A stretch of DNA of 64,000 nucleotides. Origin: an uncultured Verrucomicrobiae bacterium. Its GTDB lineage: Bacteria > Verrucomicrobiota > Verrucomicrobiia > Chthoniobacterales > UBA10450. The stretch is taken from the NCBI GenBank assembly GCA_963756875.1, contig CAVWPA010000001.1, forward strand, positions 544,001 to 608,000, written 5' to 3'. Below are positions 1 to 64,000 of the stretch, in pieces. The stretch's first letter is position 1. Every line of letters begins with the position of its first letter. The position numbers were made by a program, and so were the translations under genes. The notes under the pieces were generated by a model. It was not told where the DNA came from. It saw only the letters and a program-made list of their open reading frames with translations, and searched no databases.

Positions 1-120
1 TTGATTATCGCCAAGCAGCGCAACGGCCCGATCGGGGAGATCAAGCTCACCTTCCTTCACGAGTTCACTCGGTTTGAAGACCGGGCTGAGGATCTTCCGG
101 AGCCGGAAGAAGCATTTTAG
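1..120 (+). CDS. dnaB: replicative DNA helicase, C-terminal end (partial)
   Basis: Frame 1 reads [30 protein letters not shown]...*, containing the AKQRNGP motif of the DnaB C-terminus. Confidence 0.9.
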
Positions 121-122
121 TT

Positions 123-295
123 TCCGGGGAGCGCACGCGCCTCGCGTGCAAATGCCTGTCCGGCCCGGACTTTCGGCACCCTCGCCGAAACGCTCTGTGC
201 ATTATCAGCGAGAGAGATCCCAGACACTTTTAAAAGTTCGCGCCCCCGAAAGCGTTCGGGGTCGCTAGCACGCGAGGGCGCGTGCGCTCCCCGGA
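123..295. repeat. REP doublet (REPIN-like), family A
   Basis: Inverted ends TCCGGGGAGCGCACGCGCCTCGCGTGC ... GCACGCGAGGGCGCGTGCGCTCCCCGGA, with internal hairpins. Confidence 0.85.
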
Positions 296-359
296 TCAGA
301 GACTTGGATGACGATGCTACTGCCTAAAAGCTCCAGGTGAAGCTGCCACCGCGGGCGTT

Positions 360-1469
360 GTGTTAAACACTGCGTTGGTTTCTAATGGATTCTTTATGAT
401 TTTTACCTGGCTGTTGTTTTTGGTCCCGTTGTCGCTCGCGCTTTCGTATTTCTTTCACGCCGGACCAGCCCTCGTTTTCGTTGCGTCGATTCTTGCCATC
501 GTGCCGTTGGCGGAATGGATCCGTCGCGCGACAGAACAAGTGGCCATTCGCGCATCGCCGGCCGTTGGCGGCTTGCTGAATGTGACCTTTGGCAATACGG
601 CCGAGTTCGTCCTGGCGCTCTTTGTTCTTGGCGCCGGTCACGCCGAGGTCGTCAAAGGCCAGATCACCGGTTCCATCATCGGCAATAGCCTTCTCGGGCT
701 TGGCCTGGCGATCGTGGTGGGAAATTGGGGGCGCGAACGCCAATGTTTCCGGCGCGAACGCGCCGGTCTGCTTTCCAGTCTTCTGATGCTGGCAATGATC
801 GGACTCCTGGTGCCTGCTCTCTTCGATTATACCGAACGCGGCCTTCTCAATTCGTCGGATGTGAGTCGTTTGGATGAGGGATTAAGTCTCGCGGTCGCCG
901 TCGTCCTGATCTTTGTTTACGCCGCCAATTTGATCTACACGCTGGTGACACATCGCGAAGTGTTTGCCTTCGAACAAACGGACGAGAAATCCGGGCGCTC
1001 GCCGTGGCCGATCTGGCAATCGCTGACCGTCCTGCTGGTCGGGACCGCGTTGACGGCGTGGGAAGCCGAATTGATCTCAGGGGCCATGGATACGACGGCC
1101 GCTCAACTCGGGCTCTCCCGTTTCTTTCTCGGCGTGGTTGTGCTGGCTCTCGTGGGCAATGCCGCCGAATACGTCGCCGCGGTTTATTTTGCCCGGCGTG
1201 ACCGGATGGACCTGGTGATGAGCATCACGGTGGGTTCGACCATCCAGGTGGCGTTGCTGGTCGCGCCTCTGCTCGTAATCGTTTCCTACTTTATGGGAAA
1301 GCCGATGAACCTGGTATTCGAGAACCCACTCGAACTGATCGCCATTGCCGGAGTCACATTTGCCGTGAACGCGATCGCCGCAGATGGCGAGACCACCTGG
1401 TTTGAAGGTGTGCTGTTGCTCGCAGCCTACGTCATTCTGGCAATGGCCTTCTTCTTCGTCCAACCGTAG
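360..1469 (+). CDS. chaA: Ca2+/H+ antiporter (CaCA family)
   Basis: Multi-TM protein with alpha repeats GGLLNVTFGNTAE and GNAAE, ending TWFEG. Confidence 0.9.
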   Translation: MLNTALVSNGFFMIFTWLLFLVPLSLALSYFFHAGPALVFVASILAIVPLAEWIRRATEQVAIRASPAVGGLLNVTFGNTAEFVLALFVLGAGHAEVVKGQITGSIIGNSLLGLGLAIVVGNWGRERQCFRRERAGLLSSLLMLAMIGLLVPALFDYTERGLLNSSDVSRLDEGLSLAVAVVLIFVYAANLIYTLVTHREVFAFEQTDEKSGRSPWPIWQSLTVLLVGTALTAWEAELISGAMDTTAAQLGLSRFFLGVVVLALVGNAAEYVAAVYFARRDRMDLVMSITVGSTIQVALLVAPLLVIVSYFMGKPMNLVFENPLELIAIAGVTFAVNAIAADGETTWFEGVLLLAAYVILAMAFFFVQP

Positions 1470-1539
1470 GAAATACAAGGCTCTTTGTTGGCTAGGAATT
1501 GCACGACGGTCAACCAGCCGGAAAGCGCATTCTGCAGTT

Positions 1540-1661
1540 TCCGGAGAGCGCACGCGCCTCGCGAGCTGGCGACGACGAGGCGTCGTCGCGATCTTAATGT
1601 CTCAAAGATTGTTTTGGCGAGGGCGCCAAAACGGGCACGCGAGGCGCGTGCGCTCCCCGGA
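1540..1661. repeat. REP doublet (REPIN-like), family A
   Basis: Same inverted ends as 123..295; abuts the tkt stop codon. Confidence 0.85.
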
Positions 1662-3647
1662 TCAGAGGCTTTTCGCGGCTTCGATGACGTGCTTGGCGTC
1701 GATGCCGCGTTCCTTCATTACCTCGGCGCCGGGAGCGCTCAGGCCGAATTCATGCAGACCGACTACTTTGCCGTCCAGTCCCACATACTGATACCAGGTA
1801 TCGGGCACACCGGCTTCGATCGCCACACGTTTCCGGCATGATTTCGGCAAAACCTCATCCCGATATTTTTCCGGTTGCCGATTGAAACGTTCGAAACAGG
1901 GGAGCGAAACCACGCGCGCTCCCTCGCCGAGCTCCTTCGCCGCCGCCAACGCGTGCTGCAACTCGCTTCCGCACGACATGATGATGAGGGCGAGCTTTCC
2001 TTTTTCCTTTTTCGCAATGTATCCGCCGCGTAACACGCCTTCGCGGCGCAGTTTTACATCGATGTCGTTCAGGATTGGCACAGTCTGGCGCGTCAGGGAA
2101 AGCAGCGTTGGCCCGTCTGTCCGCTGCATGGCGGCAACGAACGCCGCTGCAGTCTCCTCCGGGTCAGCGGGCCGAATGACATCGATATTGGGCATCACCC
2201 GAACCGAGCTCACCGTCTCCACAGGCTCATGGGTGGGGCCGTCCTCGCCCACGCCGATCGAGTCGTGAGTAAAAATGTAAACGTTCGGCAGGCCTGCGAG
2301 GGCAGCGAGTCGAATGGAGGGGCGACAATAATCGGTGAACACCATAAACGTCGCGCCCGACGCCCGAAACATGCCGTGATAGGAGATCCCATTGAGGATC
2401 GCGCACATCCCGTGCTCGCGAATTCCGAACCGGATGTTTCGGCCGCCCGGATTGTCGCGCGTGAAATCGCCGCCGTCCTTGATGTAGTTCAGCGTGGAGC
2501 CGTACAGATCGGCGCTTCCGCCCATGAGCAACGGCATCGCTTGCGCGATCGGTTGCAACGCTTCGCTGCCGGCTTTGCGCGTGGCCAGCTTGGCGTCCTT
2601 CGGAAACTCCGGAATTTTTGCCGAGAGATCGGATGGAACGTTTCGCGCGATCCCGTCCTCGAGTATTTTCGCCTTATCGGGGTTCTTCTTCCGCCAGTCG
2701 TTGTACGTTTTTTCCCAGCGGTCGTAATCGGTCAGGAGCTTCTTTTTGTGCGCGGCAAAGTAATCGTACACATCCTGCGAGACGAAAAAACGCTCGTCCG
2801 GCAACCCCAGAGCTTTGCGCGCGGCGTCCACATATTTGACGCCGGCTTCGCCGTGGGCGTTGTGGGTGCCGGCTACTTCCGGGATGCCTTTGCCGATGAG
2901 CGTGTGGGCGATGATGAGCTGCGGTTTCCCGTTGTTGCGCTCTTTCGCAATATTCAGCGCGTCGAGGAATTGCTGCATGTCCTGTCCGTTGATTTCCTGA
3001 ACATTGAAACCGTAAGCTCTGAAACGTTCTCCGGTATCTTCGCTTTGTGTTTCCTTTCCTGCGGCGTCGAGCGTGACCGCGTTTGAGTCGTAAATCAGGA
3101 TCAGATTATCGAGGCCAAAATGAGCTGCGAACGCGCTGGCTTCTGAAGCGACGCCTTCCTGCATGCAACCGTCGCCTGCCAGACAAATCACGTGCTGATC
3201 GAAGATTCTGTGCTCGTCCGTGTTGAAACGCGCGGCAGCCATTTTACACGCGACTGCGATGCCTGTGGCGTTGCCGACGCCCTGGCCCAGCGGTCCGGTG
3301 GTGCATTCCACGCCCGGAGTCTCGCCAAATTCCGGATGCCCGGGTGTTTTTGAGTGTAATTGGCGGAACCGCTTGATTTCCGACATCGGCAGATCGTACC
3401 CGCTCATATGCAGCCAGGCGTAGAGAAACATGCTGCCATGACCGGCCGAGAGAACGAAATAATCGCGATTAATCCAGCGCGGCTTGTCGGGATTATATTT
3501 CAGTGCCTGCCCCCAGAGCACCGCGCCCATTTCCGCGCAGCCAAGCGGAAGGCCCAGGTGACCCGATTTTGCCGCCTGTACCGCATCCATGCACAGGCCG
3601 CGCGCCTGAGTCGCTGCTTTTGAAAGAATTTCGACGTTCAGACTCAT
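1662..3647 (-). CDS. tkt: transketolase
   Basis: [36 protein letters not shown] motifs. Confidence 0.97.
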
Positions 3648-3735
3648 GCGAGGTTATTAAACCGACGAACAGATAAAAACAAAGTAGATTTCCGATTGCG
3701 GCAGGGCGGCCGCAGAAGAACAATTCCCGAATCCA

Positions 3736-4899
3736 GTGAACCAACATTTATTCCTTCACATCGTCGAGCGGCTCGAAGGTCTACTCGGCAAACTGCCGGC
3801 TGCGATTCAAAAGCCGATCCTGGCCGAGCTGACGCCATTGAAAGAGCTGTTCCTCCAACAGCGGCCCCCGCGCTTTGTCTTTGTCGGTTCGATTAAAAAG
3901 CCTGCCTCGGAGCTGGTGAAGGAATTTTTTGGGCAGGTCGAGACAAGCGGGTTCACGTCAGTCTTCCGTTGGGAGGAGTTAAATGCCGGCGGGCATGGGA
4001 CCATCTGCATTCTGGACGCGCGTGGCGCCGGCGATTCTTCTGCTGCGCAGGTGCAGGAGGAACTCAAGCGGCAGCCTGCAGACGCGATTTTCTTTCTGGA
4101 TGAACCCGGTGCTGCGCGCCGCGGGCGCAAGTCGGAACTTCAAAACCTGATCGATTGTCTTCGTTGGAGCGATCCCGCGAAACCGAAAGTGGTGGGCATT
4201 GAGTTCTTATCAACCACCACCTCCGCAAAACATTTCCGCCGCCACGATAAGGAAACGGCTGACGAAGCGCTGGCATCGCACCTTGGCGAAGTTCTGAAGG
4301 ATAGGAATCAATTGCTTCACGTCTTCACATTCGGTCCGAGCGAAACTTCTGCGCGTCAGGCGGAGAAGTTGATGTCGGTCCTGGCGCATGAACTGCCAAA
4401 CGAAGCGCGGATCGAAATGATTCGAATATCGCGCGACCGCGACGCGCAACGCGAGGTGGCGCAGGTGCTGGTTAAATCAACGAGCGCAATCTGCACCGCA
4501 ATTGGCGCGCAGCCGATTCCGCTGGCCGATTTACCGGTTTTGACCACGCTTCAGCTCGTCATGGTTTCGGGGATCATGTATCTGAGCGGCCGGGAGCGGA
4601 GCCTGCGCGCCGCGACGGAATTCGTCGGAGCGATCGGCGCTAATGTCGGTGTGGGCATGCTCTTCCGTGAAGGGGCTCGCGCGCTGCTCAAGTTCCTCCC
4701 GGGCTGGGGCAACGTCATTTGCGGCATGGTCGCCGGCGCCGGCACCTACGCAATTGGCCGTGCGGCTATCGCCTTCTTCCTGGAAGGCGTTTCCCTAAAG
4801 GAAGCGCGTCGGACCTATCTCACGTCCCGGAAAAAGCGAAATCAGGCTGCTCCGCCGGTTTTGGAGCAGCCAAAGCGAAAGCGGTCGAAAGCGAAATGA
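3736..4899 (+). CDS. DUF697/YcjF-like protein with a degenerate GTPase-like N-domain
   Basis: C-terminal PIPLADLPVLTTLQLVMV and a glycine-rich hydrophobic hairpin; ILDARG resembles G3, but there is no intact Walker A. Confidence 0.65.
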   Translation: MNQHLFLHIVERLEGLLGKLPAAIQKPILAELTPLKELFLQQRPPRFVFVGSIKKPASELVKEFFGQVETSGFTSVFRWEELNAGGHGTICILDARGAGDSSAAQVQEELKRQPADAIFFLDEPGAARRGRKSELQNLIDCLRWSDPAKPKVVGIEFLSTTTSAKHFRRHDKETADEALASHLGEVLKDRNQLLHVFTFGPSETSARQAEKLMSVLAHELPNEARIEMIRISRDRDAQREVAQVLVKSTSAICTAIGAQPIPLADLPVLTTLQLVMVSGIMYLSGRERSLRAATEFVGAIGANVGVGMLFREGARALLKFLPGWGNVICGMVAGAGTYAIGRAAIAFFLEGVSLKEARRTYLTSRKKRNQAAPPVLEQPKRKRSKAK

Positions 4900-4926
4900 T
4901 GTTTTCCCGGGCGGCCTTAGGCGCAC

Positions 4927-4991
4927 TATGAATAACTTGTGAATAACCTCAGCCCTTCGGAGCGCTTTGTTCACACCCTTTTTGTGAACAA
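4927..4991. promoter_or_regulatory. cluster of four DnaA-box-like 9-mers
   Basis: TATGAATAA 4927, TGTGAATAA 4938 (reverse complement TTATTCACA, consensus match), TTGTTCACA 4967, TGTGAACAA 4983. Confidence 0.55.
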
Positions 4992-5036
4992 ATCTCTGAT
5001 TTTTGCAGGATCTCCGGCCTAATTGCCGGTCCTGGC

Positions 5037-6398
5037 ATGAAGCTCTCGGAAATCAGTGCGACGCTGCGCGATATCGGCGTCTCCCCCGTCAAGACACTCG
5101 GGCAAAATTTTCTGCACGATCACAACCTCGCACATTGGATTGTAGAGCACGCCCAACTGACTCCGGAAGATTACGTTGTGGAAATCGGGCCGGGCCTTGG
5201 CGCGCTTACGGAATTAGCGTTGGCGAAAGGAGTGCGTCTTCTTGCCATCGAGAAGGATGCGCGGCTGGCAAATTTTCTCCGCGAAAAATTTCAACACGAG
5301 CGATTGGAAATTCTGCATGCCGATGCGCTTAAGTTTGACGTTCGCAGCCTGTATGCGAAGCGACGTGTAAAGCTGCTGGGAAATCTTCCTTACTACATTG
5401 CGAGTCAGCTGCTGCTGAAATTCATTCTCTATCCAAGTCCTATATCATTGTCGTTGTTGATGTTACAAAAAGAGATGGCCCGCCGTCTCTCGGCAGTTCC
5501 ATCCACCAGCGATTACGGCGCGTTGACCTTGCAAGTGCAGTTGCACTATCGCGTGGAATTCCTGCGCACTGTTTCGGCCACTGTTTTTATTCCGCGGCCT
5601 GAAGTCGATTCCGCGCTGGTGCGAATGACACCACGCGACCCGCGCGAGCTGCCGTACTGTGATTATGAGATGTTTGAGAAATTAGTACGCCGCGGTTTTT
5701 CCCAGCGCCGGAAACAACTGCGCAAACTCATTGCGCCGCAACTCCCTTCGTGGGACGAAGCGGCGATCTCGCTCAACCTGAATCCGAAAGCGCGCGCCGA
5801 GGAATTATCGTTGCAGCAGTGGATCGCCCTGACAAACCGGGCCTCGCCGGGCCCTTCAACGGAAGCGCAATCGCCTGAAGAGGAAGAGTTCTCGGTGGTC
5901 GACCCGGGCGACCGTGCCGTAGGGCATGCGTCCCGGGCTGAAGTGCATGGGAATAACTTGCTCCATCGTGCCGTCCACATCCTCATTTTCAATGGGAGGG
6001 GCGAGGTTTACCTGCAAAAGCGATCACGCACCAAGGACCGGCACCCCCTTCTATGGGACTCCAGCGCCGCAGGTCATGTTGCGGCAGATGAAGAATACGA
6101 CAATGCTGCCAGACGCGAGCTGCGCGAGGAGCTCGGGATCGATGTGTCGCTGGAGAGAGTGGTAAAATTACCCGCCTCGGAAAGGACCGGTTTTGAGTTT
6201 ATCTGGCTCTATTGCGGACGCTCCGAGGGCAGTCCCAAGCCAGACAGCCGCGAGATCGAGTACGGCGGTTTTTTCCCGGTGGCGATCGTAGATGGCTGGA
6301 TTGCGGCCCGGCCTGATGAATTTGCGCCGGGCTTTATAGAATGCTGGAAAGCCTGGCAGACAAAACGATCCGGGAATTCATCTCCCGGCGGGTTCTAG
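5037..6398 (+). CDS. rsmA: 16S rRNA dimethyltransferase fused to a C-terminal Nudix (IDI-like) domain
   Basis: LGQNFL, VEIGPGLG, NLPY and PRPEVDS motifs; C-terminal LLHRAVH...SAAGHV...AARRELREELG Nudix box. Confidence 0.93.
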   Translation: MKLSEISATLRDIGVSPVKTLGQNFLHDHNLAHWIVEHAQLTPEDYVVEIGPGLGALTELALAKGVRLLAIEKDARLANFLREKFQHERLEILHADALKFDVRSLYAKRRVKLLGNLPYYIASQLLLKFILYPSPISLSLLMLQKEMARRLSAVPSTSDYGALTLQVQLHYRVEFLRTVSATVFIPRPEVDSALVRMTPRDPRELPYCDYEMFEKLVRRGFSQRRKQLRKLIAPQLPSWDEAAISLNLNPKARAEELSLQQWIALTNRASPGPSTEAQSPEEEEFSVVDPGDRAVGHASRAEVHGNNLLHRAVHILIFNGRGEVYLQKRSRTKDRHPLLWDSSAAGHVAADEEYDNAARRELREELGIDVSLERVVKLPASERTGFEFIWLYCGRSEGSPKPDSREIEYGGFFPVAIVDGWIAARPDEFAPGFIECWKAWQTKRSGNSSPGGF

Positions 6399-6652
6399 CG
6401 CTTTCGCCTTCGCGAAGCTGTTCTTCTCGAGCCGCGTTTCGGAAGTCGCCCGAGGGTCGTGCGCTTGAACTTCCTGGCGGCACGAAGAGCCGCTTTCTTC
6501 CCCCCGTAAAGGGAATCGCTGAACATCTTGGTCACTGTGTTGTTTCCGCGCAGAAAATGCACTTGGAAACCGTGGGTTTGTTTTCGCGCGCGCGCCTTGG
6601 TGTCGATGCGCCGGATGTTAGGTTCTGAAGCAGGATTACGCCGTTTTCGCAT
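6395..6652 (-). CDS. small basic protein, AP2-like DNA-binding domain
   Basis: HGFQVHF...KMFSDSLYGGKKAALRAARKF resembles the AP2 beta-sheet plus helix pattern; ATG at 6652. Confidence 0.5.
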   Translation of the reverse strand: MRKRRNPASEPNIRRIDTKARARKQTHGFQVHFLRGNNTVTKMFSDSLYGGKKAALRAARKFKRTTLGRLPKRGSRRTASRRRKR

Positions 6653-6701
6653 GAGTGTCTGCCTAACCGATAGCTGAAACCTCGCGAGAATCAACGAACG
6701 G

Positions 6702-7487
6702 TTAGTGATTTAATTTATCAGGGGCATGTGCGGCCTTGTCCGCCTTCGGCAAGTCCCAGGCGCGCCATTTCTGTTCGTACTCGCTAACCGGCAGGAGCGC
6801 GTAGCAGGGGTGACGCGCAGCACGCAGCCAGGCAACGATCCTCACCAGGTTGGATTTCGCCATCGTCGTGCAACCGGTCGTGGGATGATTGATTCCCCGC
6901 CGGACATGAAAAAAAATCGCGCTCCCGGCTCCGGGGATTGGCGGATCGGAATTATGCCGAATCTCGATGAGCCAGTGATATGCAAAGTCGCCGGAGCGCA
7001 TCTTTTCGTGTGTGTAATTGTCCGGGGGATGCTTCGGATCGATCACGATGTGCCGGTTGTAATCCGGCGATCGCGGATCGTCGCTCCAAACGTCCGCTTC
7101 GGTCACTTGATGATATGGATAATCGCCTTCGGGCGGCAATTTGGCCTCGTATCCGAAAACTTCGCCGATTTCGAAAATTCCCGCGGGGGCGCGACCGTCT
7201 CGCTCCTTCTTGTGCAGTCCGCTCTCATTTTGTCCGGCGCGGCCAATTCCCCAGGCGAGGCCGTTCTTCCCGAACAAGACAGGAAATGAAGGAGTTATCG
7301 CGACCCAGTCTGCGTCGCGCGTCCGCTCGAATAATTGCAACTGCCCGTGCATTGAGTTCCAACCAGGCGCGAGACCCAGAAGGAGTTGTGTGCAATTGTG
7401 CGGTACGCCATCGGCACGGGCATTGCTCGTGATGAGAATGAGTGCGCCGCATAAAATTCCGCGAGAGATCGACATAAACATTTTCAA
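6702..7487 (-). CDS. L,D-transpeptidase family (YkuD-like) protein
   Basis: Signal peptide, KKERDGRAPAG, and GSAIFFH...PTTGC with catalytic His and Cys. Confidence 0.85.
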   Translation of the reverse strand: MKMFMSISRGILCGALILITSNARADGVPHNCTQLLLGLAPGWNSMHGQLQLFERTRDADWVAITPSFPVLFGKNGLAWGIGRAGQNESGLHKKERDGRAPAGIFEIGEVFGYEAKLPPEGDYPYHQVTEADVWSDDPRSPDYNRHIVIDPKHPPDNYTHEKMRSGDFAYHWLIEIRHNSDPPIPGAGSAIFFHVRRGINHPTTGCTTMAKSNLVRIVAWLRAARHPCYALLPVSEYEQKWRAWDLPKADKAAHAPDKLNH

Positions 7488-7531
7488 ACCTAGACGCGCA
7501 CTTTATTGGTTCTGTCCAACTCGATTTTTTC

Positions 7532-9361
7532 GTGAAGAAAAATTTTTCCGCGCTTCTGCTTCTGATTGTTGTCTGTGTCGTTTACGCTCCGGCTGTCCGT
7601 GACGGGTTCGTTTGGGACGACACGGCGCTGATTTTACGCGATCCCCTTATCCGAAGCTGGCGGCTAATTCCGGAAGGCTTCAATCATTTTTTGTTTGTCG
7701 ACGCGACCCCATCGGATTTTTACCGGCCGCTTCAGCGCCTCAGTTACACGATTGATTACGCGGCATTTGTATTCCGGCCCGGGCCTTACCACGCCGTGAG
7801 CGTTCTTTGGCATGTGGCTGCCGCAGTCGCGTTGTTTTTTTTCGCCGCGGAATTTCTCCGGGCCTGCGGTGTTCAAGAACGAACGCGGCGCTGGGTTGCG
7901 TTCCTGGCTGGCCTCGTCTGGGCGATTCACCCGGTGCAAAGCGCTGCCGTGGTTTACATTTCCGGCCTGGCCGATCCGCTCGCTGCAACGTTTGGTTTCC
8001 TAGGTTTGTATTTCAGCGTTCGAAGTCTGCGCGCGAACGGTCGAGGCAAACTGGTCTTTTTGATTGCCGGAGGCGTTGCATTTCTATTGAGCGCTTTGAG
8101 CAAAGAAAGCGGCCTCATTTTCCCGGTAATAGCGATCGTGTTTTTCGCGCTTAGAAAAAACTGGATCGACATCTGGAAGTCCATCGCCGTGGCAGCCTTT
8201 GTGTGCGCCATTTACTTTAGTTTGCGCGCGGGTGCCGAACAGTTTCCCACCCCCCGGTTCAACCCGTCGCCGCCACTTCTCGTCAAGCCGGTTATCATGG
8301 CGCGCGCGGCCGCCGAGTACGCCGGTTTGATTTTGCTGCCACTTCACCTGCACATGGACCGGGATGTAGAAACTCATCCCAGCGGGTTCTCGAAAGCGAG
8401 CATGAGCGGAGCCTCCTGGCGGGAACTGCAAACGCTTTTGGGGATTCTGCTCGTAGCGGCGGTCATTTATTGGATGGTGCGAACACGCAAACGTAGCCCC
8501 GCGGTGTTCGCATGTTTGTTGTTTGCAGTGATTAGCTATTTGCCGATCAGCGGCATTGTCGCGTTGAACGCCACCGTGGCAGAACATTGGATTTATCTGC
8601 CGAGCGCATTTTTCTTTCTGGCGGTGGCGATTGAAGCCGGCGCATTTTTTGAAAACTCCCGGTGGCGACGAAGACCAGCCATGGTGCTCGTGGCGTCGCT
8701 TTTATTCGCGGCATGGCTTGTGTTTCTTGGAGCGCGTACATTCATTCGGAACTTTGATTGGAAAAATCAACGGACGTTTCTTGAGCAGACCATTGCCAGC
8801 GGCGGTGACTCGGCGCGGATGCTAATCAACCTGGGCACCCTGGAGGTGAATGAAGGCAAATGGGAAGATGCCGCCGTGCACTGGCACGCAGCTCTTCAAA
8901 AGCAGCCAGACCAGCCGCTGGCCGTGCTTGATTTGGGCCTTCTCGCGTTAAAGCAAAACGATTTCAAGCTGGCCCGTCAGCTTCTGACACGCGCAACCCA
9001 AATGCCGCTGATAGACGCCCATGCAGAGGAACTTCTCGCGATTCTGGAATACAAGGAAAGCGGACATGTCGATCTGATACGGCTCCGGCTTGCAGCGCGG
9101 ACTGGTCCGCCGGATTGGTCAATCGAGAAGCGTTACATCGAAGTTCTGGATGAAAGCGGCGCCACGACGGCGGCGATCAAGGAGTTGTTTCACTGCTTGC
9201 AATCGCAATGGTATCGCGCCGAAAGCTGGCAACTCCTGAGTAAACTGTTTGCCAAACAAGGGCATCCGGACCGGGCGGCGGGCGCGCTGGCTCAGGCGCG
9301 CGCTTACGATGTTCATTTGGGCGCGCACGATGTTACCGGCGTGCACGGCACCGTTCCCTAG
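7532..9361 (+). CDS. TMTC-like membrane glycosyltransferase with TPR repeats
   Basis: FVWDD, FYRPL, IHPVQS, LSKESG and AEHWIYLPS motifs, multiple TMs, C-terminal TPR-like helices. Confidence 0.8.
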   Translation: MKKNFSALLLLIVVCVVYAPAVRDGFVWDDTALILRDPLIRSWRLIPEGFNHFLFVDATPSDFYRPLQRLSYTIDYAAFVFRPGPYHAVSVLWHVAAAVALFFFAAEFLRACGVQERTRRWVAFLAGLVWAIHPVQSAAVVYISGLADPLAATFGFLGLYFSVRSLRANGRGKLVFLIAGGVAFLLSALSKESGLIFPVIAIVFFALRKNWIDIWKSIAVAAFVCAIYFSLRAGAEQFPTPRFNPSPPLLVKPVIMARAAAEYAGLILLPLHLHMDRDVETHPSGFSKASMSGASWRELQTLLGILLVAAVIYWMVRTRKRSPAVFACLLFAVISYLPISGIVALNATVAEHWIYLPSAFFFLAVAIEAGAFFENSRWRRRPAMVLVASLLFAAWLVFLGARTFIRNFDWKNQRTFLEQTIASGGDSARMLINLGTLEVNEGKWEDAAVHWHAALQKQPDQPLAVLDLGLLALKQNDFKLARQLLTRATQMPLIDAHAEELLAILEYKESGHVDLIRLRLAARTGPPDWSIEKRYIEVLDESGATTAAIKELFHCLQSQWYRAESWQLLSKLFAKQGHPDRAAGALAQARAYDVHLGAHDVTGVHGTVP

Positions 9362-10626
9362 TCGTACACTATCCTTTGCGCAGTGGCCATCTCTATGGCG
9401 GCCGTGTCCGCCGGAAGGTATTTCATTCCGATGAGCCAAAGGACGCCTGCAACCATCATGGCTGCCGTGACCACGAGAAATGCAACATTCATGTTGGTGC
9501 GATCCGCTACCGCCCCTATGAGTGGCGGTGCGGCCGCGTCGCCCAAAAAGTGAATAATCAAAATGTTTAACGCGAAGGCGGTCGCGCGCACGGATGGATG
9601 AGTAACGTTTGCCAGCGCCGTGTTAGCCGGGCCGGTGTTAAAGAACAGGAAAAAGAGCGCTACAAACATCATTACCCACGCCAAAGGGAATGGCACCAGG
9701 ACCACCGCGGCGGAAAATGGGAATGCGATCATTACTGCAATTCCCGACACCAGAAAATAACTGCCTGCAAAGCGTTTGCGGAGCAGGTCGCCGGTGATCC
9801 CTCCGAGGAGAGTGGCCGTCAAACCGGCACTGACAAGCAGTGCGCCGAATATGATGCGACTCCCCGGAGGCAGGCCGCGATATTGCAGGTAACCGGGGAC
9901 CCAGAACGCCAGACCGCCCATCGCGAATGTGAGCGCAGTCATCGCGGCGGTGTTCCAGACGTATGACTTGATTCGTACGAGGCCGATGTAGTCGCGCAGA
10001 GTCGCGCGCCGTTTTGGTTTTGATTTTTCTGCGCGGTCGCGCGGATCGCGTCGCCAAAAGCAGGCCAGACCTAGCAGGATTCCCGGAGGTGCAACCGCGA
10101 AGAAGGCCGTTTGCCAACCCCAATGGGAGGTGATAAAACCGCCCAGCGCGTAGCCCAACGCGCTTCCCACCGGCAGCGCGACGTAAAAATACGAAAGCAC
10201 CCGCCCACGCAGCTCCAGAGGGAACAAATCGGAAATGATTGTCGGCGCAGCGGGCCCGTAACCGCCTTCGCCCACGCCCACGAGAAGGCGCATCATTAAC
10301 AATACTGCGAATGTGGCGGCGAGACCTGATGCCGCCGTCGCGCCGCTCCAGAGAATCACGCCAATGCCGATGAGTACCCAGCGAGAGGTCCGGTCCGCGA
10401 GCCATCCGAAAATTAGCGCCGATATCGTGTAGCTGGCGAGAAAAGCGGTCCCGAGAACACCGGTCCAAAAATGTGCGTTTGGAGCCCCAGGTGCAAAGAA
10501 GTGGGCTCGAATTTCCGGCTCGACAGAGACGAGCACATACCGATCGATGTAATTAAAAAGATTGATCGCGAAGAGAAGACACAACGCCGTTCGGCTACCA
10601 GGGACAGGACGCGCATTAGTTTCCAT
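9358..10626 (-). CDS. MFS transporter, Spinster-like
   Basis: INLFNYIDRY, GWLADRTSR, APTIISDLFP and IHFLGDA motifs; likely start ATG 10626. Confidence 0.88.
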   Translation of the reverse strand: METNARPVPGSRTALCLLFAINLFNYIDRYVLVSVEPEIRAHFFAPGAPNAHFWTGVLGTAFLASYTISALIFGWLADRTSRWVLIGIGVILWSGATAASGLAATFAVLLMMRLLVGVGEGGYGPAAPTIISDLFPLELRGRVLSYFYVALPVGSALGYALGGFITSHWGWQTAFFAVAPPGILLGLACFWRRDPRDRAEKSKPKRRATLRDYIGLVRIKSYVWNTAAMTALTFAMGGLAFWVPGYLQYRGLPPGSRIIFGALLVSAGLTATLLGGITGDLLRKRFAGSYFLVSGIAVMIAFPFSAAVVLVPFPLAWVMMFVALFFLFFNTGPANTALANVTHPSVRATAFALNILIIHFLGDAAAPPLIGAVADRTNMNVAFLVVTAAMMVAGVLWLIGMKYLPADTAAIEMATAQRIVYD

Positions 10627-10676
10627 CGATAATTGTCGATTGCAGATGGCCGGCCGATGAATGTAAACCATAAACG

Positions 10677-12878
10677 ATGCCATCGATGTCAGTTGCCGAG
10701 CGAATACTCCATTTGTTGGGCCGGCCGTTGGTGCGCTGCTTTTACCGCCTTACCGCGCTCGGGCGCGAAAATTTGCCGAGCGGCGGATTTCTTCTCCTGC
10801 CCAACCACATCACATGGATCGATGCCATTGTGCTCCAGCTCGCCTGTCGCCGACCCATCCGCTACGTTGTCGACCAGGAATTTTATCGTAAACCATTCCT
10901 GCGTCCGTTCCTGTGGCTTGTGCGCTGCATTCCGATCGATATCCGTCATTCACTCCCGGCAGTACGCGCCGCCACCGAAAAAATCACTGAGGGTGAGATT
11001 GTTTGCCTTTTTCCGGAAGGGCAGCTCGAGCGCGCCGGAACGTTGTTGCGACTGCACCGTGGCTACGAACTGATCGCACGTCACGCCGATGCGGAGGTCG
11101 TTCCGGTCTGGCTGGACCAGCTGTGGGGTTCGATTTTTTCGTTCCGGGGCGGCAAATTTTTCAGAAAATGGCCGAAACGAATCCGGTATCCCGTCACAGT
11201 TGCCTTTGGAAAACCGCTCGAAGCGAAGGCTGCGGATGTCGCCACCGTGCGCGAGCAGATGCTCAAACTCGGCGAATTTTGTTATAGCCGCAGGCCGTCG
11301 CTGGATCGCCATCTTGCGGAAGAATGCCTGCGCGGTTTGAAGCGGCGCCGATTCTCAACCGCCGTGATCGATGGGATTGATCAAAGCAAACTGAGTCGCG
11401 CACAATTACTCGGCGCGGCCGCAGCGTTAAGCCGATATCTTCGAAGCAAGTTCGCGGATGAGCGGATCGCGGTTGTTTTGCCCGCGAGCAAGGGATCGTT
11501 GGTTGCGAATCTGGCGGTGATGCTTGCAGGAAAGGTTCCGGTGGACCTCAACTTTACGATGGGAAGAGCGGCGAACGAGTCCTGCTGCAGGCGCGCCAAC
11601 CTGCGAGTCGCCATTTCGGCGGGCCCATTCATCGAGCGATTGAAGAATTTTCCCTGGCCGGAGAACATCTTGAAATTGGACATGCTCATGCCTGGCATGA
11701 AACTGCAAATCTTCTTCTGGTGGATCGCGTCGATCCTCCTCCCGACGCCGTTACTTTTGCATCTTTTGCGGGTTCCCAAAAAAGGCGGCCACTTGGAAGC
11801 GACGTTGCTTTTTACAAGCGGGAGCACGGGCGAACCCAAAGGGGTCGTACTCAGTCATCGGAATATTCTCGGGAACGTTTCGCAATTTACCGAGCTACTT
11901 GACGCTAAAAAGGACGATGCAATTCTTGCGGCGCTCCCATTTTTTCACAGTTTCGGCGCGACGGTGACGCTGTGGTATCCGCTGGTCGAAGGTGTGCGAA
12001 TTGTTACCTATCCAAATCCTCTGGAAGCGATGAAGAACGCGGCCTTGATCGAGCGATACAAGCTGACGCTTTTGCTGGCGACGCCGACTTTCCTGCGCGG
12101 TTACCTGCGAAAAGTGGAGCCGGACCAGCTCCGCAGCCTGCGGCTGGTCATAACCGGAGCCGAAAAGCTTCCTCTCGATCTTGCCAAACATTTCGAGGAG
12201 CGCTTTAAACAAAGGGTGTTTGAGGGGTACGGGCTCACCGAGACGTCGCCGGTAGTGAGTGTGAACCTGCCGGAACCGTTTCCCAAAAAGCCAGGGACGC
12301 AAGTGCAACCATCGAGTCGATTGGGTTCGGTCGGGAAGATGGCCCCGGGAATCGCGGCTGAAATTCGTGAGCCGGAAACGGACCGCAAGCTTTCGTTGCA
12401 CGAAACCGGAATGCTCTGGTTGCGCGGAGCAAATATCTTCGAAGGGTATCTGGACGATCCGGAGCGGACAGCCGAAGTTCTGCGCGAGGGCTGGCTAAAG
12501 ACGGGCGACATAGGCCGGTTCGACGAGGACGGATTTCTTTACATCGAGGGACGGCTCTCGCGTTTTTCGAAAATCGGCGGTGAAATGGTTCCACACGAAG
12601 CGATCGAGCATAAAATTCTCACTGCGCTCGATCTTGCTGGAACGGAGCAGCGCCCGATTGCTATTGTGGGTGTTCAGGATGAAGCGAAAGGCGAAGCGCT
12701 GGTGCTGCTCAGCGCAATCGACATCGATCTTGCCGATTTGCGTGCCAGACTTCACGAAGCCGGCGTTCCCAATCTCTGGATTCCGAAACAGGTCGAGCGC
12801 GTGGAATCGATTCCCGTCCTCGCGTCCGGCAAGTTGGACCTGTCTCGGTGCGTTGAACTGGCGAAGGCAGCCCGGTGA
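10677..12878 (+). CDS. aas: Aas-like bifunctional lysophospholipid acyltransferase / acyl-ACP synthetase
   Basis: N-terminal PlsC motifs NHITWID and FPEG; AMP-binding motifs FTSGSTGEPKG, EGYGLTE, TGD, SGKLD. Confidence 0.85.
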   Translation: MPSMSVAERILHLLGRPLVRCFYRLTALGRENLPSGGFLLLPNHITWIDAIVLQLACRRPIRYVVDQEFYRKPFLRPFLWLVRCIPIDIRHSLPAVRAATEKITEGEIVCLFPEGQLERAGTLLRLHRGYELIARHADAEVVPVWLDQLWGSIFSFRGGKFFRKWPKRIRYPVTVAFGKPLEAKAADVATVREQMLKLGEFCYSRRPSLDRHLAEECLRGLKRRRFSTAVIDGIDQSKLSRAQLLGAAAALSRYLRSKFADERIAVVLPASKGSLVANLAVMLAGKVPVDLNFTMGRAANESCCRRANLRVAISAGPFIERLKNFPWPENILKLDMLMPGMKLQIFFWWIASILLPTPLLLHLLRVPKKGGHLEATLLFTSGSTGEPKGVVLSHRNILGNVSQFTELLDAKKDDAILAALPFFHSFGATVTLWYPLVEGVRIVTYPNPLEAMKNAALIERYKLTLLLATPTFLRGYLRKVEPDQLRSLRLVITGAEKLPLDLAKHFEERFKQRVFEGYGLTETSPVVSVNLPEPFPKKPGTQVQPSSRLGSVGKMAPGIAAEIREPETDRKLSLHETGMLWLRGANIFEGYLDDPERTAEVLREGWLKTGDIGRFDEDGFLYIEGRLSRFSKIGGEMVPHEAIEHKILTALDLAGTEQRPIAIVGVQDEAKGEALVLLSAIDIDLADLRARLHEAGVPNLWIPKQVERVESIPVLASGKLDLSRCVELAKAAR

Positions 12879-14422
12879 TGCAGGTTTCTAAACTCAAGTC
12901 CGCGCGATTCGTCGATCTTTTGTGCGCGGCGCTCCTGCTTTCGTTTGCCCTTGCGGTCGCAGCTCCCCGGTGGCGCGCCCGGGTCGATTGGCGTGACGAG
13001 GGCTTTCTCGCCTATGGCGCGGTGCGCGTGCTAAACGGCGAAATTCCGCAGCGCGATTTCGTTAGTCTGCAACCGCCTCTCTCTTTTTACTCAGCCGCCG
13101 CGGTTTTCAAGCTTTGCGGAACATCGCTCGCTTCGCTTCGCATGTTCGGCGTGGCACTTTTTCTCCTTCTACCGCTTCTTATTTACGGGATCGCTCGCAA
13201 CTTCACTGGTTCCATTCTCTCTTTGGCGGCTGCCGCTCCCGCGTGCATTCTCGGTCTTCCATATTTCAGCTTTGTGCCGCTCGCAGCCTGGCAGGGGATC
13301 ACCGCTTCATTCGTCGCCGCATTTTTTTTCGTCCCGGCAACATTATCGAAGAGGCAATGGCCCGCCTTCGTTGGCGGATTGTTCACAGCTCTCTCGATTT
13401 TTCTACGGCACGATCAGGCCGTGTATACCGTTCTGTCGATTTTCGTCCTGGTGATCGCGTTGAGGTTTGCCCGGGACGCATCCGCTTCGAGAATCAATCT
13501 GAAACGCGCGTTGCTGTTGTGGCTGGCCGGGATCGCCGTCGTCTCAATTCCATTGATCCTTTTCTGGTGGAAAATTGGGGCGCTGCCCGAGATGTTTCAG
13601 CAGCTGGTGGTGTTTCCGCTCACCACTTATCGAAAGACCAGTTCGCTGCCGTTTCCGAAATTCATTCTACACGGATCCATTCAGAACACTGCTGTCGTAA
13701 TTCTGTTCTACATTTCCCCGTTTGTTCAAGCGATCGGCGCGCTCTACCTCGTCTATGCCGTGGTCCGCAGCCGTTTTCGCCGGCGCGAAGCATTCCTTGC
13801 ATTTCTTGTCGCCTGGTCGGCGCTGTTTTATCTCCAGGCCTCGGTCCGATCGGACCAGACGCACCTTATGTTCGCGCTGCCGCCGTTTTTTCTTCTTACC
13901 GCCTTCGAGTGGTCGATTGTGCGCGAAGCAGTCGCCAACCATCGCAAAGTGGAGATGGCGCTCTCAACGGCGTTCGCGATCCTGGTCGGTTCGTTTCTCT
14001 GGATCCTCAGGCCAATCGAATTGCCCGATGTAACGCGGGATACCCAGATGGTGACACTCGAGCGCGGCGGCGTGCGCATCGAACGAGCGGACGTGGTCGT
14101 CGATTTCGTTCGCCGCCTGCAGGCCTTCGTTCCGCCGACGCGATCGATTCTGGTGCTACCGTACGAGCCGATGTTTTATTTCCTCTGCGAGCGCCGAAAC
14201 CCGACACGCTGGAACTACTTGTGGCCGGGAGATCAGACCTCACGGGATTACGAGCGCTTGATCGAAGAGGCGGAACGCGATCCGCCTGCGGTGGTATTGC
14301 TCTCGCAGCAGCGCGAAGTTACCAAATATGCGCCTGCCATTGTCGAATACGTTCAGGCGCACTACATTCACACTGATGATGTCGGTGATATTGCTATCTA
14401 CGTTCGTCCCAAGACCGACTGA
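12875..14422 (+). CDS. GT-C fold (PMT/ArnT-like) membrane glycosyltransferase
   Basis: DEG motif after TM1, PQRDFVSLQPP, about 11-12 TM segments. Confidence 0.65.
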   Translation: MMQVSKLKSARFVDLLCAALLLSFALAVAAPRWRARVDWRDEGFLAYGAVRVLNGEIPQRDFVSLQPPLSFYSAAAVFKLCGTSLASLRMFGVALFLLLPLLIYGIARNFTGSILSLAAAAPACILGLPYFSFVPLAAWQGITASFVAAFFFVPATLSKRQWPAFVGGLFTALSIFLRHDQAVYTVLSIFVLVIALRFARDASASRINLKRALLLWLAGIAVVSIPLILFWWKIGALPEMFQQLVVFPLTTYRKTSSLPFPKFILHGSIQNTAVVILFYISPFVQAIGALYLVYAVVRSRFRRREAFLAFLVAWSALFYLQASVRSDQTHLMFALPPFFLLTAFEWSIVREAVANHRKVEMALSTAFAILVGSFLWILRPIELPDVTRDTQMVTLERGGVRIERADVVVDFVRRLQAFVPPTRSILVLPYEPMFYFLCERRNPTRWNYLWPGDQTSRDYERLIEEAERDPPAVVLLSQQREVTKYAPAIVEYVQAHYIHTDDVGDIAIYVRPKTD

Positions 14423-14481
14423 TTTTGTGCCGCGGCCGCGCGCAATGGCACTTGATTCTGGATCGATAACGCAGATCAGCG

Positions 14482-15009
14482 GTGAATTCTCCCGACGAAC
14501 AGATCTCGCAATTGCGCGCGGCCATCGCTGCGCAAGAAGCAATGCGAGGCACTCTTGGCGATGCGACTGTCGAGTTAGGCCTCAAACCTCTTCGCAACCT
14601 GCTTGATTCGCTTCTGGCCGAGCAAGCGACCCGGGCCAGTGAATCCTTGCGGGACGAACTGCTCGCGCAATTGCAGAGTTACATTCCCCAACAGCTTGCC
14701 AATAAGATCCGGGCAAGCGGCCATGTCGAAGGTGAGCGGCGTCCGGTCACCGTTGTATTCGCCGATGTCTTCGGCTTCACTGCTCTGTCGGAAAAACTCG
14801 ATCCGGAAGACGTTGCATCGCTGATGAACGATTGCCTCAAGGAACTGGTCGACGCCGTTTATCAATACGAGGGGATGGTCGACAAATTCATCGGCGATTG
14901 CATCATGGCCGTGTTTGGCGCTCCCATCGCGCTGGAAGATGATGCCGAGCGGGCGTTACGTGCTGCGTTCTCGTGGGTACTGCGCAGAACCCCCGTTATG
15001 GTAGTCTGA
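14482..15009 (+). pseudogene. truncated class III adenylate/guanylate cyclase
   Basis: VTVVFADVFGFT and DKFIGDCIMAVFGAP are present, but the ORF stops right after AERALRAA, before the second half of the domain. Confidence 0.7.
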
Positions 15010-15052
15010 AAACTTCGTCTGACGATAAAACAACGCAAGGTCATCTAATCCG

Positions 15053-16876
15053 ATGAGTTTTGAGGTTCATTCCGTCGCTAATCGGGCTGCCGCGCTTTTG
15101 ATGAAGCTGCTGTTCGGTTCCCTCGGACATGTCCGCGTGTTGCGCCGCGAAAACGCAGATCATTCGGGCGGGTTTCTGCTCGCGGCGAATCATATCAGCC
15201 ATTTTGACCCGTTTATTATCTCTTCGGTGATTCGACGGAAAATCGATTGGATGGCAATGGATGAGTTTTTTCCGGTACCCGTCGTTGGTTTTCTACTGCG
15301 TGCCGTAGACGCCTTTCCTGCGAATCGGTACCGCGCTGATCGCGCCACGATCCGAACCGCGATCAATCGACTAAAAGAGGGACATATCGTCGGTCTTTTT
15401 CCCGAGGGCGGTATTCGCGACGGCACGCGCTCGCTGTTGGAAGGCGCGCCTCTGCGGCCAGGCGCAGCGACACTGGCCCACATCGCGAAAGTACCGATCG
15501 TGCCGTGCGTCATTGTCGGCAGCGATCGCCTTTACTCGAAAAAAAGCTGGCTGCCACTTCGGCGAACGCCGCTCTGGATCGCATTCGGTAATCCGATCCC
15601 GCATTTTTCGGATCTTGAAAAATCCGCGGCTCGCGAGTCTATCGAGCGCGAACTTGTCGGTGCGTTCAAGGCACTCTATGCGGAATTGCGCGAGAAGTTT
15701 TCACTGACAGCTGATGATCTGCCGCACTCGCCACGAGAGCGAATAGGGCATTGTAGGACAAGCGCATCGCCTGCCACCCGCGCAACCGGTGACCGGAGCG
15801 GTCGCCCTACAATTCCACGCGGCAAAGGAGGGCATCTGTTGCGGCGTTTGGCGGCGACCGGAATGGATGGACTCATGTGTGCGTCGATGAACTTGCTCCA
15901 GTCCCGCCACCGTCTGCATGCGCGAAGCCTGGATGAGATGGAACGCTACGTAAGCGAATGTGAAAAGCTTACACCGCGCGATTATTATGCCGTCCAGCAG
16001 AGCGCCGATCTTGCCAGCGCCCTCGGAAACGGTCCCTTCGTTAAGTGGCAGAGCCCGATAAAGACGGCATTCCCGGCGAACAATATTGCGCGAGCGGATT
16101 TTTTTCCATGCGCAAACGGTTGGAGCGCGCCGACCGTGCTGATGCTGCATGCGCTCATGTCGGCCACTCATATTGGTTATCGCCGTTGGGCGGCACACTT
16201 CAACGAGCTCGGCTGGAATGCGTGCTTTGTGCATTTGCCGTATCATTACTCGCGAGTGCCGCGCGGCTACTGGAACGGCGAACTTGCCATTACTGCAGAT
16301 CTTGTTCGCAACGCTGAGGGGCTGCGCCAGGGTGTCGTGGAAGTTCGGCAATTGATGGCGGCGATGCGTGAGCGCGGATGCCGGGAGTTTGGCGTGCTCG
16401 GGACGAGTTATGGCGGCTGGATCGGCGCGCTTCTCGCGATGGTGGAACGCGATTTTCGCTTCGTCGCATTAATGACACCCATTGTGAACGTCGAACATGC
16501 AATCTGGCAAAGTCCCGCCGCAGCCTTCATGCGGCGCGAGCTCGCTCGGGCGAAGATCGAGCCGTCGATGGTTGCGCGGCATTTTCATCTCAGTTCGCCC
16601 ACGTATAATCAGCCGCTGTGCAGCGCGGATCGTGTGTTGTTTGTAGCGGGCGAATTCGACCTGATCGCGCGACCGGAAGATGTCGAAGCCATTCATCAAA
16701 GATGGCGCGGCTCGGAACTGCTTCGCGTGCCCCAGGGGCATTTCGGCTATCGCGTGATGCGTGAAACGATCGCCCGTTTGAAAGAGCGCGAAATGGGAAT
16801 CCCGATTCTGCAGCCAATCAGGCGGCCTCAGTTTGAGCGGCAGGATCAGCCGAAGGCTTCACAGCTGGCCGATTGA
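15053..16876 (+). CDS. PlsC-type acyltransferase fused to an alpha/beta hydrolase
   Basis: NHISHFD and FPEGG motifs; C-terminal GTSYGG nucleophile elbow, D (FDLI) and H (QGH). Confidence 0.85.
   Translation: MSFEVHSVANRAAALLMKLLFGSLGHVRVLRRENADHSGGFLLAANHISHFDPFIISSVIRRKIDWMAMDEFFPVPVVGFLLRAVDAFPANRYRADRATIRTAINRLKEGHIVGLFPEGGIRDGTRSLLEGAPLRPGAATLAHIAKVPIVPCVIVGSDRLYSKKSWLPLRRTPLWIAFGNPIPHFSDLEKSAARESIERELVGAFKALYAELREKFSLTADDLPHSPRERIGHCRTSASPATRATGDRSGRPTIPRGKGGHLLRRLAATGMDGLMCASMNLLQSRHRLHARSLDEMERYVSECEKLTPRDYYAVQQSADLASALGNGPFVKWQSPIKTAFPANNIARADFFPCANGWSAPTVLMLHALMSATHIGYRRWAAHFNELGWNACFVHLPYHYSRVPRGYWNGELAITADLVRNAEGLRQGVVEVRQLMAAMRERGCREFGVLGTSYGGWIGALLAMVERDFRFVALMTPIVNVEHAIWQSPAAAFMRRELARAKIEPSMVARHFHLSSPTYNQPLCSADRVLFVAGEFDLIARPEDVEAIHQRWRGSELLRVPQGHFGYRVMRETIARLKEREMGIPILQPIRRPQFERQDQPKASQLAD
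15751..15812. repeat. degenerate GTAG REP doublet inside a CDS
   Basis: TTGTAGG...CCTACAA ends, each followed by an imperfect hairpin. Confidence 0.6.
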
Positions 16877-17885
16877 GTCCGAGAAATTCCAAACTCGGAC
16901 CGAGGGCGGTGAACGCCGCCGCTGCGAGGACGTTGTGCCCTTCCACGGATGCATGCCATCCATCAACCTCGTGAAGTAATTCCACGCGACTTAGATCGGC
17001 CGTGGCCAGTGCATCGGAGTATTGCAGCTGCACGTTCGGGATCCTCGCGATCTCCAGATTGAGATCGTTGACTGTCGAACGTAGCGCGTCGTTCATCATG
17101 CGCGCCATGCGAATCAAATTACGGCGATAAGACGGCCTGAAAGACGTGAAATATTCGTAGGTCGTTTCCAGATGCGGGTACAACGCCGGGTCCTCTGCTC
17201 GCAGGCGCTCTGCCGTTTCACGGGCCGCAAAGTATCGCTCGAAGTTTACCAGGCCGTAAACCACGATCGCAATGCGGCGACGCTGCTCGCGCGCATGTGC
17301 GATGAGGCTGCGCGTATGTCGGGCGAAGTTTTCGCAAAAACGCCTGCTCTGCCGCTGCAACCGGTTCTCTGGTTGCCCGAGCTCGTCCGGCGGGCATCGC
17401 CATGCCCAATCGACGTTGTTGTGTCCGATCGAGATCAGGATCAGGTCCGGAAATCGTTTCGCCGCGATCAACTGAGCGATCTGCCCGGAAAAATTACGGG
17501 TCCCCAGAATACGGCGAAAAAAAGTTTCCTGTTCGCACCGGTCGTTAACAAGAGCACCTATTCCGGCATATTCTCTCGCGACAAAAGGAGTGACCTCCTC
17601 CAACCTCTTGGCCACACTGCACACAACTGGGGGCGACGGATCGCGATCGAGGAACCAGTTCTTTCCCCGGCGGGTTCGCGCGCGCCAGAATGTGTTCCAG
17701 GCAGATGAGATATACATATCCATGCAAACGCTGTCGCCGATCATGGCGACACGAGGCAGTCGCTCAATCAATTCGGCTCGCGTAATCTTTCCACTCTGGA
17801 AAGCCAGATAGTCAGAGTGAAAAGGTGACGTTGGTTCGGCTATTCGTTGCCAGAAGTTTGTGCTGATGAAGGGGGGCGCCGTCAT
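16818..17885 (-). CDS. SGNH/GDSL hydrolase family protein
   Basis: IGDS block I, GHNN block III, DGWH block V; likely start ATG 17885. Confidence 0.75.
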   Translation of the reverse strand: MTAPPFISTNFWQRIAEPTSPFHSDYLAFQSGKITRAELIERLPRVAMIGDSVCMDMYISSAWNTFWRARTRRGKNWFLDRDPSPPVVCSVAKRLEEVTPFVAREYAGIGALVNDRCEQETFFRRILGTRNFSGQIAQLIAAKRFPDLILISIGHNNVDWAWRCPPDELGQPENRLQRQSRRFCENFARHTRSLIAHAREQRRRIAIVVYGLVNFERYFAARETAERLRAEDPALYPHLETTYEYFTSFRPSYRRNLIRMARMMNDALRSTVNDLNLEIARIPNVQLQYSDALATADLSRVELLHEVDGWHASVEGHNVLAAAAFTALGPSLEFLGLNRPAVKPSADPAAQTEAA

Positions 17886-17908
17886 AAGCAGCGGTTCTTT
17901 CTTGTTTT

Positions 17909-19432
17909 CTAATAGTCCAACCAATTCATTGCCCCGAGCAAGCGGCGAAAGTCGGCGTCGTCGGTTGAGAGCGCGGGAAGCCATTCACCGATCGGTTGCC
18001 GCTTCCACCAGGCCGGGTCGCCGATCGGCGCGAAGCGATAACGATAGAGCCGCGCACGAATGTAGTGCGGCGGCGCCTTCGGAAACGGATTATTGGCGAG
18101 AAGCGAGAGCGTTTCGGGATCGTTGTGCAGGAGTTTCCAGACGAAATGAAATGTCCATGGATATTCTGCCGGCGACGCCATGGCGGCGAACCAGATTTGC
18201 CAGTCAATCCGCGGTTGATACGGCGCGATGAACAGTGGCCGGCGGTTGGGATCGCCCGGTTTTGCCTTGAATTCATATTCTTTCCACTTGGTCTCGGCGG
18301 TGATCAATGTGTCGTCCGTCCCTTCGAAGATAATCTCGTAACGTTCGCGCCCGACCGTGCCAAACGCGCCATACGTATTCACGAGGTCCAGCGGGTCGTA
18401 GGAGTAATTCATTAACTGCCTGCCGGACGCCATGTTCAGGACGGGCGCGACGCTCAGCCAGGCTACCAGGATGGTCAACGCAATCGCCACCCTGTTGTAA
18501 ACAGGCGATGGTTCCGACTCCTTTCCCGCCCGCTCCGCCAGCCTAACGAGTGATTTCGGAAGCAAGTGTCGAAGAAACGTGTCGTCAAAGCAGGCGAGAA
18601 ACGGAATGATGGTCAGGTAATTCAGGAACGAAAGGTTGCCGCTAATGATGAGAAAGATTTGAAAAGTAACGAGCAGCACGCCGGCGATGTGACGAACCGT
18701 TCGCGGCCCGAATGAAAACCACGGCACCACCAATTCGACGAAGTGGTTCCAGGCCACTTCGAACTTGAGTAACCAGTGCGGCGAAAAATTCAGATAACGG
18801 CTGATCGGGTTCGGGATCGGCTGCGTTTCGTAGTGGTAATAAAGGCAGGTGAGATTGCGCCAGCAGGGGTCGCCGCGCAGCTTGATGAGACCCGCACCGA
18901 CCATGATGCGAAAGCCGAGCCAGCGAAACAGCCAGATGACAAGAACTGGCGGCGGAGTTTTTGGAAACGGCCGGCCGTCGAGCAAGGGGCAAAGAAAAAT
19001 CGCCAGGAATCCGGTTTCCAGCAGCTGAATTTCCCAACCGTAGCCATACCAGATTTGACCGACGTGAACGATCGACATGTACATTCCCCAAAGCACGGTG
19101 AGGATGATGGCGTTGGCGTAGCCGGCAAGAACGACAAGGGAGAGGGCAAATCCGATCCAGGCAAAGATGGTCATTCCGTGATCCGAGATGCCGAACCAGA
19201 ATAAAGTCGGAATATGCAGCATCCCTTCCGTGCGGGAGCCGAGCTGCGCATGGACCGCGGACAAGAATTGCCACGCCGGAGTTAAACCCCTGCTTCCGAT
19301 CAGCGGCACCAACTGTTCAGCCGCGACCAGAAATGCGACCGCATAAACAAAACCGAGCAGCCGCAGGATGACGAAACGGGTCAGCCAATACGAATTTCCC
19401 GCGGCAAAGAGCTTTTTGAGAGCATCATTCAT
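17909..19432 (-). CDS. lipase maturation factor family protein
   Basis: GWEIQLLETG, YETQPIP, PYQPRIDWQIWFAA motifs. Confidence 0.92.
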   Translation of the reverse strand: MNDALKKLFAAGNSYWLTRFVILRLLGFVYAVAFLVAAEQLVPLIGSRGLTPAWQFLSAVHAQLGSRTEGMLHIPTLFWFGISDHGMTIFAWIGFALSLVVLAGYANAIILTVLWGMYMSIVHVGQIWYGYGWEIQLLETGFLAIFLCPLLDGRPFPKTPPPVLVIWLFRWLGFRIMVGAGLIKLRGDPCWRNLTCLYYHYETQPIPNPISRYLNFSPHWLLKFEVAWNHFVELVVPWFSFGPRTVRHIAGVLLVTFQIFLIISGNLSFLNYLTIIPFLACFDDTFLRHLLPKSLVRLAERAGKESEPSPVYNRVAIALTILVAWLSVAPVLNMASGRQLMNYSYDPLDLVNTYGAFGTVGRERYEIIFEGTDDTLITAETKWKEYEFKAKPGDPNRRPLFIAPYQPRIDWQIWFAAMASPAEYPWTFHFVWKLLHNDPETLSLLANNPFPKAPPHYIRARLYRYRFAPIGDPAWWKRQPIGEWLPALSTDDADFRRLLGAMNWLDY

Positions 19433-19602
19433 CGATCTGTCCGGACAGAGTTAACAGAATTTCGAGCGAATTAGAAGAGAGTCGCCGCTGCGGGCAACCT
19501 CTTTCGTCCAGACAATTCGGTTGGATTCGACTCAAAAGCGAGCGCAACGCGCGAATTCGCCGAGCGGCCGCCTTGCCGATTTACCGCGGCGCGGCCGCGA
19601 AT

Positions 19603-20160
19603 TTAAATCATTCCGAGCTTCATTCGCCCTGCTTCGCTGATCATTCCCTGGTTCCAGGGAGGGTCCCAGACGAGCTGGACATCGGCTTCGTCTATCCCGT
19701 CGATCGAGAGAATTTTACTTTGCGCGTCATGCGCAATGGCGGGTCCCATGCCGCACCCCGGCGCGGTTAAAGTCATTTTCACTTCCACCCGGGTGCCGCC
19801 GCCATCTTTCTTGATCAGCCGGCAGTCGTACACCAGCCCAAGATCGACGATGTTCACCGGGATTTCCGGATCGTAACACTGCCGAAGCTGGTTCCAGACG
19901 TTCTCCTCGGAGACGTCGCCGTTCGTTGCAGGCGCCGCGGTTTTTGATTCGGTCTTTGGGGCCGGCTTTTCAACACCGAACGCGTCGAAGTCTTTTTCGG
20001 CGATACGGGAAAGTCCGTGTGGTGTCGCGACTGTGTAACTTCCGCCAAGAGCCTGGGTGATAACGCCCTGCGTTCCTGCTTCCAGTGTAAATTTTTGTCC
20101 GCTCGGGATCAGGATCACTTCGCAATCGCGGCTCAACGTAAATTCAGTGTTGGTTTGCAT
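19603..20160 (-). CDS. sufT: Fe-S cluster assembly SufT/PaaD-like (DUF59) protein
   Basis: ITQALGGSYTV, DPEIPVNIVDLGLVY, TAPGCGMG, WDPPW motifs; start ATG 20160. Confidence 0.85.
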   Translation of the reverse strand: MQTNTEFTLSRDCEVILIPSGQKFTLEAGTQGVITQALGGSYTVATPHGLSRIAEKDFDAFGVEKPAPKTESKTAAPATNGDVSEENVWNQLRQCYDPEIPVNIVDLGLVYDCRLIKKDGGGTRVEVKMTLTAPGCGMGPAIAHDAQSKILSIDGIDEADVQLVWDPPWNQGMISEAGRMKLGMI

Positions 20161-20164
20161 AAGA

Positions 20165-20193
20165 TTTGTCATTCCGAGCGGAGTCGAGGAATC
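20165..20193. repeat. 29-bp dispersed repeat TTTGTCATTCCGAGCGGAGTCGAGGAATC
   Basis: Reverse-complement copy with one mismatch at 52489..52517. Confidence 0.75.
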
Positions 20194-20262
20194 CTTCAAT
20201 CAGCATCGACATCGGCACCCGTAGTCAAAACAATAGATTCCGACAGCGTGGGTCGCAAGCGG

Positions 20263-20416
20263 TTTGGGTAGCGCACGCGTCTCGCGTGCTGGCGAAGCCG
20301 TCTCGGGTTCGCGGACTTTTGTAGAGGTTCCCTTCCGGGGGTGCAGATGAATTTAAGGAAAAGTTCGTTGCGGCGGGACACCGCAACCGGCACGCGAGGC
20401 GCGTGCGCTCCCCAGA
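20263..20416. repeat. REP doublet (REPIN-like), family A
   Basis: GGTAGCGCACGCGTCTCGCGTGC ... GCACGCGAGGCGCGTGCGCTCCCCAGA; abuts the E2 stop codon. Confidence 0.85.
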
Positions 20417-21640
20417 TTAAAGCTTCTCCGGATCTTCGAGCAACTCGATAACGCGCTTGAGCAGGCGGCCGGCGCCCCCGCCGTCGAGGCTGCGATGATC
20501 AAAGCTCAACGTGATCTGGGCTTCCGTCTCGGGAACAAATTCGTTTTTCGCCTCATCCCACGAAGGAACTTTTTTGCCGACTCCAAGGCCGAGCAGCACT
20601 GTCTGGTCTGGCAGTGGAATTGGAGTGCCCCATTCAACCCCGAAGGTTCCGAAATTTGAAACCGCGGCGATGCCGCCGGCCTGCATGTCGGGCGAAATTC
20701 GCCGTTTGCGGGCGAGATCGACAAGTTCCTGGTATTTGCCGGTCAACTCGGCCAGCGAAGTTTTGTCCGCGTTGCGAATGATCGGCACCATGATGCCGTC
20801 TTCGGCTTCCACGGCGACACCGACGTCGATGGAACTTGATTGCACGACCCGGTTGCCAACCAATTTGGCCGCAGCGGCCGGATTCTCCGCCAGCGCCAGC
20901 GCGAGCGCGCGAACCGCATAAAGAGCGGGACCCGGTTTCGGATCGCGTTGCTTTCGATTCTCCAATACCGGATCTAGATTCACGGACGACCCGATTGTTG
21001 CCAGCGGGCGTGACCAGCTGCGCCGCATCGCGTCGGCAACGCCGGTACGAAGCGCGGAGGCTTCCTGCGCCGATTGGCTATCGACCTTTTGCAAAAAGTT
21101 CTCCAAATCTTTGATCGTCACCCGGTTGCCGGCTCCGGTTCCGGTGATCCCGGACAGATCTGCTTTCGTTAACTGCAATTCGGCCATGCGCGCGCGTACT
21201 CGCGGCGAAAGAAAACTGGCGCCTTTGAGCGTTGCCGGCACCGGTAAGCCCCCGGTTTCAACACCGTTGCCACCGCCCGCCGCCGCTTTTTTCTGACGCG
21301 CAGGCGCAACTTCCTGGTCGGCGCGTGCGGGAATTTCCTCGGCGACTTCGCCTTCCGGTTGAGCGGGGCTTTGCCTGGCGAATCTTCCGGCATCGGCTTC
21401 GCTCGCCTCGACGTAACCCAGGACTGCGCCGACCGGATATGTTTCTTTCACCTGCGCGACAATTTTATCGATCTTGCCTTTGCACGGCGTAGTCACACCC
21501 ATGACCGCCTTGTTTGTCTCCACCTCGATGATCTCCTGATCGGCCACGACATCGTCGCCGGGTTTCACCTTCACATCGACGATCGTCGCCTCGGCGATCG
21601 ATTCGCCCAACTGCGGCATAATGATTGGAACTTGGGCCAT
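20417..21640 (-). CDS. 2-oxoacid dehydrogenase E2 (dihydrolipoamide acyltransferase)
   Basis: Lipoyl domain MPQLGESI...ETNKA, E3-binding GTGAGNRVT, catalytic DHRSLDG. Confidence 0.92.
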   Translation of the reverse strand: MAQVPIIMPQLGESIAEATIVDVKVKPGDDVVADQEIIEVETNKAVMGVTTPCKGKIDKIVAQVKETYPVGAVLGYVEASEADAGRFARQSPAQPEGEVAEEIPARADQEVAPARQKKAAAGGGNGVETGGLPVPATLKGASFLSPRVRARMAELQLTKADLSGITGTGAGNRVTIKDLENFLQKVDSQSAQEASALRTGVADAMRRSWSRPLATIGSSVNLDPVLENRKQRDPKPGPALYAVRALALALAENPAAAAKLVGNRVVQSSSIDVGVAVEAEDGIMVPIIRNADKTSLAELTGKYQELVDLARKRRISPDMQAGGIAAVSNFGTFGVEWGTPIPLPDQTVLLGLGVGKKVPSWDEAKNEFVPETEAQITLSFDHRSLDGGGAGRLLKRVIELLEDPEKL

Positions 21641-21643
21641 AGA

Positions 21644-22612
21644 TTATTCTTTAAGGAGTTGTCTCGCTTTTTTTGCAATCGCTTTTGCGTTCGGGCGATG
21701 CGCGCCCCAGAGATTTGGATGATATGGGATCGGCGTGTCTTTCGCATTGATGCGCTGCGGCGCCGCATCCAGAAGGTGAAAACCTTCGCTTGCGACGCGC
21801 GCGAGCACTTCCGCCGTCGCGCCGCCCCACGGAAACGATTCGCCGGCGCAAAGCAGCCGGCCGGTGCGCGCGACGGATGCGAGGACGGTATCGGTATCAA
21901 GCGGTTTGACCGTGCGAAGATCGACGACTTCGATTTCGAAACCTTCGGTCGCAAGCTCAGCAGCCGCCGCCAACGCTTCCTGTACCATCACGCTGTAAGC
22001 GACGATCGTGAGATCGCGACCGGCGCGCGCGATTCGCGCCTGACCGACCGGTGGTCCTTCGGTTGGAAGCTTGTCGGCTTTAAGATGGTAATAGAGATAC
22101 TTGTGCTCGCAGTAAACCACCGGGTCATCAATCGCGACGGCGTCGATCAACATGGTATAGGCGTCCTCCACCGTGGCCGGCGTCATCACAATGAGCCCGG
22201 GATAATGCGCGTAAATCGATTCCATGCTCTGGCTGTGGAAAGGCCCGCTGCCTTTGGTTCCGCCCGACGGAAGCCGCACCGTGATCGGAACGGGAACATT
22301 TGTTCGCCAATAATGCGTTCCGGCGTTGTTTAGGATTTGGTTCAGCGCAATGCTCGAAAAATCGGCAAACTGCATTTCAACGATTGGCCGCATCCCTTGC
22401 AGCGCCGCGCCGATCGCGGTGCCGGCAATTGCGTCTTCGCTAATTGGCGCGTTCAGGACGCGCCCGGGAAATTCTTTCGCCAGCCCTTTCGTGGCTTTGA
22501 ACGCGCCACCGAACGTGCCGCCCACGTCCTGGCCGTAAATGAAAACGCGGTCGTCGTCGCGCAACAGTTTCGCCTGCGCCTCACGGATCGCTTCGAGGTA
22601 GGTGATGCTCAT
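21644..22612 (-). CDS. 2-oxoacid dehydrogenase E1 beta subunit
   Basis: GQDVG, PISE, EMQFADF, HSQS motifs; start ATG 22612. Confidence 0.93.
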   Translation of the reverse strand: MSITYLEAIREAQAKLLRDDDRVFIYGQDVGGTFGGAFKATKGLAKEFPGRVLNAPISEDAIAGTAIGAALQGMRPIVEMQFADFSSIALNQILNNAGTHYWRTNVPVPITVRLPSGGTKGSGPFHSQSMESIYAHYPGLIVMTPATVEDAYTMLIDAVAIDDPVVYCEHKYLYYHLKADKLPTEGPPVGQARIARAGRDLTIVAYSVMVQEALAAAAELATEGFEIEVVDLRTVKPLDTDTVLASVARTGRLLCAGESFPWGGATAEVLARVASEGFHLLDAAPQRINAKDTPIPYHPNLWGAHRPNAKAIAKKARQLLKE

Positions 22613-22615
22613 GAA

Positions 22616-22760
22616 AAGAATGACGAAGCACGAATGGCGAATGACGAATGAATCATGAAGCACCAATGACGAAGCGCGAATGTCGAGTTTGTCCAGAGGC
22701 CCAGCCCGGCGATTTGATCATTCGTCATGTTGATTTTATTCGTCATCAGACATTCGTCAT
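22616..22760. repeat. degenerate heptamer array (GAATGAC) with an inverted arm (TTCGTCA)
   Basis: Seen directly in the E1a/E1b intergenic region. Confidence 0.7.
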
Positions 22761-23797
22761 TGATCCTGTTCCGCGTGATCGGCTAATTCGCGTTGCGATA
22801 AGGCGCACCAGTCCTCCGTGGCACCGTCGGGCGCCGGATCCTTTTGTGCCGCAGTGATCGCTTCCTCGACCTGCGCGGCCGCGTCATCGCGCCACGATTG
22901 CAAAGTCTCACCATCGACGAGTTTCAGATCGACAATCAATTTTTCCGCGCATTTCAAACAATCCTGCGCAAACGGCTCGCGCTTGATTTCGGCGGTCACA
23001 TAGCTGGCATCGTCATGTTCGCCGTGACCGGAGAGGCGCAACACCGAGGCGACTACCAATTGCGGCGGGCGGCCGGCTCGGGCCCGTTTCACCGCACTGC
23101 CGATCACTTTGAGACACGCCGTGAGGTCGGTTCCATCAAGACTATAACCCTCAAATCCATAGCCCTTCGCGCGGTCGACAAGGTCGTGGCAGGCAAACTC
23201 TCGCTCGTTAGGCGTGGAGTAGGCGTAATGGTTGTTCGTCGCGACGATTACCAGCGGCACCTGCTCGACGGCGGCGATGTTCATCCCTTCATGGAAGGAG
23301 CCGGTTTGCATGCCGCCTTCGCCGATGCAGGCCAGGCCGACAAAATTCTTTTCCCCTTTCCATCGTTTTGCAAGCAGGCCGCCCACCGTCACCGAGACCA
23401 TCGCGCCGAGATGGCTGACCATGGCCAACTGGCCGTCTAGGGGGCGCCCTCGATGGATGTTGCCATCGCGTCCTCTCATGGGGCCTTTCACAGAACCGAG
23501 ATAGGTCCGGGTAACATCGATCAGCGGCTCACCGAATGCCGAGCGCCCAGCCTGATCCCGAATGAGCGGAGCGAAAATGTCTCCCTTTTGCAGAAACAGA
23601 CCACAGGCCACGCTGACGGCTTCCTGGCCTTTGCCGATGTAAACGCCTCCGGTGATGTGTCCGCCGCGATACAGGCTGACGAGCTTCTCCTCAAGCGTTC
23701 GCGTCAGCAGCATCCATCGGAACGCCTCGAGAAATCGCTCATGTGGCAGCGCTTTCTTTGATGTCGATTTCCTGCCGCGCTGCGCCGTTTCAAGCAT
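22757..23797 (-). CDS. 2-oxoacid dehydrogenase E1 alpha subunit
   Basis: GQEA, TPP motif GEGG...NNHYA, RLSGHGEHD. Confidence 0.93.
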   Translation of the reverse strand: MLETAQRGRKSTSKKALPHERFLEAFRWMLLTRTLEEKLVSLYRGGHITGGVYIGKGQEAVSVACGLFLQKGDIFAPLIRDQAGRSAFGEPLIDVTRTYLGSVKGPMRGRDGNIHRGRPLDGQLAMVSHLGAMVSVTVGGLLAKRWKGEKNFVGLACIGEGGMQTGSFHEGMNIAAVEQVPLVIVATNNHYAYSTPNEREFACHDLVDRAKGYGFEGYSLDGTDLTACLKVIGSAVKRARAGRPPQLVVASVLRLSGHGEHDDASYVTAEIKREPFAQDCLKCAEKLIVDLKLVDGETLQSWRDDAAAQVEEAITAAQKDPAPDGATEDWCALSQRELADHAEQDQ

Positions 23798-23860
23798 TTC
23801 AAGATTTTACGCAGGATCGACAAGTGCGCGCAAAATTTTTTTACATGCGCGATTTTTTAA

Positions 23861-24006
23861 TCTGGGGAGCGCAGGCTGCCAGCCTGCAGTCGTCGGCAGC
23901 TTGCCGACGACACGCCAAAGGGTCACAAAGGATATAATGTGAAACCTTGGAAGAGCTTTTCGGCAGGCTGCCGAAAACAACAGGCTGGCAGCCTGTGGTC
24001 CCCAGA
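23861..24006. repeat. REP doublet (REPIN-like), family B
   Basis: TCTGGGGAGCGCAGGCTGCCAGCCTG ... CAGGCTGGCAGCCTGTGGTCCCCAGA with two inner hairpins; 1 nt from the smc stop. Confidence 0.85.
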
Positions 24007-24007
24007 T

Positions 24008-27000
24008 TTATCGCGCGACGAGCGTAAAGTTACGCTGGGTAGCGGCTTCCTGGTGGCCGTTCCCGTTGGCGGGTTGCTGGGCGGCTGTTTCCGGTGCCGT
24101 CAATTTCATTCCGACCAGTTTGCTTACGCCGCGTTCTTCCATGGTGACACCATAAAGCACGCCCGCTTTGGCAATGGTGCGCTTGTTATGTGTGATGATG
24201 ACGAACTGGCTTTGGCCGATAAAGCGGTCGAGCACCTTGATAAAGCGATTGATGTTGCTCTCATCGAGCGGCGCATCCATTTCGTCGAGCACGCAAAACG
24301 GGCTCGGCCGCACCATGTAAATCGCGAAAAGAAGCGCAACGGCCGTCATGGCGCGCTCACCTCCACTGAGCAATGAAACACTTTGCAGTTGTTTGCCCGG
24401 CGGTTTCGCCGCGATCTCGATCCCGCAATTCAGCGGATCGCTTTCATCCATCAACGACAGGTCGGCACGTCCGCCGCCGAACAGCTCGGCAAACATTTCG
24501 CGAAAGTTCACTCGTACCTGCGCGAACGTGTCGGCGAATAGTTGTTTTGTTGTCGAGTTAATTTGCGAGATGACTTCGAGCAATTCGCGGCGCGAATTCG
24601 TCAGATCGTTGTTTTGGGTTTCAAGAAACTTGTAACGATCTTCCAGTTCATCGTACTCCTGAACGGCATCCAGGTTGACCGGGCCCATGTTGTCCAGCTG
24701 TCGCGTCAGATCGGCGATCAATTTTTGGAGATCCGCCTCGGCGAGATTGACTTCTGGGGAGCGCACGGGCCCTCGCGTGCCGAGTTTGGCGCCCTCGCCG
24801 AACTCCTGTGCGCGTGCACGATCTCGTGCATCATCTTCAAGTGCGGATTGGCCTTCCGGAGAGTTTTCGGCGGGGTCGCCGACAACAGCACGCGAGGCGC
24901 GTGCGCTCCCCAGATCACTCGTGTCCGCGCGTTTCCTTAATTGAACGCGCAGGGTTTTTTCGAATGCTCCCTGGTCCGGGTTGAACGCCCGCAGATCGGC
25001 GTGGTAACGCCGCTCCACGGTGTCGATCAGATTATCGATCTGCATTTGCATTTGTGATTCGCGGACCTGTGCGTGTCCACGACGTTCCTGCAATTCGCTG
25101 AGAGAATTGCGCAGCACGCGGACCTTCGTCTCGCGATCGGCGATGGCAGCAACCCGTCCCACTCGTTGCTCCGCGATTTTGGCAACGCTCTCCTCCCTTC
25201 GCTGGTGCTCGACGGTTTGATTCTCGATCGCGGCTTCGGAATCGCGCGATTCCTGCGCCTGACTCGCGAGTTTGCTCTCATACATCGAAATGTCGGCATG
25301 CCGCCCGGCGATCAGTTCGGCCAATTCCGTCTCGCGCTCGGCCATTGGCTGACGCCGCGCTTCCAAGTTTTCATGACGCTGCTTTTCCGTTGCAATTGCC
25401 AGTCGCAGCTCGTTGAGTTTTTCTGTCGTCCTGGCTTCATCCGCATTCGCTGATTTTTCTGCTGCGCCCGCGGCTGCCTGTTCGGTTTCCCGCGCAGCCA
25501 GTTGCGAGCGCGCCTCGTTCAGCTCTGCCTCCATCTCTGCAATGGACTCGTCGGCTGTGGCAATCTGCTGTTCGAGAGTAGCTCTTTCGGATTGCAGATT
25601 CTCGATTTTGCGCGCGAGATCGTCGCGTTCGCGTTCGCGCAACGAAATGTGCCCGCTCGCAGTTGAGTGCGAAAGGTGAGCGGCGTGATGGCGCTCCCGG
25701 GACTGATTCACCTTTTGCGACGCAGCCATCAATGCCGCTTTCGCTTCGTCGCGTTTTGTGGAAAGACCCTCCCGTTCCTGGATGAGTGAGGCTTCTTCCT
25801 TCTCCAGGTCCGCGATTTCCGCTTTTCGCTCCAGCAACGAATCCGATTTGATCGTGGTGCTTCCGCCAAAAACGATGCCTTCGGCAGAAACAAATTCGCC
25901 ATTTAGCGTCGCCGCGGCCAGTGTCGGGTCGTTTTTCTTGCACTCCAGCGCCTGCTCCAGCTTCGAAAAAATCACAACGTTGCCGAGCAACTGGCGGATG
26001 AGCGGTTCGAGTTGCCTCGGTGCCACCACCTTGTCTACCGCCCAGGCAATTGCTCCCTGGGGGAGCATCTTGCGCACGGATTGCGGGACGGCCCCGCCGA
26101 GCTGCGGGATGAGAAGCGCCGCCTTTCCGAGTTTTTTGCGTGTTACCCTGTGGATAATTTCTTCGGCGAGGTTCGCATCCCGCAAGATCACCGCATGCAA
26201 ACTGCGGCCTAGCGCGGCCTCGACGGCCGCGATGAATTTCGGATCAACATCAAGTTGTGACGCGAGCGGACCGGCAATGGCGGCACGAAACCGGTCGTCC
26301 ATCGCATTGAGGACTGCCTGGGAGCCTTCTGCCAATCCCCGCCCTTCCTGATTAAACTGGCGTAAGACTCCGAGACGCGACGTCTTTTCCGCCATTGAGC
26401 GCTCGAAATCTGCAAGGTTTTTCTCCGATTGCGCAAGCAGGTCCTGGTGATTATGCAGATTTTCTTCGGCTCGATGCGTCTCGGCGAGCAAATCGGCGAC
26501 TTGCTTTTCCTCGTTGCCGGCAGCGGCGAGCGCGGCCGCGATCTCCCCTGCTGTGTTCTGAAGTGCCTTTGTCGCTTCCCCGATTTCGGTCTCGAGTCTC
26601 TGAATTTGCGCGGCAGTGGCTTCGCTGCGGGCAACCATGCCCGACAATTCGTCCTCGAGAGCCGAGATCCGGCCCTGCGATTTAGTCAGCGCCATTTGCA
26701 GCTCTTGTGCTTCTGTCGCGAATTTCGCGCGTTGCGACCGGGCCCGTGACAACGCTTCGGTAAGCTTCGCGAGTTCGGCCGCTTGCTCCTGCAGAAGATG
26801 TTTGCTCTTTTCGAGCGACGCATCGGCCTCCCGCATTTGCGTGGCCTGCTCGTTCCGCTTGGCCTCCGCTGCGGAGATTTCGTTTCGAGCTCGCTCGATC
26901 AGCTCATTTAATTCCTGGGCGCGTTGCCGGTTAAATTCGATCCGGCTGCGATGCGTGGCGATTTCGCTCCGCAACTGCTGAACCTCTGCGCGCGCTTCCG

Positions 27001-27851
27001 CCACCTGTACGTCGATCTTATCCAGTGCAACTCGTTCTTCCCGGATCTCATTTTCGCCAGTGTCAATTTTATCCCGCGCCAGCTTTTTCCGAATTGCTGA
27101 ACTCCGCGATCTCCGTCCGTGAGGCGGAAAGGTCGCACTCCAGAGCGTCGAGTTGTTTGCGCGAATAATGCGTATCCAGAACGCGCAAATCCGCATGTAA
27201 TGCCTGGTAGCGCCGCGCTTTTCCGGCCTGGCGTTGCAGCGAACCAATTTGCCGTTTCACCTCCTTGATCACGTCGCCAATGCGCAAAAGATTGGCTTCG
27301 GTTGCCTCAAGTTTGCGCAGCGCTTCGCGTTTTTGCGTTTTGTACCTGGTGATTCCAGCAGCTTCTTCAAAAACCGCGCGCCGATCTTCCGGACGCGAGC
27401 TCAAGATCATGTCGATCTTTCCCTGCTCCATCATCGAGTAAGCGGACCGCGCGACTCCGGTATCGGCGAAAAGGCTCTGGATGTCGCGCAACCGGCATGC
27501 CGTATTGTTCAGCAGATATTCCGAATTGCCGTCGCGATAAATGCGGCGCGTCACCCGGACGTCGTGCCAATCGACGCCGAGCTCGGTGGCGCAATTTGTG
27601 AAAGTGAGAGAAACCTCGGCGAATCCAATCGGTTTGCGCGAATCGGTTCCGTTGAAAATAACGTCGGCCATTTCGCCGCCACGAAGCGACTTGGCAGATT
27701 GCTCGCCGAGCACCCAACGAATGGCGTCGAGGACATTGGACTTGCCGCAGCCATTCGGTCCAACAATGGCGGTGACGCCTTCGTGGAAGTTGAAGATCGT
27801 TTTATCGGCGAACGATTTGAAACCGAAGAGTTCGAGCGATTGAAGATGCAT
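24008..27851 (-). CDS. smc: chromosome segregation protein SMC, split by one extra base near 27084-27088
   Basis: Walker A GPNGCGKSN in the 5' ORF; hinge, LLSGGE and LDEMDAPLD in the 3' ORF; removing one A from GAAAAAG joins the frames. Confidence 0.93.
24753..24914. repeat. REP doublet family A inserted in frame in smc
   Basis: TCTGGGGAGCGCAC...GTGCGCTCCCCAGA, 162 bp (54 codons). Confidence 0.88.
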
Positions 27852-27992
27852 GGACAGGCCGCATTTCCGGCCTCGAAGGGTCAATATAATGAGTTAACCG
27901 GCGTTACAAGACCAAAATCACACAATTTGCGGGGGAGGGGGCGGGCTCCGACCGCTAGATACTGTGTTCGGCGGCCAAAACGACCAGTGAGC

Positions 27993-28077
27993 AACGAGGA
28001 ATGATGAATGACGAAGGAATAACCAAACGATCTAATCCCCAAACCGCCAAATGTATTGAGTTCGTCATTCCTCATTT
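27993..28077. repeat. degenerate heptamer array (AATGACG) with an inverted arm
   Basis: Same unit as 22616..22760; lies in the smc/M20 divergent intergenic region. Confidence 0.6.
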
Positions 28078-28137
28078 ACCGAGTTGCTCGTGCGGAAAAA
28101 TTTGTTCCTGAAGGGATTTCGGCGATAAGGTGAACGC

Positions 28138-29472
28138 ATGCGTGACAATTATCTTCAGGATTTTTATTCATTTCTTCGGTTTCCCAGCGTTTCGACTGAC
28201 GATCAATTTGCCGGCCGGGTGAAAGAATGCGCGAACTGGCTCGTAAAGAAACTTCAGACGATCGGGTTGCAGGCGGAACTTGTTCCGACCGCGGGTCACC
28301 CGATTGTTTGGGCGCGGAATAAACATCGGCAGGATCGGCGCACGGTTCTAATCTATGGGCATTACGACGTTCAGCCACCGGATCCGCTGGAGCTGTGGGA
28401 TTCGCCGCCATTCGAGCCCGTTTTGAAAAATGGCTATGTTTTTGCCCGCGGCGCGACGGACAACAAGGGCCAGATTCTCTCCCATATCCTCGGCATGCAG
28501 GAAACGATCGAAAAGGAGGGCGATCTGCCGGTCAACGTCGATCTTGTCATCGAAGGTGAAGAAGAGATCGGCAGTGTGCATCTCCCAAAATTTCTACGTG
28601 AAAATCGAGACGCGTTGAAATGCGGTGTGGTGGTCGTCTCGGATACGGGAATGATCGCGCCACGGACGCCGACGTTGAGTTACGGACTTCGCGGGGTGGC
28701 GGCCCTGGAATTGAAAGTGACCGGTCCGAAGATGGACCTTCATTCCGGCATTTTCGGCGGCGCGGTGGCGAACCCCGCGACGGCTCTGGCGCAATTGCTG
28801 GCCACTCTGCACAATCGCGAAGGCCACGTTGCCATCCCCGGGTTTTACGACGACGTCGCGCCGATCCAGGATTGGGAACGCGAGGCCTGGAAAAAGTTAC
28901 CGCTTGATCCGGACGCGGAAATGTTGAAGGAAACAGGAGCGCCGTTGCTTTTCGGCGAAGCCGGTTACAGCACGCTCGAACGCATCTGGGCGCGGCCGAC
29001 CGCGGAGGTCAACGGGATTGGAGGTGGCTATCAAGGGCAGGGGACGAAGACCGTTCTTCCAAGTCATGCCATGGCAAAACTGACATTTCGTCTCGTTCCC
29101 AATCAGAAGGCCGATGTGATTATCGACCTTGCCATGAAACATCTGCAAAAGAATTTGCCGGCCGGCGTGACGCTGGAAATGGCAAGCGGCCATCACGGTC
29201 CGTGGTACCTGACCGATCCGCATAATAAATTTGGTGAGGCGGCGCAGCGCGCCCTCCGGAAAGCGTTTAACAAGGAGGTAGCGCTGATTCGCGAAGGGGG
29301 CAGCATTCCCATCGTGTCCGATTTTCGAGAAATTCTCGGTGCGGAAACGTTGCTACTGGGCCTCGCGCTGCAGGACTGTCGCGCTCATTCTCCGAACGAA
29401 AACTTTCCGCTGGAGAATCTAGAGGCCGGCATTCGAATGAACCAGGTTGTGCTTCAGGAGCTGGCTGTCTGA
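28138..29472 (+). CDS. M20 family dipeptidase
   Basis: YGHYDVQP, RGATDNKG, EGEEE, DLHSG, AHSPNE motifs. Confidence 0.93.
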   Translation: MRDNYLQDFYSFLRFPSVSTDDQFAGRVKECANWLVKKLQTIGLQAELVPTAGHPIVWARNKHRQDRRTVLIYGHYDVQPPDPLELWDSPPFEPVLKNGYVFARGATDNKGQILSHILGMQETIEKEGDLPVNVDLVIEGEEEIGSVHLPKFLRENRDALKCGVVVVSDTGMIAPRTPTLSYGLRGVAALELKVTGPKMDLHSGIFGGAVANPATALAQLLATLHNREGHVAIPGFYDDVAPIQDWEREAWKKLPLDPDAEMLKETGAPLLFGEAGYSTLERIWARPTAEVNGIGGGYQGQGTKTVLPSHAMAKLTFRLVPNQKADVIIDLAMKHLQKNLPAGVTLEMASGHHGPWYLTDPHNKFGEAAQRALRKAFNKEVALIREGGSIPIVSDFREILGAETLLLGLALQDCRAHSPNENFPLENLEAGIRMNQVVLQELAV

Positions 29473-29490
29473 ACCGGAAGAGACGCTCTG

Positions 29491-30460
29491 GTGAAAAATA
29501 AACTGGGCACTTTGCTTGTGATCGCGATGGCCGCGGCCATGGTCTCTGGCGTCCAGGCGCGCGACATTTCCGCACACGAGTCGTTAGGCGAAAAAATCAA
29601 GAGATTTATCGTCGGACCAACTCCGACCCCCGGTCCGAGTCCACACAAGAAGCGGAAGAAAGCCCAGCCAAGCTGCAAAAAAGGAAACGTCCAAACCCTC
29701 GCCGTCCCGATTACGGCGGAATCGTCGGAGGAAAATGCGCCGCGAGCAGCCAAGCGAACCTCTGAATACTTTGAGCCGGTTCGTCCGATCACTCCCCGGC
29801 CGCAACGCAGAGTTCGAGAGCATGCATCCCCCGCCTGCTGAAGAGACTCCGTCTCGCAAAGCGCCCGCATCCCCCGAAGGGTCGCGGACGCCGAGTCCGA
29901 CCGTGTCAGCGGCTGAGATCGCCGACTACGAGAGTTATACTCCCGAAGTCCGGAAGATTCTCGACTCGGCGCTGAGCCTGACGAGTCGGGATCTTCGTTA
30001 CAAATACGGCTCGGCCGATCCGGCAAAAGGGGGAATGGATTCCTCCGGTTTCGTTTTTTACGTCCTTTCGACCAACGGGATCAAGGACGTGCCGCGTGAC
30101 GCCCGCGCGCAATACGTCTGGGTGCGCAAAGCCGGGAATTTCCGGGCTGTGCTTGCGCAAACTAACGACACTTTCGAGCTCGACGAATTAAAGCCCGGCG
30201 ACCTTCTTTTTTGGGCCGGCGCCTACAGCATCAGTCGCGAACCCAATATCACGCAGACCATGATTTATCTCGGACGCGACAAAGGGACGAACCAGCGTCT
30301 GATGGTGGGGGCCAGTGACGGCGGCACGTACAAAGGCGAATCGCGCAACGGCGTGCGCGTTTTTGATTTCAAGGTCGGGCGTCTCCGGTCGAAATCCGGG
30401 AACGAACCCGGGGCAATGTTCGTGGGCTACGGGCGTCCGCCCGGGCTGTCCGGGCAATAA
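29491..30460 (+). CDS. secreted NlpC/P60-fold protein (frameshifted linker; catalytic Cys and His substituted)
   Basis: Signal peptide in 29491..29841; NlpC domain YKYGS...MDSSGF, LKPGDLLFW, ITQTMIY in 29735..30460. Confidence 0.75.
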
Positions 30461-30465
30461 TCGAC

Positions 30466-30696
30466 CTAAGGCGACTCGCTTCCGTCGATTTCCCCTTCCG
30501 AAGGAGTGGCAGACGGCGTGACGCTGACCTCGGCCGCTGTTGATTGTGCAGAGATGGTCTGGGTCCGTTGATCTCGATAGCGTTTTGCAACTGCACCTGC
30601 GACCAGGGCGATCATGATCAAAATCACGGCGCGTTGCTCGCGCCTCGTCAGCTCGAAAAGATTCTTCCCCGGGAAAGCTGCCTTTTTAACCGCCAT
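30466..30696 (-). CDS. small single-TM hypothetical protein
   Basis: LTRREQRAVILIMIALVAG followed by a low-complexity tail. Confidence 0.55.
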   Translation of the reverse strand: MAVKKAAFPGKNLFELTRREQRAVILIMIALVAGAVAKRYRDQRTQTISAQSTAAEVSVTPSATPSEGEIDGSESP

Positions 30697-30922
30697 GGCA
30701 ACTTATATACAGAAAGCAATTTGAAAACGTCGTCTAGACGACGACTGAGCATCTGCGCTTGGCCCGAATTCGATTTTCTCGATCGCAGGTGACAAATTAG
30801 CGACAAAAGCAGAAAAATCTTGACGCTGATGTCGTAGCCCAGTCTACTCCGCGCTGCTCCGATTCCCCCAGACGTGTCTCGGAGAATTGATGCAAATCTC
30901 CAACCCCTCACTTCCCCCGAAT

Positions 30923-33900
30923 ATGAATAATACCATCTCCGTACCCTCCGACGTAACGCACGATTTCCATGTCAAACGCGCGCCAGGACTAAAGTCGGGC
31001 GTACGTGGCCTATAAAAAGCGCAAAGGAAATTCGTTCGCCCGAAAATGCTCTACGATCCGCTCCAAAGTCCTTGGAATTGAACCCCCTGGATGCCTGTAA
31101 TGATGTGGGCGGCCAATTTTTCGCTGAAACAGTTTACTGGGACATATGGGGCGATATGCCGCCCACGCCTACCCCGACGCCGAATCCTTATACAAAACCA
31201 AACGACAAAAAAACGTGCCCGCTTTCGCCTGCTCCGATGGCCCAGGCCAGGGCCCATTTATTGATGGCTAGTCTCAACATTGAAGACACGCCGATTCGTT
31301 ATGCTCCTCCTCTCGGGCCAGCGATCAATTTTACGGTCACCTATAATCAAAGAGAAGCCCAGCAGCCGTCAACGCTCACGTTTTCAAATCTAGGATCGAA
31401 ATGGACTTTCAATTGGCTTTCCTATGTAAGTGATAACGCAGGTAATACTCCAGCAGGATGCTACAGTTTATGTTCCTGGTGGCGGCGCAGAGTTCTACTC
31501 GTTCGATCCCGGAACGCAAAGCTATTTGCCCGATCCGCAGAGCCATGCTGTCCTCGTTTGGACCTCCAGCTCAAGCTACGAAAAGGACTTTCCGGATGGT
31601 TCTAAACAGATCTTTGATCTGCCAGATGATTCGGTGTATCCACGCAGAATTTTCATGACCCAGTAGAAAGATTCGACAGGCAATAAGGTAACTCTTAATT
31701 ACGATTCCTCTTTTCGCCTAACGCAAATCATCGATGCGCTGGATCAAGTAACGAACCTTTCGTATGAACTCCCCGATGATCCGCTAAAAATAACTAAAGT
31801 AACGGAACCATTCCCAACGGGGCGTTACGCCACATTTACTTATACCGGCGGACAGCTGACCAAGATTACCGACGAAATTGGAATTCAATCGCAGTTCCAG
31901 TACACAACCGGAACGGATTTTATCGATTCGATGACCACTCCGTACAGCACGAGCTCGTTCTCGACGGGACAAAATGGTACCAATCTATGGATTGAGATGA
32001 CTGACCCGCTCGGCGCTACCGAGAGAGTTGAGTATCGCGATAACGCGCCTGGAATTAGCGCTAGCGACCTTTCGGGGACGGTCCCATCAGGATTTACTAA
32101 CTCCGGTCTCGATGTCGTTAACACCTTCTATTGGGACAAAAAGGCGTATTCATTCTATCCCGATTACACTAAGGCTAGAATTACGCACTGGACGCTAAAT
32201 GCCGGTGGTTCGACATCAGGTATCGCGGCTAGCGAAAAGGCGCCACTCGAAAATCGTGTCTGGTATGCCTACACCGGCCAGTCGGACACAAATCACACGG
32301 GCCCAAGCGGGAACCCGAACCAGGTAGCGCGTGTGCTTGATGATGGAAACACTCAGGTTCGGCAGTATGAGTACAACAGCATCGGCAAGATGACAAGGGC
32401 GATCGATCCTGTTGGTCGTGTCACAAGTTTCGAATACGATGTAAACAACGTCGATTTGCTTGCTGTCTATCAAGAGAGGCCCGGTGGCAGTAGCGTCGAT
32501 CCGTTCAACGCAGCGGCAGATCAAGTCGCTGCCTACTCGAGTTACGTTTTGCACAAGCCACAAGTGGTCACAGACGCGGCGGGGGAGACGACAAACTACG
32601 TGTATAACTGGTACGGTCAGACCCAGAGCGTCACGAATCCTAGGAATGAAACTACGACTTACGGGTACGGCGATGGCAGTCAGAACCATCCAATCGGCTA
32701 TCTGACCTCGATCACGAGTCCGAGTTTTAACAACGCCTCGGCAGTGACAACGTTCGATTACGACCAAGCCAATCGGATTCGGACCGTCACAAGCAATCCC
32801 GACGGATACTACACGGTCACTGATTACGACAATCTCGATCGGCCGACGCAAATCACATATCCGGACGGAACAAATCAGCAGTTCCAATACTCACAGGATT
32901 TTGGCCAAGGACAGACAACGATCCTGGATCTGACCGTCAGCACAGATCGCCGCGGCCGTCCGACGACGCGTCATTAGAATAGGAATCGTCAAATGGATTC
33001 GATCACCGATCCGTTGATGCGCACGACTCATTACAACTGGTGCAATTGCGGGGCACTTGAGTCTATTGTGGATGCAAATACCCACACGACGACATTCAAC
33101 CGTGACTTGGAAAGTCGCGTCTACCAGAAGGTCTTCGATGACCACACCGCGATTAACTATGTGTATGAGAATACAATGAGCCGTCTCAAATCGATGACTG
33201 ACGCACTCGGCCAGACCACGAACTACCAGTATGGTGTCGACGACAACCTGCTGCAGGTCAGCTACACAAACGTGGTCTATGACCATCCAAATGTCAGCTT
33301 TACATTCGATCCTAATTACAATCGTCTCAAGCAGATGGTGGACGAAACCGGTACCGCCGAGTACGACTATTATCCAGTCGATCCGGGCGCGAACCTGCCT
33401 GCGTTCGCCAATCGGCTCAAAAGCGAGTCCAATTCACACAGCACCATCATATACGGATACGATGAGCTTGGACGGACGGTAAGCCAGTCAGTTGATGGCG
33501 TTGCTTCGAGCGTCAGTTATGACTCCTTGGGCAGGCTGAGCACCAGCGATAATCAACTCGGCCACTTTAGCAGGATCTACGACCTTGATGTCACTCCGCG
33601 CCTGAAAACGCTTACGTACCCGAATGGCCAGACCAGTAATTACGACTATTTCGACAAATTGCACGACATGCGTTTGCAAACGCTGCAAAACCTCGATCCA
33701 AATTTGGCCAATCTTTCCAAGTTTGATTACACATACGATCCCGAGGGCGAGATTCTAACCTGGCAAAAGCAATTTGGCACGTCCGATGCGGTCCAGTGGG
33801 CCAACGGAAACAATCCGATGAACGATCTGGCCGATCAGTTGACGAATGTCACCGAAAAAGACACCGTCACGCAAGCTACGCTGAACAGCTACGTGTATGG

Positions 33901-35203
33901 GTACGATGCGAATGGAAATCGCACCAGCGACGCACTAGGGAGCCACACGTTTAACGATGTAAACCAAACCCATGACACTGGTTATACGTATGACGCCGCC
34001 GGGCATCTAACGTCTGATGGCACGTTCAATTACAGATGGGATGCAGCCAATAGGTTGCGGCTCATCGAGAGCATTCTCCCTGCAGGCGGCCAGCAACAGT
34101 CCATGCAAGATTTGGCAGGTATGTCGAAGCTTGCGGGACCATTGGCAGGCAGAGGCGGCGGCGGAGGGATTGGAGGCTGGACGACATATTATCGCAGCAC
34201 CTTTACGTATGACGGCTTGGGTCGACGTGTCCGTATTGAGGAGGCGCAAGCGAGCACTGATGATCTCGGGAACGTGGGATCTTTTACCACGACAAGCGAT
34301 TGCACCTATGTGTGGAGCGGAAACACGATGGCGGAAGCGAGGCTTACTGCCGATAACAGCGTCGTGAGACGCTATTTCAGTGAAGGGATGCAGAAGCTCG
34401 GTTCCGTCCTGGTTAACGGCCAATGGGTGGTGGAACTGATCCCGTATTATTACACGCGCGACCATTTGGGCAGCATCCGGGAAGTGACCGATGCCACGGG
34501 AGCCGTCAGCACCCGTTATGACTACGACCCGTTTGGGAAACCAAGCTGGCTGGTCACGGGCAATGATGCCGATTTCGGTTTCACAGGCTATTTTCGTCAC
34601 GCCCGTAGTGGCCTTTATCTATCGCTCTACCGCGTCTACGATCCTGTTCATGGCAGATGGATTAGCCGAGATCCTCTAGAGAATGCCGAAATGAGTCAGG
34701 GGCCGAATTTATATTCATATGTCACCAACGATCCCGTGAACGGAGTAGATTTACTTGGACTTTACGTTTGGTCCGCTGCCGAAACAAAAGCCCGATTCAT
34801 CGATCCAGCGATCAGGGATGCTACGGCGGGACCAATCGAAGGCTTGCTTAACATCTTCAATCACAGTCATAAGAATGGCGATTTCGATTTCGGGTCACTA
34901 TCCTTCTATAACGGAGATACGTTCTGCGTCGATGGCATCCCTTACGGACCGTACAGAATTTGGCAACTACATTGCGGGACTTGAAACAGAGGCATATGAC
35001 CACAATGTATTTTCTCCATTTCTGCAGTCCCTGCCGCCTATCTCGCTGGCATCTATTATCATGTAAGAGGGGAAACTGCATCGCCCGAGGACAAAATAGA
35101 TGCCACTGGGCGCCCGGCTATCACCGCAGGGGTTAGGGCATACGGATATTTCGGAAACACATGGGGCTTGGTATCAAGAGTCTACTTCTTTAAGTGGTGG
35201 TGA
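30923..35203 (+). pseudogene. RHS/YD-repeat polymorphic toxin (disrupted as sequenced)
   Basis: YD repeats, DHLGSIRE, YDYDPFG, GRWISRDP and core end DPVNGVDLLGL; in-frame TAG at 31664 and 32975; indels near 30928, 31447, 34945 and 35020; start is uncertain. Confidence 0.85.
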
Positions 35204-35209
35204 CAACGA

Positions 35210-35822
35210 TTGACATCAAAGAAATTATTTCGACGCGTTCTGGTAGGAGTTTTCCTCCTCGGTATCGCTTTTGAGTCGTCTTGGGTCATCGGTCAACTTG
35301 CGACTGGCGATGTCTGGACATTGTAATTGGATTTTTCGCAACCTGCATATTTGGTCTTTGCCGGTTACATTAGTTATCGGCCTGATCTCGTGGCGGAAGA
35401 TTTCTCGCTACTGGATGATGCCGTCTCTGGTGTGTTTTGGCTTTCTAGTTCTACTCGCGTATAACTACCGGCTCGCATGGGCTTGTGACGACCTTGCGTT
35501 TAGAGTGCAGCTCGCCAGCTACCAAGCGGTTACCGCAGAAGTAGCGTCCGGCAGGATTCAGACGACGAGCGGCCTGTCTCCCGTAACGCTGCCTTCCAAG
35601 TATCACTTGTGGCGCTGCAAAGCCGTTAACGCGGCGAGATGTGATAATGGAGATGTATTAATAGAGTTCTTCCTAAACGTGAAAGGGCGAGTCAGGTCCG
35701 GATACGTTTACGAGAATCATCCAGGTTCCGTAGGGTGCATAGAACAGAATGATTTGCCAGAGAACCGTTTTCGACTTCGGCAAGTTGCGCCGGGATGGTA
35801 TTTCTTTATCGGGGGGCCTTAG
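35210..35822 (+). CDS. putative cognate immunity protein (membrane-associated; 5' part frameshifted)
   Basis: Directly follows the reconstructed toxin stop; hydrophobic N-terminal segments; assigned by position only. Confidence 0.5.
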
Positions 35823-36057
35823 GTTTTTCGACGAATCAGAGGAAGATACGGGTCAGGTCTCAATAAAGAAGATAGCGGAAGATGCGGGCAGTCTACGGTT
35901 GCATTGATTTGACGGACAGTGGGCTTGGGATCAAAAATCAGAAGGAAGCCCACATGAAAACATAGTTAACGAAATCCAGCTGTGGAGGGAGGGTAAGATG
36001 CTGAAACGTTTCGGCAGCGCCAACGAGCAGTGCCGAAGCCATCGGCTTTGCCAGGGG

Positions 36058-36751
36058 CTACGACGCGAGGGTCGCGTATTGAATCGGGTCGGTTGTGCCC
36101 ACTTCGCGAAAACCTTTCAGTCGCAACTGGCAGGCATCGCATTCGCCGCAGGCAATGCCTTCCGGCGTTGGATCGTAACAACTTTGTGTCAACGAAAGAT
36201 CGACATGAAGCTCGAGTGCCTTGCGGATAATATCCGCTTTCGAACAGTTTGATCAGCGGCGCGTGAATTTGGAATCGCGCGCCCTCGATGCCTGCTTTCG
36301 TCCCGATGTTGGCCAGTGTTTCGAACAAAACGATGAATTCCGGGCGGCAATCGGGGTATCCGCTGTAGTCGAGCGCGTTTACACCGAGAAAAATGTGGCC
36401 CGCGGGGATCGTTTCCGCCCAGGCCAGCGAATGGGCCAGAAAAATCGTGTTACGCGCTGGAACATAAGTAACAGGAATTCCCGCACCGATTTCCTTTTCC
36501 GATCGCTTCTTAGGAACATCGACGTCATTGGTGAGCGCCGATCCGCGAAAGATGCTGTGGTCGACCTTCACGATACGGTGTTCCTTTGCGCCTAACGAAT
36601 CGGCGACTCGTCGCGCGGCTTCCAACTCGGAGCGGTGGCGTTGCCCGTAATCGAACGAAAGCGCATAAGTTTCGTAGCCTTGCGCTTTCGCAATTGCGAG
36701 CGTTGTCGCCGAATCCATTCCGCCGCTTAGAAGGACAACCGCGTGCTTCAT
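36058..36751 (-). CDS. queC: 7-cyano-7-deazaguanine synthase (one extra base at 36243-36244)
   Basis: [21 protein letters not shown]; the shifted frame restores SKADII...SCYDP...CGECDAC...TAG at 36058. Confidence 0.92.
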
Positions 36752-36774
36752 CTTTTTGTGACGCAATTACGGAC

Positions 36775-37218
36775 TCATCGGCCGTCGCGGCCGGATTTCT
36801 GCCGCTTCTCGCCCGAATATTCCGCGCGAACCGTCAACGTAATCCCGCCGCGTGCCGAAAATTGTGCGGTCACGATCGCCTCACGGGGCGTGCAAGCCTT
36901 TACGAAATCGTCGAGAATGCGGTTGGTGACCGCTTCGTTGAACGCGCGTTCGTTCCGGTATGATGCGAGATAGAATTTGAGGGACTTGCTTTCGACGCAA
37001 AGCCGGTCGGGCAGGTAGTCGATCTCGATCCGCGCGAAATCGGCCTGACCGGTCACCGGACAGAGCGAGGTGAAATCGTCGGTTTCAAAATGAATGCGGT
37101 ACCTGCGTAGAGCGGGGTTCGGAAACGTTTCAAGCGTGGCTTTCGCGGGCGAAGCCGGGATTTTCGCCTCGCTTCGGCCCAGCAATGTCAGTCGCGTTGT
37201 TCGTTTTGGTTTCGCCAC
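36775..37218 (-). CDS. queF: preQ1 synthase (NADPH-dependent nitrile reductase)
   Basis: FTSLCPVTGQADF, ESKSLKFYL, RGGI motifs; likely start GTG 37218. Confidence 0.92.
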   Translation of the reverse strand: MAKPKRTTRLTLLGRSEAKIPASPAKATLETFPNPALRRYRIHFETDDFTSLCPVTGQADFARIEIDYLPDRLCVESKSLKFYLASYRNERAFNEAVTNRILDDFVKACTPREAIVTAQFSARGGITLTVRAEYSGEKRQKSGRDGR

Positions 37219-37333
37219 AAAGCCAAGGTTACGACTCGCCAACAGAGCTTCAATCCGAAACATGGAGGGACGGTCCGAGCCGGACTGGCAGTAAACGGAG
37301 CGCGTCTCAAAAAATTGGGACACGACAGGAGAT

Positions 37334-37393
37334 TTACGATTACGATTACGAGCACGATTACGAGCACGAGCACGAGCAAGATTAAGAGGAAGA
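37334..37393. repeat. hexamer array (GATTAC/GAGCAC)
   Basis: gattacgattacgagcacgattacgagcacgagcacgagcaagattaagag; related array at 42303..42333. Confidence 0.75.
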
Positions 37394-38311
37394 TCAATCC
37401 GGGTGGCGCAGCATCGGATTATTCAATGCGCGCTCGCGGTCGCCGGGTTTGTTGTAATTCCAGTAATCGATTTTCAGGCTGTTCTTCAGTTTCAAATGCG
37501 AACCGTCCGCCATCTGCCATTCGCGCAACAGAAACGGGAAATCGCGATCCAGAACGAAATGGTCGGTTCCAGCGTCGTGCCGAACATCGACTTCGATGGT
37601 GTGCTCGCCGGTTTGGAAGCTCACTTTCGCAGGCTTGAAAACGATCCGGTCCTTCTTCGAATTGATCGTGGTCGGCGCGAGCTGGATTTCGAATTCGCCA
37701 TTTGGTTTCGAAAAATCGATCGTGCGCACGCGCAGTGGAAGTTCGTCGTAAAAAAAGGCGTTCGCGGGCAGCGCGACGTTTTCGTCCCCGTCTGCCATGC
37801 CGTCCCAATAGGTGTGAAAATCGTAGGCGAACTGTTCGTTCACCCGGCGCGCCTCCTTGAATGAGTTGCCGCAGCTATCATTGCTGGTGAGCGACCATTT
37901 CAAAAGTGCGCCATCGTCGGGCCGCCAAAAATTGGAATGCATCTGTTGAGATACGTAAACGCCGATCGGCACGTGCAGGACCTGATTCATCTTGATCACT
38001 TTGATCAGTCCCGGGCGTCTCCAATCGTCTGGTTTTACGAGCTGCTTGGGATCGAACGGTTCGCGCACGAGGATGTGCAGGACTTCGCAGTGACGGGGCG
38101 CTCCTTCGCGCACGATCTGCGCGTCGTAAAAATCGAATTCCGCCTTGCCGTCCCCCCAGTAGCTGTTGTTTTGCAGGAATGCGGGCGTGAACTGGGCTGA
38201 AGCGGTTGCGATTAAACCGAACGTGACTATTAATGCCGTCGCAGCGCCGGCCGGCCAACAAATCGACTTTCGGAGTTGAGCGTTGAATAATGAACGTTCA
38301 GCGTTAGGCAT
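37394..38311 (-). CDS. secreted hypothetical protein
   Basis: Signal-like segment, then YWGDGKAEF...DYWNYNKPGD; long clean ORF; likely start 38311. Confidence 0.7.
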   Translation of the reverse strand: MPNAERSLFNAQLRKSICWPAGAATALIVTFGLIATASAQFTPAFLQNNSYWGDGKAEFDFYDAQIVREGAPRHCEVLHILVREPFDPKQLVKPDDWRRPGLIKVIKMNQVLHVPIGVYVSQQMHSNFWRPDDGALLKWSLTSNDSCGNSFKEARRVNEQFAYDFHTYWDGMADGDENVALPANAFFYDELPLRVRTIDFSKPNGEFEIQLAPTTINSKKDRIVFKPAKVSFQTGEHTIEVDVRHDAGTDHFVLDRDFPFLLREWQMADGSHLKLKNSLKIDYWNYNKPGDRERALNNPMLRHPD

Positions 38312-38332
38312 CGACAATCGAATCTTCTTGCC

Positions 38333-38704
38333 GTGAGCCCAAAAGATCAATCTTCGAGTGAGGAAGGCCACAGTCGCGTTGGCGTGGTCGATATCATCGC
38401 GCACGACCCGAGAACCGATGAAGCTGTGCTGGTAATGAACGAGCCGTTGCCCTGGGACGATGACGAGCGGTTGTACGCATTACAGGAGCGTTTCAACGCG
38501 TACGTTTCGTTTTTGCTTGACGGTGAATTCGCTGAGTGGGACCCGCATTTGGCGCAAAAGCAGGTGCGGATCGAAGTGCGCTGCGCGCAGATGCCGGAGG
38601 GCCGCGCGCTCGATTTGCTGGCCAAGATTCACGACCAGCTCGCTCATCAGGAGATCAAGCTGGAGGTGGTGGTTCGCGATCAGAACTGTAGCGGCGGTCT
38701 ATGA
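38333..38704 (+). CDS. hypothetical protein (resembles DUF6572)
   Basis: VVDIIAHDP...LQERFNAYVSFLLDGE; the last residues NCSGGL come from a REP. Confidence 0.55.
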   Translation: MSPKDQSSSEEGHSRVGVVDIIAHDPRTDEAVLVMNEPLPWDDDERLYALQERFNAYVSFLLDGEFAEWDPHLAQKQVRIEVRCAQMPEGRALDLLAKIHDQLAHQEIKLEVVVRDQNCSGGL

Positions 38705-38759
38705 CCGTCGCATGAAGGGCGTTGAATAATAATGCGACGCTCGCAGAGCGCCGCTACAG
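38686..38759. repeat. GTAG REP doublet, family C
   Basis: CTGTAGCGGCGGTCTATGACCGTCG ... CGACGCTCGCAGAGCGCCGCTACAG. Confidence 0.8.
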
Positions 38760-38781
38760 GGGGACCCAAAAAATAAGGCCC

Positions 38782-39312
38782 TCAATATTTGAGGAACGAA
38801 ATCACGGGCGTCGGCGCGAGTTTTTTTTGACCGTGCAGGAATTCCAACTCGATCAGAAATTGCGCTTCGATCAATTGTCCGCCGACTTTTGCGATGAGCG
38901 CGGCGGCGGCAGCCGATGTTCCTCCGGTCGCAAGCAAATCGTCCACAAGCACGACTTGTTCGCCGGGAAGCATCGCGTCGATATGCATCTCCATTTCCGC
39001 TTCGCCGTACTCGAGCGAATACTTGGCGATCTCGGTTTTGTACGGCAGTTTCCCTCGCTTGCGGATGGGGACGAACCCGACTCCCAGTTCGTAAGCCACA
39101 GCCGACCCGAAAAGAAAGCCGCGCGCGTCGATTCCGACGATCTTGTCGATTTTTTTCCCGCTGCAGCGCCCCAGGAACAAATCGATCGAACCCCGAAACA
39201 GCGCCTGGTCGCTCAAAATCGGGGTGATGTCCTTGAAGATGATTCCCTTTTTCGGGAAATCTGGCACATCCCTGACGCCGGTGCGCAGTTTCTCTATCAT
39301 GGCGGAATCCAT
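38782..39312 (-). CDS. apt: adenine phosphoribosyltransferase
   Basis: PDFPKKGIIFKDIT, DARGF, VDDLLATGGT motifs. Confidence 0.96.
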   Translation of the reverse strand: MDSAMIEKLRTGVRDVPDFPKKGIIFKDITPILSDQALFRGSIDLFLGRCSGKKIDKIVGIDARGFLFGSAVAYELGVGFVPIRKRGKLPYKTEIAKYSLEYGEAEMEMHIDAMLPGEQVVLVDDLLATGGTSAAAAALIAKVGGQLIEAQFLIELEFLHGQKKLAPTPVISFLKY

Positions 39313-39413
39313 TGGCGCGATGCTAGCGGTGTCCGCCCAAACGTCAATTGCTCATCGAAGCCGCATTCAGGTTTGCCAAACTTTTCGCAGCCCGCTAATA
39401 TCAGGGGCCTCCG

Positions 39414-40202
39414 GTGGATCGAGATCTTCTCATTGTTTCGACAGTTTGTTTTTTCGCAGCGGTCGTTCGCACCGTTGTCGAACTGCGCGCGGGAGTGTTT
39501 CGCCCGATTCGGTTCAATTTTTTCGCGGTCGGGCTCGGCTTTATTCTTCAAACGGCGTTCCTCTCCATCCGCGGCCACGCTCTGGGGCGTTGTCCGCTGA
39601 CGAACCTTTTTGAAGTTTTCATTTTTCTGGCCTGGTCTGTCTCGTTGTTTTACATGCTCGTAGGTCCTACCTATCGCCTGTCGCTCATGGGAGCTTTCAC
39701 CGCGCCGTTGGTTGTTTTGCTTCAAGGGTTTGCGCTGATTGCGCCCATCGATCGAACGCACACCGGGAAATTGCTCGCGAACCCCTGGCTGGAGTTTCAT
39801 GCGTCGATTTCGCTGATCGCGTATGGTGCGTTTGCGCTCGCCTGCATCGCGAGCGTCATGTATCTCGTGCAGGAGCGTCAGCTCAAGACTCACCAGTTGC
39901 GCTCGATTTTTTATCATCTCCCGCCGTTGCCGGATCTTTTCGCGGCGATTACGCGATTGCTTTGGTGGGGTTTTGGCCTTTACACGGTGGGGCTTGTCAG
40001 CGGCTTTTTTGTCGGTCAACCGTTGCCGTGGGTGCAAATTATCTGTGCTCTCGGTGTCTGGCTGCTTTATGCCGGGATTTTGCAGGGCCGGTATCTTCGA
40101 CGGCTTGCGCCGAAACGGGTGGCCGCGCTGTGCATTGTGGGATTTAGCGCTGCGCTTACACTTCTTTGGGGGATCACGTTCACGACGCGAATGGTGCCAT
40201 GA
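39414..40202 (+). CDS. CcsA/HemX-like cytochrome c assembly family membrane protein
   Basis: About 8 TMs, CPLTNLFE, WLEFH, YLVQERQLK; lies upstream of hemA. Confidence 0.75.
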   Translation: MDRDLLIVSTVCFFAAVVRTVVELRAGVFRPIRFNFFAVGLGFILQTAFLSIRGHALGRCPLTNLFEVFIFLAWSVSLFYMLVGPTYRLSLMGAFTAPLVVLLQGFALIAPIDRTHTGKLLANPWLEFHASISLIAYGAFALACIASVMYLVQERQLKTHQLRSIFYHLPPLPDLFAAITRLLWWGFGLYTVGLVSGFFVGQPLPWVQIICALGVWLLYAGILQGRYLRRLAPKRVAALCIVGFSAALTLLWGITFTTRMVP

Positions 40203-41269
40203 ATTTTTTTTGTGTCGGGCTGAGCCATCACACCACCAGCGTCGAGACCCGCGAACGCTTCGCCGGCCATGCAGAGACCGATTGCGTCTTGCGTCGCTCC
40301 GGGTGTGCGGAAGCACTGCTGCTGAGTACGTGCAATCGCGTGGAAGTTTACGGCGCCGCCGAAACGCGCGTTCCGACGGAAGAAATCGCGCGGTGTCTGG
40401 CGCGGAGCATCGATGTGCAGCTTAACGAGGAGCTGTCCGGGTTTTATCGCCGCGAAAATACCGATTGCGCCCAGCACCTGTTCCGAGTCGCGTCGGGACT
40501 CGATTCGATGGTTGTCGGTGAAACGGAGATTCTTGGTCAGGCTAAAAGAGCATACGAAGCGGCGCGTGCTTCGGGCGCGGCCGGGCCGTATCTGCATCGC
40601 TTGTTTCAACGCGCATTTCGCGTGGCGAAACATGTGAGAACCCACACAGAAATTACGCGGGGGTCGGTGTCGGTCGGTTCCGTGGCGGTCGATCTTGCCG
40701 GAAAAATTTTCGGAAATCTTTCGGGCTGCAAAGTCCTTTTACTGGGGGCGGGTGAAACGAGCGAACGCACAGCGCGCGCGCTCGCTTCGCGCGGTGTTTG
40801 CGATCTTCGTGTGAGCAATCGATCGAGCGAGCGCGCGGAAAATCTCGCCCGGATTGTTGGTGGTCGCGCCGTTGCGTTTAGCGGGTGGCGCGATCAATGC
40901 CGGGAGATCGACATCTTGCTTACCTCGACATCTTCTGAAGTGCCGCTTCTTGTGCGCGAGAGTCTCGAGCCAATCCTGCGCGACCGGGCCGATCGTCCGC
41001 TTTTCATTATCGATATTGCCGTGCCTCGCGATGTCGATTCAAACGTGGACGAACTGGAGGGTGTTTATCTTTATGACATCGACTCGCTGCAGGCGATTGC
41101 CGAACAATCGCTGGCTCAGCGCCGGCAACAGGTTGCGGCAGCGGAAGCAATTATTGCCGAGCACGTCGTTGAGTTTGAGGAATCGATTACGCGTGGATTG
41201 AACCGCCAGGCTCGCAATGAAACGCGCCCTGCTGTGGGCGAGGCGTCGCTGCCAGCACCCGAGCTTTAG
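40199..41269 (+). CDS. hemA: glutamyl-tRNA reductase
   Basis: LSTCNRVE, SGLDSMVVGETEILGQ, GAGE, DIAVPRD motifs. Confidence 0.95.
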   Translation: MNFFCVGLSHHTTSVETRERFAGHAETDCVLRRSGCAEALLLSTCNRVEVYGAAETRVPTEEIARCLARSIDVQLNEELSGFYRRENTDCAQHLFRVASGLDSMVVGETEILGQAKRAYEAARASGAAGPYLHRLFQRAFRVAKHVRTHTEITRGSVSVGSVAVDLAGKIFGNLSGCKVLLLGAGETSERTARALASRGVCDLRVSNRSSERAENLARIVGGRAVAFSGWRDQCREIDILLTSTSSEVPLLVRESLEPILRDRADRPLFIIDIAVPRDVDSNVDELEGVYLYDIDSLQAIAEQSLAQRRQQVAAAEAIIAEHVVEFEESITRGLNRQARNETRPAVGEASLPAPEL

Positions 41270-41331
41270 CGGCGCTCTATGGGCGCTGGAATCTTGTTGG
41301 TCCCGCGGGTCAGCAACAACGGGCCGTCGCG

Positions 41332-42297
41332 ATGAAAACAAAAGCGATGGAAAACGCCCGCGACGGGAAAATCGTAATCGGAACTCGCGGCAGCGATCTG
41401 GCCCGGAGCCAGACCAGGATGGTTGCGGACGAGTTGTTTGCGAAACAGTCTGGCCTCGGGCTTGAAATCAAGATCATTCGAACGAGGGGCGATGAAAGTC
41501 GCGCCGGCTCACTCCTTGTCATCGCGAACGCGCGCGCCGGGCGCAAAGGATTGTTTACGCAAGAGATCGAGCGCGCATTAATCGATGGCGAAATCGATCT
41601 TGCCGTGCACAGCGCAAAGGATTTGCCGAGCGAACTGGCCGCGGGCACGGAAATCGTGGCGGTTCTGCCGCGCGCCTCTGTCGAGGATGTATTGGTTGCG
41701 ACCGCGCCGTGCGATCTTCAGTCTCTGCCGCCGGACGGAATCATCGCGACCGGCAGCGTCCGGCGGAAACATCAATTGCATTGGAAGCGTCCGGACCTCG
41801 AGATTGTGGATCTTTACGGGAATGTGCCTACTCGGCTGCGCAAGCTCGCCCAGGACCAGTGGCACGGGATCATTCTGGCGCGCGCGGGGCTGGAGCGTCT
41901 TGGCCTGAGTTTGGCGGAAAAGCGCATTCGTTTTGAGAAACACGAATTTTCGGGTGAAGTGCTGCCACGCGAGGTTTTTTTGCCGGCCGGCGGCCAGGGC
42001 GTTATTGCGGTCCAGGGACGCAGCTCGGATAGTCGATTGAAAAAACTAGTCGAGCAGATAAATCATTTTGCGACGCGGGTATGCTTGCGAGCGGAACGCG
42101 AGTTTCTCCGGTTGTTGCACGCCGATTGCAATCAACCGGTAGGGGTTCTGGCCAGAATGGACGGAACGATGATGACCATGAGCGGCCAGATTTTTGATCC
42201 GGGAGCGACCACGCCGCACGAGGCAACCGTCCATGGCCCGGGCGAGCAAGCCGAACAGCTGGCGAAAATGCTGATGCAACAAATTCATGGCAAATAG
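41332..42297 (+). CDS. hemC: hydroxymethylbilane synthase
   Basis: GTRGSDLA, KGLFT, VHSAKDLP, GNVPTRL, ADC motifs. Confidence 0.95.
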   Translation: MKTKAMENARDGKIVIGTRGSDLARSQTRMVADELFAKQSGLGLEIKIIRTRGDESRAGSLLVIANARAGRKGLFTQEIERALIDGEIDLAVHSAKDLPSELAAGTEIVAVLPRASVEDVLVATAPCDLQSLPPDGIIATGSVRRKHQLHWKRPDLEIVDLYGNVPTRLRKLAQDQWHGIILARAGLERLGLSLAEKRIRFEKHEFSGEVLPREVFLPAGGQGVIAVQGRSSDSRLKKLVEQINHFATRVCLRAEREFLRLLHADCNQPVGVLARMDGTMMTMSGQIFDPGATTPHEATVHGPGEQAEQLAKMLMQQIHGK

Positions 42298-42318
42298 GAA
42301 TCGATTAAGAGCACGAGC

Positions 42319-43857
42319 ATGAGCACGAGTAAGAACAAAGCCGGCAAAGTTTACCTGGTTGGCGCGGGACCGGGCGATCTCGGGCTCGTGACATTGCGCG
42401 CGAGGGAATGCATCGAACGCGCGGACGTAATTGTTTACGATCACCTGGTTAATCCCGAAATGCTTGGTTGGGCGCGCGAGAATGCGGAGATCATTTACGC
42501 TGGAAAGCGCGCGGGCGATCACGTGCTGAGCCAGGATGAGATTAACAGTCTGCTTGTCGAACGGGCAAAGGCCGGAAAAGAAGTAGTGCGGTTGAAAGGC
42601 GGCGACCCATTTGTTTTTGGACGCGGCGCCGAGGAAGCGAAGTCGATCGGCGACGCCGGATTGAAATTTGAGATCGTCCCGGGAATCACGTCGGCTATCG
42701 CCGGTCCTGCGTATGCGGGCATCCCCGTGACTCATCGCGCGGAGAATTCGCACGTTACATTTTTCACGGGCCATGAAGATCCGGCGAAGCAGGGGAGCGC
42801 CATTAATTATGCGGCGCTGGCCCAGCTCGGGGGGACGCAGGTGATGCTGATGGGCGTGGAACGGCTGGAAGGGATCACCCGGGAAATGGTGAGCAAGGGT
42901 GTACGCGCCGATCTGCCGGTTGCGCTGGTGCGGTGGGCAACCACGGGGCGGCAGGAGACGGTGATCGGCACGCTCCAGGATATCGCGCAGCGCGCGCTCG
43001 AATCCGGCCTGGAAGCGCCGGCAGTGGCGGTGTTTGGCGAAGTGGTTTCCTGGCGGAAAGATCTGAATTGGTACGAGAAGCGTCCCCTGTACGGAAAACG
43101 AATTGTCGTGACCCGCACGCGCAAACAAGCTGGCGCGTTGAGCAGCCAGCTGCGCGCATTGGGCGCGGATGTTTTTGAATTACCGACTATCCGGATTGTG
43201 CCGCCGACCGATTTGCGCGAATTCGCGGAACTGGTGCAGGACGCGCACGCTTACGATTGGATCGTATTTACCAGTCCTAACGGCGTGGACGCCTTTTTCG
43301 AGATGTTCTATAAGCTTTATGACGACGCGCGTGAAGTCGGCGCTGCCAAAATCGCGGCGATCGGTCCGGCTACCGCACAACGCGTGCGAGACTTTCGCCT
43401 GCACGTCGATCTTCAGCCGGAGGAATTCGTGGCGGAAGCGGTTGTTCGCGCGTTCCAAAAGCAAGGGAGCGTGGAAAACCTGCGAATCCTTTTGGCGCGT
43501 GCGGAAAAGGCGCGGGACGTGCTTCCGAGAGAGCTTTCGAGGCTGGGAGCCATTGTGGACGAAGGTTTTGCTTATCGCACGGAAGCGGAAACGCGCGACA
43601 TAACAGGCGCGCGCCGCCGCCTTTTGGAGGAAGGGGCCGATCTGATCACCTTTACCAGCTCTTCGACGGTGGAAAATTTTCTCGCACTGGGAGTTCCCTG
43701 GCCGGCAGGAATGCAAGTCGCCAGTATCGGTCCGATCACGTCGAAGACAGCGCGCGATCATGGATTATCCGTCGACATCGAAGCGGAGCGTCACGATATC
43801 GAAGGGCTGGTTGAAGTGATCCGAAAATTTTTTACAGGCGTAAAAGGCGATGAGTAA
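42319..43857 (+). CDS. cobA: uroporphyrinogen-III C-methyltransferase / synthase fusion (CobA-HemD)
   Basis: VGAGPGD, RLKGGDPFVFGRG, then HemD motifs FTSPNGV, IGPATA, FTSSSTV. Confidence 0.93.
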   Translation: MSTSKNKAGKVYLVGAGPGDLGLVTLRARECIERADVIVYDHLVNPEMLGWARENAEIIYAGKRAGDHVLSQDEINSLLVERAKAGKEVVRLKGGDPFVFGRGAEEAKSIGDAGLKFEIVPGITSAIAGPAYAGIPVTHRAENSHVTFFTGHEDPAKQGSAINYAALAQLGGTQVMLMGVERLEGITREMVSKGVRADLPVALVRWATTGRQETVIGTLQDIAQRALESGLEAPAVAVFGEVVSWRKDLNWYEKRPLYGKRIVVTRTRKQAGALSSQLRALGADVFELPTIRIVPPTDLREFAELVQDAHAYDWIVFTSPNGVDAFFEMFYKLYDDAREVGAAKIAAIGPATAQRVRDFRLHVDLQPEEFVAEAVVRAFQKQGSVENLRILLARAEKARDVLPRELSRLGAIVDEGFAYRTEAETRDITGARRRLLEEGADLITFTSSSTVENFLALGVPWPAGMQVASIGPITSKTARDHGLSVDIEAERHDIEGLVEVIRKFFTGVKGDE

Positions 43858-44566
43858 CGTGGACACCCAATCGGATGAGTTCGCCGCCGCGATGCAGCAA
43901 CTTGGCGCCGAAGCAGTCAAAACGTTGCCGCTCGAGGCCGCGCTTGTGGGCGATCAAAGCGGGCTCTTGCAAAATGAAACTCTGTTTCAAACGCTCAACA
44001 GCAGCCTCCAGAATCTGGAGAAAGCCCTGGTGGATCGGCTGGACAAACTAGCGACCGAACTTTCCGCTAAACCGGCGGATTTTGGGCGAGTATTTCAAAA
44101 GATCGACGAACAATTGGCGGCGATTCGCGGGAGCGAGAGTGTTAATCAGCAATTATTCGATTCGCTGCATGGCGAACTGTTGAAGTACCGCGACAATTTT
44201 TTGCATGAATCGCTTCAGAAGCCCTTCATTCACGATCTCGTTCTTCTGTATGACGATCTGAACAGTCTCGGCGAGCAATTGCGCGGGGCGGCGGCGGAGA
44301 AGAATGGAAAGCGCGGTCATCTGGCGCAGTGGCGCGATAATCTTGAGAATGCGATTCATTCTCTTGTCGAGATTCTTCACCGGTTTGAGGTCAGGGAAAT
44401 TGAACCCAAAGAGCGCGTCGATCGCTCTTATCACCGGGTCATCAGCTATGAGCAGGCGGACTTTCCGGAAGAAGACGGCCTCATCGTCATGCGGGTGAAA
44501 CGCGGTTTCTTCTGGCGCGGGAAGCTTATCCGGCCGGAAGAAGTCATTGCAAAGCGCTTCGGTTAA
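43850..44566 (+). CDS. GrpE-like nucleotide exchange factor
   Basis: Long helical N-terminal part and a GrpE-type beta domain: VDRSYHRVI...GLIVMRVKRGFFWRGKLIRPEEV. Confidence 0.72.
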   Translation: MSNVDTQSDEFAAAMQQLGAEAVKTLPLEAALVGDQSGLLQNETLFQTLNSSLQNLEKALVDRLDKLATELSAKPADFGRVFQKIDEQLAAIRGSESVNQQLFDSLHGELLKYRDNFLHESLQKPFIHDLVLLYDDLNSLGEQLRGAAAEKNGKRGHLAQWRDNLENAIHSLVEILHRFEVREIEPKERVDRSYHRVISYEQADFPEEDGLIVMRVKRGFFWRGKLIRPEEVIAKRFG

Positions 44567-44743
44567 TTTCCGAAAACTGGAAGCTCCCGGGGACGCGATA
44601 GAAAAGCGCGCTTCAATCGCACGCATTTGCACCCTTTGCGCTGCCGAAATGCGGCCGTCGAAATTCGAAGGTCTTCGGCATGAAAGCTGCAGTGAAAAGA
44701 GACGGAAATCGCAAGGGTTTTCTCAGAATTCTCTCGTCCGCAT

Positions 44744-46306
44744 ATGGCCAAACGCAAAGCAGTCGGAATTGATCTAGGTACTACCTTCTCGGCCGTGGCG
44801 CACATTGATGCCTACGGCAAACCGCAAATCACACCGAACACGGAAAGCGAGCGCATTACGCCCTCCGTGATTCTGTTTGATGGAGCGAACGTGATTGTCG
44901 GGACGCATGCCAAAAATAGCGCTGTGGCTGAGCCCGAAAAGATCGTCGATTTCGTAAAGCGCGAAATGGGCAAGCCGAAGGAGCAGTTTCACCGCTCTTT
45001 TGATGACAAGGTCTATTCTGCCGAAGAGCTTTCAGCGCTCGTCATCAAAAAATTAAAAAACGACGCGGAAAAGTACCTCGGGGAATCCGTCACCGATGCA
45101 GTGATCACCGTGCCGGCATATTTCAACGACGCGGAGAGGATCGCCACGATCACAGCCGGACAGCTCGCAGGACTGAATGTTCTGCAGCTCATCAACGAGC
45201 CGACTGCAGCGGCCCTGGCCTACGGGTTGGACAAACTCGACGAGAATCAGACCGTCTTCGTGTTCGATCTGGGTGGCGGCACATTCGATGTGACCATCAT
45301 GCGCATCCTGGATCACAAGATCGAGATGCTTGCGACCAATGGCGATCATCGCCTCGGCGGCAAAGATTGGGACGACGTGATTGTAAATATGGTGGCCGAA
45401 GAGTTCGATCGCCGTCACAAGGAAAACCCGCTGCTCGATTTGCAGAGTTATCAAGATCTCCAAAGCCGCGCGATCACCGCTAAAATCCAGCTATCCTGCC
45501 GGGCGCGCACTACGATCGTACACCATCATGGCGGCAAAAGCGCGAAAGTGGAACTTACCCGCAGGGAATTCGAGCAGTCCACGCGGCATCTGGTCGAAAA
45601 ATGCAAAACAATTTGCGAAATGGTCATGCAGGAGGCCAAGCTGAAGTGGGACAAGATCGACAAGGTGCTTCTGGTCGGAGGCATGACACGTGTGCCGATG
45701 ATTCGCGCGATGATTTCCGAGCTTTCCTCGAAACCATTCGTCGATCATGTCAATCCGGACGAGGCGGTCGCGCTCGGTGCTGCGATTCAGGCCGTGCTTT
45801 CAATGCTGAATGAGGAGAACGCTTCGGGTGAAAAACTTCTGAACGACACGACGCGCCAGCAATTTTCCTCGCTCGATGGCGGCCTGATTCAGGTTACCGA
45901 TATTACCTCGCACACGCTGGGTGTTGTTCTCTGGGATGAAAAACATCTCCAGGAATACGTGTTTCCGATGATTCGAAAGATGACGGCCATCCCGGCCGTG
46001 GTGCGAAACTCCTTCGGCACCGCGAGTTCCAACATGCAACGCGCAGTAGTAAAGGTGGTCGAAGGGGAGAGCACACTTCCCGCCGAGTGCACGGCGCTCG
46101 GTATTTGCGATGTCCAGTTGCCGCCGTTTTTGCCGAAGGGGTCGCCGGTTGAACTCACTTACCAATATAACGCCAACCAGGTGCTCGAGGTGCAAGTGCA
46201 GGCCGCCGGTAATCACGGCAAGGTCTCCATCAACCGCAACACCGGTCTGGCTCCCGAAGACATTCAAAAGGCGACGTCTGGCTTACAAGAGCTCAATGTC
46301 AGCTAA
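44744..46306 (+). CDS. Hsp70 family protein (non-canonical DnaK paralog, no lid)
   Basis: GIDLGTT, TVPAYF, NEPTAAA, DLGGGTFD, VGGMTRVP, NPDEAVA motifs; 520 aa. Confidence 0.92.
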   Translation: MAKRKAVGIDLGTTFSAVAHIDAYGKPQITPNTESERITPSVILFDGANVIVGTHAKNSAVAEPEKIVDFVKREMGKPKEQFHRSFDDKVYSAEELSALVIKKLKNDAEKYLGESVTDAVITVPAYFNDAERIATITAGQLAGLNVLQLINEPTAAALAYGLDKLDENQTVFVFDLGGGTFDVTIMRILDHKIEMLATNGDHRLGGKDWDDVIVNMVAEEFDRRHKENPLLDLQSYQDLQSRAITAKIQLSCRARTTIVHHHGGKSAKVELTRREFEQSTRHLVEKCKTICEMVMQEAKLKWDKIDKVLLVGGMTRVPMIRAMISELSSKPFVDHVNPDEAVALGAAIQAVLSMLNEENASGEKLLNDTTRQQFSSLDGGLIQVTDITSHTLGVVLWDEKHLQEYVFPMIRKMTAIPAVVRNSFGTASSNMQRAVVKVVEGESTLPAECTALGICDVQLPPFLPKGSPVELTYQYNANQVLEVQVQAAGNHGKVSINRNTGLAPEDIQKATSGLQELNVS

Positions 46307-46308
46307 GC

Positions 46309-47937
46309 ATGGCGGAATGCGACGTTACTTTCCCTCTTCCGCTGCCCGATGATCCGCGAAAGTGGGACGGGTGGAACAAGTATGATTCCCCGAATCTCTA
46401 CGAACGACTTTGTCTGGATCCTTATTCCAATCCGAATGACCAGCTGATCGAAGAACATTGCCGCGAGCTGTTGCGCTGGTGGCAAAAAAAGCTGCCGCTC
46501 AAGAATCAGCCCAGCAATCCTCTGGCGCAATTACTTCGTTCCGGTCTCGAGGAATCTTCGCGATTCCTTACCGAAGCCCGTGCCGAACTTCTCGATCCCG
46601 AACGGCGCCGTGCGGTCGATGAAGTGCTGGCCGCGCAAAAGCATGAGGAAGCGCTCGCCGAATTTCGCAAGTATTTCCATTTTGCGACTGCAACCGGGAT
46701 GCTGACCGACCAGGAAGAAAAAAATCTGGTCTATTTCGGAGCCGAACACGGACTTGCTCGCGACGAAGTTATCTCCCTGATTGAAACCGGATTAAAGGAA
46801 AAAGGTGTTGAGCGCGCAAAGCCAACGCCGCCCCCTCCGCCTGTCTCCCCGTCGAAGAACGGAGCCAGCACCAATCCGCAGGAGGAATTTTTGCGAGTAC
46901 TGCGCCTGAGCAACCTCGATAGCGCGGGAATGAGCGACGATCAACGGGACACTTTCATCGATATGGCTGAAAATCTCGGTGTCGATCCGGGCGAGGCCGA
47001 GGACATTGTGGATCTTTATCTGGAAGAGGCAGATGAAAAATCGTTTGGCCCGGCGGCGGTGTCGTCGGCTGTTAAAACCGAAGTAGTCAGGCCGGCGGTT
47101 GTGCAGCAGAAACCGGCTCCTACAGCGTTAACCGTAGCGCAAAAGCCGGCGGTGTTGATACCAAAGCCCGAAATCAATGTCGAATCCGAACGGGCGCGCT
47201 ATACCAATTTCGAAAATTCGATTGGCGGACAAATGTTTTTCATTCCTTCAGCGGAATTTGTGCTGGGAAGCGAAGCCGAGGACGCGGCTCCCAATGAGCG
47301 CCCGCTAACCGGGGTTACGCTCGGCCGTTATTACCTTTCGCGCCATCTCGTTACCAATGTCCAATATGAGCAATTTGATCCCGCGCATGCGCGTAAGCGC
47401 GCTCCGGGCACAGGCGATACACATCCGGTTGTCTATGTGAGCAGCCTGGATGCGATCAAATTTTGTCAGTGGCTGAGCGGACGCGAACACAGGAAATACC
47501 GGCTGCCAACTGAGGCGGAATGGGAATACGCAGCCAAAGGAAACGACGGCCGCAGATATCCGTGGGGAAACTACGAAGGCCGCGGAGATCTCGCCAATTT
47601 TGCCGATCGGAACACCGTCTTTGCCTGGAGCGACCGCGAAATCGATGACGGTTATCCGGAGAGCTCGCCCGTGGGGGCCTTCCCGCTCGGCGCCAGCCCG
47701 TTTGGCATCGAAGACATGGCGGGCAACGTGTGGGAATGGTGCCTCGATTATTACGAGCCGTATCGCGGTGCGCATAAGGCGAATCCGCGTGGGGCTACCG
47801 GCGGCGCGAAGCGGGTCTATCGCGGCGGAAGCTGGAAATCGCGATTTAGCAGCCTGCGGACGACTGTTCGCGGTTTCAATGTGCCAAACTTTTCCTGCAA
47901 CGACCTTGGCTTTCGCGTCGTTTGCGAATGCGATTGA
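46309..47937 (+). CDS. J-like domain + helical repeats + FGE-sulfatase (SUMF1/C-type lectin fold) protein
   Basis: C-terminal RLPTEAEWEYAA, DMAGNVWEW, RGGSW, LGFR; N-terminal NLYERLCL...EARAELLDPERRRAVD. Confidence 0.82.
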   Translation: MAECDVTFPLPLPDDPRKWDGWNKYDSPNLYERLCLDPYSNPNDQLIEEHCRELLRWWQKKLPLKNQPSNPLAQLLRSGLEESSRFLTEARAELLDPERRRAVDEVLAAQKHEEALAEFRKYFHFATATGMLTDQEEKNLVYFGAEHGLARDEVISLIETGLKEKGVERAKPTPPPPPVSPSKNGASTNPQEEFLRVLRLSNLDSAGMSDDQRDTFIDMAENLGVDPGEAEDIVDLYLEEADEKSFGPAAVSSAVKTEVVRPAVVQQKPAPTALTVAQKPAVLIPKPEINVESERARYTNFENSIGGQMFFIPSAEFVLGSEAEDAAPNERPLTGVTLGRYYLSRHLVTNVQYEQFDPAHARKRAPGTGDTHPVVYVSSLDAIKFCQWLSGREHRKYRLPTEAEWEYAAKGNDGRRYPWGNYEGRGDLANFADRNTVFAWSDREIDDGYPESSPVGAFPLGASPFGIEDMAGNVWEWCLDYYEPYRGAHKANPRGATGGAKRVYRGGSWKSRFSSLRTTVRGFNVPNFSCNDLGFRVVCECD

Positions 47938-47995
47938 GGAAGATTGAAGGGTCAAATCGTCATTCGACGTAACCCCATTTTAACGATTTAACGTC

Positions 47996-48190
47996 TTACG
48001 GGTTAAATCGGAACTTGGTTCGGCCCCGTTTCGCGTTGTTCTTCGCTTTGCGGCGATGCTTTTGCGACGGCGTCTCGAACGCGCGCAGGCGCCGGACTTC
48101 TTCAAGAATGCCCTCGGCATCGAGCTTGTTCTTCAGCCGCTTCAACGCGCGATCTACGGGCTCACCTTTACGAACGATCACTTCTGGCAT
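47996..48190 (-). CDS. rpsU: 30S ribosomal protein bS21
   Basis: MPEVIVRKGEPVDRALKRLK...FETPS. Confidence 0.93.
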   Translation of the reverse strand: MPEVIVRKGEPVDRALKRLKNKLDAEGILEEVRRLRAFETPSQKHRRKAKNNAKRGRTKFRFNP

Positions 48191-48395
48191 CGAATCATCA
48201 CTCCTGGGTTAAAAATCCAAATTCTTAAGTGCAAATGCCGTGCTAGGCGAGGCGGAGCCTAAGCGGCCCCATGCGGTTCGTCAAATGGTGTTAATAACTT
48301 TGGTCCGCGCGGCTGGCGAAGGAGCCGAAAGAAGGGGAAACAGCAAGCCAATTCGCGTGAGCCAACTAGCCTATAAGTTGTTTCCGATGTTATGC

Positions 48396-50738
48396 TTATG
48401 ACGAAGCAGCCGGCTTGGCTGCGGTGGCCTTCTGAGTAATCTCGCGCCGCAGCGTGCTGGTGCTCCCGCCCCGGGCCCGCGTCCACCAAAGAACGATGGG
48501 TGACGCGATAAAGATGGAAGAATAGGTGCCGACGGCGACCCCAATGATAATGGCGAGGGAAAAATCGCGCAGCACCTCCCCGCCGAGGAAGAACAGGCAA
48601 AGAATCGGGATCAGCGTCACCGTGCTGGTAAGAATAGTACGGCTCAGCGTCTGATTGATGCTCTCATTCATGATCTCTTCGATCTTGCCACGTTTTCCAC
48701 TGGCCAGGCCTTCCCGGATGCGGTCGAACACAACGATGGTGTCGTTGATGGAATAACCGGCGATGGTGAGGACGGCGCCGACCATGGTGAGAGTTAGTTC
48801 CCGGCCGAGCAGCGAAAACATACCGACCGTGATAATCACGTCATGCAACAACGCGACAATCGCGCCCACGGCAAAGGAGAGTTCGAAGCGAAACGTCACG
48901 AAAATGAGAATGCCAAGAATGCCCAGCCCGAGGGCGACGAGCGAACTTTTGGCCAGCTCGCTGCCGACAAGCGCACCGACTCGATCGGCGCGTTCGATGT
49001 GAAACCCGGTCCCCCCCAAAGATTGCATAATCTGTTTCTCCACCTTGTCGCTCGTATTCAACGGAGAGCGCACGGTGATGTAATTTTTGCCGGCTTGCGA
49101 TGATTCCTGGATCGATGCGTCCGCCAGACCAATTGGTTTCAGCGCTTCGCGCACTTGTCCGACGTTGATCGTTTTGGCGGAGCTCAGGGTCAACAAATCG
49201 CCGCCGCGAAAGTCCACGCCGAAATTCCTCTCGCCGCGAACATAGAACGCGCTGGCGCCGGCGATGATGAGCGCAAGCGAGCACATGCACGCCAGAAAGC
49301 CTTTGCCCAGGAAGTTGATGTTCTTGGAGGAAATCAGATGCAACATCGAGATCTTCTTGAGGCGCCCTGTGTCGACAAACCATTCCAGGGCGTTCCGCCC
49401 GACGATGAGAGCGGTGAAAAGCGAAGCCAGGATGCCGAATGTGAGCGAAATCGCGAAGCCTCTGACCGGTCCGCTTGCCTGCCAGAACAGAATCAGGGCA
49501 GTGATCAGTGTAGTGACGTTGGCATCGAAGATGGAGCTGAACGCCTTTTCGTAAGCGGTTTGGACTGCCGCCTTGAGCGATTTGCCGAGCGCCATCTCCT
49601 CCCGTAGTCGCTCGTAAATGAGCACACTCGCGTCCACTGAGAGACCGATTGTCAAAATAATGCCGGCGATTCCGGGCAACGTCAGGACGAAACGGAACAT
49701 GGTGAGGGCGCCAATCAGGAGAATCAGATTGATGATCAGCGCGAGGTTGGCGATGAGACCTGCAAGCTTGTAATAAACGAGCACGCAGACCAGCGTGATG
49801 GCCAGTCCCAGCAAGCCGGCTAGAACGCTCGCGCGGATCGAGTCTGCGCCGAGCGTGGGAGAAACGCTCCGCTCCTCCTCGATGCTGACCGGCGTCTGCA
49901 ACGGGTTCTCCAGCACGCTGGCCAGCTCGCGCGCCTCCTGCTCGCTGAAGCGGCCTGTAATGACCGCATCTCCGTTAAAGATGGGCACTTTGATCACCGG
50001 CGCAGATTGGATCACGCCATCCAGGATGATCGCAAACCGGTGCCCGACGTTCTCCTGGGTGATTTTGCCAAACTCTTTGGCGCCTACGCTGTCGAACCCA
50101 AGTTGCACCGTCCAGCCTTCGTTGCCGTAGTAAGCGTGGGACTCCCGCACGTGTTCGCCGCCCAGGTCCGCCTTCTTTTTTACGAGCAGCCGTTCTTGCG
50201 TCGGTTTTTCATTTCCTTCGGGAGCATGTGTGTAAACCTCAATCCGATAATCAGGCGGGATCACCGCCTGTCCCTTGTCGATCGCTGTCAGGCGCTGGCC
50301 GTTGTCCGGATAAACCATGCGAAACTCGAGCTTGGCTACGCGGGAAAGCTGCTCGCGCGCCTCCTGGATTTTGGCCGTATCGAGGCCCGGAATTTGGACG
50401 AGAATACGATCGTTGCCGACCGGGCTGATGACCGGCTCGCTAACGCCGAAATAATCGACACGCTTGCGGATGACCTCGACCGCCTGGTCGAGCATCGCCT
50501 TCGTGATTGCCTTGTCGGTCTGTTTCAGCCGGATGAGAAAAGAGGTGCCGCCCTGAATATCGAGGCCGAGCGAGATTTTTTTCTCCGGAGGCCAAACCGT
50601 GGCGATACTAAAAACGATCAGAAGGAGGACAAGAGTCGCGGCAAGGATCCGTTTTCGCAGACCGAACTCGGTCGCAAAATACCAGCCGAAAAGAATTAGC
50701 AACCCGATGCCGACAAAAAATGTGAGCGCGGGTGTCAT
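48396..50738 (-). CDS. secDF: protein translocase SecDF fusion
   Basis: LGLDIQGG, LTLPGIAG, DANVTT, GVDFRGG, GYSINDTIVVFDRIRE motifs. Confidence 0.96.
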   Translation of the reverse strand: MTPALTFFVGIGLLILFGWYFATEFGLRKRILAATLVLLLIVFSIATVWPPEKKISLGLDIQGGTSFLIRLKQTDKAITKAMLDQAVEVIRKRVDYFGVSEPVISPVGNDRILVQIPGLDTAKIQEAREQLSRVAKLEFRMVYPDNGQRLTAIDKGQAVIPPDYRIEVYTHAPEGNEKPTQERLLVKKKADLGGEHVRESHAYYGNEGWTVQLGFDSVGAKEFGKITQENVGHRFAIILDGVIQSAPVIKVPIFNGDAVITGRFSEQEARELASVLENPLQTPVSIEEERSVSPTLGADSIRASVLAGLLGLAITLVCVLVYYKLAGLIANLALIINLILLIGALTMFRFVLTLPGIAGIILTIGLSVDASVLIYERLREEMALGKSLKAAVQTAYEKAFSSIFDANVTTLITALILFWQASGPVRGFAISLTFGILASLFTALIVGRNALEWFVDTGRLKKISMLHLISSKNINFLGKGFLACMCSLALIIAGASAFYVRGERNFGVDFRGGDLLTLSSAKTINVGQVREALKPIGLADASIQESSQAGKNYITVRSPLNTSDKVEKQIMQSLGGTGFHIERADRVGALVGSELAKSSLVALGLGILGILIFVTFRFELSFAVGAIVALLHDVIITVGMFSLLGRELTLTMVGAVLTIAGYSINDTIVVFDRIREGLASGKRGKIEEIMNESINQTLSRTILTSTVTLIPILCLFFLGGEVLRDFSLAIIIGVAVGTYSSIFIASPIVLWWTRARGGSTSTLRREITQKATAAKPAASS

Positions 50739-50740
50739 TA

Positions 50741-50775
50741 GATTGCGGATTGCGAACTGCGGACCGCGGATTTCG
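50741..50775. repeat. heptamer array (GATTGCG) just upstream of the secDF start
   Basis: GATTGCG GATTGCG AACTGCG GACCGCG GATTTCG. Confidence 0.65.
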
Positions 50776-50826
50776 CGGCCTGTCTCTTCGAATTGATCGT
50801 GAGCATATTAACCCGCCGTCACTCAA

Positions 50827-51141
50827 CTACTCCGACTTTAACACGCTCGTGACCGCCGATTTTTCCATCTCGATCTTCACGTTGTCGGCCACCTTCACGA
50901 TCACGGTCGCCTCCTTCACGTTCGCAATCAGTCCGTGAATCCCGGCGTTGGTCACTACACGGTCTCCGGTTTTCAAACTTGCAATCAGGCGCTGCTGTTC
51001 CTGTTGACGCTTTTTCTGCGGTCGGAACAGCACAAAGTACATGATGACGAAAATGAAAATGAACGGGATAAAAAAACCGATCCCGCCGCCTGGGCTGCTG
51101 GGCGCGGCAGGGTGCGCTTGAGCTAGAAAGAGAAACATCAT
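50827..51141 (-). CDS. yajC: preprotein translocase subunit YajC
   Basis: YFVLFRPQKKR, LKTGDRVVTNAGIHG. Confidence 0.95.
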   Translation of the reverse strand: MMFLFLAQAHPAAPSSPGGGIGFFIPFIFIFVIMYFVLFRPQKKRQQEQQRLIASLKTGDRVVTNAGIHGLIANVKEATVIVKVADNVKIEMEKSAVTSVLKSE

Positions 51142-51209
51142 GCTGAAATTCCGGTGAGCGGGAGCTTAAACGCGAACGCCTCGGCTGCAATTTTTCTTTG
51201 TCGTTTTTC

Positions 51210-52598
<1,389 letters not shown>

Positions 52599-52669
52599 TT
52601 ACGCGATCTGGGCGGGTTTTTTGTCGCCCGCAATGGCCTCATCGCGCGGCGGCTTTTATTTGACGAACA

Positions 52670-53101
52670 ATGCCCACGATTAATCAGCTGATTCGAAAAG
52701 GACGCCGGAAGGTGTCGGTGAAATCGAAGTCGCCGGCGCTGACCAATTGTCCGCAACGGCGCGGTGTCTGCGTGCAGGTAATGACGCGCACGCCGAAAAA
52801 GCCGAACTCCGCCTTGCGTAAAGTGGCCAAGGTCCGCTTGACGAACGGCCAGGAAGTGATTGCCTACATTCCGGGCGAGGGGCACAATTTACAGGAGCAC
52901 TCGATTGTGCTCGTGCGCGGCGGACGAGTGAAGGATTTGCCGGGTGTCCGCTATCATATTGTGCGTGGAACGCTCGACTCGTTAGGCGTCGACGGGCGCC
53001 GTCGAAGCCGCTCCAAATATGGAGCAAAGCGCCCGAAAAGTGGCGCGGGCGGTGGCGCGGCGGCAAAGGCGGCGCCTGCAGCCAAGGAAGAAAAGAAGTA
53101 A
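52670..53101 (+). CDS. rpsL: 30S ribosomal protein S12
   Basis: [25 protein letters not shown]. Confidence 0.99.
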
Positions 53102-53122
53102 TTTTGGAGAAAAAGGTCGATC

Positions 53123-53596
53123 ATGTCGCGACGGAGAAAGGTTTATAAAAAGGAAGAGCGCGTCGATTCCCGCTATGGGAGTCCGGCGGTCGCGCGGCTC
53201 ATTACCACCGTGATGAAGCGCGGCAAGAAATCGCTCGCGGAGCGGATTGTTTACACCGCGATCGAGAAGTCGCGCGAAGGGTCCGATTCAGTCGATCCGC
53301 TGGAAGTGATAAACAAGGCGATCGAAAACGTTCGTCCGCGCCTGGAGGTCAAGTCTCGGCGCGTCGGCGGCGCAACGTATCAAGTGCCGATGGAAGTCAC
53401 ACCCGCCCGGCAAATTTCTCTCGCGACCCGCTGGATTGTTCTGTACGCGGACAACCGAAAAGGCATGCCAATGGCAGAGGCGCTCGCGCAGGAAATCAAG
53501 GACGCGGCGTCGGGCCAGGGGAACGCGATCAAGAAGCGCGAAGACACACATAAGATGGCGCAAGCGAACCGCGCGTTTGCGCATTTCCGCTGGTAA
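53123..53596 (+). CDS. rpsG: 30S ribosomal protein S7
   Basis: SRRVGGATYQVP, ANRAFAHFRW. Confidence 0.99.
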   Translation: MSRRRKVYKKEERVDSRYGSPAVARLITTVMKRGKKSLAERIVYTAIEKSREGSDSVDPLEVINKAIENVRPRLEVKSRRVGGATYQVPMEVTPARQISLATRWIVLYADNRKGMPMAEALAQEIKDAASGQGNAIKKREDTHKMAQANRAFAHFRW

Positions 53597-53602
53597 AGAT
53601 TT

Positions 53603-55780
53603 ATGCCTGCTACGCTCGAGAAAAAACAAGCCGGTTCGAAGAATCCGAATTCGCCGAATCGCAAATTCCCGCTTGAGCGGACGCGCAACATCGGCATCGC
53701 CGCGCACATCGACGCGGGCAAGACCACGATTACCGAGCGCATCCTGTTTTACACCGGTATGATCCATAAGATGGGCGAGGTGCACGAAGGCACGACGGTG
53801 ACCGACTGGATGGAGCAGGAGCGCGAGCGCGGCATCACGATTACGTCGGCTGCGACCACCTGTGCCTGGACGCAGCGCAAAGAAGAGGGCGTTTACAAGA
53901 CTTTCGAAGGCATCAAGCAACGGATCAACATCATCGACACACCCGGGCACGTCGATTTCACGGCGGAGGTGGAGCGTTCCCTGCGCGTGCTCGACGGCGC
54001 GATCGCGGTTTTCGACGGTGTTGCCGGCGTGCAGCCGCAATCCGAGACAGTCTGGCGCCAGGCGACCAAGTACAACGTGCCGCGGCTTGCGTTCATCAAT
54101 AAAATGGACCGCGTGGGCGCCGACTTTGCAATGTCGGTGGAGAGCATCCACAAAAAACTCGGCGCGAACGCCTGGCCGGTCCTGCTGCCGCTCGGCAAGG
54201 AGGATCAACTCAAGGGCCAGATCGACGTCATTAATAAGAAGGCGATCCTTTATTCCGACAGCGATCAGCTCGGGTCGATCTACGAAGTTACGGACTTACC
54301 GAAGGAGTACGTCGATGTTGTTGAGAAAGCGTACAGCGACCTGGTCGAACAAATTTCGAATCTTGACGACGAACTTGCCGAAGCAGTTCTCGAGGAAAAA
54401 CCAATCACCCCAACGCTACTCAAGGCCGGTATCCGCCGGCAGACGATCGCGAATAAATTCGTTCCGGTGATCGGCGGCTCGGCGCTAAAAAACATCGGCG
54501 TTCAGTACCTTGTCGATGCCGTGGTCGATTATCTGCCCAGTCCGCTCGACATTCCGCCAGCCAAGGGACAAAACCCGGATACGGGCGAGGCGATGGAAGC
54601 GATCACCGATGACAACGGCACGTTCTGCTCGATCGCGTTTAAGTTGTGGAGCGATCCGTTTGTCGGAAAGCTCGTTTTCTTTCGCGTTTATTCCGGCACG
54701 CTGAGCAAAGGCGACACAGTCTACAATCCGCGCACGAACAAACGTGAGCGGATTTCCCGTTTGATACAGATTCAGGCGGACAAGCGCGAAGATATCGAAA
54801 CCTGTTACTCGGGCGACATCGCCGCCATCGTTGGTATCAAAAATATCACGACGGGCGACACGCTATGCGACGAGGACCATCCCATTCTGCTCGAGCCACC
54901 GTCGTTCCCTGATCCGGTCATTTCCATGGCCATTGAACCCAAGACGAAGGTCGATCAGGAAAAAATGTCGATCGCGCTACAGCGGCTCGCTGAGGAGGAC
55001 CCGACTTTCCGCGTTTACACACACGAAGATACCGGCCAGACGATCATCGCCGGAATGGGCGAGTTGCATCTGGAGATTATTCGCGACCGGATGTTCCGCG
55101 AATTCAAGGTCGATGCGAATGCCGGCAAACCGCAGATCGCATATCGTGAAACCATTACGACGAATGCGCACGGCGTCGGGAAATTGATCAAGCAATCCGG
55201 CGGGCGCGGTCAATACGGCCACGTCGAGGTCGATGTGCGACCCGCCGAGCGCAGCAAGGGTCTGCTCGTCGAAAACAAGATCGTCGGCGGCATTATCCCG
55301 CGCGAATACATTCCGGCTGTCAAAAAAGGCATCGAGGAAGCCGTGCTTACCGGCGTGCTCGGCGGATATCCGGTGGTCGATGTCGAGGTCGATATTGTTT
55401 ACGGGAGTTTCCATGAAGTGGACTCGAACGAGCTCGCTTTCAAAATGGCGGCGATTTTCGCGGTGAAGGACGGTTTCAAGCAGGGCAAACCGATTTTGCT
55501 CGAGCCGATCATGAAGGTCGAAAATATCACGCCGGAAGAATATCAGGGCGACATCTGCGGCGACCTTAGCCGGCGCCGTGGCGCGATCAGCAGCATCGAG
55601 ACGCGCGGTAACATGGTGATCATTCACGCCGAGGTTCCGCTTGCCGAGCTTTTCGGTTACGCCACCGCGATTCGATCGCTCTCCAAAGGCCGCTCGAGTT
55701 ATTCCATGGAGCCTTCGCACTTCGACCCGGTGCCGGCGAATCTGGTCTCGGCGATTCTCGACCAAAAGGAGGACAAATGA
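53603..55780 (+). CDS. fusA: elongation factor G
   Basis: [30 protein letters not shown] motifs. Confidence 0.99.
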
Positions 55781-56088
55781 CCGACGGCCAGCGCATTCGC
55801 ATCCGTTTGAAAGCATTCGATCATCGCATGCTGGACCAATCCGCCGTGGAGATTGTGGAAACCGCGAAGCGCACCGGCGCACGCGTGGCCGGCCCGATCC
55901 CGTTGCCGACGTTGATCGAGAAGTTCACCGTGAACCGCTCGCCACACGTCGATAAGAAATCGATGGAACAATTTGAGATCCGCACGCACAAACGCCTGCT
56001 CGACATTATCGAGCCGACGGCAAAGACAGTGGATGAGTTGAAGAAATTGAACTTGCCTGCGGGCGTTGATATTACGATTAAGATTTAG
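55777..56088 (+). CDS. rpsJ: 30S ribosomal protein S10
   Basis: [22 protein letters not shown]. Confidence 0.99.
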
Positions 56089-56123
56089 ATTAAGCCGCTT
56101 GAGAATTTTGCTGCACCGCCAAC

Positions 56124-56870
56124 ATGAAAATCGGGTTACTTGGACAAAAAATCGGCATGACCAGCGTTTACGACGCCAAGGGCAGGCTGCATCCGGTGAC
56201 CGTGATTGCCGCGGGCGATAACGTTCTGTTGCGCCGGATCGCAACCGAGAACAACGGCTATTCGGCCGTGCAGGTCGGCTTCGCTTCCCAAAAAGAATCG
56301 CGCGTGACCAAGCCGTTGCTAGGGGAGTTCAAGAAGGCCGGCGCGGAGCCGAAAAGCTTTATCCGCGAATTTCGCCTGAAGAGCGATCTTCCGGAAGGCG
56401 AAATCAACCTGGCGGTGACGCAGTTTCAACCTGGCGATTTTGTCGACGTGATCGGGCGCTCCAAAGGAAAAGGATTCCAAGGCGTGATGAAGAAGCACAA
56501 TTTCCACGGGCAAGGCGCGGCGCACGGTTCAAAAACACACCGGCGCAACGGAGCGATCGGCAACCGGTCCACTCCCGGACGAATCTGGAAAAACATGGGC
56601 ATGCCGGGTCATCTCGGCGACGAGCGGGTTACCGTGCAAAACCTGCAGGTGATGCAAATTCGCGAGGCCGAGAAAGTGATTTTGATCAGTGGCGCGGTTC
56701 CCGGCCCGAATGGCAGCTACGTGGTCGTTAGGCCGGCGATCAAGGGACGAACGGCAAGACCTGAAGCGGCGAAGAAGCCGGAGGCCGCTAAAAAAGCCGA
56801 GGCTGCCAAAAAGCCGGAAGCTGCGAAGAAACCGGAGGCCGCAAAGGAAACGCCCGCGGCGACTAAATGA
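56124..56870 (+). CDS. rplC: 50S ribosomal protein L3 with a PEAAKK-repeat tail
   Basis: KIGMT, GKGFQG, MPGHLG. Confidence 0.98.
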   Translation: MKIGLLGQKIGMTSVYDAKGRLHPVTVIAAGDNVLLRRIATENNGYSAVQVGFASQKESRVTKPLLGEFKKAGAEPKSFIREFRLKSDLPEGEINLAVTQFQPGDFVDVIGRSKGKGFQGVMKKHNFHGQGAAHGSKTHRRNGAIGNRSTPGRIWKNMGMPGHLGDERVTVQNLQVMQIREAEKVILISGAVPGPNGSYVVVRPAIKGRTARPEAAKKPEAAKKAEAAKKPEAAKKPEAAKETPAATK

Positions 56871-57580
56871 GCGCGAAAGTTTTGACCAAAGCGGCGGCCA
56901 AGGAAGCGAAGATCGACGTCATCGAAGACGGTCGCGGTACGCAGGCGGTACACGACGTGGTGGTCGCGATGCGTGCGGCGAGACGCTCGGGATCGGCGAA
57001 CACGAAAACCAAGGCGGAAGTCGACATGTCGGGCTCAAAGCCCTGGCGGCAAAAGGGTACAGGGCGCGCGCGCGCCGGTTACGTTTCGTCGCCGGTGTGG
57101 CGTGGCGGCGGCGTAGTATTTGGACCGAAGCCGCGCGACTATTCGAAGAAGGTTTCAAAAAACGCGCGACGTCTGGCGTTTCGTAAGGCATTGAGCGAAC
57201 GAATCAAAGCAGGAGACGTCCTTACGATCGACAAGTTCGCCGTCGCGGAGCTGAAGACGAAGTCGTTCGTATCGATGGTGAGGAAAGCGACCGATGCAAA
57301 CAAGGTTCTCATCATTTCGGATTCGTTCGATGAAAAGACCTTTAAATCCGCGCGAAATGTGCAGCCGGTGAAGCTCGCGATGGCGTCCGAGGTGAACACA
57401 GAGCAACTGCTCGCATTTGAAAAAATCCTGGTTACGCAAGCTGCGCTCGCAGAGCTGGCAAAGCGTTTAACGCGGCCCTCACCTGGCGCGTCGCGTCCTC
57501 CTCTCCCTGAGGGAGAGGGAAGGGCGAGGGCGTCTGCAAAAGGTGAAGAGAAAGAATCGGCGAAAGAAACGCGCGAATGA
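56867..57580 (+). CDS. rplD: 50S ribosomal protein L4 with a C-terminal extension
   Basis: KPWRQKGTGRARAG, GGGVVFGPKPR. Confidence 0.98.
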   Translation: MSAKVLTKAAAKEAKIDVIEDGRGTQAVHDVVVAMRAARRSGSANTKTKAEVDMSGSKPWRQKGTGRARAGYVSSPVWRGGGVVFGPKPRDYSKKVSKNARRLAFRKALSERIKAGDVLTIDKFAVAELKTKSFVSMVRKATDANKVLIISDSFDEKTFKSARNVQPVKLAMASEVNTEQLLAFEKILVTQAALAELAKRLTRPSPGASRPPLPEGEGRARASAKGEEKESAKETRE

Positions 57581-57858
57581 ACGAGCCTCACGATATTATC
57601 CAAACGGCGTCGTTGACGGAAAAATCGACGTTGCTGGGCGAGAAACAGAACAAGTATGTGTTTCGAGTCAGCCCGCGCGCCAACAAGATTCAAATCAAAC
57701 AGGCGATCGAGCGCTTGTTTCACAAGAAGGTTGTCGACGTCAATACGTGCAATTACGCGGGCAAAATGAAACGCGTCCGCGGCCCGCTCGGCCGCCGGCC
57801 TCATTGGAAGAAGGCGATCGTGACACTGGCGGAAGGCGAAAAAATCGACCTGCTTTAA
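57577..57858 (+). CDS. rplW: 50S ribosomal protein L23
   Basis: [22 protein letters not shown]. Confidence 0.97.
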
Positions 57859-57862
57859 TTTT

Positions 57863-58711
57863 ATGGCACTGAAAAGTTATCGTCCGCTCACACCGACCCA
57901 GCGTTTCAAGTCGCTTCCCGGCTTTGACGAAATCACACGGGCGAAACCGGTGAAAAGTCTGGTGGAGCCGAAAAGGAGAAGTGGTGGCCGAAATAATTTT
58001 GGCCGGCTCACATCGCGCCACATCGGCGGCGGTCACAAGCAGAAATATCGCAAAGTCGACTTTGCGCGGCGCAAGCGCGGCGTGTCAGCTGAGGTGCTTG
58101 GCGTGGAGTACGATCCGAATCGCTCCGCGCGCATCGCCCTGATCAAATATACGGACGGCGAGCTGAGCTATATCCTTGCGCCGGACGGGCTACTTATCGG
58201 CGCAACGGTTGCGGCGGGGGACGATGTTGCTCCCGAACTCGGCAACGCGCTGCCGCTGCGTGCGATCCCGCTCGGGACAAGCATTCACAATATCGAATTG
58301 ATGCCTGGCCGGGGCGGCAAGGTTGCGCGCAGTGCCGGTCAGCAGGCAATCTTGAACAACCTCGAAGGGGGTTACGCGTTGGTGAAAATGCCGTCCGGAG
58401 AAATCCGGCGGATTCACGAGAACTGTTTCGCCACCATCGGCCAGGTCGGCAATGTCGATCACATGAATGTCTCCAGCGGCAAAGCTGGGCGGACACGCTG
58501 GCGCGGGCGACGCCCCCATGTGCGCGGCATGGTCATGAACCCGATTGATCATCCAATGGGCGGCGGCCAGGGGAAATCGAAAGGGGGCGGCGGCCGGCAC
58601 CATCCAGTCAGCCCGTGGGGACAATTGGCCAAAGGATTTAAGACGCGCAGCAAACACAAACCGAGTGATCGGTTTATTTTGGAAAGGAGAAAGTCGAAGA
58701 AAAAAGCCTGA
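57863..58711 (+). CDS. rplB: 50S ribosomal protein L2
   Basis: [19 protein letters not shown]. Confidence 0.99.
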
Positions 58712-58770
58712 TCCTGTAGCCGCGGCGTTCTGACTAATCCGCGTGGGCTGCAAACTTCTACTTGAAATTT

Positions 58771-59049
58771 ATGGCAAGATCATTGAAGAAAGGCCCCTTC
58801 GTCGAGTCGCATCTGCTGGAGAAGATCGATAAGATGAACTCTTCGGGTGCGAAAAAGGCGATCAAGACCTGGTCGCGGCACTCGATGGTGACGCCGGATT
58901 TTGTCGGTCACACGTTTTTGGTTCATAACGGAAAGATTTTTCATTCCGTTTTCATAACCGAGAACATGGTCGGGCATAAACTCGGCGAATTTTCGCCTAC
59001 GCGGATGTTTAAGAAACACGGATCGCACACGGCGAAGGTAACGAAGTAA
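58771..59049 (+). CDS. rpsS: 30S ribosomal protein S19
   Basis: [19 protein letters not shown]. Confidence 0.98.
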
Positions 59050-59886
59050 GTGAATTTGCGGATTACGAATTGTGAATTGCGATTGTCGACATGGGCAGCC
59101 GCTATTTCGCAATTTGTGATCGGGGGAGCGTTAGTCTGCTACGGCAGCGACGCAGGGAAGAGTTCTTTGTCAGAATCTAAAATTGAAAACGCGGAGCAAA
59201 AAGTGACCGCGGCAGCGTTACTTGCGCAAGACAACGATTTGCGAAAGCAATTGTCGATGGCACGGGAATCGGTCAGAACTCTGACCGCGAGCCTGGCGGA
59301 GTCGAATGCCGAGGCGGAGGTGTTTCGCCGCAAGTATTCCGATTTGGAACTGCGGATGGAGGCGCTCGGGCTCGAGTCGGCGAACAAGGATCGCGCAAAG
59401 CTGGAGCAGCGGCTGCTGGCAGCGGTAAGCGATTTGCGTCTCGCCGAAGATGAGCGGGACGAGTATCGCGATCACATGCTGCGACTGAACGAAGCGATCC
59501 TGCGATATTTGAAAACGTCGCAGGGCGGCGACGCGCAGGCGCGAATGGATGTGGAAGCGCAGTTGCGTAGCGCGAATCAGCTGGTGACCAAATCGGCTCG
59601 CGCGTCTGCCGGGTCGGCAGCGCCGGGTTTGATGGACGGCAGCGTAATCAGCGTGAAGGACGAATGGTCGTTCGTGGTCGGCAATCTGGGGGAACGGCAG
59701 GGTGTGAAAATTGGGATGCCGCTGCGTGTGCTGCGCGGTGACCGGAAGATCGCAACGTTACGTGTGGTCGATGTCCGGCAGCGGATTTGCGGCGCGGTGA
59801 TTCAAGACATGGTTTCTGAGAAAGAAAAAATAAAAGTGGGCGATCGCCTCCAGGCGGATGTCCACGCGAATGTGAGTTTGAAATGA
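59050..59886 (+). CDS. non-ribosomal coiled-coil protein with a C-terminal beta domain (FlgT-C-like)
   Basis: Clean 278-aa ORF with a hydrophobic N-segment, a long coiled coil, and NLGERQGVKIGMPLRV...KVGDR; start uncertain. Confidence 0.7.
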   Translation: MNLRITNCELRLSTWAAAISQFVIGGALVCYGSDAGKSSLSESKIENAEQKVTAAALLAQDNDLRKQLSMARESVRTLTASLAESNAEAEVFRRKYSDLELRMEALGLESANKDRAKLEQRLLAAVSDLRLAEDERDEYRDHMLRLNEAILRYLKTSQGGDAQARMDVEAQLRSANQLVTKSARASAGSAAPGLMDGSVISVKDEWSFVVGNLGERQGVKIGMPLRVLRGDRKIATLRVVDVRQRICGAVIQDMVSEKEKIKVGDRLQADVHANVSLK

Positions 59887-59891
59887 GGAGA

Positions 59892-59974
59892 GGTTACAAG
59901 GTTAAAAGAGTTACAATGTTACAAGGGCGAAATGAGCTGCCGCTGTAACGATGTAACTTTTGTAACCATTTAAC
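59892..59974. repeat. octamer-like array (GTTACAAG) with an inverted arm (TGTAAC)
   Basis: Seen directly between the inserted gene and rplV. Confidence 0.7.
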
Positions 59975-59982
59975 TGCAACGC

Positions 59983-60477
59983 ATGGAAGTCAGATCGATA
60001 TATAAATATGCGCGGATTTCGCCGTTCAAGGTGCGCGAAGTCACGCGTGAGATCCAGGGTCTGCCGGTTTCGGCCGCGCTCGATCTGCTTTCCTTTACGC
60101 CGAAGAAGGCCGCGTTCCTCGTCGGCAAGACGCTCAAGAGCGCAGTCGCCAACGCGGAAAACAACGCGAATCTCAAAGCGGACGGGTTGGTGGTGAAGGA
60201 AGCCGTGGTGGGCGAGGGTCCCACGTTCAAGCGCATCATGGCGCGAGCGCGCGGAAGCGCGAGCCAAATTCTAAAACGCACGAGTCACATTCGTATTGTG
60301 CTTTCGGACGAGATCCAAATTGAAACACGGGAAACGAGAAAGGCCAGGAAGAAGCAGGAAACGAAAGCGTCGCAAAAAGAGGCAAAGACCGGCGAGACGG
60401 CCGAAGGATCCACGGCTCCCACGGGAAAAAAGGGAGCGAAGGGAAAGAGGACAGGAAAGCCCAAGTCGAAAAAGTAA
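59983..60477 (+). CDS. rplV: 50S ribosomal protein L22 with a Lys-rich tail
   Basis: RISPFKVR, SAVANAENN, KRTSHI. Confidence 0.97.
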   Translation: MEVRSIYKYARISPFKVREVTREIQGLPVSAALDLLSFTPKKAAFLVGKTLKSAVANAENNANLKADGLVVKEAVVGEGPTFKRIMARARGSASQILKRTSHIRIVLSDEIQIETRETRKARKKQETKASQKEAKTGETAEGSTAPTGKKGAKGKRTGKPKSKK

Positions 60478-60485
60478 TCTAATTT

Positions 60486-61175
60486 ATGGGACAAAAAGTT
60501 AATCCGATTGGTTTTCGATTGGGCATAAACCGCGACTGGCGCTCGCGCTGGTACGCCTCCCCGCAGGAGCTTCCGGCGTTTTTGCACAGCGACCTGAAGA
60601 TCCGCAATTACGTCAAGAAGAAGCTGCAGTTTGCGGCCGTTTCCAAGATCGTGATCGAGCGCGCGTGGAATTCGATTCGCGTCACGATCCATACCGCACG
60701 TCCCGGGATTGTGATCGGTCGCAAAGGCGCGGAGATCGAAAAAATGACCGAAGAGATTTCGAAGATGGCGCAGGGCAAGCAGATCAAGATCGACATCCAG
60801 GAAATCAAGACACCGGAACTCGATGCGCAGTTGGTTGCTGAAAACGTGGCGCTGCAAATCGAGCGCCGTATCGCCTATCGTCGCGCCATGAAAAAAGCGG
60901 TGCAGATCGCGATGGATTTTGGCGCCGAAGGAATTCGGTTGCGTTCCTCCGGCCGTCTGAACGGCGCGGAAATCTCGCGCTCGGAATGGTATAGGGAAGG
61001 CAAAGTGCCCCTGCATACGTTGCGGACCGCAATCGATTATGGTTTCGCCGAAGCGAACACGGTGTACGGGAAGATCGGGGTAAAATGCTGGATGTGTAAA
61101 AAGGAAGAGGTCCCAGTGGAAGCGCCGGCCGCGCCTGCTCCTCCTCCGCCGCCCCCTGAGCCTGCTCAAGTTTAA
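60486..61175 (+). CDS. rpsC: 30S ribosomal protein S3
   Basis: [27 protein letters not shown]. Confidence 0.99.
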
Positions 61176-61186
61176 GGAGAAGATTT

Positions 61187-61609
61187 ATGCCTTTGATGCC
61201 GAAACGCGTGAAGTATCGAAAGTCCCAGCGGGGAAGCCGCAAGGGAACGGCCTCGCGCAACCTCAGGATCGATTTTGGCGAGTTTGGCTTGCAAACGCTC
61301 GAGCGCGCCTGGATCACAAACACGCAGATCGAGGCTGCGCGTGTGGCGTTGACTCGCAATATGAAGCGCAAGGGCAAGTTGTGGATCCGAATTTTCCCCG
61401 ACAAATCGGTCACCGGACGCCCGCCGGAAACGCGCATGGGCAAAGGCAAGGGACAACCCGAATTTTGGGTCGCGACCGTGCGTCCGGGAAACATTCTGTT
61501 CGAGCTCGACGGCGTCCCGGAATCCGTCGCGCGCGAATCGTTGCGACTGGCGGCCGACAAGTTGCCGGTGCGGACAAAATTTTTGAGCCGCCACCACGTG
61601 GTGGCGTGA
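61187..61609 (+). CDS. rplP: 50S ribosomal protein L16
   Basis: [15 protein letters not shown]. Confidence 0.98.
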
Positions 61610-61615
61610 TTATTT

Positions 61616-61819
61616 ATGAAGATCAAGGAAATCATGGAGATGAGCGTGGATGAGTTGCTGACGAAGCGACGGGACCTGCGCCAGGAACGCCTGCATTTAC
61701 GTTTGCAGCAGCAAAGCGGCCAGCTTGAGCAGCCGAGCCGGTTACGTCTGTTGCGGCGCGACGTGGCGCGAATCGAAACTGTGCTCTCTCATCGAGCCAA
61801 AGAAGCGAAAAAGAAATAA
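61616..61819 (+). CDS. rpmC: 50S ribosomal protein L29
   Basis: Operon position and LRRDVARIETV. Confidence 0.95.
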   Translation: MKIKEIMEMSVDELLTKRRDLRQERLHLRLQQQSGQLEQPSRLRLLRRDVARIETVLSHRAKEAKKK

Positions 61820-61822
61820 TTT

Positions 61823-62152
61823 ATGGCCCAGCAAGATCGAGAAACGGCTGAGGCGGCGGCGCCATCCCCTTCAGGAGCGAAACCGCCGCCGTTGCCGGCC
61901 TCCTACACCCGGGCCCGGCGCAAGACTCGGGTCGGCGAAGTGATTTCGGACAGGATGAACAAGACGATCGTCGTTCGCACGATCACGCGCGTTCCGCATC
62001 CGAAGTTCGGCAAGATTGTGAAGCAAATGAGAAAATTTTACGCGCACGATGAAGAAAACAAGGCCAAGACCGGCGATACGGTGCGCATCATGGAAACGCG
62101 GCCGCTCAGCAAATTGAAGCGTTGGCGACTGGTGGAAGTGCTCCAAAAATAG
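61823..62152 (+). CDS. rpsQ: 30S ribosomal protein S17
   Basis: [25 protein letters not shown]. Confidence 0.97.
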
Positions 62153-62172
62153 ATCAACTAATTGGCAAATAT

Positions 62173-62538
62173 ATGGTTCAAATTCGATCCAGACTGGATG
62201 TGGCCGATAATACCGGCGCCCGCATGGCAACCATGATCGGCGTGATCGGGAAGCGGACGCTTTCCGCCGGGATCGGCGATGTGATCACGGCCAACGTAAA
62301 AGAGGCGAGCGCGACGGGAACAGTTAAGAAAGGCGAAGTTGTTCGGGCGGTTCTGGTCCGCACAAGGCAGCCGATTCGTCGCGAGGACGGATCGTTTCTC
62401 CGCTTCGATAACAATGCGATCGTCATCATTGATAAGGATCTCAATCCGCGCGGGACGCGCATTTTTGGGCCGGTCGCGCGCGAATTGCGCGAACGTAATT
62501 TCATGAAAATTGTTTCGCTGGCCCCGGAAGTTTTATGA
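62173..62538 (+). CDS. rplN: 50S ribosomal protein L14
   Basis: [26 protein letters not shown]. Confidence 0.98.
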
Positions 62539-62852
62539 ACCGAATCAAGTTCCACGTTAGGAAAGGCGACCAGGTCGAGGTCATTTGCGGGAACTTTCGC
62601 GGTTCGACGGGAAAGATCCTCGAGGTCATACCGGGCAAGCAACGGGTGCTGATCGAAGGCGTGCGAATCATCAAAAAGCACCTTCGGAAGTCCGAAGATA
62701 ATCCGCAGGGGAGAATCGCCGAGCGGGAGGGGCCGATTCACATTTCAAACGTAAAATTGATTGAGCGTGCTGCGCGCGTGGAGAAGAAAAAGACCGCGAA
62801 ACCGGAAAAGGAAAAGAAGCGCGGGCGGAGCCGCAAGGCGAAAGAGGAGTAA
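62535..62852 (+). CDS. rplX: 50S ribosomal protein L24
   Basis: KOW motif [18 protein letters not shown]. Confidence 0.97.
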
Positions 62853-62894
62853 CTTTGGGAGACCCTGCGACATTGCTCGAAATAAGAGGTTAAA

Positions 62895-63467
62895 ATGGAG
62901 AACGAATTTTATCGCGATTATAAGGACCGGGTGATACCGGCGCTTCGCGAACGACACAAATATAAAAACGCGCATCAGATTCCGCGCGTTGAAAAGGTGG
63001 TGATCAACACCTCCGTCGGCTCGCAATCAGACGTGAAGCAGGCGCTGGAGGAAGCGAAGGCGGAGCTTGCCCTGATAACCGGTCAACACCCTGTCGAAAC
63101 GTGCGCGAAGAAAAGCATTTCCAATTTCAAGTTGCGCAAGGACCAGCCGATCGGCGCGAAAGTTACCTTGCGCGGCGGGCGCATGTACGAATTTCTCGAA
63201 CGGTTGATCAAGGCGGCGTTGCCGCGGATTCGGGACTTTCGCGGTGTGTCGCCCCGTTGCTTCGACGGACACGGTAACTACACGCTCGGCGTCTCGGATC
63301 AATCCATTTTCCCCGAAGTCGAGCTTGATAAAATTAAGCGCAATATCGGATTTGATGTTACAATTGTAACGACCGCGCAGACGGATGAAGAGGCTAAGTC
63401 GCTCTTGAGCGAGATGGGAATGCCATTCACCGATCGGGCGAAAAAACCGGCTGCGCGAGCCGCCTGA
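62895..63467 (+). CDS. rplE: 50S ribosomal protein L5
   Basis: [19 protein letters not shown]. Confidence 0.98.
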
Positions 63468-63472
63468 CTTTC

Positions 63473-63871
63473 ATGAGCACTGTGACAGATCCAATTGCAG
63501 ACTTGTTGGCGCGTGTGCGCAACGCCACCCGTGCGCAGAAGATGGAAATGTTTGTTCCCTATTCGAGGATCAAGGCAGACGTCGCTCGCATTTTGAAAGA
63601 AGAAGGCTACATCACGGATTACTCCGTGGATACAAGTGCGGCGCATCCGCGAATCAAAATCACGAACAAACTGGCCGATCGCACCAGCGCGATCACAGGA
63701 TTGCGGCGCGTGAGCCGGCCCGGTTTGCGGCGCTACGTTGGAGCGAAAGAAATCCCGCGCGTTTTGGGGGGAATGGGGACCGCAATTCTTTCGACATCGC
63801 GGGGAGTCATGTCGGGTCGCGAAGCTAAAAAACAAAAAGTGGGCGGCGAGCTGCTGGCCTACGTTTGGTAG
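63473..63871 (+). CDS. rpsH: 30S ribosomal protein S8
   Basis: DPIADLL, SRPGLRRY, GGELLAYVW. Confidence 0.98.
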   Translation: MSTVTDPIADLLARVRNATRAQKMEMFVPYSRIKADVARILKEEGYITDYSVDTSAAHPRIKITNKLADRTSAITGLRRVSRPGLRRYVGAKEIPRVLGGMGTAILSTSRGVMSGREAKKQKVGGELLAYVW

Positions 63872-63877
63872 AATTTT

Positions 63878-64000
63878 ATGTCGCGAATTGGAAATAAACC
63901 GGTCGAAATTCCCGATAAGGTCAAGGTGCACATCGACAACGATGGCGCTGTCTCTGTCGAAGGCCCGAAGGGAAAACTAACCTGGAAGTTGCCGCGGGCG
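63878..64000 (+). CDS. rplF: 50S ribosomal protein L6 (partial)
   Basis: MSRIGNKPVEIP...VEGPKGKL. Confidence 0.95.
   Translation, partial: MSRIGNKPVEIPDKVKVHIDNDGAVSVEGPKGKLTWKLPRA

What the first reader, a model, noticed from the sequence alone, without database searches (positions are those of the whole stretch)
24753..24914. A 162-bp REP doublet translated in frame inside SMC
Seen: the inverted-repeat element found intergenically at 123, 1540 and 20263 also lies inside smc. It is exactly 54 codons long and encodes about LGSARASRAVVGDPAENSPEG...GTRGPVRSPE. Removing it leaves an open frame (DTSEVNLAEADL). It sits just before the conserved GPVNLDAVQEY coiled-coil motif. Known: Rickettsia palindromic elements are a precedent for repeats adding peptide segments to proteins. 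Inference: a mobile repeat has created new protein sequence in a tolerant loop of a core chromosome protein.
Basis: partly seen in the sequence, partly recalled or inferred. Interest (0 to 1): 0.75.

Follow-up and report, generated by a model that had tools for sequence, protein, structure and literature searches.

The report
Mobile palindromic repeat inside SMC gene
A 162-base mobile hairpin repeat sits in frame in a floppy loop of the chromosome-organising SMC protein of a soil verrucomicrobium, a clean case of a known phenomenon; related species carry other repeats at the same spot.

Summary
Window 24753-24914 is a 162-bp inverted REP doublet (REPIN), 54 codons, open in the smc frame on the minus strand.

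- **The repeat family:** its genome holds 130 REP units in 56 inverted pairs. Two pairs flank a REP-associated tyrosine transposase (RAYT).
- **Empty site:** the closest SMC orthologs lack the insert. The insert lies in a low-confidence loop between short helices just before the GPVN motif. This arrangement resembles the Smc "joint", reported to tolerate peptide insertions in Bacillus subtilis.
- **Prior work:** in-frame REPs in large DNA-metabolism genes, most numerous in a verrucomicrobium, were described in 2013 (PMC3733652). The finding itself is therefore a new member of a known kind. This scan has reported similar cases on other DNA.
- **New here, SMC loop:** it holds recognisable palindromic cassettes of about six families in 50 of 95 orthologs, and near-identical alleles carry different cassettes.
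- **New here, RAYT:** RAYT genes lie in frame inside metH, recG and alaS in this order.

Caveats: translation is not shown. In this assembly smc is split by a 1-base frameshift in an A-run, probably a sequencing error.

The parts
24753..24914 (-). 162-bp REPIN (inverted REP doublet), in frame in smc, encoding 54 residues. A deletion of 24752-24913 fits the ortholog empty site equally well.
24753..24780 (+). REP arm at the distal end in the gene sense. It has a TCTGGGGAGC tag and a small stem-loop. This arm carries the GGGCCC variant.
24888..24914 (-). REP arm at the proximal end in the gene sense. It reads TCTGGGGAGCGCACGCGCCTCGCGTGC on the minus strand, which is the G-S-A-R-A-S-R-A frame.
24008..27247 (-). 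smc, C-terminal ORF of 1079 codons: coiled coil, hinge, joint and C-terminal head lobe.
   Evidence: SMC_N, SMC_hinge; TIGR02168, 571 bits against a cut-off of 567
27069..27884 (-). smc, N-terminal ORF of 271 codons (Walker A head lobe). It overlaps the C-terminal ORF in another frame.
27084..27088 (-). A5 run where the smc frame shifts by one base. The ortholog is colinear across this point. Probably an assembly error.
   Evidence: A second frameshift of the same type at an A-run in the uvrA-like gene:
123..295 (.). Intergenic REPIN copy of the same family, 173 bp.
1540..1661 (.). Intergenic REPIN copy, 122 bp, between convergent ORFs. It abuts the stop at 1662.
20263..20416 (.). Intergenic REPIN copy, 154 bp, GTAG-tagged on one arm. 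It abuts the stop of ORF 20417-21640.

Best explanation
The 162 bases are a REPIN: two inverted REP stem-loops with a variable, self-pairing spacer. REPINs are non-autonomous elements thought to be moved as single-stranded hairpins by a REP-associated tyrosine (HUH/Y1) transposase, the RAYT. This genome encodes that enzyme flanked by the same REPs.

One copy came to lie in the variable loop between two short helices of the C-terminal coiled-coil strand of SMC, about 20 residues before the GPVN motif. This arrangement resembles the head-proximal 'joint'. It arrived either by direct insertion or by import of a relative's allele through recombination.

The copy survives because it is 54 codons long and stop-free, and because it encodes a Gly/Ala/Ser/Arg/Glu/Pro-rich, probably disordered peptide at a site that tolerates extra residues. 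It is most likely a neutral or nearly neutral passenger that lengthens a surface loop.

Shown: the anatomy, the repeat family, the RAYT association, the empty site, the variability of the loop, and the recurrence in relatives. Inferred: the transposition mechanism, translation of the insert, and harmlessness to SMC function.
For: **Anatomy and hairpin.**

**Family size in the genome.** There are 130 REP hits at E <= 0.01. They form 56 inverted pairs: 54 of 101-226 bp and 2 of 583 bp. A mononucleotide shuffle gave 43 hits for the 14-mer core at up to 2 mismatches, against 194 observed.

**RAYT.**
- The two 583-bp pairs each enclose a Y1_Tnp domain.
- The free-standing copy matches NF047646 REP_Tyr_transpos over 4-145 of 146 positions at 70 bits.
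- HUH (PDHVH) and Tyr (YICRN) motifs are present.

**Ends.** No target duplication and no flank consensus. This fits Y1-type elements; that Y1 elements make no duplication is recalled, not tested.

**Empty site.** G010 and G011, which group with G000 at 97/94 support, have 22- and 18-residue linkers without any palindrome.

**Tolerance of the loop.**
- Linker length is 15-72 residues in 99 orthologs.
- The insert is predicted as coil with pLDDT 37-47, between helices 80-97 and 158-174 of the 400-residue tail.
- PMC5526789 (passages) describes the Smc joint as three helix-loop repeats on the C-terminal strand. It cites an insertion screen in which the arms tolerate peptides only in parts of the joint and near the hinge.

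**Same genome, other genes.** 8 of 56 pairs lie in read-through frames of Pfam-verified genes: smc 1, uvrA-like 3, dnaE-like 1, alaS 1, metH 2.

**Same element family in SMC of other species.** L002 (G004), L044, L045 and L058 carry it with intact hairpins, z <= -5.1.

**Decay.** Degenerate copies in L055 and L078 suggest that the hairpin is not maintained in the long term.

**Published precedent.** PMC3733652.
Against: There is no RNA, ribosome or peptide evidence that the insert is expressed.

In the assembly as given, smc is interrupted upstream at the A5 run 27084-27088. Read literally, the ORF holding the insert is not part of a full-length SMC. The reads that were laid do not cover that site.

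Only one of the two junctions is bridged by an outside contig, and that run may be the source sample.

The RAYT scores below NCBIfam's equivalog cut-off, 70 against 80 bits.

The main tag is GGAG, not the canonical GTAG.

Half of the orthologs carry some palindrome in this one loop. That is more than a purely passive 'tolerant site' obviously predicts, and it leaves room for a function or a targeting bias.

The structure model is a fragment without its N-terminal partner helix (pTM 0.30). Only its secondary structure and confidence profile were used.
Confidence: 0.85

Rival explanations
1. The insert was not transposed into this smc in situ. It arrived as part of a short patch of a relative's smc allele by homologous recombination. 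On this view the linker behaves as an exchangeable cassette.
For: Three pairs of SMC alleles have nearly identical flanks but carry different linkers: L045 (family A) and L095 (none), L054 (B) and L056 (D), L068 (E) and L092 (C). Tree branch lengths for these pairs are 0.003-0.04. In the DNA alignments, identity is about 98-100% away from the linker. It drops to roughly 80% in the 40-60 bases next to the linker and then returns, as expected for imported patches.
Against: G000 has no close relative in the sample (branch length 0.23 to 0.27 in the two trees), so no patch boundary can be seen around its own insert. Its interior is no closer to the other SMC-borne family-A copies (0.51-0.56 identity) than to 53 other REPINs of its own genome (median 0.56, maximum 0.64). 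That fits a local origin at least as well.
Confidence: 0.25
2. The palindrome in this loop is kept because it does something. It could act as an mRNA hairpin (pausing, processing or stability inside a 4-kb message), as a DNA structure, or as a protein loop that modulates the joint, for example the joint-ParB contact.
For: 50 of 95 distinct orthologs carry a recognisable palindromic cassette of about six families at this one site. Cassette turnover is rapid. Hairpins are strong in many copies, with z down to -7.9. A paper title and abstract state that ParB docks on the Smc joint (PMC9449133; search listing only).
Against: 45 of 95 orthologs have no recognisable palindrome, and some linkers are only 15 residues long. 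Degenerate copies exist (L055, L078). The same elements sit in unrelated proteins: uvrA, dnaE, alaS and metH. The cassette families are unrelated in sequence. Nothing was tested at the RNA or protein level.
Confidence: 0.12
3. Artefact or dead gene. Either the assembler placed a repeat copy inside smc, or smc is a pseudogene in which insertions are free.
For: The assembly has a frameshift in smc and another at an A-run in the uvrA-like gene, so its base-level accuracy is imperfect. Completeness is 87.6%.
Against: The insert is exactly 54 codons and stop-free, in a 1079-codon open frame that scores above the SMC equivalog cut-off. An outside contig bridges one junction with 0 differences. Independent assemblies of other species carry the same element family at the same site and in the same frame. 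Only one match to the SMC tail query was found in G000. Both frameshifts sit in homopolymers, the usual long-read error.
Confidence: 0.04

Closest known systems
Intragenic GTAG-type REPs and REP dimers (Di Nocera, De Gregorio and Rocco 2013, PMC3733652; passages read and supplements searched)
   Same: - Small tagged stem-loops, mostly as inverted dimers 20-100 bp apart and associated with RAYT genes.
- A minority lie wholly inside ORFs of known proteins, in frame.
- They are enriched in uvrA, dnaE2 and tRNA synthetases, are most numerous in the verrucomicrobium Opitutus terrae, and are interpreted as sitting in flexible linkers.
   Different: - SMC is not among the hosts named: 0 occurrences of 'SMC' or 'chromosome segregation' in the main text and in the 4 supplementary files held.
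- The inserts described there mostly encode 20-30 residues; this one encodes 54.
- The tag here is mostly GGAG.
- Recurrent occupation of one loop by several families, and RAYT genes inside host genes, were not found in the passages I read.
REPIN-RAYT systems (Bertels and Rainey 2011, PMC3116915; later preprints seen as search listings and abstracts only)
   Same: - An inverted REP doublet that forms a long hairpin.
- Tens to hundreds of copies per genome.
- RAYT flanked by the same REPs.
- The family persists across related lineages: the REP 22-mer occurs in 170 of 201 genomes and 34 of 36 genera of the family.
   Different: - Described as extragenic, with RAYT as a free-standing single-copy gene.
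- Here 8 of 56 pairs are inside genes, one of the two RAYT copies is inside metH, and the REPIN interiors are much more variable than the ends.
Rickettsia palindromic elements (RPE)
   Same: Palindromic repeats of about 100-150 bp inserted in frame into genes that probably stay functional. This is how PMC3733652 describes them.
   Different: They are a different sequence family in a different phylum. PMC3733652 equates RPE-4 and RPE-6 with CGTC-type REPs, which have no associated transposase. No sequence comparison with RPEs was made here.
Smc joint and the peptide-insertion screen in Bacillus subtilis Smc (Diebold-Durand et al. 2017, PMC5526789, passages; it cites Burmann et al. 2017, not read)
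   Same: A head-proximal interruption of the coiled coil in which the C-terminal strand forms short helices joined by loops, parts of which tolerate inserted peptides. The predicted helix-loop pattern around the insert has that form.
   Different: Those insertions were short and engineered. The mapping of this insert to a particular joint loop rests on a fragment model and on sequence position, not on a superposition.

Membership tests
REP / REPIN (GTAG-type REP doublet) | Each unit is a short imperfect palindrome (stem-loop) behind a conserved 5' tetranucleotide tag | tested here: met
   The stem is GCACGCG / CGCGTGC with a 3-nt loop. Positions 2-13 of the unit are 95-100% conserved in 106 units. 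The tag is GGAG in 86 of 106 and GTAG in 18 of 106. Degenerate tags are reported for O. terrae families in PMC3733652.
REP / REPIN (GTAG-type REP doublet) | Two units in inverted orientation that form one long hairpin | tested here: met
   for the smc copy. Genome-wide, 112 of 130 REP hits fall in 56 inverted pairs.
REP / REPIN (GTAG-type REP doublet) | Many dispersed copies, mainly between genes | tested here: met
   130 units in 2.69 Mb. 48 of 56 pairs are outside verified read-through ORFs. The three other copies in the window are intergenic.
REP / REPIN (GTAG-type REP doublet) | A cognate RAYT (Y1 HUH transposase) flanked by the same REPs | tested here: met
   Both 583-bp pairs (C3:1631622-1632204 and C2:26117-26699) enclose PF01797 hits. 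The best NCBIfam match is NF047646, at 70 bits against a cut-off of 80.
REP / REPIN (GTAG-type REP doublet) | Mobilisation by the RAYT | not testable with these tools
   There is only indirect evidence: presence or absence at orthologous sites.
MITE (miniature inverted-repeat transposable element of a DDE insertion sequence) | Terminal inverted repeats plus target-site duplication, derived from a full-length IS | tested here: not met
   No direct repeats flank the 56 pairs, and the flanks show no consensus. The only coding partner found is a Y1 transposase.
Rickettsia palindromic elements | Sequence membership in one of the RPE families | not tested
   No RPE sequence was available from a tool. 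The resemblance is functional only.
Intein or other self-removing insert | Splicing domain with conserved junction residues | tested here: not met
   Pfam finds only SMC_N and SMC_hinge in the ORF. The 54-residue insert is low-complexity and is predicted as coil.
Bacterial SMC (TIGR02168) | Head halves, coiled coil and hinge, scoring above the curated cut-off | tested here: met
   The C-terminal ORF alone scores 571.4 bits against a cut-off of 567.35. SMC_hinge and SMC_N are found, and the N-terminal ORF has SMC_N. B. subtilis Smc head chains match at E = 6e-66. The gene is in two frames in the assembly.

The most novel reading that the evidence does not exclude
In this order (Chthoniobacterales), REP-RAYT-REP cassettes and their REPINs may be built as stop-free modules that live inside host proteins. 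The transposase would then be made as an internal domain of RecG, MetH or AlaRS.

Evidence that they sit inside host genes: 12 of the 15 strong RAYT homologs examined lie in host genes, 11 of them in frame and one splitting metH into three ORFs. RecG carries one at the same site in 7 genomes of 3 families.

On this reading a few permissive loops, with the SMC joint loop foremost, serve as landing pads, and their cassettes are exchanged between lineages by recombination. The smc insert would be one visible product of a so far undescribed intragenic lifestyle of a REPIN-RAYT system, possibly with a RecG-RAYT chimera acting at replication forks.
Probability: 0.35. Interest if true: 0.8.

Novelty: new member of a known kind. 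Interest (0 to 1): 0.55.

Why it matters
The finding itself adds SMC, a core chromosome-folding motor, to the list of proteins that carry repeat-encoded peptide segments. It also marks a loop that takes natural insertions and that appears to lie in the Smc joint, the part found permissive in B. subtilis experiments.

The wider pattern is more useful. A single loop is occupied by palindromic cassettes of about six families in half of 95 species, and cassettes are swapped between near-identical alleles. This gives a natural experiment on three questions:
- how mobile hairpins create and turn over protein sequence;
- whether REP elements target particular DNA contexts or simply survive at tolerant sites;
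- how much structural freedom the SMC joint has.

RAYT genes nested in frame in recG, metH and alaS would change how these 'domesticated' transposases are thought to be expressed, if the nested copies are expressed. Surveys that discard over-long RAYT proteins as fusions or annotation errors (PMC6006769, passage) would miss them.

Tried and rejected
- **First pairing attempt.** A fuzzy regular expression missed arms with indels. It was replaced by a mismatch scan and an nhmmer profile.
- **Sequencing runs.** No RNA holder was listed. Only two DNA runs of one soil study were found, each with a 0.09 share of words.
- **Laid contigs.** Most pieces are other REP copies with loose ends. The 24914/24915 junction and the A-run at 27084-27088 are not covered.
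- **Target-site duplication or insertion motif.** None found. An apparent 'TGA' next to some copies is the stop codon of the neighbouring gene, not a conserved flank.
- **Orthology of SMC-borne family-A copies.** Interior similarity gave no signal.
- **Rfam at gathering thresholds.** No family matched anywhere in the window.
- **Earlier notes for this genome.** None.
- **RecG in G000.** Not found with the G017 RecG query. The only helicase-like hit, 38-39% identity in an 1115-codon frame, was not identified further. The genome is 87.6% complete.
- **Pfam.** It failed on a reference containing stop codons and was resent with corrected coordinates.
- **Not attempted.** No complex prediction and no fold search, because the fragment model has pTM 0.30.
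- **Literature.** Searches for RAYT genes embedded in host genes found no description in the held library (find in PMC5581495; find in PMC6006769). This is not proof that none exists.
Full report
**1. The observation**

The region 24753-24914 is bounded by a 19-nt inverted repeat that is 95% complementary, plus an inner 32-nt pair. As RNA it folds into one long hairpin of -101.4 kcal/mol, with z = -7.5; 0 of 200 shuffles fold as well. The terminal 19-mer with up to 3 mismatches occurs 7 times in the window against 0.05 expected. This defines copies at 123-295, 1540-1661 and 20263-20416. These share about 30 conserved bases at each end and have variable interiors, and they lie between ORFs.

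The element lies in the minus-strand ORF 24008-27247. That ORF is SMC by three measures:
- Pfam SMC_N and SMC_hinge;
- TIGR02168 at 571 bits against a cut-off of 567;
- B. subtilis Smc head chains at E = 6e-66.

The element reads as 54 sense codons. Removing it in silico leaves a 1026-codon frame with only the terminal stop.

An open frame is not remarkable in this GC-rich element, since 5 of its 6 frames are open. The exact multiple of three and the empty site in orthologs are the informative facts.

**2. What the element is**

The window lies in a 2.69-Mb, 3-contig genome. Titles of the closest public contigs name Chthoniobacterales / Candidatus Udaeobacter soil MAGs.

A profile of the repeat end finds 130 units at E <= 0.01. 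They form 56 inverted pairs: 54 of 101-226 bp and two of 583 bp.

Each unit is a 7-bp stem with a 3-nt loop behind a tag that is GGAG in 86 and GTAG in 18 of 106 units. There is no target duplication and no flank consensus.

The two 583-bp pairs each enclose a Y1_Tnp (PF01797) domain. The free-standing one, in an operon spacer at C3:1631622-1632204, matches NF047646 'REP-associated tyrosine transposase' over almost the whole profile. Its score of 70 bits is below the 80-bit cut-off. It shows HUH and Tyr motifs.

The element is therefore a REPIN of a REPIN-RAYT system.

The REP 22-mer with up to 2 mismatches occurs in 170 of 201 genomes and 34 of 36 genera sampled from the family. The reversed control found none. 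That count includes six unpublished genomes.

**3. Empty site and position in SMC**

Among one genome per genus of the family, most SMC matches break exactly at the insert. In a careful tree of 20 SMC tails with the linker removed, G000 groups with G010, G011 and G017 at 97/94 support. G010 and G011 have 22- and 18-residue linkers without a palindrome, and their flanks match the window once the 162 bases are taken out.

AlphaFold2 was run on the 400-residue tail with 41 orthologs. The result:

| Residues | Prediction |
|---|---|
| 2-69 | helix |
| 80-97 | helix |
| 98-157 | coil; pLDDT 37-47 over residues 101-150 (ten-residue means); the insert is residues 100-153 |
| 158-174 | helix |
| 180-244 | helix, beginning at the GPVN motif |

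The model is a fragment without its partner helix (pTM 0.30), so I use only the secondary structure and the confidence profile.

The pattern has the form that PMC5526789 gives for the Smc joint: three helix-loop repeats on the C-terminal strand. That paper also cites an insertion screen in which the arms tolerate peptides only in parts of the joint and near the hinge (passages). Solved Smc head chains align from just after the insert onward.

**4. Not an isolated case in this genome**

8 of the 56 pairs lie in read-through frames of genes verified by Pfam:

| Gene | Pairs |
|---|---|
| smc | 1 |
| uvrA-like double-module gene | 3 |
| dnaE-like polymerase | 1 |
| alaS | 1 |
| metH | 2 |

Seven of the eight enter in the same frame, G-S-A-R....

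This mirrors PMC3733652, which reports intragenic GTAG and CGTC REPs and dimers. They are most numerous in Opitutus terrae and Rickettsia conorii, are enriched in uvrA, dnaE2 and tRNA synthetases, and are interpreted as lying in flexible linkers (passages). SMC does not occur in its main text or in the four supplementary files held.

The finding is thus a new member of a known kind. This scan has reported comparable in-frame REP cases on other genomes.

**5. The SMC loop is a recurrent site**

I extracted the linker from 99 of 100 SMC loci; L101 lacked the anchor. Of these, 95 are distinct. The linker is 15 to 72 residues long.

By motif, 50 of 95 carry a recognisable palindromic cassette:

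| Family | Number of orthologs | Notes |
|---|---|---|
| A | 7 | the window's family; 5 with intact hairpins (z <= -5.1), 2 degenerate |
| B | 17 | |
| C | 14 | |
| D | 5 | |
| E | 6 | |
| F | 1 | |

The assignments are mine, made from peptide and DNA motifs.

Only A, B and C were tested as genomic repeats, and all three are multi-copy:
- A.
- B: 119 hits in G016 and 73 in G017.
- C: found in 25 of 101 genomes, with up to 40 copies.

Three rows of this set come from unpublished genomes: L010 (G014), L014 (G007) and L016 (G002). None of them carries family A.

On a quick tree with the linker removed, family A needs 7 changes, of which at least 5 are forced by well-supported branches. All six families together need 20 changes.

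Pairs of almost identical alleles carry different cassettes: L045 and L095, L054 and L056, L068 and L092. Their DNA shows a zone of raised divergence only next to the linker. That points to exchange of short patches by recombination, so the number of true insertion events is lower than the number of changes on the tree.

The interior of the G000 copy is no closer to other SMC-borne family-A copies than to other REPINs of its own genome.

**6. RAYT genes inside host genes (noticed in passing, partly followed up)**

The second RAYT of G000 lies in frame in metH, between the homocysteine and pterin domains. G017 has the same arrangement, with 77% identity over the 351-residue query. In G004 the cassette splits metH into three ORFs.

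15 hits at E <= 1e-50 cover the RAYT part in 31 genomes. Their locations:

| Location | Hits | Genomes |
|---|---|---|
| metH | 3 | G000, G017, G004 (split into three ORFs) |
| alaS | 2 | G004, and G007, which is unpublished |
| recG, same site | 7 | G003, G004, G015, G016, G017, G022, G025 (three families of the order) |
| Free-standing frames of 274 codons or fewer | 3 | |

A survey of this enzyme family states that it discarded unexpectedly long proteins as fusions or annotation errors (PMC6006769, passage). My searches found no description of such nested RAYTs.

**7. Caveats**

- smc is in two ORFs in this assembly, 27884-27069 and 27247-24008, because of a one-base shift at the A5 run 27084-27088. 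An ortholog is colinear across that point.
- The uvrA-like gene has a similar shift at an A-run. Homopolymer errors are therefore likely, but the laid contigs do not cover the smc site.
- One outside contig bridges one junction of the insert with no differences. The run may be the source sample.
- Nothing shows that the insert is translated or that SMC works with it.

**8. Verdict**

The mechanism is most likely passive survival of a RAYT-mobilised REPIN in a permissive loop that appears to be part of the Smc joint. How the cassette reached this allele, by transposition or by recombination, is open. So is the question of whether the striking recurrence at this loop reflects only tolerance.

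Noticed in passing
G000 C2:23186-27811 (locus L024); also L122 (G017) and L123 (G004): In G000 and G017 a whole REP-RAYT-REP cassette of about 195 residues, with HUH and Tyr motifs intact, lies in frame in metH between the S-methyl_trans and Pterin_bind domains. In G004 it splits metH into three ORFs. The G000 metH also holds a second REPIN at C2:24118-24272.
   Followed up: partly
L125, L126, L128-L132 (G015, G003, G017, G004, G016, G022, G025): RAYT homologs lie in frame at one and the same site of recG, between the DEAD and Helicase_C domains. This is seen in seven genomes of three families of the order, so it looks like an old, conserved RecG-RAYT chimera. No RecG was found in G000 with the G017 query.
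   Followed up: partly
L127 (G004) and L124 (G007, unpublished genome); G000 C3:1231345-1231445: alaS carries a RAYT in frame in two genera. It also carries a REPIN at one shared upstream site (after STLPDS) in G000 and G007.
   Followed up: partly
window 27084-27088; G000 C3 near 700928: One-base frameshifts at A-runs split smc and the uvrA-like double-module gene. They are probably homopolymer errors of a long-read assembly, which would also depress the completeness estimate of 87.6%.
   Followed up: partly
G000 C3:700928-705391 (locus L021): A double-module uvrA-like gene holds three REPINs in frame. One of them lies in the linker joining the two UvrA modules. PMC3733652 lists REP inserts in a 1995-residue O. 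terrae UvrA.
   Followed up: partly
SMC loci L003, L007, L011, L013, L047-L116 (see report): Besides the window's family, at least five other palindromic families (B to F) occupy the same SMC loop in relatives. Families E and F carry GTAG tags. Families D, E and F were not tested for multi-copy status.
   Followed up: partly
window 1661/1662 and 20416/20417: Two intergenic REPIN copies abut the stop codon of the neighbouring gene with no spacer.
   Followed up: no
G000 C3:12137, C2:136900, C1:672335, C3:1385666 (loci L033, L034, L037, L038): Four further Y1_Tnp hits lie in open frames of about 160-180 codons. They may be other RAYT or IS200-like families, perhaps cognate to other REP families such as family B, which has 11 hits in G000.
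   Followed up: no
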